Shown here: positions 1 to 64,000 of the stretch, piece by piece
Layout: every line of letters starts with the position of its first letter
Position numbering within the stretch: position 1 is the first letter of the stretch
DNA from: Laetmonice hystrix
Lineage: Eukaryota
Direction of reading: 5' to 3'
Assembly (NCBI GenBank): GCA_965235115.1
Contig: OZ249438.1
Coordinates: forward strand, 41,788,001-41,852,000
Length of the DNA stretch: 64,000 nucleotides
Program-made: the position numbers and the translations under genes
Notes under the pieces: model-generated
Databases searched by the model: none
Seen by the model: only the letters and a program-made list of their open reading frames with translations
What the model was told of the DNA's origin: nothing

Positions 1-997
1 GCTTTAATTCAACACACCACACACTACATGTCCTTCTTGTACATAGTTTTTTTGTCTTAACCAGTGCCTCTATAAAAGAAAATACAAATTTATCATGTGT
101 TATAATATCTGGCATGTACCGATACACCTCATTCCATTGATCTTCAACCTCAATGGAAAATGGGAAGCAGACTTAAGCGTTGTAATTCTCTATCCTTATC
201 TAAGAAAGATAATTAACGGCAAAGAAAAGTGTTTGAAGTATCTTGTAGTTTGCAAGAAATATTTAAATGCCAACTCGACCCTGCAGTTCAGTTGCTACAA
301 TAAAAGGCATGCATGTTGCCTGAATATCAAGTGCTGTGGAACTGTCTAAAGAGATTCTAAAAATGTTGTCATCATGCAGTGATGTCGAAGATCCTGAATG
401 CGCCGGTATTTTTTGCAAACATCTTAATCTTCCTTCTCGCAATATTCTCTACATTTACTGCAGTGACATTTAGCCTTAGGTAACCTGAACATACTGCGCG
501 GTTACTTCCCTGGTTACCGGCATATCTCACAAAATGCCAGCGCATGACAAATTAAAGTCAACCTAGTTCATGGCACAACCTCCGGGTTTTAGATACACGA
601 ACAAGGAATGTTATTTCTAAGGCGGGAGTCAAAGATTGTTTTTGTAAGATCATCCGCACGGTGGACCTTCATGAAGAGACATAGAAAAGTTCAAACTATC
701 AATATAAGGATGTTCAGCATGAACAAGCTTGTTCTTACCTACAATTCTGTGATTATCTGATCTTTAATAAAAGAATAATCAACCGAAATGTAGAGACATT
801 CTCCCGCTGGCTTCGTCCGTTTGTTTACCCTATTTGGCCCTTATCTCAATCTATTAATAGATATAGCTCCCGCTGTCTCGCGTGGGAAATAGCGAATGAC
901 CCGGGCGGTATTTTTAAAAAGTCGCCGTAGACAGTTTTCCACTTATCGGTGTGACCTTAGACACTTTACATGGTGTTACTGGTGTTTAAAGGTACTC

Positions 998-1094
998 GTC
1001 CTTGAAAGTGAAGTTACCAATGGAGACCAAGTCGCCCGGTCCTTGAAAGTGAAGTTACCGATGGAGACGCCGATATGCCTTGAAAGGTTACATT
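998..1094. repeat. Short imperfect tandem duplication, ~41-bp unit, ~2.4 copies
   Basis: GTCCTTGAAAGTGAAGTTACC at 998 and 1039, partial copy at 1078. Confidence 0.8.
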
Positions 1095-1260
1095 AATCCA
1101 ATCTCATTGGTTGTTGGTGTGGCCATCGAACCGGAAGTAGGTCTCTGCGTGACACCTTGCGGCGAGACTGGGAACCTGGCGCGTGATGCCCTCACACAAT
1201 GGAAACGAGTTCAATCACTTAACTAAAACGTTTTCAGAATGAAAATGGCGGAAGATGGCA
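1095..1260 (+). promoter_or_regulatory. Housekeeping-type promoter motif cluster
   Basis: CCAAT 1098-1102, ATTGG 1106-1110, ETS CCGGAAGT 1131-1138 and YY1-type AAAATGGCGG 1242-1251 overlapping an ATG. Confidence 0.45.
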
Positions 1261-1313
1261 ATATCGTGACCTGTATTATCAATGCTCTCTATGAGTGTTG
1301 GGAGCCTGCGAGG
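1239..1313 (+). CDS. Candidate first coding exon of an unidentified gene (MKMAEDGNIVTCIINALYECWEPAR)
   Basis: ATGs at 1239 and 1245 (AAAATGG context), a stop-free 25-codon frame and a donor AGG|GTAGGT at 1314. No downstream exon identified and the peptide is not recognised. Confidence 0.35.
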
Positions 1314-1369
1314 GTAGGTACCCCAGATTGCTCTCCGCTCTCCGTCATACCTGGGATATCTGGGACCGA

Positions 1370-1880
1370 GTTTTGGGGTTAGGGTGGGGTTTAGGGGGAA
1401 TCCAGGGGGCCTAGGGGGCCGGGCCCTCCTTAGATATTTTTTAATGAAGATGCATCAGTACAGTCGCAATCAAATCCTGCCGAGCGTATACGATGCTAAA
1501 TTTTTTTAGGTGCCCCCCTTATCAAAATCCAGGCCCGTAGCCAGGGGGTGTTCGAACAACCCCCCTCCCCAACCCATGGTCTCGGGACCGATGCCAGGAA
1601 TAGCATTTTTATGCCTTCTAAATTCAAAGGACTCCCAGACCCCCCCCCCCCCCTTATGTTATTGGTAAGCTAGGCTCAGACCTCTATGCTTTGAGGAACT
1701 TCAGAAATTCTATCTCCAGATGCCAGGAAATCACGTTTCTTTGCCTTCTGAATTCAAAAATTTTCTAGGGTCTCACTGACCCCCCTAAAATTTCATGGTG
1801 ATATCTTTTTAGGACTTCCCACCAAATAGCGTCGAAAGGTTTTCCCGGGAGATCCACCAAAAGAGGGGTCCTTTTCTCAG
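1370..1880. mobile_element. Degenerate G/C-run-rich interspersed repeat remnant(s)
   Basis: Contains CAGGCCCGTAGCCAGGGGG..TTCGAACAACCCCCC, poly-C runs and an internal ~40-bp direct repeat GATGCCAGGAA..TGCCTTCT(A/G)AATTCAAA (~1590 and ~1720). The style is typical of invertebrate non-autonomous DNA elements; family not identified. Confidence 0.35.
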
Positions 1881-2699
1881 AGTAGATTAAAGATTCCATC
1901 GAGATAATAATGTCGCTGTAGGATTTGTCTTCATCATATTAGCTCTCAGCGATCGATTATACGTGATGAAGTTTATGATCACGTATCTTCAATGAAACAA
2001 CCTTCTGACATTGAATACTGCTGTCGTTACAGCGTTCATAATGCTAACATTCACACATGTAATGTCTCAGTCTCAGGACTCCCTAGGCAGGAGATCAAGG
2101 TTCACGGGACTTTCTGGAACATTATAGGATGTTCTTCTAATGATCAATTGGTCGGGAACAAATATATGGGTTTCCTCCTCGCTCAGGTCGGTCGCCTTCG
2201 CAGTGGCAGATTGCTCGTTAATATCCAGAAAATCCAATATTTCTATTTTGTAATTCACATAGCTGTCAGATACGGTCCGTCCTGTTGTCAGGCTGCGGTT
2301 TATCCGTCTTCATCAGGCTTTCAAAGTGGCTGCGCGGCCGTCCAATTTCGCAGGTGTTATAGTCCTGTTCCTCGACAGACACCCAACACCAGCCCATTCG
2401 GTGGTCCATGGCGTGAAAGCCCGAGCCAGGCACCCTCTGTTCACCAGGAAAGAAACGTGAGACAGCACTGAATCCTAATGTCTCAGTCCGCCGTCTGTTC
2501 ATGTTACTGAGTGCCATCCGAGTCGGGGGAAGGCTGAGTGGGGCAGGCGAAATATGGCCCTGCGTGCAACACAACGGAGCGAAGGAATTCGGTCCTCTTC
2601 CTCCATACGTGCGTCCCTGGGGTAAAGGAGCACGCCCCCTGGAGAATTATGTGAAGCCTTTGGTACAGGCTGCTTGAAATATGGGCCCATGTCCACATA

Positions 2700-2879
2700 G
2701 GCGATTGTCCTTGCGACCTTCATGCGATTTTTGACATCGCCCTTTTATTTTACTATGATTTTGAGATTAAAGGATGAACTCCATTTCCAGAAACAGGGAA
2801 GGCCAACCAGGAAAGAATTATAGAGCGACATTCCACCATTAAATAAAAAAATCGCCTGGCCGTCGCAAGGACAATCGCC
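2700..2879. mobile_element. MITE-like element, 180 bp, ~33-bp imperfect TIRs
   Basis: GGCGATTGTCCTTGCGAC (2700-2717) is the exact reverse complement of GTCGCAAGGACAATCGCC (2862-2879). After a mismatched patch, GCGATTTTT/AAAAATCGC continues the match. The interior is AT-rich; no clean TSD. Confidence 0.65.
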
Positions 2880-4559
2880 GTAATAGGCAAGGCCCTTAAA
2901 ACACGGTTATATCATTTTATCATCAACACTGCAGCAGCCTCCCTTTAAGAGGGTCAAATCAAAATGAAAGGTTAACAACTATCCCTCTAGTTGAATAAAT
3001 GAAAGTGAATTGCGTTTATTGGATGTCTTTAAGGGATTCACAATAAGCATGTTCTGAAGGTTTCCGCGAGTCAGAGCTAACCTCCGCTGCTCTGGCCTCG
3101 TTCTGGGCGCAGTGGCGGTGAACATGGCATATTTGTGCGAGTTTCACGCTTGATTCCACCACAAGATGTCGTTAGCCGTCGCCAGGATTGTGAGGGAAGT
3201 CGACAACATCCAGCAAAGAGGGCAACAAGGAGTATCTAAACACAGGCAGATTGCTGGATTCTTGTTATCCGGCAGTGCCAGCATGTATTGCTGCTATTGA
3301 CCGGCCGGGCCCACTTTGTAAGTGACTTGATATGAAGAGAGCCAGTTGTGCGCCGATAATAGGACGCTGATCAGACGCTGTCCCGGCGTCCTCATGACCA
3401 CGTTCACGGCCTCTGATTACGCCTGCTGGTGTCACATCCAATTTTGTCCCTCATATCATTTAGATCAGCCCAGATGATCTATGTACCGGATCCGCGCGAA
3501 AAGAAATCAATGAAATTGTGTTGTGGTAGAATTGGGCCCACTGTAAGGAGATCAAAGTGGGGGAAGGGATTTCAACCCGCCTTTACCAAGTGTCACAGAG
3601 ATATCACCCCCGTCTCCATGGATCCAGTAGGAATCGGTGTTACGATAACCTCTTGCAGGTCAATAGCTGCTAAATGTAATGGGAATGTGCCGATAAAGAG
3701 CATGATCTAGACAGCTCCATCCTCCACCAGGAAACAGTCAATGTGTGTATATTACTGTCGAATTTCTTTGCCAATTGCCTAACCTTGCTGCACACACGAC
3801 ACGATGGTTAGGTAAGGAAGGATCAAGCAGTACTCTGGAGGAAAATCACAACTATTCGATTGTATTTATAAGTAATCCATCACTAGGAAACCGTAATCAC
3901 CCAGATGTTGCCCGATGATAGTGATTCTCTCGGGCTTAGATATAAATTCAGATCAGCCTCAAACTTTCTCATACCAATCCGCCTCAGACTTTCTCACACA
4001 GATCAGCCTCAATTTTTCTCATACCGAACGTACAATTGCAAGCCACTACCATTAGACCCACCACGCGATTTCCGCGGTCCCAGCATATATGACGTAATGT
4101 AAGAAACATAGGTTTTAAAAAGGCAATGGCTGCTGCCAAAGTACTTTGGGCGGAAGACCACCAAAAGGCTATTGCCAAAGTACCAATCAAAATACAGTAT
4201 TTATACTTTGGCAGCAACAAGCCAGGGTAATTGCTGCCAAAGTACCAATGGGCGACTGGCTTACAAACTGCTTGTTGCCTGATCCTGCCAAAGTACTTTG
4301 GAAGCAAGAAACATGTATACGGTCAACTCGGGGTTGATGCATGTAACAAAGTACTGTGTCCGCATTATAAAGCCACGCGATTGTGCAGAAGACCGTGGGC
4401 TTCAGTATCAAACTTTGTCAGCAACTTTATCAGGAATTCTTGTTGCCCATGTGGACGAAGAACTTTGTCTGGAAGCGCTGTTACCAAAGTCTATGGGTAC
4501 ACATGCACTGAAGTGTGAAAAAGTTGTTAGGGGACGTTCAGACTATTACCGCGTTATAT

Positions 4560-4682
4560 CAGTGGCTGATCCGGGGGTAGGGAGTTAACCCCCTAGCCAA
4601 TTTTGTCTTTTTTCACCATTGAACGGTCTTAATTGTCCATGACTACTCCCCCGCCCCCTTCCTAAATCCCGCATTCGCCCTG
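4560..4682. mobile_element. Small MITE-like element with CAG(T)GGC..ATCC / ..GCCCTG-type ends
   Basis: Starts CAGTGGCTGATCCGGGGG, ends GCATTCGCCCTG, flanked by TAT on both sides. Similar termini occur at 16862-17115 and 61381-61515. Confidence 0.45.
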
Positions 4683-5269
4683 TATCAGTACGGTTTTTAA
4701 TACCAAAGTAGGCCTACTTTGACAGGAAAAAGTGTGATTAGGCCTATACTACAATTTCTAAGCATGACCTACTGTGCCAACGTCCTTTTTGTCTGGAAAC
4801 ATGAAATCTCTGGACCTGAGATTTAGTCTTGACTCACTTTTTCATGACACACAGGGACATTTTCGATGGCGAAGTACTTTGTCAGGTGACGCTGTCTTAA
4901 CATGACGTTTATTGACAGAATAAAGTCAGGAAGTCAAGTGGTACTATATTTTGAACATGAGCTTTATTGCCAACGACCCTTCACATTGGACATAGAGAAT
5001 TACAACTGTCGGTGTGGAGAAAATCTTAGGTGTAAAAGCAAAAGGTATACTCGTAGTTTGCTGACGTAATCAAGGTAATGTAGGCCTACTTATATACATG
5101 TAGGCCTATATAATTTGGAGATGCCAATTAACATGCAAAACTGTGTAACCCTGAAAAAAGCCTTTCAGAACTTCCTTCGCGAGTTACAGTAAAACAGCCT
5201 GCGGTAATTTGGCCTGAATCTGTATAGTAAGATGGAACACTTGGAAAAAGTGGACACCAGTGGCAACAG

Positions 5270-6073
5270 TAATTAGGTAATCGCAAAGCAGGCTAACCCC
5301 CTACCCCTTGCTGTCACAGTACTTTGGTAATAGCAAAACAGCCTAACCCCCTACCCCTTGCTGCCAGTGTACTTTGGTAATAGCAAAACAGCCTAACCCC
5401 CTACCCCTTGCTGCCACAGTACTTTGGTAATAGCAAAACAGCCTACCCCCCCTACCCCTTGCTGCCACAGTACCTTGGCAATAACAATGCAGCCTAACCC
5501 CTACCCCTTGCTGCACCATTACTTTGGCAATAACAATGCAGCCTAACGCCCTACCTCTTGCTGCCACAGTACCTTGGCAATAACAATGCAGCCTAACCCC
5601 CTACCCCTTGCTGCCACAGTACCTTGGCAATAACAATGCAGCCTAACCCCCTACCCCTTGCTGCACCATTACTTTGGCAATAACAATGCAGCCTAACGCC
5701 CTACCCCTTGCTGCCACAGTACCTTGGCAATAACAATGCAGTCTAACCCCCTACCCCTTGCTGCACCATTACTTTGGCAATAACAATGCAGCCTAGCGCC
5801 CTACCTCTTGCTGCCACAGTAACTTGGCAATAACAATGCAGCCTAACTCCCTACCCCTTGCTGCCACAGTGCTTTGGTAATAGCAAAGCAGCCTAACCCC
5901 CTACCCCTTGCTGCCACAGTACCTTGGCAATAACAATGCAGCCTAACCCCCTACCCCTTGCTGCCACAGTACCTTGGCAATAACAATGCAGCCTAACGCC
6001 CTACCCCTTGCTGCCACAGTACCTTGGCAATAACAATACAGCCTAACCCCCCGCCCCTTGCTGCCACGGTAAC
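5270..6073 (-). repeat. 50-bp tandem array (left arm), ~15-16 copies
   Basis: Unit GCAGCCTAACCCCCTACCCCTTGCTGCCACAGTACCTTGGCAATAACAAT, the reverse complement of the 6470-9064 unit. Confidence 0.97.
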
Positions 6074-6079
6074 AATTTG

Positions 6080-6220
6080 TTGACCGATGTTGTCAGCTTT
6101 GGTTTCCGTTGTCTAAGCTGTTCACATTGATAATGAAACCAGACATGACAATTGTCGCACTGGATTTCTTGGCGCGGCCAGATCTGATGCGGTGCAGTCC
6201 CTCGCTCCACAGTTATTTGA
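6080..6220 (-). pseudogene. Frameshifted PHD-finger (C4HC3) remnant
   Basis: The minus strand reads IQCDNCHVWFHYQCEQL (C-x2-C-x4-H-x2-C, PHD-typical WFH). The adjacent upstream sequence reads NNCGARDC in another frame. The last Cys pair is not intact. Confidence 0.55.
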
Positions 6221-6469
6221 ATGGTTTGGCCAAGAACTGCTGGTACGTATGTTGGCGGTAGTCTGGTACGTGGAGCTGCGTGAGTGATGGAGGTGGCACT
6301 CCTCTCACGAGTGCATCTGCATTCTGAATTTAAAAAAATGTCGACACTCATCAATAAATCAATTTTATTTTTATCAAATTGATCCGTCGCTTTGCCATAA
6401 ATGGTAAAGTTTATGGTTACAGTGCAAGTAATCAAAGAGTCTATCAATTTTAACTGATATGACAGATGG

Positions 6470-9064
6470 CAGATTACCAAGGTAATGTGAGAGCAAGGGG
6501 CAGGGCGTTAGGCTGTATTGTTATTGCCAAGATACTGTGGCAGCAAGGAGCAGAGGGTTACGCTGCATTGTTATTGCCAAAGTACTGTGGCAGCAAGGGG
6601 CAAGGCGTTAGGCTGCATAGTTATTGCCAAAGTACTGTGAGAGCAAGAGGCAGGGCGTTAGGCTGTATTGTTATTGCCAAGATACTGTGGCAGCAAGGAG
6701 CAGAGGGTTACGCTGCATTGTTATTGCCAAAGTACTGTGGCAGCAAGGGGCAAGGCGTTAGGCTGCATAGTTATTGCCAAAGTACTGTGAGAGCAAGAGG
6801 CAGGGCGTTAGGCTGTATTGTTATTGCCAAGATACTGTGGCAGCAAGGAGCAGAGGGTTACGCTGCATTGTTATTGCCAAAGTACTGTGGCAGCAAGGGG
6901 CAAGGCGTTAGGCTGCATAGTTATTGCCAAAGTACTGTGGCAGCAAGCGGCAGAGGGTTACGCTGCATTGTTATTGCCAAAGTACTGTGGCAGCAAGGGG
7001 CATGGGGTTAGGCTGCATTGTTATTGCCAAAATAACTGTGGCAGCAAGGGGTAGGGGGTTAGGCTGCATTGTTATTGCCAAGGTACTGTGGCAGCAAGAG
7101 GTAGGGGGTTAAGCTGCATTGTTATTGGCAAAGCAATGTGGTAGCAAGAGGTAGTGGGTTAGGCTGCATTGTTATTGCCAAGGTACTGTGGCAGCAAGGG
7201 GTAGGGGGTTAGGCTGCATTGTTATTGCCAAAGCAATGTGGTAGCAAAAGGTAGGGGTTTAGGCTGCATTGTTATTGCCAAAGTACTGTGGCAGCAAGGG
7301 GCATGGGATTAGGCTGCATTGTTATTGCCAAAGTACTGTGGCAGCAAGGAGCAGGGCGTTACGCTGCATTGTTATTGCCAAAGTACTGTGGCAGCAAGGG
7401 GCATGGGATTAGGCTGCATTGTTATTGCCAAAGTACTGTGGCAGCAAGGAGCAGGGCGTTAGGCTGCATGGTTATTGCCAAAGTAACTGTGGCAGCAAGG
7501 GGTAGGGGGTTATGCCGCACTGTTATTGCCAAAGTACTGTGGCAGCAAGGGGTAGGGCTTAAGGCAGCATTGTTATTGCCAAAGTACTGTGGCAGCAAGG
7601 GGCAAGGCGTTAGGCTGCATGGTTATTGCCAAAGTACTGTGGCAGCAAGGGGCAGGGGGTTAGGCTGTATTGTTATTGCCAAAGTAACTGTGGCAGCAAG
7701 GGGTAGGGGGTTAGGCTGCATTGTTTTTGCCAAGGTACTGTGGCAGCAAGGGTTAGGGGGTTAGGCCGCATTTTTATTACCAAATTACTGTGGCAGCAAG
7801 GGGTAGGGCTTAAGGCTGCATGGTTATTGCCAAAGTACTGTGGCAGCACGGGGCAGGGGGTTAGGCTGTATTGTTATTGCCAAAGTAACTGTGGCAGCAA
7901 GGGGTAGGGGGTTAGGCTGCATTGTTATTGCCAAGGTACTGTGGCAGCAAGGGTTAGGGGGTTAGGCCGCATTGTTATTACCAAAGTACTGTGGCAGCAA
8001 GGGGTAGGGCTTAAGGCTGCATTGTTATTGCCAAAGTACTGTGGCAGCAAGGGGCAGGGGGTTAGGCTGTATTGTTATTGCCAAAGTAACTGTGGCAGCA
8101 AGGGGTAGGGGGGTTAGGCTGCATTGTTATTGCCAAGGTACTGCGGCAGCAAGGGGTAGGGGGTTAGGCTGCATTGTTATTGCCAAAGCAATGTGGTAGC
8201 AAGAGGTAGGGGTTTAGGCTGCATTGTTATTGCCAAAGTACTGTGGCAGCAAGGGGCATGGGGTTAGGCTGCATTGTTATTGCCAAAGTACTGTGGCAGC
8301 AAGGAGCAGGGCGTTAGGCTGCATGGTTATTGCCAAAGTAACTGTGGCAGCAAGGGGTAGGGGGTTAGGCTGCATTGTTATTGCCAAAGTACTGTGGCAG
8401 CAAGGGGTAGGGCTTAAGGCAGCATTGTTATTGCCAAAGTACTGTGGCAGCAAGGGGCAAGGCGTTAGGCTGCATGGTTATTGCCAAAGTACTGTGGCAG
8501 CAAGGGGCAGGGGGTTAGGCTGTATTGTTATTGCCAAAATAACTTTGGCAGCAAGGGGTAGGGGGTTAGGCTGCATTGTTATTGCCAAGGTACTGAGGCA
8601 GCAAGGGTTAGGGGGTTAGGCCGCTTTTTTATTACCAAAGTACTGTGGCAGCAAGGGGTAGGGCTTAAGGCTGCATGGTTATTGCCAAAGTACTGTGGCA
8701 GCACGGGGCAGGGGGTTAGGCTGTATTGTTATTGCCAAAGTAACTGTGGCAGCAAGGGGTAGGGGGTTAGGCTGCATTGTTATGGCCAAGGTACTGTGGC
8801 AGCAAGGGGTAGGGCGTTAGGCTGCATTGTTATTGCCAAAGTAATGTGGTAGCAAGAGGTAGGGGGTTAGGCTGCATTGTTATTGCCAAAGTACTGTGGC
8901 AGCAAGGGGCATGGGGTTAGGCTGCATTGTTATTGCCAAAGTACTGTGGCAGCAAGGGGCAGGGCGTTAGGCTGCATTGTTATTGCCAAAGTACTGTGGC
9001 AGCAAGGGGTAGGGGGTTAGGCTGCATTGTTATTGCCAAAGTACTGTGGCAGCAAGGGGTAGGG
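6470..9064 (+). repeat. 50-bp tandem array (right arm), ~50 copies
   Basis: Unit ATTGTTATTGCCAAAGTACTGTGGCAGCAAGGGGTAGGGGGTTAGGCTGC. The first ~450 bp form three near-identical 150-bp trimers. Confidence 0.98.
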
Positions 9065-9516
9065 CGTATCATAATCACATCTGTAATAGTTAAGATCTGG
9101 CCTTGTTACACCCCTGTAACAATTATGGCAAAATGATTTTAACTTCTCTCTGAGTTACCGTTAATCATGTCAAATAATGTAGAAATGAACTAACCTTATC
9201 CCCTCTGGGATCCGTATGTCTTGTCTTCCTGGATGTTTTTATAGATACGTCTTCACAGTTTCTGAGGCGTATATGTGATAAACAACATTCTGACCCTGCT
9301 TGTACTGGTCAAATTCCTCAAAAAGCTATGGTCCGTCGGAAACGTCTCACCCAGCTTCATTATAGCGGGACTATTCAAGATGGCACCTCCTGGTCCTAGT
9401 CTTGGCGCCAAAAAATCTAGGTCATATGTAACAAAGCTTCTGATTGGGACTTTGACAATAGCGTTTTGGTCGTCTTCCACCCAAAGTACTTTGGCAGTAG
9501 ACACTCCGTTTTAAAA

Positions 9517-10297
9517 ATGGCGTCATTTTGTAGCTGTCTGCACTGAAAACGCGACCAAAAACATGTTTTTTAAGCGATTCTGGCACTTTTTTCACTCAGG
9601 CCTGGTCGCCAAGATTTTGCATATGAAATAACAATACCTCCCTTCTCTTCCTGGCAAAACACCAGGTGGCGGCCATGGTTACGACCTTGACCTTTAGTGT
9701 CGGCCGGGAAGCGCTAACAGTAATTTTTGTTGACAAAAGTGTTCTGTCTGTCTGTTGTCATGTATGCAGCTAAACCGGCTGATGAAGACGAGTTGTTAAT
9801 GCTAATAAACAAAGCTTATTGTTCTGACAAATGTTCATCCAGTTGTGATAATAATCCACTTGGATATGGATCTGGGTAGTCGGTTCAAGGCAGATCAGTT
9901 CACTGCATGCACTGTACCAGTCTTTTACATTCATTGAATAAAGCTGATTCACGCGAACTTTGACCTTTTCTGACCTTATGTAGTAAAGGTCAGGCTATGG
10001 GGTCACTTGGTCGGAACGCTGGAAATGGGATACACTCTGAAACTTACAATCTATGGGTTTGATTTATCACAAACACCTCCTTATCTCCTGGCCATGTCCT
10101 TACACTGCAAAAACTGTACCTTAGCCACTGAGATCATTAATTGACCTTTGACCTCCGTCATTAACATAATTTATGCAGATATTCTGCTAAAACCTGTTTT
10201 AACGTAAACCATAGGTCCTCTACATGCAAAAACTGGTATTAACCCAAAATTGATTTTCTAGCATGGAACCACCCTTTTTGCATGGTGGGTCACATAT
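9517..10297. mobile_element. Probable DNA-transposon terminal segment (TGACCTT-rich), ending GGTGGGTCACATAT
   Basis: Repeated TGACCTT(T)GAC motifs and a terminus-like end. No coding capacity; family not identified. Confidence 0.3.
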
Positions 10298-12212
10298 AGT
10301 GTATATTGCATGAAGGGTGCTTACTCGAGTGCTTCATGCCCTAATAATAGGCTGAGACTTTATTTAAGGCGTGAAAGACAATGCAGAGCGATACTAGGGA
10401 ATGGAATCTATCTGGTACGTTACCACACTGCTGTATATAAGCATAGTCTTTTATAGGGCCGCTAGACTAGACAGCTACTGCTCATTCCAAAAGATATTCA
10501 CACAGACATGATAGACAAATTGTCTGACAGATGTTTACATGGACATCAGTGTGTACTTTCTATGTCAATATGAAATACACGTAATAATGAATCTTCCCTC
10601 ATCCAAGGATGTAACGCGTGTCGACACTAATGAGTTTCTAATGAGGTCGAAAACATGCTAGGAATATTACATAGAGAGTTGTGAAAAAACACGAAGGAAT
10701 AGGCATATCAATCGGGGACCCTGCTACAGCCAAAGAGACCTTCCAGGAAAGGCGACCATTATAATTGGTGACCCTAGTTATGAAAGGTCATATTGTCTAT
10801 AGGATTATATTTCCCGAAACACAGTAGGCCACGACCCAAACTCTGTGTGATGCCTGTGGTCAACATAAAAGGTGAAACGCCAACATTTTGTAAGCCATCA
10901 CATAACTATAGAAGATGAAGTAAGTTCAGGTATACGGAACGGCACAGACTATACTCCCCCTGTTGTGACGTATAAAATAGAGCATTAATAAGACGTTGAT
11001 TGTGAAGGGAAACATTGCATGCCAGACTGAAAGACCTTCCATCAGTTTGACGTCAGTTCAGATATCATCATAGGTCTGAGCGATACCTGTCTTCTTTTGT
11101 CAAATATATACAGGATGTGCGCACGCACGGCATCCTGGGAGTGTCTCGAGAAACCTGAAGATATCACTGGCCACGCCTGTCGCCAATGGTAACAAGTATA
11201 TATGATGTCTCCTTTCCGTTTAGGTGCGGCATGAGGGAGTCTTTGTGTGTAAAAGAGTTGCTTGCATGACATCCGGTGCCGATTCCGATTACCACGCCGT
11301 CTAGTGGACGGTACTGGCGTCACTTTCAGGCCCCTTTATGAACTTGGCATGCTCTGACTTTGAATGATAGTTCTTGGCTCCGGTTCGCTCGGAATCCGCC
11401 TCCTGGGGGACCGGCAGGTGACAAAAGATCCATTGGTTGGCTCTGGCCAGGTGGAATTAGCTCTTGGGGAGCTGTAGCGGCTTATTGGAGCCAGACCAAG
11501 GCGGCGCTTATAGGTGGCGCGAGCAGAATTACGAACGCTGACTGGGGTGAGGGTGATCCAGGACTCGCTGCGTCCAAAGGCTTCTCTAGGAACATAATTC
11601 GATCTGCTCTATGGACTTCACAAATCAAAGCTACACGGCAGAGTTTCTGGACCTCTGCCTGGAAGAATACTCGGTTACTCTGGTTCAATAGTGTCTTGAC
11701 AACAGAAAGTTTCCTCAACACATACCGGTCCTTCTATAACGAACGGAATGTCAGATTGAAGTACCTTAAAATCCGTTAAAATACGGAGAAACACTCAAGG
11801 CATAATGCCTTCCATCTTTATTTAAGAGTGATTCCATTTTTTACTTCCCCACCTTTCATTGATAAGACTAACGGCCAAATAACCCCAGAATGTCACACAA
11901 AGCCTGTTCCCTGTGGCAGGCCTGGAACGTGATGAGAAGATTGGTAGACAGCGCATCCGCTGTCCTGATGTGTCTCCCTCGCTTCCCTTCTAACAAGGAC
12001 TGCCGTGTTTACAGGACTTTGTAATGTTTTATGTAACGCTACTTTTACTCCGTATTTAATGGGTAAATTACAATGTGCGTGAGGGGAGTTCTCTTTCAGA
12101 ACTGATCTTGTAGTCCATAGATTCTGGTCAATTAAAACTTTACGGCGCTTTGATTATACTTTATTCAGCAACCTGTAACCCTTCCTTCACCATTTAACTC
12201 CTGAATTATTTC

Positions 12213-12816
12213 TTTACGAAACTATCCCGTCTTGGACCGACCAGACATAGCTGGAGTGACTGTTGGAACCTATTTACGAAACTATCCTGTCTCGGACCGA
12301 CCAGACATAGCTGGAGTGACTGTTGGAACCTATTTACGAAACTATCCCGTCTCGGACCGACCAGACATAGCTGGAGTGACTGTTGGAACCTATTTACGAA
12401 ACTATCCCGTCTCGGACCGACCAGACATAGCTGGAGTGACTGTTGGAACCTATTTACGAAACTATCCTGTCTCGGACCGACCAGACATAGCTGGAGTGAC
12501 TGTTGGAACCTATTTACGAAACTATCCTGTCTCGGACCTACCAGACATAGCTGGAGTGACTGTTGGAACCTATTTACGAAACTATCCCGTCTCGGACCGA
12601 CCAGACATAGCTGGAGTGACTGTTGGAACCTATTTACGAAACTATCCCATCTCGGTCCGACCAGACATAGCTGGAGTGACTGTTAGAACCTATTTACGAA
12701 ACTATCCCGTCTCGAACCGACCAGACATAGCTGGAGTTGCTGTTGGAACCTATTTACGAAACTATCCTGTCTCGGACCGACCAGACATAGCTGGAGTGAC
12801 TGTTGGAACCTATTTA
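12213..12816. repeat. 60-bp tandem array, ~10 copies
   Basis: Unit TATTTACGAAACTATCCCGTCTCGGACCGACCAGACATAGCTGGAGTGACTGTTGGAACC; very homogeneous. Confidence 0.98.
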
Positions 12817-12920
12817 TGCTGACAGATTGAGATATGAGAACAAAACACCTCCTTTGCCATTGTCGTTTCTCCCAGAAAGACGGCGAGTCTGAATATCTGT
12901 AAATACTCTCACCTACGTGT

Positions 12921-13108
12921 GCTTGTTTCACTTGGTGGAGAATGAGCACGTGACAGACGTCTCTACAAGACAGACTCATGCCAGCTTGTTTCAGTGGGTG
13001 GAGAATGAGCACGTGACAGACGTCTGTACAAGACAGACTCATGCCAGCTTGTTTCACTGGGTGGAGAATGAGCACGTGACAGACGTCTCTAGAAGACAGA
13101 CTCATGCC
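12921..13108. repeat. 63-bp tandem array, 3 copies
   Basis: GCTTGTTTCA at 12921, 12984 and 13047; each copy contains CACGTGAC. Confidence 0.95.
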
Positions 13109-15176
13109 AATCAAGATTGACTACTAATTTGTGTTTTGAATTGTCTGCGCCATAAAAACTGAAACACTCGCAAAGAATTCTGACAGATTGCAATTTCAAG
13201 AAAATATTGCAAATGACGAATGGCTTTCCGGGTAAAGACTGTTTTTATCCGGGCTTCCGCCCTTATGCTTTGACGGTCACCTCCGTGAGCGGAGGTCACC
13301 GAACGCCTCCTTCCACAGGTCATGTTCTTAATTTGCCAACTCGGTCACAAATACCAATAACGACTAAATTTCTTCGATTTACAAAATTTTCCCACAAATC
13401 AATCAACATTGTAAAGCCCATTAATCCCAGGATAAAGACCAATGGGGTTCTGTAATCGTTAGGATGTTCGTACTTCGCGTGTATGTTTCATTAACAACAA
13501 AACACTTCTCTTGTAACGGAAGAAAGTGAACGGTAGCTGTACACACAGTCTCGTGTCCCCTCCAGCGTCAAGGTGGAGAGATCTGTAGTCGATCTTTTGT
13601 CGAATAAAGCGTTGATTGGTAGACGATGTCGGTGGCGGACTGATATCTCCTCACCCTAACAACGCGCCTGGTGCAACATACTTATATACTGTGATACAAT
13701 GTGTGTACAGTTTTGTACAATAATTAATGGTCCGGTCTTGTTGACGATATTCCAACACCCACACCAATATAGGATTAACATCCAGTGAAATGCCTTCCAG
13801 AGGTTCCTTACCAATCGGTTCACAGAATACCTTTGGAAGTCACAGACTCTATTTAAAGGTGCAAATGTGAAGGCAAAATAACAATTTCATAGCCAAAATA
13901 ATATTGTGGTATGGGAATCCCGAGACGCTGGGGAATGCCTTTCCCACAGATGTGATTGCTTTCCTGAGTCAGTGAGTTCATACCAACAGCTGAAATAGAT
14001 TATGCTGCCTTTGAAGTTTTAATAAGACAAAAAAGGCCTTTGTTACAAGTTCATCTGTTAATAAGAAACATAATCCGAGGGGCCGACTACAAAAGAGGGC
14101 AGAGAGAAGTCTTGTCCTTGTCCTTCAGTTGCTGCCATGGAAGTCATTGGTCTCCATGTGACCGAGGCGCCAGTAGTTATAAGCGTCAGGAGATTGGCGC
14201 GCAGTGAGTAGTCGAAGATCAAAGCACTGTTGTTCACCCGGGACATTCAAGACATGTGAATCACCTTTCTAAAGAAAAAAGGGAGAATTGAGAAACACAA
14301 AATACGGCGTATTCGAGAAATAGACTGGATTTACTTGTCGCCCGGGGAATAAAGGTCCGTGGGTTATCTTTTCGGAACTCCAAATTAATTAACTCTACCC
14401 ACTGCTAGAGATTTTTTAAACGATTTAAGTAAATGTAATAGCCTTTGATATATGAAAACTCACACAACCTAGAGCTTAATGCTCTAAAAAGGTGTTGACA
14501 AAATTGATCTGTTATAAAAGGTCAGTACTCGAGTTTTAAAAAGGCCGTTAAGTGATCTCATTGATGTTTTCGTTGGCACGGCTGCCGATAGGCATTTCAA
14601 TGATTAATGGCTGCCGAGCTATTCGTGCTGAAAGTTTCAATCCATAAAAACCGCCAGACAAGGGAGGCCATTTCAAGGTTGGACATATATATCACGACAG
14701 AACAATACAGCTGAGTATTTCATCTCAGTAACGGCTACAAACTTCAGTGATAGAACTGTATGGTTTCCGCATGGACACATCGTTCCCCGCCGCAGATATA
14801 GAGGCATTATAATATCTTTGACGTTTATCTCACTACTATCTTTTCCTCGAATTACTTTCAGTTGAATCACGGCGCTTTTTGAAAATTACTTTTGACATAT
14901 TCTCCCTCGGGATTATAATGATCAAAGTTATGACCTTCTCAATGTCACAGTAATTACCTATTATCATCAATAAAAACTTCATTCAGTTCCTGTATATGGG
15001 GGCGCTTCAAAAACTACTGCATGGAATTAAGTATGACTATGCTTGTAACATCGATAATAGAGCTAGAGATGTTTAAATAGACCGTAAATAGTGTGATAAA
15101 GATGATGAATAGAGATCGGTTATCATATAAATTCTGCAACCAGTGGCACTAAAACTAAATCTCTGATGAATTACAC

Positions 15177-15963
15177 TAGATAATTACAATCAGGACGACC
15201 ATGGTTGATATCACTGAGGCAATAGATAATTACAATCATCAGGACGACCATAGTTGATATCACTGAGGCAATAGATAATTACAATCAGGACGACCATAGT
15301 TGATATCACTGAGGCAATAGATAATTACAATCAGGACGACCATAGTTGATATCACTGAGGTAATAGATAATTACAATCAGGACGACCATAGTTGATATCA
15401 CTGAGGTAATAGATAATTACAATCAGGACGACCATAGTTGATATCACTGAGGCAATAGATAATTACAATCAGGACGACCATAGTTGATATCACTGAGGCA
15501 ATAGATAATTACAATCAGGACGACCATAGTTGATATCACTAAGGCAATAGATAATTACAATCAGGACGACCACAGTTGATATCACTAAGGCAATAGATAA
15601 TTACAATCAGGGCGACCACAGTTGATATCACTGAGGCAATAGATAATTACAATTAGGACGACCATAGTTGATATCACTGAGGCAATAGATAATTACAATC
15701 AGGACGACCATAGTTGATATCACTGAGGCAATAGATAATTACAATTAGGACGACCATAGTTGATATCACTGAGGCAATAGATAATTACAATTAGGACGAC
15801 CATAGTTGATATCACTGAGGCAATAGATAATTACAATCAGGACGACCATAGTTGATATCACTGAGGCAATAGATAATTACAATCAGGACGACCATAGTTG
15901 ATATCACTGAGGCAATAGATAATTACAATCAGGACGACCATAGTTGATATCACTAAGGCAATA
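15177..15963. repeat. 46-bp tandem array, ~17 copies
   Basis: Unit AGATAATTACAATCAGGACGACCATAGTTGATATCACTGAGGCAAT. Confidence 0.98.
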
Positions 15964-16861
15964 GCAGAGAGAGATCTGGAGACGAAGTTTGCTTCTAGAA
16001 GAAACAATTCGAAGTACGAAGTATGATAAAGCTGTTGTATCGGCGGTAATGTCAACTACGAGAGTCATGTGTACGGGTCGCAAAAATGTAATATTTGTAG
16101 GAAGGCGCTTGAGCAGCATGTCGTCTGAACAGATAAAAAGTTCACGTGACAGCCTTTCAAATCTCAATACTTCTCTCACACAGTCTCGCACACTGTCTCG
16201 TACGATACGAGATAGGACGATAAAGGCGGTCGTAAGCCCGGAAATAGATTTCCTTAATGACTATAGAGATGGAAATGGCTTGTCATAAACTGCAGGAACT
16301 AGACTCCTTTAATTATTAACGATTCTTTTGACATTTTCTTTTTGCACAGACAATAACGCCAAAGGAGTTGCCGGTTAGGAAATAGTTGCAATAACTGATA
16401 TGGAGCAGGGAACGTAGGGCTGACGTCCAGACTACGAAATCGTCAAAATATCATAGATTTACATAACAATTCTTCCATCTGGTGTTATCAGTCAATCAAT
16501 GTCAACTACGACAGTCATGTGTACGGGTCGCAAAAATGTAATATTTGTGTGCTTTTGTCTCAGGATGTAGCGAAAGGAATTAATGGACTTAAATGGACAA
16601 ATAATGGGATAAACTTTGAGTAATGGACGTAGTGATTTATAGGTAGCCCTGTATACGTTCACGTCGCTGCATCTCAATTATACCAAAAAGGAGTATCATG
16701 TAAATGGTCGTAAAATTGCTTCAGAGGACTCTCTCAGAAATGAATGGTTGTGCCAGCCATACGGAGTGGCCCACGGCGATATTATACATCAACCTTGATA
16801 CATTATAATATCCTATGGTATTGTTTGAGGAGGACTTATAACCTGAAGCATGTGGCAGATT

Positions 16862-17115
16862 CATGGACGGATCTAGAGGGGTGTCCTGGTTGTATGACTT
16901 CCCGTCAGCGTTTCTCCGTTTAAGTCATGACTCTCTATTAGCGATTTTCTGCTAAGAATCCCCTCCGTTATAGCATTCAACCCCCTGTTCAAAATGTGGG
17001 GTTCTAACGGTGCACGGCTCACAGGCGGAAGTCATGCAGCTTGCCCCAGCGATCTCCGTTAGAACCCATTTTTCTCAGCCTGAACCACTTTTTTAAAGAT
17101 CCTAAATCCGCGATG
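16862..17115. mobile_element. MITE-like element with nested inverted repeats
   Basis: Ends CATGGACGGATCTAG...CCTAAATCCGCGATG (imperfect TIR). Internal GGGTTCTAACGG / CCGTTAGAACCC inverted pair at ~16999 and ~17055. Confidence 0.4.
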
Positions 17116-17475
17116 ATACCTTGCCGTATTTTACACGTTGATGGTGTAATTCTAACGTGTAAAGAGGCTAACCCTAAAGCCCTCCAGTGTCAGCTGCTCG
17201 ACTGTCGACCAAGAACATTGGAGATTACTGATAAGGTAATGGCCGCCTCGTCTTGGTGATAATGTCCCCTTGTTATCGTTCAGAGGCAGCCATTGATCTC
17301 CAGTTGAGTGAGTGAGTTGGGTACAGAATTCGATTGACGATAGGGTGAGATAATAAAGATCTCAAATTGACCTAGTTAATCGACCGTGTAGATATCGAGG
17401 AAACAAGAGTGGTGAACTGACGCGTTCAGTCGATAAAAGGCAATTACCATGGATACAACCATGGTAACGTCTTTA

Positions 17476-18684
17476 GGGAGAGTGTCACCAGCCAAGAGAG
17501 ACTGCCACCAGCCAAGGGAGGCTGCCACCAGCCAAGGGAGAGTGTCACCAGCCAAGGGAGACTGCCACCAGCCAAGGGAGGCTGCCACCAGCCAAGGGAG
17601 GCCCTCACCAGCCAAGGGAGGCTGCCACCAGTCAGGGGAGGCTGCCACCAGCCAAGGGAGACTGCCACCAGCCAAGGGAGGCTGCCACCAGCCAAGGGAG
17701 ACTGCCACCAGCCAACTGAGACTGCCACCAGCCAACGGAGATTGCCACCAGCCAACGGAGACTGCCACCAGCCAAGGGAGACTGCCACCAGCCAAGGGAG
17801 ACTGCCACCAGCCAACGGAGACTGCCACCAGCCAACGGAGACTGCCACCAGCCAACGGAGACTGCCACCAGCCAACGGAGACTGCCACCAGCCAAGGGAG
17901 GCTGCCACCAGCCAAGGGAGACTGCCACCAACCAAGGGAGGCTGCCAGTGCCACCAGCCAAGGGAGACTGCCACCAGCCAAGGGAGGCTGCCACCAGCCA
18001 AGGGAGACTGCCACCAGCCAAGGGAGGCTGCCAGTGCCACCAGCCAAGGGAGACTGCCACCAGTCAGGGGAGGCTGCCACCAGCCAAGGGAGGCCCTCAC
18101 CAGCCAAGGGAGGCCCTCACCAGCCAAGGGAGGCTGCCACCAGCCAAGGGAGACTGCCACCAGTCAGGGGAGGCTGCCACCAGCCAAGGGAGGCTGCCAC
18201 CAGCCAAGGGAGACTGCCACCAGCTAAAGGAGACTGCCACCAGCCAAGGGAGACTGCCACCAGCCAAGGGAGACTGACACCAGTCAGGGGAGGCTGCCAC
18301 CAGCCAAGGGAGGCTGCCACCAGCCAAGGGAGACTGCCACCAGCCAAGGGAGACTGTCACCAGCCAAGGGAGACTGACACCAGCCAAGGGAGACGGACAC
18401 CAGCCAAGGGAGACTGCCACCAGACAACGGAGACTGCCACCAGACAACGGAGACTGCCATCAGCCAAGGGAGGCTGCCACCAGCCAAGAGAGGCTGCCAC
18501 CAGCCAAGGGAGGCTGCCACCAGCCAAGGGAGAATGTCACCAGCCAAGGGAGACTGCCACCAGCCAAGGGAGGCTGCCACCAGCCAAGGGAGAATGTCAC
18601 CAGCCAAGGGAGACTGTCACCAGCCAAGGGAGACTGTCACCAGTCAAGGGAGGCTGCCACCAGCCAAGGGAGACTGTCACCAGC
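17476..18684. repeat. 20-bp tandem array, ~60 copies
   Basis: Unit CCACCAGCCAAGGGAG(A/G)CTG with variants; source of the spurious 421-aa ORF. Confidence 0.97.
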
Positions 18685-20472
18685 CGCTGCCACCATCCAC
18701 CTGTTCCAAGCTGAATGGATGCACAGCCCAACCAACAGAAAGGGTCATAAAACGTCTCTAAAACGATGCAAATTTAAAAGGGGAAGAATGGTAAAGGATA
18801 TTAAATCTATACGTCATATCGTATCCGTAGAGGAAGCCAGTTTGAAATGACAAAAAGATACTTTCCAAGGGATAAAAGGGAAACACGGGTTCAATAAAAG
18901 GAAAAATTTTAATAAAATAAGATGTAAATTCACAAAAAGATAATTATTTTATCTCTAATTCATACCATCGTGCGTATTGTTTCATTTTCCCAAAATCAGA
19001 CTTGGTCTTGAATAACATTCAAATTAAGATCTAAGAGAGGATCGTGTGGCGCGGCTCCGTCCTGCTTTCTCGCCAATACTAGAAAAAGTTCAAAGTAAGA
19101 GTGCTTTGGCGGTCTATATCGACTCTGAAACCTCTTCCTCAAGTGTGTCTTTTACTATTGCTTATATTATAGTATTTCTAAGAAAGCCCTCAGTCACAAG
19201 TCCCCTATCAAGAGCTTGCTGATTGCATGCCCCAGTTCTCTCGAGGAGCACGTATACAGAACTGCTTTGTTTAGAAGGTATATCGTTACGTGCGCTTACT
19301 GGCAAACCTACGATGATAACCCCGCATGATGAGGTAAGGTAACATGGTCCTATTACGTGATATGTGGCATAATTCTGTGCTAAGTCACGTACACATCGAC
19401 TGCGCCAGCTATCTTTAATTATGCAGTATAGAGGGCTAACACTTTTTTTACACCCCGGGAAATCACAACAAAAAGAACAGGAATCCACTGTTGTCCTTTA
19501 CTGGAGTGTCACTTGGCTCTGGATTTTCAATCTTTAACGAGTTAATTCACATTCCAATTTCCTATCTTGCCTGAGCATACCTTTCATGTTTCCTCTTCGA
19601 TCACAAATGTAGAAGACTTTGTCTTCTGAATTTACATTACTTTATACGAGATCTTAATGACCGTAAAATAGTAGAAGACCGCTGAGAATGCCATGATCAA
19701 GGTAACTCATGTCCTCATATTATCGTTCAAAGATTTAAATTTCCCCCGCAATAATTTAAGATTCTAGACAGGAAACACTTCCGGCTACTGTAGTGAGAAA
19801 AATTTCCCCGGTATATCTTGTGACGATTTAGGAAAATGGAAACGACTATCGCAACCATTATTTTTATGGAATTATTGCTAATCCTGAAATCATCTACCTC
19901 ACGTATCATAACTAGTATTATTTACTCACAGATATACGCGGTATCGCCGTACTTTGATATATGGAAAGGTAGAAATAGTAAAGAAAAAAGAGTTTATACA
20001 TATAGTTCAGTCATAGCCATGCACAGCCTGAACAAAGAAATCGAACATCGAACATCAGTTATGTATATGATACAATGAAAGATTCCACACAGAAGCCAGT
20101 CATACAAGCGCCCTTTCACAGCGAGTCTTTATCCGTACATTTCCTGTGCAAGAAATTCGCTTCTACAGTCAGGGACTGATTGCCGGGACTATTGTGTGGT
20201 GCAAAGGGACTGACGCTCGAATGGGGCTTACATGATGAAAAATGGACTGTTCTCACACTGCCTGGTCTGTAGATGATTGGACGGTGTGGTAGGGAGAACA
20301 ATATATCCCAGCACATTTTATCTCTTTAGACTTTCTCCGTTTTAGAATATCCTGTGAATCCCTCATCTGATTTTCTAAGGCTAAAACGGCGCACATATGC
20401 CATAGTTACGGAGGAATCAGGTTCTCGGCCCAGAGTGTTTCCAAGTGCACCTGGAGAGTTGAGAGTAACTGA

Positions 20473-20522
20473 AAGAAATTTACAGTACACAATTTTACAG
20501 TACAAAATTTTACAGTACAAAA
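20473..20522. repeat. 15-bp tandem repeat, 3 copies
   Basis: AATTTTACAGTACA(C/A) repeated. Confidence 0.8.
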
Positions 20523-21279
20523 ATGAAACTGGTATTTAGGCGTGGTCCCAGTCCTACTGTTCGAAGATCTGGCGTCTGGAGAACACACGATAACCCATTG
20601 AGAGACAACTGACTTGGAACCTTGCCGCAGATTGAGCCCACTGACGGGGTACGGGTTCTATTGCTAGATCCCTTTAGAAGAGTTGTGTCCACCTATCGCC
20701 GAGTTACACCCTCACCTCTCCAAGTGGACACACACCAACCGAGCCGAACTCTTCGTACTGTCAGGTTTTCAACAGCGTCTGTTTCCAGACTACGACCGAA
20801 CGTGGAGACCGGCGCCTCACAGTTCCCTACATTACTACAGCGGTGATAATTCCTTTATATATCCACCCCCAGATCGGGGACCACAGAATTGGTGTGTATA
20901 ACACACCGCCAACCTTTTGCCAAGATACAAGCAAAGTTTCGGCGAAAGTAAAAGTCTTGAAGTACTAAAGGGTCTACATGGACAATAAAAGTTAGGTTTA
21001 ATACACATTCTGTGTCAGTAAAATTTGTTTTAGTGAAAATAAACAACTATTTTGGAAAATAGCAAGGTATGCGTTCTGGCCACATTGGAGTCACGTGTGT
21101 ATGTCTTGAGAGTCATTTGATATGCAAAGTAGGGTGTAAGTGGCAGGGCCATATGCTATTGTTAGACGCTCTATTGTTCGGCTTTTTGTTTGGTCCCCTC
21201 ATTGACGTACAAAGAAGTGCAGACGGGCTTTGTCTGAAACATGGCGCAGGTCTCAGTGGATCTACGTATTCGACAGTGG

Positions 21280-23108
21280 TGTCTACAGGAATTCCCCCCA
21301 GTGTTTCCTCTGTTGACTGAGTTCATCCTTCCCTACCTACATGTCTATAGGGATTTCCCCCAGTGTTTTCTCTGTTGACTGAGTCCATCCTTTCCTACCT
21401 ATATGTCTGTAGGGATTTCCCCCAGTGTTTTCTCTGTTGACTGAGTCCATCCTTTCCTACCTATATGTCTGTAGGGATTCCCCCAGTGTTTTCTCTGTTG
21501 ACTGAGTCCATCCTTTCCTACCTACATGTCTATAGGGATTCCCCAGTGTTTCCTCTGTTGACTGAGTCCATCCTTTCCTACCTATATGTCTATAGGGATT
21601 CCCCCAGTGTTTTCTCTGTTGACTGAGTCCATCCTTTCCTACCTACATGTCTATAGGGATTTCCCCCAGTGTTTTCTCTGTTGACTGAGTCCAACCTTTC
21701 CTACCTACATGTCTATAGGGATTTCCCCCAGTGTTTTCTCTGTTGACTGAGTCCATCCTTCCCTACCTATATGTCTATAGGGATTCCCCCAGTGTTTTCT
21801 CTGTTGACTGAGTCCATCCTTTCCTACCTATATGTCTATAGGGATTTCCCCCAGTGTTTCCTCTGTTGACTGAGTCCATCCTGTCCTACCTACATGTCTA
21901 TAGGGATTTCCCCCAGTGTTTCCTCTGTTGACTGAGTCCATCCTTTCCTACCTACATGTCTATAGGGATTTCCCCCAGTGTTTTCCCTGATGACTGAGTC
22001 CATCCTTTCCTACCTATATATGTCTATAGGGATTCCCCCAGTGTTTTCTCTGTTGACTGAGTCCATCCTTTCCTACCTATATGTCTGTAGGGATTCCCCC
22101 AGTGTTTTCTCTGTTGACTGAGTCCATCCTTTCCTACCTACATGTCTATAGGGATTTCCCCCAGTGTTTTCTCTGTTGACTGAGTCCAACCTTTCCTACC
22201 TACATGTCTATAGGGATTTCCCCCAGTGTTTTCCCTGTTGACTGAGTCCATCCTTTCCTACCTACATGTCTATAGGGATTTCCCCCAGTGTTTCCTCTGT
22301 TGACTGAGTCCATCCTTTCCTACCTATATGTCTATACGGATTCCCCCAGTGTTTTCTCTGTTGACTGAGTCCATCCTTTCCTACCTACATGTCTACAGGA
22401 ATTCCCCCCAGTGTTTTCTCTGTTGACTGAGTCCATCCTTCCCTACCTATATGTCTATAGGGATTCCCCCAGTGTTTTCTCTGTTGACTGAGTCCATCCT
22501 TTCCTACCTATATGTCTATAGGGATTTCCCCCAGTGTTTCCTCTGTTGACTGAGTCCATCCTGTCCTACCTACATGTCTATAGGGATTTCCCCCAGTGTT
22601 TCCTCTGTTGACTGAGTCCATCCTTTCCTACCTACATGTCTATAGGGATTTCCCCCAGTGTTTTCCCTGATGACTGAGTCCATCCTTTCCTACCTATATA
22701 TGTCTATAGGGATTCCCCCAGTGTTTTCTCTGTTGACTGAGTCCATCCTTTCCTACCTATATGTCTGTAGGGATTCCCCCAGTGTTTTCTCTGTTGACTG
22801 AGTCCATCCTTTCCTACCTACATGTCTATAGGGATTTCCCCCAGTGTTTTCTCTGTTGACTGAGTCCAACCTTTCCTACCTACATGTCTATAGGGATTTC
22901 CCCCAGTGTTTTCCCTGTTGACTGAGTCCATCCTTTCCTACCTATATGTCTATACGGATTCCCCCAGTGTTTTCTCTGTTGACTGAGTCCATCCTTTCCT
23001 ACCTACATGTCTACAGGAATTCCCCCCAGTGTTTCCTCTGCTGACTGAGCCCATCCTTTCCTACATGTCTATAGGGATTCCCCCAGTGTTTCCTCTGTTG
23101 ACTGAGTC
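21280..23108. repeat. ~62-bp tandem array, ~29 copies, with a 680-bp block duplication
   Basis: Unit CTATAGGGATTTCCCCCAGTGTTTTCTCTGTTGACTGAGTCCATCCTTTCCTACCTACATGT. Diagnostic variants recur exactly 680 bp apart. Confidence 0.98.
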
Positions 23109-23806
23109 TATCCGTTACTGTCCCGTTATCAATGAGACATTCCCGCAGTGTTTCCCGTTGTGACCTCGGACTGCCCGATCAGTGTTTCCGGCCAGGTCGT
23201 TAGACTCTTGGCTCGCTGGTCGCCTCCTGTTGTCAGCAGTGATCGACACTCTACCTTCAAGGACCCATCGATCGCCTCCTGTCCTTCGACACCTTCACTA
23301 ATCAGGCGTGCGCAGCGTGCATTAAGGCTCCCACTTTGAAGTTTAGATTCTGACTGCAATGAGTGGAGGGATACACTTTTATAAAACCGCCATCGGCGGG
23401 TTTCCTTCCCACAATTCATTACTCTTTCATGGCCAAATGTGCTCGACAGGATTGCGGGCCGACCGATCGCTGAGGCCCAGAGGTAGTTGGGTGATGTCGG
23501 AAAGGGTGCACCAGCGTCATCGTGTGGCTTTTATCACGGCATGCTGGCTCGTGGCGGGAACTCGCAGCTTTAGTTGGTTCTCATATTTCACAGACCCAGT
23601 TCGGGCCCTGCGTGATGAAATGGCTGTCGTTGTTGTTGTTCAGAATCGGCGCCATGGCATCAGTCGGTGGGGATCGTGACCACACCAAGACGGAATCAGC
23701 TAATTTAACCCCACACTGTGGGAATGGACGTAACGCATTCATTCGATAGCGCTGAGGGTGGGGCACCAGTAATGGCCCCTATATCTGGCGTGTCAACACC
23801 TATTGA

Positions 23807-24074
23807 ATTATGATAATCATATTATGTAAATCAACCTGTGAACAAACATACATTATGATAATCATATTATGTAAATCAACCTGTGAACAAACATACATTA
23901 TGATAATCATATTATGTAGATCAACCTGTGAACAAACATACATTATGATAATCATATTATGTAGATCAACCTGTGAACAAACATACATTATGATAATCAT
24001 ATTATGTAGATCAACCTGTGAACAAACATACATTATGATAATCATATTATGTAGACCAACCTGTGAACAAACAT
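23807..24074. repeat. 45-bp tandem array, 6 copies
   Basis: Unit ATTATGATAATCATATTATGTAGATCAACCTGTGAACAAACATAC. Confidence 0.97.
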
Positions 24075-24406
24075 GTATACATTGTTGTTCTGCTGTGCAC
24101 CTGCCGCTTGCAAGCGGAAACTTCAGCCCGTAAAACACAGCCGAGTACCTAATGAGCAACCTGATTTATCTACTTAGTTTTTTGAAGTCCATGGTGAATA
24201 TCCTCTGATGTTGTACATCTTGTTGGTTTACTTAAAGGGGAACGAGTTGGACGGCTACATTGGTCATTACATCAGTTCATATGCTGGGCGTGATAGGCCC
24301 TGTTTTAGATCGATTGCAGTGGGTAACGAGACAAAGGGTACTTAATTAGTTATTTATTGTGGACTCCACAGTAAGGAGGTCTGTAACCTTTTGTCCTGGG
24401 CCCCAT

Positions 24407-50335: not shown

Positions 50336-52231
50336 CTGACTCGTACATTAGGTGCCTCCACATCATTAATGTCTTCCCGCTCTCTGTCTTTCAAAACGTG
50401 CGCTTCTCTCCCTCCATTATTTGCCTCTCGCCCCTGCTCTCCTTCCTCTCCTGATTCTCCACATCACTGTTTTTCTCCTCGCTGAACCTTCCTCCTTCAA
50501 GTCACCCTATACAGTTTAGACCTTGTTTTGCCAGGAGCGAAAATGTATGGTGAACATAAGAGTTTGCGATCTGCGACCTCAATCAGTCTAAAAGTCGGTT
50601 AATGGTTTCTCAGGTTACCATTAGCCAGGAGGGCACCGACACCTAGGGTATGTACATTTTGTATATCACAATGCACAATTACCACAGGTAAAGCTTTGTG
50701 AAGTACACCTTGTGATAATGGCGGAGAAAGGAATTCCTGCCCATTCGGATTCTAGTGTACCGACCTTAAAAATGTACTTGACATGACTTATATCCGCCTT
50801 AAACACCCACCACCACCACACACTTACGTTGGTTGCCCCTGTGTGTGACCTTGGGGCCGTGCTGGGAGTTAATGAATGGGTCGGCGAGGCCCCAGGGACA
50901 GAATAGGTCCAAGAATAGGTTCCCGAAACGCATAAACAAAACGACGTGTGGAGGTGGAAGGCGGTGCGCCATGGACGGAAGCCACCATTAAGAAACGCCC
51001 GTCACCTCTCACACGCCAATGGCTTCCTGACCGCCGCGGACCGGGGGGAGAGTCTGCGACACGTGCTGAACACATGCATCGTTATCCGTTTCTACGAGAA
51101 GGGCTCCCTCACCTCAACCCTTGCGTTGTTGTCATACACACAACACAGGAAACCCTAGCGCCCACAAGTCTTCGCTATTCCTCGACTCCTTCCTTCTTTC
51201 ACTGGTACCAGAGGTATAAACTTGAGCGGGGAACAACAGCTGCTCCATGTTATATAGTAGGAAACCCGAATCAACTTAGAATGAGCTGGCTTTGAAAAGG
51301 GTCTTTCCTGGTCTCATTAAGCCTTGACTGAGTAGAAGGCTTACTTCTTCGTTTTATATCTAAACTACATATTTCAAAGGCTATGGATTATAATGCTGTT
51401 TTTGTCGTTAAACAATAACAGTCAATCAATGTAAGAACATATGCATATACTTGAAGATAATTAAACTGCTTTTAAAGTGCTGCATGAAAGCAGTCCCATA
51501 AAAAATATCTATCACATAGATCTATATGAAAATGTGTCAGTGCTGGAACTTAAGGATCGGCAGTGTACGCCTTATCGCAGCGGAAATGGCTTTTCTATTA
51601 AAGTGTATGGGAGCTTAGGTGGCAAACGGTTTCCGCAATTACTGCTGATACCGACTGTAATAGGAATCCAATATAATAACGTGTGCGCTCAGAGGCTGCC
51701 ATCTAACGAGTACCCAGCATTCCATTCAAACAGGCTTCCAACGACTGGATCTAAGGGGTTGCTATTGACAACACACGTTCCCACAGCAACGCTAAATTGG
51801 CCTACACGAAGGGTTAGCTTGAACACGACGACATAACAAACGGCCGAGAAACTCTGGACTCTTTCTGAAAACTGACCTAACTCTCCTGATTGCCTGGTCT
51901 AGTAGCCTATCAGAATCGCTAAACTTCAGCAATAACTTAAGTTTTGAAAGACCGTGTCGTGATCATTATGGACCTCCCTGATTTCGTTTTCAGTATATTT
52001 ACATCGTTAAACGTCAGGCGCCCTCGACGCTACTCCTGTAATATTTACGGGACATTGCGTCGTTTGCAAACTTGAACAACTGCTTAGACAGTCCAGATCA
52101 TTCGAGATGCGGAGAGAAGTTGGGTCACGTGATTGACAGTGTCGCCACCTGACGGACGTATTTGTTTCATTGCCAGTCTACTGGCTGCATCCCTGGACGT
52201 GTGAAATCTATTTCTCTCGGAGCCCGAAGGT

Positions 52232-52640
52232 CTAGAAGGGATGAGATTAGAACTTTACCAGGCGCACTGGTTTAGCGGAAGGATTTACTCAGAGTACCGA
52301 AGGTTTAGAACGGATGAGATCAGAACTTTACCAGGCCGCACTAGTTTAGCGGAAGGATTTACTCAGAGTACTAGAAAACAGTAGCGATGTTTAGAACGTA
52401 TGAGATTAGAACTTTACCAGACCGCACTAGTTTAGCGGAAGGATTTACTCAGAGTACCGAAGGTTTAGAACGGATGAGATTAGAACTTTACCAGACCGCA
52501 CGAGTTTAGCGGAAGGATTTACTCAGAACTAGAAGAACAGTAGCGATGTTTAGAACGGATGAGATTAGAACTTTACCAGACCGCACTAGTTTAGCGGAAA
52601 GATTTACTCAGAGTACTAGAAGAACAGTAGCGATGTTTAG
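52232..52640. repeat. Alternating ~74/86-bp tandem array, 5 copies (TMEM151 intron 3' end)
   Basis: GAGAT(T/C)AGAAC at 52243, 52316, 52402, 52476 and 52561. Confidence 0.93.
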
Positions 52641-52917
52641 ACATCTGCAGCTATGTTTGGAGATGGTGGCAGTACAACGTTCAGGTAATTCGCTACAGAA
52701 ACACCTTCAACACATTATTTGTGTTGGAAATGAATTTCATTTGTATAAAAAAAAGATGAACAGTATCGAATTAATCATTTTGAGCAACAAATTTGTGTGA
52801 ACAAATTGATATGTAAGTTTTGAAAGGATGCCGATATAGAATGCATCTTCAATTTTATAATTTTCTATTTAAAGATAGTAGCATATCCGATACTAATATG
52901 TTTTGGTTCCCTTACAG

Positions 52918-55902
52918 CAAAGACCAATAAAGCAGTCGTTTTGCGGGTCGTTACGGCGGGACACACACTGGAAATGCCTGATCCTCAGCCTGCTGATCTG
53001 TGGTTGTCTGGCCGCCATCGCCTGGTGCCGCCTCACCGTCGTCACAAGAGATGTTATCAACTTCTATGAGATGCCTATTACCCAGACGGCCTATGTGTCC
53101 CCGTGTGACGACGGCTACATCTACATCCCAGTGGCCTTTGTTGTTATGTTGTACCTCGTGTACCTGGTCGAGTGCTGGCACAGTCACACCCGGATTGAGC
53201 TCCAGTATAAGGTAGACGTTAACAGTGTCTATGATAGAATCCACGCCATGCGTGAGGCGCTTCCCATCGTCTGGTGGAAGTCGGTGTGTTATCATTACGT
53301 CAGAAGGACGCGACAAGTGACGCGATATCGTAACGGCGACGCCTTTACCACAACACAGGTTTACTATGAAAGGGTCAACTCACACACGGCAAGCTCTGCC
53401 TTTAACTTCAGCCACTGCGGCATCAAGGACATATCCAAGAACCTTGTGAATTTAGATGGATACCCTGCCACCAAAATAAAATTTAGTAAAGGTTTCTCAT
53501 TTGCGACAGTAGAAGCCGAGAATGAATTTGAAGACCAGAGAGCTCAGTTTTTCCATGAGCATGAGAGACGAGATGATTACATGGAAACACGCGAGGGATT
53601 AGATCTGCTGAATGTGAATTTCAAGGAGTACATGATTGCATTTGCCGACCCGGACAACCTTCCTTGGTATGTGTCTCATATTGTATTTTGGGTGGCCTCT
53701 CTGCTGATGCTTTCCTGGCCACTACGTGTGTGTATAGAATTCAAAACTGCTTACGTGCACTACCATGTCCATAAGTTGTTTGGGTGTAATTATCTGGATC
53801 CTTCCTACTGCCCAGGCACCATGTCGAGGGTGAGTACTATGGGCAGCTCCGAGTTGGAGATGAATATCAGGAATAACTACACTCTGGTGCCAAGCTATTC
53901 AGAGGCCCTGTTGATGGAGAATTGCTACACCCAGCAGCAGGCCCGGGACCCGAGTGGTAGTGTTACTCCCAGTAGTATTGGAAATGGCATCCTCCCCGGA
54001 GTGGGTGTCAACGGAGCCATCCCTAACGGTGTTGCCATAGCAATTCCCAACGGACATCTCTCCTTGGCCAACGGCGGTGTTCATATCTCAAACGGGCATG
54101 CTGGAATTGCCAATGGTCATGTTCAAAACGGCATTATTCCTAATGTTGCCATGGTGCATAACGGCCATGTGGGTTACCATAACGGCCATATTCCTAACGG
54201 AGGCGTTCCGGTTATTTTGAACCTAAGGACTAACGTTCGAGAAGACGACGACCGCGCTGACCTGGAGTCGAGACGCCGACGCCGGCGTCGTAAGAACAAA
54301 CGCCGGTTCCAGCGTCAACCTGCAGACAACACTCAGAGTGACAGTGACGGAGGTATTGACGGCACGGATTGCACAGTCCGTCATGGACCGAGGAGTCATA
54401 CTCCGACCTTGGCCACCACGCCGGAGTCACCAGAGAGTCAGGTAGACATCATCCTGGAGTACGAGGAGGCGGAGACCATTGAGGCGGCCTCCGAGTCCCC
54501 TGACTCGGACGATGCTGACGGTGGTGACGCCCCGGCCACCCCGGACAGTCTCAACCCTTCTCCCGGCGAGGACGAGGACATGCCTCGTACCCCAGAAAGT
54601 CTGGACCCTCCTCCTGGGGAGGACGAGGACATGTCCCGTACCCCAGAAAGCCTGGACCCTCCTCCTGGGGAGGATAACATTACGGCCCTGGGTACACAAG
54701 AAGTTCTAAACTCCTCATCACAAGTTAACATGACAACCCTGGACGCTGCCGAGACGCTGAGCCTTTCACCCGGTGTCAGTGACAATGATCGACATGTACC
54801 GGAAACCCCTAAACTGTCTCCACAGGAAAACCCGTACCCTTCACCGGGTGAAAGCGCTGACCCTCTGGATACCCCGGAAACACTAAACCCTTTACCCCTG
54901 GCAGACGGGGGTGAAGACGGAGACCCTCCAGTGTCCAGAGGGACGTGCACCACCTCTCAACAATCGCTCTCGCCTGACGGGGTCGCAGAAGGCAGTGCCG
55001 TTTCTGACACCGTTTCACACACGCCCTGTCCAAGCACCTTTGACGAGGCGCCGCGTTTCCCGAGGAAAAATAGCCAAGAACAGTCTTCGCCGTCACCTGA
55101 CTCAACGCGGAGTTTGATTGAGGCATCGTCAGGCCGCCGGTGCCAGGCTAGACTGCCTCAGTCGTACAGTACACCACTCCGGACGGCTGATATAGAGTCG
55201 TCCAGGTTCTCCTTGCCGCACAGTTCTACGGGTGACCTCCCACCGGTCCACAGGGCCGCCAGGTGTACGTCTCACCGGCGGAGTTCAGCCCCGTGTTACC
55301 GGCCATCTCATCCCTGCCACACGTCCTCCTCCTCCGGTTCGGATAACACACGTCCCTGCCAACGTACGGTACACTGCCCACACTCCCGGGGACCTGTCTC
55401 TCCTACCCGCCGGTCTCCGCCCTCACAGTCAGTCTCCCCCCGGCACACTCCCTCCCCGCACGGTTCTCCACGGAGAACGTGTACCTCCGCCCCGGGAGGT
55501 CCTTGCTCACGCCACCTTCCCTCCCCTCACTCGTCCCCCCGGAGAACCCCACCCTCGCACTCCGGCAGCACGCCCTGCCAGTCCCCGTCCCCTCATCGAT
55601 CCCCACTGAGGACCCCCTCGGCACACACGTCCCCCAGACATACCCAGTCATCCATCACCTCCTCATCCTCCCCACTCACCACCCCATCCCCACACTCCTC
55701 CCCGCGCCGGGCTCCACCTCATCCTCCTCCAGAGGTGCCACCTCCAGCATACGAGGAGGCCCTCACCATGCGCGTCGTCCAGGAGGGCTCTCCAGTACCC
55801 ACCTCCCCTCTCAACCTCAACGACGAACTAACCGAACTCTCTGAGTCCCCACGCACCGCCAGACGGCGCTACACTCTGCGCTGTATGGAAACCTCCTTAT
55901 AG
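52918..55902 (+). CDS. TMEM151: TMEM151-family membrane protein, main coding exon (994 codons + stop)
   Basis: The translation carries recognisable TMEM151A/B motifs: QRPIKQS..HWKCL, SPCDDGYIYIP, YLVECWH, WWKSVCYHYVRRTRQVTRYRNGDAFTTTQVYYER, LSWPLR, KLFG, PSYSEA. The frame is open for ~3 kb to TAG at 55900-55902. It is preceded by branch-like TACTAAT (52891-52897), a pyrimidine tract and CAG (52915-52917), so the exon starts at 52918 in phase 0. The A versus B paralogue cannot be assigned. Confidence 0.95.
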   Translation, partial: QRPIKQSFCGSLRRDTHWKCLILSLLICGCLAAIAWCRLTVVTRDVINFYEMPITQTAYVSPCDDGYIYIPVAFVVMLYLVYLVECWHSHTRIELQYKVDVNSVYDRIHAMREALPIVWWKSVCYHYVRRTRQVTRYRNGDAFTTTQVYYERVNSHTASSAFNFSHCGIKDISKNLVNLDGYPATKIKFSKGFSFATVEAENEFEDQRAQFFHEHERRDDYMETREGLDLLNVNFKEYMIAFADPDNLPWYVSHIVFWVASLLMLSWPLRVCIEFKTAYVHYHVHKLFGCNYLDPSYCPGTMSRVSTMGSSELEMNIRNNYTLVPSYSEALLMENCYTQQQARDPSGSVTPSSIGNGILPGVGVNGAIPNGVAIAIPNGHLSLANGGVHISNGHAGIANGHVQNGIIPNVAMVHNGHVGYHNGHIPNGGVPVILNLRTNVREDDDRADLESRRRRRRRKNKRRFQRQPADNTQSDSDGGIDGTDCTVRHGPRSHTPTLATTPESPESQVDIILEYEEAETIEAASESPDSDDADGGDAPATPDSLNPSPGEDEDMPRTPESLDPPPGEDEDMSRTPESLDPPPGEDNITALGTQEVLNSSSQVNMTTLDAAETLSLSPGVSDNDRHVPETPKLSPQENPYPSPGESADPLDTPETLNPLPLADGGEDGDPPVSRGTCTTSQQSLSPDGVAEGSAVSDTVSHTPCPSTFDEAPRFPRKNSQEQSSPSPDSTRSLIEASSGRRCQARLPQSYSTPLRTADIESSRFSLPHSSTGDLPPVHRAARCTSHRRSSAPCYRPSHPCHTSSSSGSDNTRPCQRTVHCPHSRGPVSPTRRSPPSQSVSPRHTPSPHGSPRRTCTSAPGGPCSRHLPSPHSSPRRTPPSHSGSTPCQSPSPHRSPLRTPSAHTSPRHTQSSITSSSSPLTTPSPHSSPRRAPPHPPPEVPPPAYEEALTMRVVQEGSPVPTSPLNLNDELTELSESPRTARRRYTLRCMETSL

Positions 55903-56085
55903 ACAATCCGCGCTTTCTCAGTAACTCATTCGTAATCCATTATTTATTAACATCATGTGTACGAGGCTCAAGCATGAACTAATTCGTATGCACCTAATAG
56001 ATGCAAAATATTTCTTACACCTTATGCCTCAAATGAAGTGATGCAACTTTTACTGGATTTGTCGTCTGGATTGTGTACTGCACCT

Positions 56086-56165
56086 GAATGTTTGTTTGCC
56101 ATGACGTCACGGAATGTTTGTTTGCCATGACGTCACGGAATGTTTCTTTGCCATGACGTCACGGA
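56086..56165. repeat. 26-bp tandem repeat x3, each with a palindromic CRE (TGACGTCA)
   Basis: Unit GAATGTTTGTTTGCCATGACGTCACG; TGACGTCA at 56102, 56128 and 56154. Confidence 0.93.
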
Positions 56166-57014
56166 ATACGCGTTATCCAGGGGGGTTGTTTTAGACGTTT
56201 GGTTCTATCAAAGTTGTGAGTTGAAGAGACTCAAGCGTTCATGTTCACGTATTCTGTGCTGTGAAGGTTCCACTTCCACCAATGTTACCCTAGGAGTCTA
56301 TCTGCTGACGCCAAAACTGACCGTGGACGACGCCTCTATATACAGGCGCTACACCCCTGTGTCTATCAGGGTGCCACCACGGGAGGAAAGAGAACACCCA
56401 CAATGACCTATTGGCTACCTTCTTTCCGATATGCCATCCACTCCCGCCAAACTCCTGGAGAAAGTGATGGGCCGTCACGCGTCCGAGGCCAAGAGGACAT
56501 CACTGCCAGTTGGGATTGCACAGGAATTGGTTCAGTATTGATGAAATATTCAGGTTGAGAGACATCCCTGCAGCGTGTAGTTATAGTACATCGCATCAGC
56601 GATTTTTGAACATGAGCCGCGGGTAGTGGAGTTCTCAGCGCTGGCGGTAAGGGCGGAATGTAGAACAAATCTCAGAACCATTCTCTGGTTACTGTGCGTG
56701 TGAATGTCTGTGTGTGCGTGTATAAATGCGCGTGTGCCTATATATACATTATAATAACCAGTCTTGTATTATATACGTGTTATGCATATGTTTAGGGGGA
56801 AGGACTAAATGTATTGCCTTATATTTTACCGGTATGCAACGCATCCTATTCGTCTGTGATTGCCCCCTCCTCCCCAAGTTGAACAACCGTTAGAGGTATT
56901 CATTTTAACCCGTGTAATGATTTTAGATATTCTCTATCAAATATTCCAACGAAAAGCTGTAACAGTATTACTCGACATTGAAGTAGCGGGGATATTAAAA
57001 ACAGGTGACCGTCG

Positions 57015-57020
57015 AATAAA
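57015..57020 (+). other. Candidate poly(A) signal for TMEM151
   Basis: First AATAAA I found downstream of the stop codon, implying a ~1.1-kb 3'UTR. Confidence 0.35.
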
Positions 57021-57642
57021 GTAAGAACATTGTTCACTTTCTGACATAACGTCAAACTTTAGAGGAGTTCATTCACCAATTATTGGCTTGCACATACAAG
57101 ACACCTGTGACTATGGAAGATTGTGTCCATATTTCAGTTCTAGACTCCATGGCTTGCCCTTTTGGCATTCATTCGTTACAGTATCAACCAAAGGTGTTTC
57201 TGAATCCGTTAAGCCTGTTGAAATTCACGGTTGTCGATGTTTCGTTACAAGGTGTTCAATGAACTGTTTGTTTAAAGACACTTCTGGTCGAACTGTTATA
57301 AAGAACAAGACGAGATACACAACACCGCACCAAGAACATCCTAGTGATGTGCTACGTAAACAGCTGCCGTAGACAGCACCGCACCAAAATTCCTAATATC
57401 ACCGAAGACGGACAAATCTGAGGGACTGTTTTCTTTTCTGTTTCAGCCTCTTAGTTCAGTTTATCATCCAACAGTCGAGTTATCTCGAACGTCGTGAAAA
57501 TTTCGAAAGACAATCATTGTTCAGGAAACATTGTATAGTATAAAGAGCGAGTAAGTGCTCCTGTCCAATTCTTCCTTGTGAATATAGTGTCTGTCACTGC
57601 ATGTAATATCTCATCTCTCTGCCTGGAGTCCTCCCTGTGTAC

Positions 57643-57643
<1 letters not shown>

Positions 57644-57696
<53 letters not shown>

Positions 57697-57730
57697 CCTC
57701 TCTCTATCTCTCGCTCTGTATGTCTCTCTC
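57644..57730. repeat. (CT)n microsatellite
   Basis: Long CT dinucleotide run with a degenerate tail. Confidence 0.97.
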
Positions 57731-58681
57731 TCAATCCTTCTCGCGTTCTATGATTTCATTCTCAGATATAATTTAATATTTATAAACAATCGGGTTCTCT
57801 TTCAATTTCCATCATCGAACTTTCTATAAATATGTTACATTTTTAACGGTGTAATCTGCGTGGTTGACAAACGACTGTTTTTGTTGGTCTGTTGTCCCTG
57901 GAGGAAGGGTCTTGCCGTTCACGTAATCTGTCCTGTTGTACACGCCCATCTCATGCCGTTTGGTTGTTTACGCAAAGAGTCGTCAAAATCTCTGTCAGAA
58001 CGGGGCTTCGCTGAAAGGATTTCTAGCATGGATTAAAAGGGTGATATCTCTTAAAGGATGAGTAGGTTAGTATCGCTTGGAAGGGCCAGTGAGTGAGTAA
58101 TGGTGGTTGTGCGCCGTGTCGGCATCCAGGCCCATCTTCACGCGAATGGAAGGGACAGAAGTAGAGACATCTGACTCTGACTATACCTTTACCAGAAAGA
58201 AAAGAGAGAGAAATTGTCCACTTCTTGTTGAAGAGGGCGTAGAGCCCTCCGGTACTGGGCGGGTGCTGTGAAGGACGTTGTTCATATACATGGTTACAAA
58301 GATTCAGGTCACAGTCATCAATTGAGCTGTCAAGGACCGGGTAAAGGCCCCCACCGTCTGTTTTCCATACACCAGCAGTCGTTAAGACCAGAGGACCCGT
58401 ACAGATGTTGGGAGGGGGTTGCCGCTGGCCCTGGGTTCTCTAATCTGAGCACCAACATGTCCCCACGGTGTGTACGGTTGAAAGAGGGCATGGCGCAGCC
58501 TCCGTCCAAATAGATTATGATCTGGGCCCGCTGGGGATGTCGGGGCTGTCCTTGGGACGGCCGTGAACGGAGCGTTACGACGGCTGCCTGCAATGCTCGC
58601 AGAGAGATTAGAGCTGGGCACACAGAACACCCGCCCGCTCAGTGTCAAACATGGCCCGGCAGCACAACTCCTGTTATATGC

Positions 58682-60110
58682 TGACTAGCTGCAATATCCT
58701 CCACCATTGCCACACATGCATGCACAACTTTTCTGTTAATCCCAATCAATGACTAGGTGCAATATCCTCCACCATTGCCACACATGCATGCACAACTTTT
58801 CTATTTATTCCAATCAATGACTAGGTGCAATATCCTCCACCATTGCCACACATGCATGCACAACTTTTCTATTTATTCCAATCAATGACTAGGTGCAATA
58901 TCCTCCACCATTGCCACACATGCATGCACAACTTTTCTGTTAATCCCAATCAATGACTAGGTGCAATATTCTCCACCATTGCCACACATGCATGCACAAC
59001 TTTTCTGTTAATCCCAATCAATGACTAGGTGCAATATTCGCCACCATTGCCACACATGCATGCACAACTTTTCTATTAATCCCAATCAATGACTAGCTGC
59101 AATATTCTCCACCATTGCCACACATGCATGCACAACTTTTCTATTAATCCCAATCAATGACTAGCTGCAATATTCTCCACCATTGCCACACATGCATGCA
59201 CAACTTTTCTATTAATCCCAATCAATGACTAGCTGCAATATCCTCCACCATTGCCACACATGCATGCACAACTTTTCTGTTAATCCCAATCAATGACTAG
59301 GTGCAATATTCTCCACCATTGCCACACATGCATGCACAACTTTTCTATTAATCCCAATCAATGACTACCTGCAATATTCTCCACCATTGCCATACATGCA
59401 TGCACAACTTTTCTATTTATCCCAATCAATGACTAGCTGCAATATCCTCCACCATTGCCACACATGCATGCACAACTTTTCTGTTAATCCCAATCAATGA
59501 CTAGGTGCAATATTCTCCACCATTGCCACACATGCATGCACAACTTTTCTATTAATCCCAATCAATGACTAGGTGCAATATTCTCCACCATTGCCACACA
59601 TGCATGCACAACTTTTCTATTAATCCCAATCAATGACTAGCTGCAATATTCTCCACCATTGCCACACATGCATGCACAACTTTTCTATTAATCCCAATCA
59701 ATGACTAGCTGCAATATTCTCCACCATTGCCACACATGCATGCACAACTTTTCTAGTAATCCCAATCAATGACTAGCTGCAATATTCTCCACCATTGCCA
59801 CACATGCATGCACAACTTTTCTATTAATCCCAATCAATGACTAGCTGCAATATTCTCCACCATTGCCACACATGCATGCACAACTTTTCTATTAATCCCA
59901 ATCAATGACTAGCTGCAATATTCTCCACCATTGCCACACATGCATGCACAACTTTTCTATTAATCCCAATCAATGACTAGCTGTAATATTCTCCACCATT
60001 GCCACACATGCATGCACAACTTTTCTAGTAATCCCAATCAATGACTAGCTGCAATATTCTCCACCATTGCCACACATGCATGCACAACTTTTCTATTAAT
60101 CCCAATCAAT
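58682..60110. repeat. 68-bp tandem array, ~21 copies
   Basis: Unit GACTAGCTGCAATATTCTCCACCATTGCCACACATGCATGCACAACTTTTCTATTAATCCCAATCAAT. Confidence 0.98.
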
Positions 60111-60215
60111 ATGAGGTGAACCCGCACACTCCAGATTAACAGCCAGGCAGGATATGACAAGCCGAGGTCTCAACAAGATACAAAAAAATATGGCTAACTA
60201 CCCTAAACCCTTTGA

Positions 60216-60748
60216 AGGGGCATGCTATGGAACACCTTTTTCGAGGATTTCCGGCAATTATCCAACATGACCGTGCACTAGGGATCCAAGTAAATAATCC
60301 TACTACAACATTTTGTCTTCCGACGTGCTTTCGCTGCGTATGGAGCACAAGTAGGTTCTATACGACCAAACGCATAGATTTCTCCCGATAGCACATCTCC
60401 CGCCATAATTTGGTAGACAACCTCCCATGAACCCGTGTAAGCTAATTGCATACTGCGTCACATCCTGTGTGTGCACTCTCTGCATGTGCTTAGTCACGTG
60501 CTTCGCTTAGTTGTAAACAATTCAGCAGTTGCACTCGATCGTCCGGCATCAGAATGCCACCTAAAAATATTTTACGAAATCGGCAGAGAAGCGGGCAAGG
60601 GAGCTTCAAAAACTTCGATTTCTCACGCAAAATGAAACTGATAAGTGTGTCTTTGTTTACCAAGCAATTTTAATGAAGGATCTCTTCATGAAAACAGCAA
60701 AAGTTGTTTGAAATACCGATTTTTCACGTTTCCTCATAATATGTCCCT
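60216..60748. mobile_element. Kolobok-like non-autonomous DNA element (~530 bp)
   Basis: The left end AGGGGCATGCTATG matches the reverse complement of the right end (AGGGACATATTATG) at 11/14. Flanks are TTGA (left) and TTAA (right). RR..YY termini with a TTAA target are Kolobok hallmarks. Confidence 0.4.
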
Positions 60749-61380
60749 TTAACAGCGATTGGTGACAGTATTTAATAATACTAAAAATAAGGTAAACTTC
60801 TTGACAAAGTAACACTCGGACGTTTATAACCGAATTACATGGAAACCGTTTCATTAAAGGACTTTACGAATTCTGCTAAAAACCGGGAAATTCTAAGATA
60901 AAAGGTCCATTTACAACAAACTTACATTTCACTATTTAAAATGAAATGTAGCGATAGGAACTAAGTGCCGTCTATTTCAACCAATGGTTGTCGCGCTTAC
61001 AAACCGTTAATGTTTGCCATCATGGGTTGTCAGGTAACGTATTGTACGTCGAGATCGCCTCACTCTGGGACTCCGGAGAGCTTGCACTAAGATGCACTTA
61101 AACCATCACACCACGACAGCTCCTGACACAAAGGTACCCAGCCGCCAACTTTGCCTTGATCACCATTCGCCAGACACGAAATTGCCGTTTTGTTTAGGCT
61201 CTGGTTCTCATCGATTACATATAAATGTGCTGCAGATTGTAAAGCGTTGCCTCCGCGAGGACTCCCGGGTCAACGTTTATGGCGTGGTCTGATCCGTGAA
61301 CGCTCTACTCTCAACCCTCTGTGGAGGGTGGTATCCCTGCTGTCTGCTCCCGGCGAATGGAGGCACCCTACCCTATATAT

Positions 61381-61515
61381 CGGGGTGGGGTGGGGGGGGG
61401 GGGCACAGCCGTGTGGGTGGATGGGCAAGGGTCAGCTGAACTCAACTTTCAGTATGGGGAGAACCTGCTTTTGAAAGATTTTGGGTGGCCCCTGTACCCC
61501 CTAAATCCGCCACTG
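61381..61515. mobile_element. Small MITE-like element ending CCCCCTAAATCCGCCACTG
   Basis: G-rich degenerate left end; right end similar to the 4560-4682 and 16862-17115 elements; sits in a TATAT/ATATA context. Confidence 0.4.
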
Positions 61516-61610
61516 ATATATCTTGCATGTCTGTAAGCCTAAGGGAAGAGGTAAGTTGGTAACTGTGGCAACCTTACAAACAAATAACTAACCAGCGTCC
61601 TTCTCAGTGG

Positions 61611-62255
61611 AGCACTTCCGGTTGGAGTTGGCATTGTGATAGGTCAGTGAAGGTCATTGACAGGTGTACCACTTCCGGTTGGAGGTGACATTGTGATAGG
61701 TCATTGACAGGTGTACCACTTCCGGTTGGAGTTGGTATTGTGATAGGTCAGAGAAGGTCATTGACAGGTGTACCACTTCCGGTTGTAGTTGGTATTGTGA
61801 TAGGTCGGCGAAGGTCATTGACAGGTGTACCACTTCCGGTTGGAGTTGGCATTGTGATAGGTCAGTGAAGGTCATTGACAGGTGTACCACTTCCGGTTGG
61901 AGTTGGTATTGTGATAGGTCATTGACAGGTGTACCACTTCCGGTTGGAGTTGACATTGTGATAGGTCGGCGAAGGTCATTGACAGGTGTACCACTTCCGG
62001 TTGGAGTTGGTATTGTGATAGGTCATTGACAGGTGTACCACTTCCGGTTGGAGTCGGCATTGTGATAGGTCAGTGAAGGTCATTGACAGGTGTACCACTT
62101 CCGGTTGGAGTCGGCATTGTGATAGGTCAGTGAAGGTCATTGACAGGTGTACCACTTCCGGTTGGAGTTGACATTGTGATAGGTCATTGACAGCTGTACC
62201 ACTTCCGGTTGGAGTTGACATTGTTATAGGTCAGTGACGGTGAAAGGTGTACCAC
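61611..62255. repeat. 57/47-bp tandem array, 12 copies, each with ACTTCCGGT
   Basis: Unit CATTGACAGGTGTACCACTTCCGGTTGGAGTTGGCATTGTGATAGGT(CAGTGAAGGT). Confidence 0.97.
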
Positions 62256-64000
62256 ATCTGTGATTTACGGCTCGAAGGGAATTTAACGCGCGATGGAATT
62301 TTCAGTTAATCAGCCAGCTTCTACAACTATATCAGTTCGAGTAACCATCTAATTATGCATGGATACTGAAATCCACGAGGCAAGATCTCGAGGATGTGTA
62401 TAAAACTGGTACTTTAATCAGAGTACAGCGACTTATCGGCTTCAGCCCATATGGTGGGTTTGTCAATCGCATGTCCAGGAGGAGGCCGAATAATCTCAGA
62501 ACGCTGAGGCGAGGTTAACCTCTCCTATCAGAGTTTTTGAGGACATATATGCAAAACAGATGTTCTGCTGCATGCAAAAAGACAACTTGGGGAAATCGCA
62601 GGAAATTACTGCGCGGCTCTGTATAGAGGTTTTAGGGACGACCTATTGGATGGCTATTGGGAATGTGCCTTCCAATTTTGCGGGGCACTGACTGACGATA
62701 AGCGACTTTTGGCCGTCGCCAATGGCAGCAGCGTCCCATCTGACTGACTCGAGATCTTTGAGCGCGCCTAGCAACAACGTTACACTGGCCCCAATCACGG
62801 TGACGCCTTGCCACTCAATCACCACCATATTACCGTATCTAGGGTGTCCAGAAATGGGTCGATCCGGCACGCGCCAGTCGAATACACTTACAGGATGGTT
62901 CATGGCTTACATACAGTAACCGATGAAGGCGCCATGAGTGGACAAGGTGACTGGTCGACTTCATCCAACCCCTGATCCATCAACCCTGATTGCTCTATTG
63001 CTCTAGGCCTGACGCGGATGAAGCAATTCAAGGGTCAAGATTTTTAATATATTTTTCAAATAAGAAGGGGGTGACTGCTGCCGCCAGGTTTAGGCCCCCC
63101 AAAAATTTCCGGGTTTCTGGTACGCGCGCGCGTCACTTCAGATGCCGCGCATCAGTGCTTTTTTCGTTGCCCTCACCTTGGATGACTGTGTGAATTGTGC
63201 AGCCACCTAACGGTAAGGCTTGAAACTAACCATTGTTGTAATGGATATTTCATTAACACTGCAACGGAAGTGTGTTGTAGTCAAAGCTGTCACCAAAAAA
63301 AATCTTTAAAAAAATAAATCCACGTCACCGCACTACTTTTGAAATGTTCTTCGTACCAGAAACGGGGAATATATTTTTTTTTTGGGGGGGGGGGGGCTTA
63401 TGTGTATATTCAGGGAAAAACAAAATACATTTATGTGGACCCAATGCTTTAGCCGCCATTCGGACCACAGATCGACCCACTGGCAGTAATGTCTACATGT
63501 GTACATGGTTGCAGTCATTGATGAGCAAATTCGAGGTTGACCTTCAAAATCAATTGATACATAGCTTTATTTTTGGGTCTTGTTTCTCACAATGAACTAT
63601 GCGTTAACACTGACTTAAACATAAGAAAATTTCGTGGGCAGAACAGAAATTTCACGTTAATCAAGACACAATTTCAACCTTCCTCTCTGTCCAGTTCAAA
63701 CCAAGGTTCCCTCAACAGTCAGGCCTGGTTGTGTCATATTACTGTCAATAGGTAAAACTGTTGAATAGAATTGACCGGCGTACAGAGTCACTGGCATGAC
63801 ATGCGACAAACAAAAAGTCCACACAATACAACATGGGTGCTATTTATAGGATCTATAGTTAGTCATAGACCACAGCAGAACTATTTTGGCAAGTCGTACG
63901 TATACTGTCGCCTCTTTTTCCTCGTTACCTAAGAGTAATTCAATCAATAGATCACCTTATGTTTATTCGTAACTTGGTAATTCTTTGAACCAAGTTCCCA

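What the first reader, a model, noticed from the sequence alone, without database searches (positions are those of the whole stretch)
4113..9516. 5.4-kb foldback-like element whose arms are opposing satellite arrays built from its own terminal motif
Seen: ~79-bp inverted termini (4113-4191 / 9439-9516, ~85% identical by hand). Between them are two arrays of one 50-bp unit in opposite orientation (5270-6073 and 6470-9064) around a ~400-bp loop. The palindrome CCAAAGTACTTTGG lies in both termini, degenerate GCCAAAGTAC copies are scattered over 4200-4890, and the satellite core is TTATTGCCAAAGTACTGTGG. Both ends fall on TTTTAAAA. Established: Drosophila FB, Galileo and Tetris are TIR elements with long, internally repetitive arms, and Tetris has been linked to satellite origin. 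Inference: this is a non-autonomous foldback transposon whose subterminal transposase-binding repeats amplified into satellite arms, possibly an undescribed family and a snapshot of TE-to-satellite conversion.
Basis: partly seen in the sequence, partly recalled or inferred. Interest (0 to 1): 0.75.

Follow-up and report, generated by a model that had tools for sequence, protein, structure and literature searches.

The report
Non-coding foldback transposon, satellite arms
This is a real, recently mobile but non-coding "foldback" jumping gene, one of about 120 copies in this genome, whose two inverted arms are built of a 50-bp tandem repeat. It is a well-documented new family of a known kind, not a new mechanism.

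Summary
The element is window 4122-9508 (5,387 bp). The "TTTTAAAA" at both ends is a 9-bp target-site duplication (TTTTAAAAA), not part of the inverted ends. Nine uninterrupted copies of the ~850-bp repeat it landed in show one TTTTAAAAA at that site.

The layout is end repeat, 1.06 kb, C-rich 50-bp array, 0.4-kb loop, G-rich array, 0.37 kb, end repeat. It recurs in 14 of 17 other copies examined; two more lack only the loop and one could not be read to its left end. The genome holds 122 left and 125 right ends, against 0 for the control pattern. This is therefore a family design, not a mis-assembly.

- **Copies:** they differ by 2-4% and insert into strictly A/T-rich 9-10-bp sites.
- **Arms:** each arm carries its own monomer variant, shared across copies, so the arrays travelled with the element.
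- **Array length:** it varies from 4 to 50 monomers. The window's right arm is the longest array of this satellite found in the genome, enlarged by very recent block duplications.
- **Free-standing satellite:** none was found.
- **Transposase:** no copy encodes one. The loop holds only a truncated PHD-finger fragment.

The best fit is a non-autonomous Mutator-type (Rehavkus/Foldback/Tetris-like) element. The superfamily rests on inference, because no autonomous partner was found. This scan had already found two other foldback families in the same genome.

The parts
4113..4121 (.). Left copy of the 9-bp target-site duplication, TTTTAAAAA
   Evidence: The same 9-mer lies at 9509-9517. Nine paralogues of the host repeat carry it once, with the two flanks contiguous.
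4122..4200 (+). Left end repeat. It starts GGCAATGG, holds the 14-bp palindrome CCAAAGTACTTTGG at 4136-4149, and has a second GCCAAAGTAC at 4174.
   Evidence: It is 100% identical in most of the 30 genomic copies shown. There are 122 matches to its first 29 bases with up to 2 mismatches, 95 of them exact, against 0 for the control. It is about 86% complementary to 9438-9508.
4201..5262 (+). Left subterminal unique region of 1.06 kb. It has further motif copies at 4203, 4236, 4287, 4293, 4874 and 5204, and no ORF of note.
   Evidence: It is present, next to the left end repeat, in 16 of the 17 other copies examined. Mean pairwise substitution distance among 15 aligned copies is 2.2%. Motif positions are and ORFs.
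5263..6073 (-). Left arm: the 50-bp satellite in C-rich orientation, about 16 monomers. Its arm-specific variant has CCAAGGTAC and GGGGTAGGGGG.
   Evidence: Tandem Repeats Finder places it at 5284-6071. The arm consensus is shared by the left arms of most copies.
6074..6472 (.). Central loop or middle domain, 399 bp and unique
   Evidence: There are 85 or more genomic matches at 93-99% identity, always between the two arrays. It is flipped in copy L036 and absent in L038 and L039.
6094..6171 (-). Truncated PHD-finger-like coding fragment inside the loop (IQCDNCHVWFHYQC)
   Evidence: Pfam PF00628 gives E 1.4e-5 and 25.5 bits, above the 24-bit cut-off, over profile positions 12-37 of 47. Other copies give E about 6e-6 to 1e-5 and reach positions 4-36. 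The frame is broken in many copies and no open frame exceeds 195 aa.
6473..9067 (+). Right arm: the same 50-bp satellite in G-rich orientation, about 52 monomers. Its arm-specific variant has CCAAAGTAC and GGGGCAGGGGG. It contains recent multi-monomer duplications.
   Evidence: Tandem Repeats Finder places it at 6473-9064. It is the longest array of this satellite found in the genome. Blocks are 99.7% identical at a 150-bp lag, 98.7% at 855 bp and 98% at 201 bp.
9068..9437 (+). Right subterminal unique region, 370 bp
   Evidence: It is 95-99% identical in other copies and always lies next to the right end repeat.
9438..9508 (-). Right end repeat. Its reverse complement starts CGGAGTG and holds the same 14-bp palindrome.
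   Evidence: There are 125 matches to its terminal 29 bases with up to 2 mismatches, against 0 for the control.
9509..9517 (.). Right copy of the 9-bp target-site duplication, TTTTAAAAA

Best explanation
Window 4122-9508 is one copy of a young family of about 120 non-autonomous cut-and-paste DNA transposons of the foldback type.

**Structure.** Each copy has imperfect 75-80-bp end repeats that carry a 14-bp palindrome (CCAAAGTACTTTGG). Inside these are unique subterminal segments. Further in are two inverted arms built of a 50-bp tandem repeat, each unit of which holds a near-copy of that palindrome. A 0.4-kb loop sits in the middle.

**Shown.** Insertion duplicates 9 bp of a strictly A/T-rich target.

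**Inferred.**
- A transposase supplied from elsewhere in the genome binds the palindrome-bearing motifs at the ends and, probably, in the arrays.
- That transposase is most likely of the Mutator type, from the Rehavkus/Foldback lineage.
- The element is a deletion derivative that kept only a truncated PHD-finger fragment of a coding region in its loop.

**After insertion.** The arrays expand and contract by unequal exchange or slippage; the window's right arm grew to 2.6 kb this way. Recombination between the inverted arms can flip or delete the loop.

**Confidence.** I put about 0.95 on the element being a mobile, non-autonomous foldback transposon with 9-bp duplications, and about 0.65 on the Mutator-type assignment. 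The figure given is for the whole statement.
For: **Mobility**
- Fourteen of 16 full copies with both ends, the window's included, carry exact 9-bp target-site duplications of different sequence; two are imperfect.
- Nine paralogous empty sites of the host repeat show a single TTTTAAAAA and contiguous flanks.
- Logan contigs join 4111 to 9508 with 10 shared letters.
- Positions -10 to -1 next to the left end are 90-100% A/T in 39 distinct flanks, against 41-67% further out.

**Family and layout**
- There are 122 left and 125 right ends.
- Fourteen of 17 other copies examined have the full layout; two lack only the loop and one could not be read to its left end. Lengths of the fetched copies run from 2.1 to 5.4 kb.
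- Copies differ by 2-4% in substitutions, and the end repeats by about 1%.

**Arrays belong to the element**
- Arm-specific monomer variants are shared across copies.
- Monomer number ranges from 4 to 50.
- The unit matches the terminal motif at 18 of 19 bases.
- A 1.2-kb sub-segment folds as a near-perfect hairpin, -394.6 kcal/mol.

**Non-autonomous**
- No ORF of note lies in the subterminal regions.
- No open frame through any loop exceeds 195 aa.

**Mutator-type reading**
- The features are a 9-bp target-site duplication, long repeat-filled arms, a terminal palindrome, and a PHD fragment in the loop.
- Rehavkus elements are described with a 9-bp duplication, a PHD finger, and minisatellites or tandem repeats in their inverted termini, in arthropods and annelids (PMC6446971; 10.1101/2024.12.02.626372).
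- Muta1 has 8-9-bp duplications, a terminal palindrome and subterminal tandem repeats (PMC5225508).
- Tetris was assigned to Mutator on the same grounds (PMC4079207).
- ORFs combining PHD and MULE domains exist in this genome.
Against: - No autonomous copy with these ends was found, so the superfamily is inferred from the duplication length and the architecture alone.
- The PHD+MULE ORFs in the genome are not near any family copy.
- The palindrome is not enriched outside the family: 9 sites, against 20 for the control pattern.
- The PHD match is short and partial. A search of 1.84 billion proteins returned only generic multi-PHD proteins.
- The Merlin superfamily also makes 8-9-bp duplications (from my own knowledge).
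- Only short Logan contigs were available, so no single molecule spans this copy.
Confidence: 0.75

Rival explanations
1. It is the same kind of non-autonomous foldback element, but it is mobilised by a transposase of another superfamily that gives 8-9-bp duplications (Merlin, or a hAT- or P-like enzyme as for Galileo).
For: No transposase is linked to the family. Foldback architecture has arisen in more than one superfamily, as argued by Marzo et al. 2008, cited in PMC4079207.
Against: The duplication is consistently 9 bp. From my own knowledge, hAT and P give 8 bp and Galileo gives 7 bp. Long arms filled with subterminal repeats plus a terminal palindrome are typical of animal Mutator-type elements (PMC5225508) and of Rehavkus (PMC6446971).
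Confidence: 0.15
2. One reading: the arms record an ongoing conversion of transposase-binding repeats into a free satellite.
For: The unit carries the terminal motif. Arrays vary from 4 to 50 monomers, and the window's arm shows very recent block duplications. Such conversions are documented for Tetris and for Rehavkus in Tribolium (PMC4079207; 10.1101/2024.12.02.626372).
Against: The longest array of this satellite found in the genome is 2.6 kb. Nearly all the best array hits that I could place by coordinates lie inside family copies; one 1.5-kb array at C4:22862166 could not be placed. Arm-specific variants shared among copies show that the arrays predate the spread of the family.
Confidence: 0.1
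3. The loop's PHD fragment is a captured piece of a host gene, as in Pack-MULEs, rather than a relic of the element's own transposase.
For: About 20% of Muta1 derivatives carry host gene fragments (PMC5225508). The fragment resembles ordinary chromatin-reader PHD fingers.
Against: No parent gene with close similarity exists in this genome: every hit below E 1e-3 lies in a family loop. Rehavkus transposases and local Mutator-type ORFs themselves carry PHD fingers (PMC6446971).
Confidence: 0.3
4. The inverted arrays are an assembly artefact, or a one-off local inverted duplication.
For: No long read spanning the copy was available; only short contigs could be laid on it.
Against: The same order of parts, with the same junction sequences, recurs at 14 independent loci on many chromosomes, each with its own target-site duplication.
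Confidence: 0.02

Closest known systems
Rehavkus elements (Mutator-related; Repbase Rehavkus-1_TC and Rehavkus-1_HR; described in PMC6446971 and 10.1101/2024.12.02.626372)
   Same: Both have a 9-bp target-site duplication and long inverted termini carrying a variable number of tandem (satellite-like) repeats. A PHD finger is associated with the coding part. Known hosts include annelids, and earlier notes of this scan call this genome an annelid (not tested here).
   Different: No transposase is present or linked here, and only a truncated PHD-like fragment remains. The unit is 50 bp, against about 164 bp in Rehavkus-1_TC. Homology to Rehavkus could not be tested, because no reference sequences were available.
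Tetris, the foldback element of Drosophila virilis (PMC4079207)
   Same: Both have a flanking domain, a tandem-repeat domain, an inner part and a non-coding middle domain. In both, the repeat unit shares a stretch with the terminal domain. Tetris has 8-10-bp duplications, no autonomous copy was found, and it was assigned to Mutator by its duplication length.
   Different: Tetris has about 220-bp units, only three complete copies, and free kilobase-size satellite arrays. Here there are about 120 largely intact copies and no free arrays were found.
Muta1 and other Aedes aegypti Mutator-type elements, "type 2 foldback" (PMC5225508)
   Same: Both have 8-9-bp duplications, a terminal palindromic motif, subterminal tandem repeats, and hundreds of non-autonomous derivatives with varying repeat number.
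   Different: Muta1 repeats are 12-15 bp within 145-bp end repeats, and an autonomous copy is known and active. Here the arrays are 0.1-2.6 kb of 50-bp units and lie inside a 0.4-1.1-kb unique segment.
Drosophila FB and Galileo; sea-urchin TU elements (from my own knowledge)
   Same: They share long, internally repetitive inverted arms around a middle segment. FB gives 9-bp duplications.
   Different: Galileo belongs to the P superfamily and gives 7-bp duplications, which does not fit here. FB arms are repetitive right up to the termini, whereas here unique sequence separates the end repeat from the array.

Membership tests
Foldback-type transposable elements (a structural class) | Long inverted arms made wholly or partly of tandem repeats, around a middle domain | tested here: met
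   Arrays at 5284-6071 and 6473-9064 lie in opposite orientation around a 399-bp loop. The same layout is seen in 14 of 17 other copies.
Foldback-type transposable elements (a structural class) | Mobile: multiple dispersed copies with target-site duplications and empty sites | tested here: met
   There are 122 and 125 ends, 9-bp duplications and paralogous empty sites.
Mutator / MULE superfamily, including Rehavkus | Target-site duplication of about 9 bp (8-11) | tested here: met
   Exact 9-bp duplications in 14 of 16 complete copies, the window's included
Mutator / MULE superfamily, including Rehavkus | An autonomous member with the same ends that encodes a Mutator-type DDE transposase | tested here: inconclusive
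   PF10551 hits exist in the genome. None lies within or near a family copy, and their flanks could not be fetched. No long ORF occurs in any loop.
Rehavkus | Tandem repeats or minisatellites in the inverted or subterminal regions | tested here: met
   The feature is as described in PMC6446971 and 10.1101/2024.12.02.626372.
Rehavkus | PHD finger in the transposase | tested here: inconclusive
   Only a truncated PHD-like fragment is present in the loop (PF00628, E 6e-6 to 1.4e-5). It is not part of any transposase ORF, and the large protein search found only generic PHD proteins.
Rehavkus | Sequence homology to Rehavkus transposases or consensus sequences | not testable with these tools
piggyBac / Kolobok / Sola (TTAA-target elements, suggested by the TTTTAAAA ends) | A 4-bp TTAA target-site duplication | tested here: not met
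   Duplications are 9 bp and vary in sequence, for example TTAATAAAA, TTTATATAA and TTAACAAAT.
Galileo (P superfamily foldback) | A 7-bp target-site duplication and a P-type transposase | tested here: not met
   The duplication is 9 bp. No transposase was found.

The most novel reading that the evidence does not exclude
The family may be maintained without any autonomous partner that shares its ends. A resident PHD-bearing Mutator-type transposase with unrelated end repeats would recognise only the 14-bp palindrome. The 50-bp arrays would then act as a multi-site landing pad that decides which copies are mobilised. The inverted arms would also make the loop an invertible segment and a source of hairpin RNA.
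Probability: 0.12. Interest if true: 0.5.

Novelty: new member of a known kind. Interest (0 to 1): 0.3.

Why it matters
It provides a clean, many-copy example of a foldback transposon with satellite-built arms outside insects. It has exact borders, a sharply A/T-specific 9-bp target, arm-specific repeat variants and direct signs of arm-to-arm recombination (a flipped loop and lost loops). Such elements seed dispersed short satellite arrays and can cause inversions. They also form hairpins that trouble assembly and replication, so annotating the family helps in reading this repeat-rich genome. It does not reveal a new mechanism.

Tried and rejected
- **Copies with only the left end.** I looked for an autonomous copy among loci that keep only the left end. 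L034 carries a 6.1-kb non-coding nested insert. L049 carries a Gypsy-type LTR retrotransposon. L050 and L051 are truncated and their ORFs match no family.
- **Loop peptide against this genome.** Only family loops were hit, and no open frame exceeds 195 aa.
- **Loop peptide against 1.84 billion proteins.** Two generic multi-PHD proteins were found.
- **Mutator-type and PHD hits by coordinate.** PHD+MULE ORFs exist, but none lies near a family copy.
- **Palindrome outside the family context.** There is no enrichment.
- **Rfam scan of the element.** No match.
- **Reads.** Only short Logan contigs from one sample were available, so there is no long-read or RNA evidence. The "empty-site" joint comes from paralogues of the host repeat, so it does not show that this insertion is polymorphic.
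- **TTAA-type target.** Rejected.
Full report
**1. Observation**

- Tandem Repeats Finder reports a 50-bp array at 5284-6071 (15.8 copies) and another at 6473-9064 (51.7 copies). Their consensus units are reverse complements of each other.
- The repeat finder pairs the two arrays as inverted arms of up to 554 nt, at 85-93% complementarity, around a 399-bp spacer.
- The two termini align at about 86% over roughly 80 bp.
- The 10-mer GCCAAAGTAC occurs 31 times in the 64-kb window, against 0.11 expected, and every occurrence lies in the element. With one mismatch allowed, 105 of 108 hits lie inside it. None falls in the loop or in the right subterminal segment.
- A 1.2-kb sub-segment (400 bp of each arm plus the loop) folds as an almost uninterrupted hairpin, -394.6 kcal/mol.

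**2. Exact borders and proof of insertion**

The window belongs to a 627-Mb assembly of 35 contigs. Thirty other genomic copies of the left end all begin at GGCAATGG, preceded by unrelated A/T-rich sequence.

Sixteen full copies could be read at both ends: the window's and 15 of the 17 others fetched. Fourteen of these, the window's included, carry exact 9-bp direct duplications of differing sequence. Two carry imperfect ones. Of the remaining two fetched copies, L034 was fetched short of its right end, which one search places at C30:4285352. L045 lacks its left part.

At the window copy the duplication is TTTTAAAAA (4113-4121 and 9509-9517).

The element sits 67 bp inside another repeat of about 850 bp, which has 17 copies. 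Nine of those paralogues run straight through the insertion point with a single TTTTAAAAA. They serve as paralogous empty sites. The element is therefore 4122-9508, or 5,387 bp.

Logan contigs of the one available sample also join 4111 to 9508 with 10 shared letters. Their depth is about ten times that of the unique flank. I therefore attribute that joint to the host-repeat paralogues, not to an empty allele of this locus.

The target is sharply A/T-specific. Positions -10 to -1 are 90-100% A/T in 39 distinct left flanks, against 41-67% further out.

**3. A family, not a one-off**

- The first 29 bases of the left end occur 122 times with up to 2 mismatches, 95 of them exact. The first 29 of the right end occur 125 times. 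The reversed control pattern gives 0 in both searches.
- The loop has 85 or more matches at 93-99% identity.
- I fetched 17 other copies. Fourteen show the full order of parts: left end repeat, 1.06-kb left segment, C-rich array, loop, G-rich array, 0.37-kb right segment, right end repeat.
- Two copies (L038, L039) have the arrays abutting, with no loop. L045 could not be read to its left end.
- Pairing the end coordinates by hand gives lengths of about 1.0-6.5 kb, mostly 3.3-4.6 kb. Two pairs of about 10 kb also occur. One (L034) holds a nested insert and the other holds two loop hits.
- An assembly artefact at this locus cannot explain a layout repeated on many chromosomes, each time with its own target-site duplication.
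- Substitution distances among 15 aligned copies average 2.2% (left segment), 3.9% (loop), 2.7% (right segment) and about 1% (end repeats). The family is young.

**4. The arrays belong to the element**

Per-arm consensus monomers differ at two diagnostic positions. Left arms have CCAAGGTAC and GGGGTAGGGGG. Right arms have CCAAAGTAC and GGGGCAGGGGG. This holds across most independent copies. The two arms therefore already existed, and had already diverged, in the ancestor that spread.

Monomer number varies from 4 to 50 per arm. The window's right arm is the longest array of this satellite found in the genome. Nearly all the other top hits that I could place by coordinates lie inside family copies. 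One 1.5-kb array at C4:22862166 could not be placed. I found no free-standing satellite.

Within the window's right arm, blocks of three monomers are 99.7% identical at a 150-bp lag. Further blocks are 98-98.7% identical at lags of 201 and 855 bp, while neighbouring monomers differ by 10-20%. The arm grew by recent multi-monomer duplications.

The unit matches the terminal motif context (TGCTGCCAAAGTACTTTGG) at 18 of 19 bases, in the same orientation as the adjacent end repeat. This fits an origin of the unit from the terminal or subterminal binding motif, as proposed for Tetris (PMC4079207).

**5. Rearrangements driven by the arms**

- In L036 the loop is inverted relative to the flanks, and the arm-specific variants are swapped. 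This is the expected product of recombination between the inverted arrays.
- L044 has an extra inverted block inside one arm.
- L038 and L039 have lost the loop.

**6. Coding capacity**

- No ORF of note lies in either subterminal segment.
- The minus strand of the loop encodes a PHD-finger-like fragment (IQCDNCHVWFHYQC). It scores above Pfam's cut-off in the window copy (E 1.4e-5) and in three other copies (E about 6e-6 to 1e-5, reaching profile positions 4-36 of 47).
- The fragment is truncated by the array. Its reading frame is broken in many copies, and no open frame through any loop exceeds 195 aa.
- A search of 1.84 billion representative proteins found only two generic multi-PHD proteins.
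- The family is therefore non-autonomous. The fragment is a relic, either of a PHD-bearing transposase or of a captured gene.

**7. Which transposase?**

This was not resolved.
- The genome has Mutator-type (PF10551) hits. Several lie about 1.1-1.4 kb downstream of a PHD hit on the same strand, and two such pairs share one 677-aa open frame. PHD+MULE transposases therefore exist here.
- None of these is close to a family copy.
- The perfect palindrome is not enriched outside the family.
- The assignment to the Mutator/Rehavkus/Foldback lineage therefore rests on four things: the constant 9-bp duplication, the terminal palindrome, the repeat-filled inverted arms, and the PHD relic.
- The published descriptions match these features. 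Rehavkus has a 9-bp duplication, a PHD finger, and minisatellites or tandem repeats in its inverted termini, with arthropod and annelid hosts (PMC6446971; 10.1101/2024.12.02.626372; PMC10218199). Muta1 has 8-9-bp duplications, a terminal palindrome and subterminal repeats (PMC5225508). Tetris was assigned to Mutator in the same way (PMC4079207).
- The preprint 10.1101/2024.12.02.626372 attributes to Liu and Wessler (2017) the finding that more subterminal repeats raise the excision frequency. I did not check the original for that point.

**8. Verdict**

"Non-autonomous foldback transposon" is right. The TTAA-like end and the "satellite in the making" ideas are not. This is a new family of a known kind, and the scan has already reported two other foldback families in the same genome (s1-317215 and s1-319923, with 167-175-bp units). 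Earlier notes call the organism an annelid; I did not test that. There was no long-read or RNA evidence, and Repbase and Dfam could not be searched.

Noticed in passing
window 4055-4121 + 9518-10299: The foldback element is inserted 67 bp inside another dispersed repeat of about 850 bp. That repeat has 17 genomic copies at 89-99% identity, and its type was not determined.
   Followed up: partly
window 1-64000: The window is packed with unrelated minisatellite arrays with units of 18-80 bp, often 0.5-1.8 kb long. Examples lie at 12213, 15177, 17475, 21280, 30011, 35608, 40804, 48395 and 58682 (41 rows from Tandem Repeats Finder).
   Followed up: no
L036 (G000:C8:24576928-24580418): In this family copy the loop is inverted relative to the flanks and the arm-specific monomer variants are swapped. 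This is evidence for recombination between the inverted arms.
   Followed up: yes
L038, L039, L044: L038 and L039 are family copies without a loop, with the arrays abutting. L044 has an extra inverted block inside one arm.
   Followed up: partly
L049:458-8586 (G000:C21): A Gypsy-type LTR retrotransposon with open gag (354 aa) and pol (1,361 aa) frames is nested in the left segment of a family copy. An overlap at left-segment positions 137-144 suggests a target-site duplication of its own. Described only.
   Followed up: partly
G000:C4:31935233-31935322: Two family copies lie end to end, only 32 bp apart: the left end of one and the right end of the other. This matches the 9508-to-4122 joint seen in the contigs.
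   Followed up: no
G000:C1:33429713-33431122 and C4:8274430-8275839: Two 677-aa open frames score identically and carry a PHD finger about 370 aa upstream of a MULE domain. Similar PHD+MULE pairs lie on C5, C11, C2 and C3. They are possible sources of transposase, but could not be fetched.
   Followed up: partly
window 52903-55902 (+): A 999-aa open frame has a full TMEM151-family domain at its start (E 6e-165).
   Followed up: no
window 3952-4025: A 25-bp unit repeated three times lies just upstream of the host repeat.
   Followed up: no
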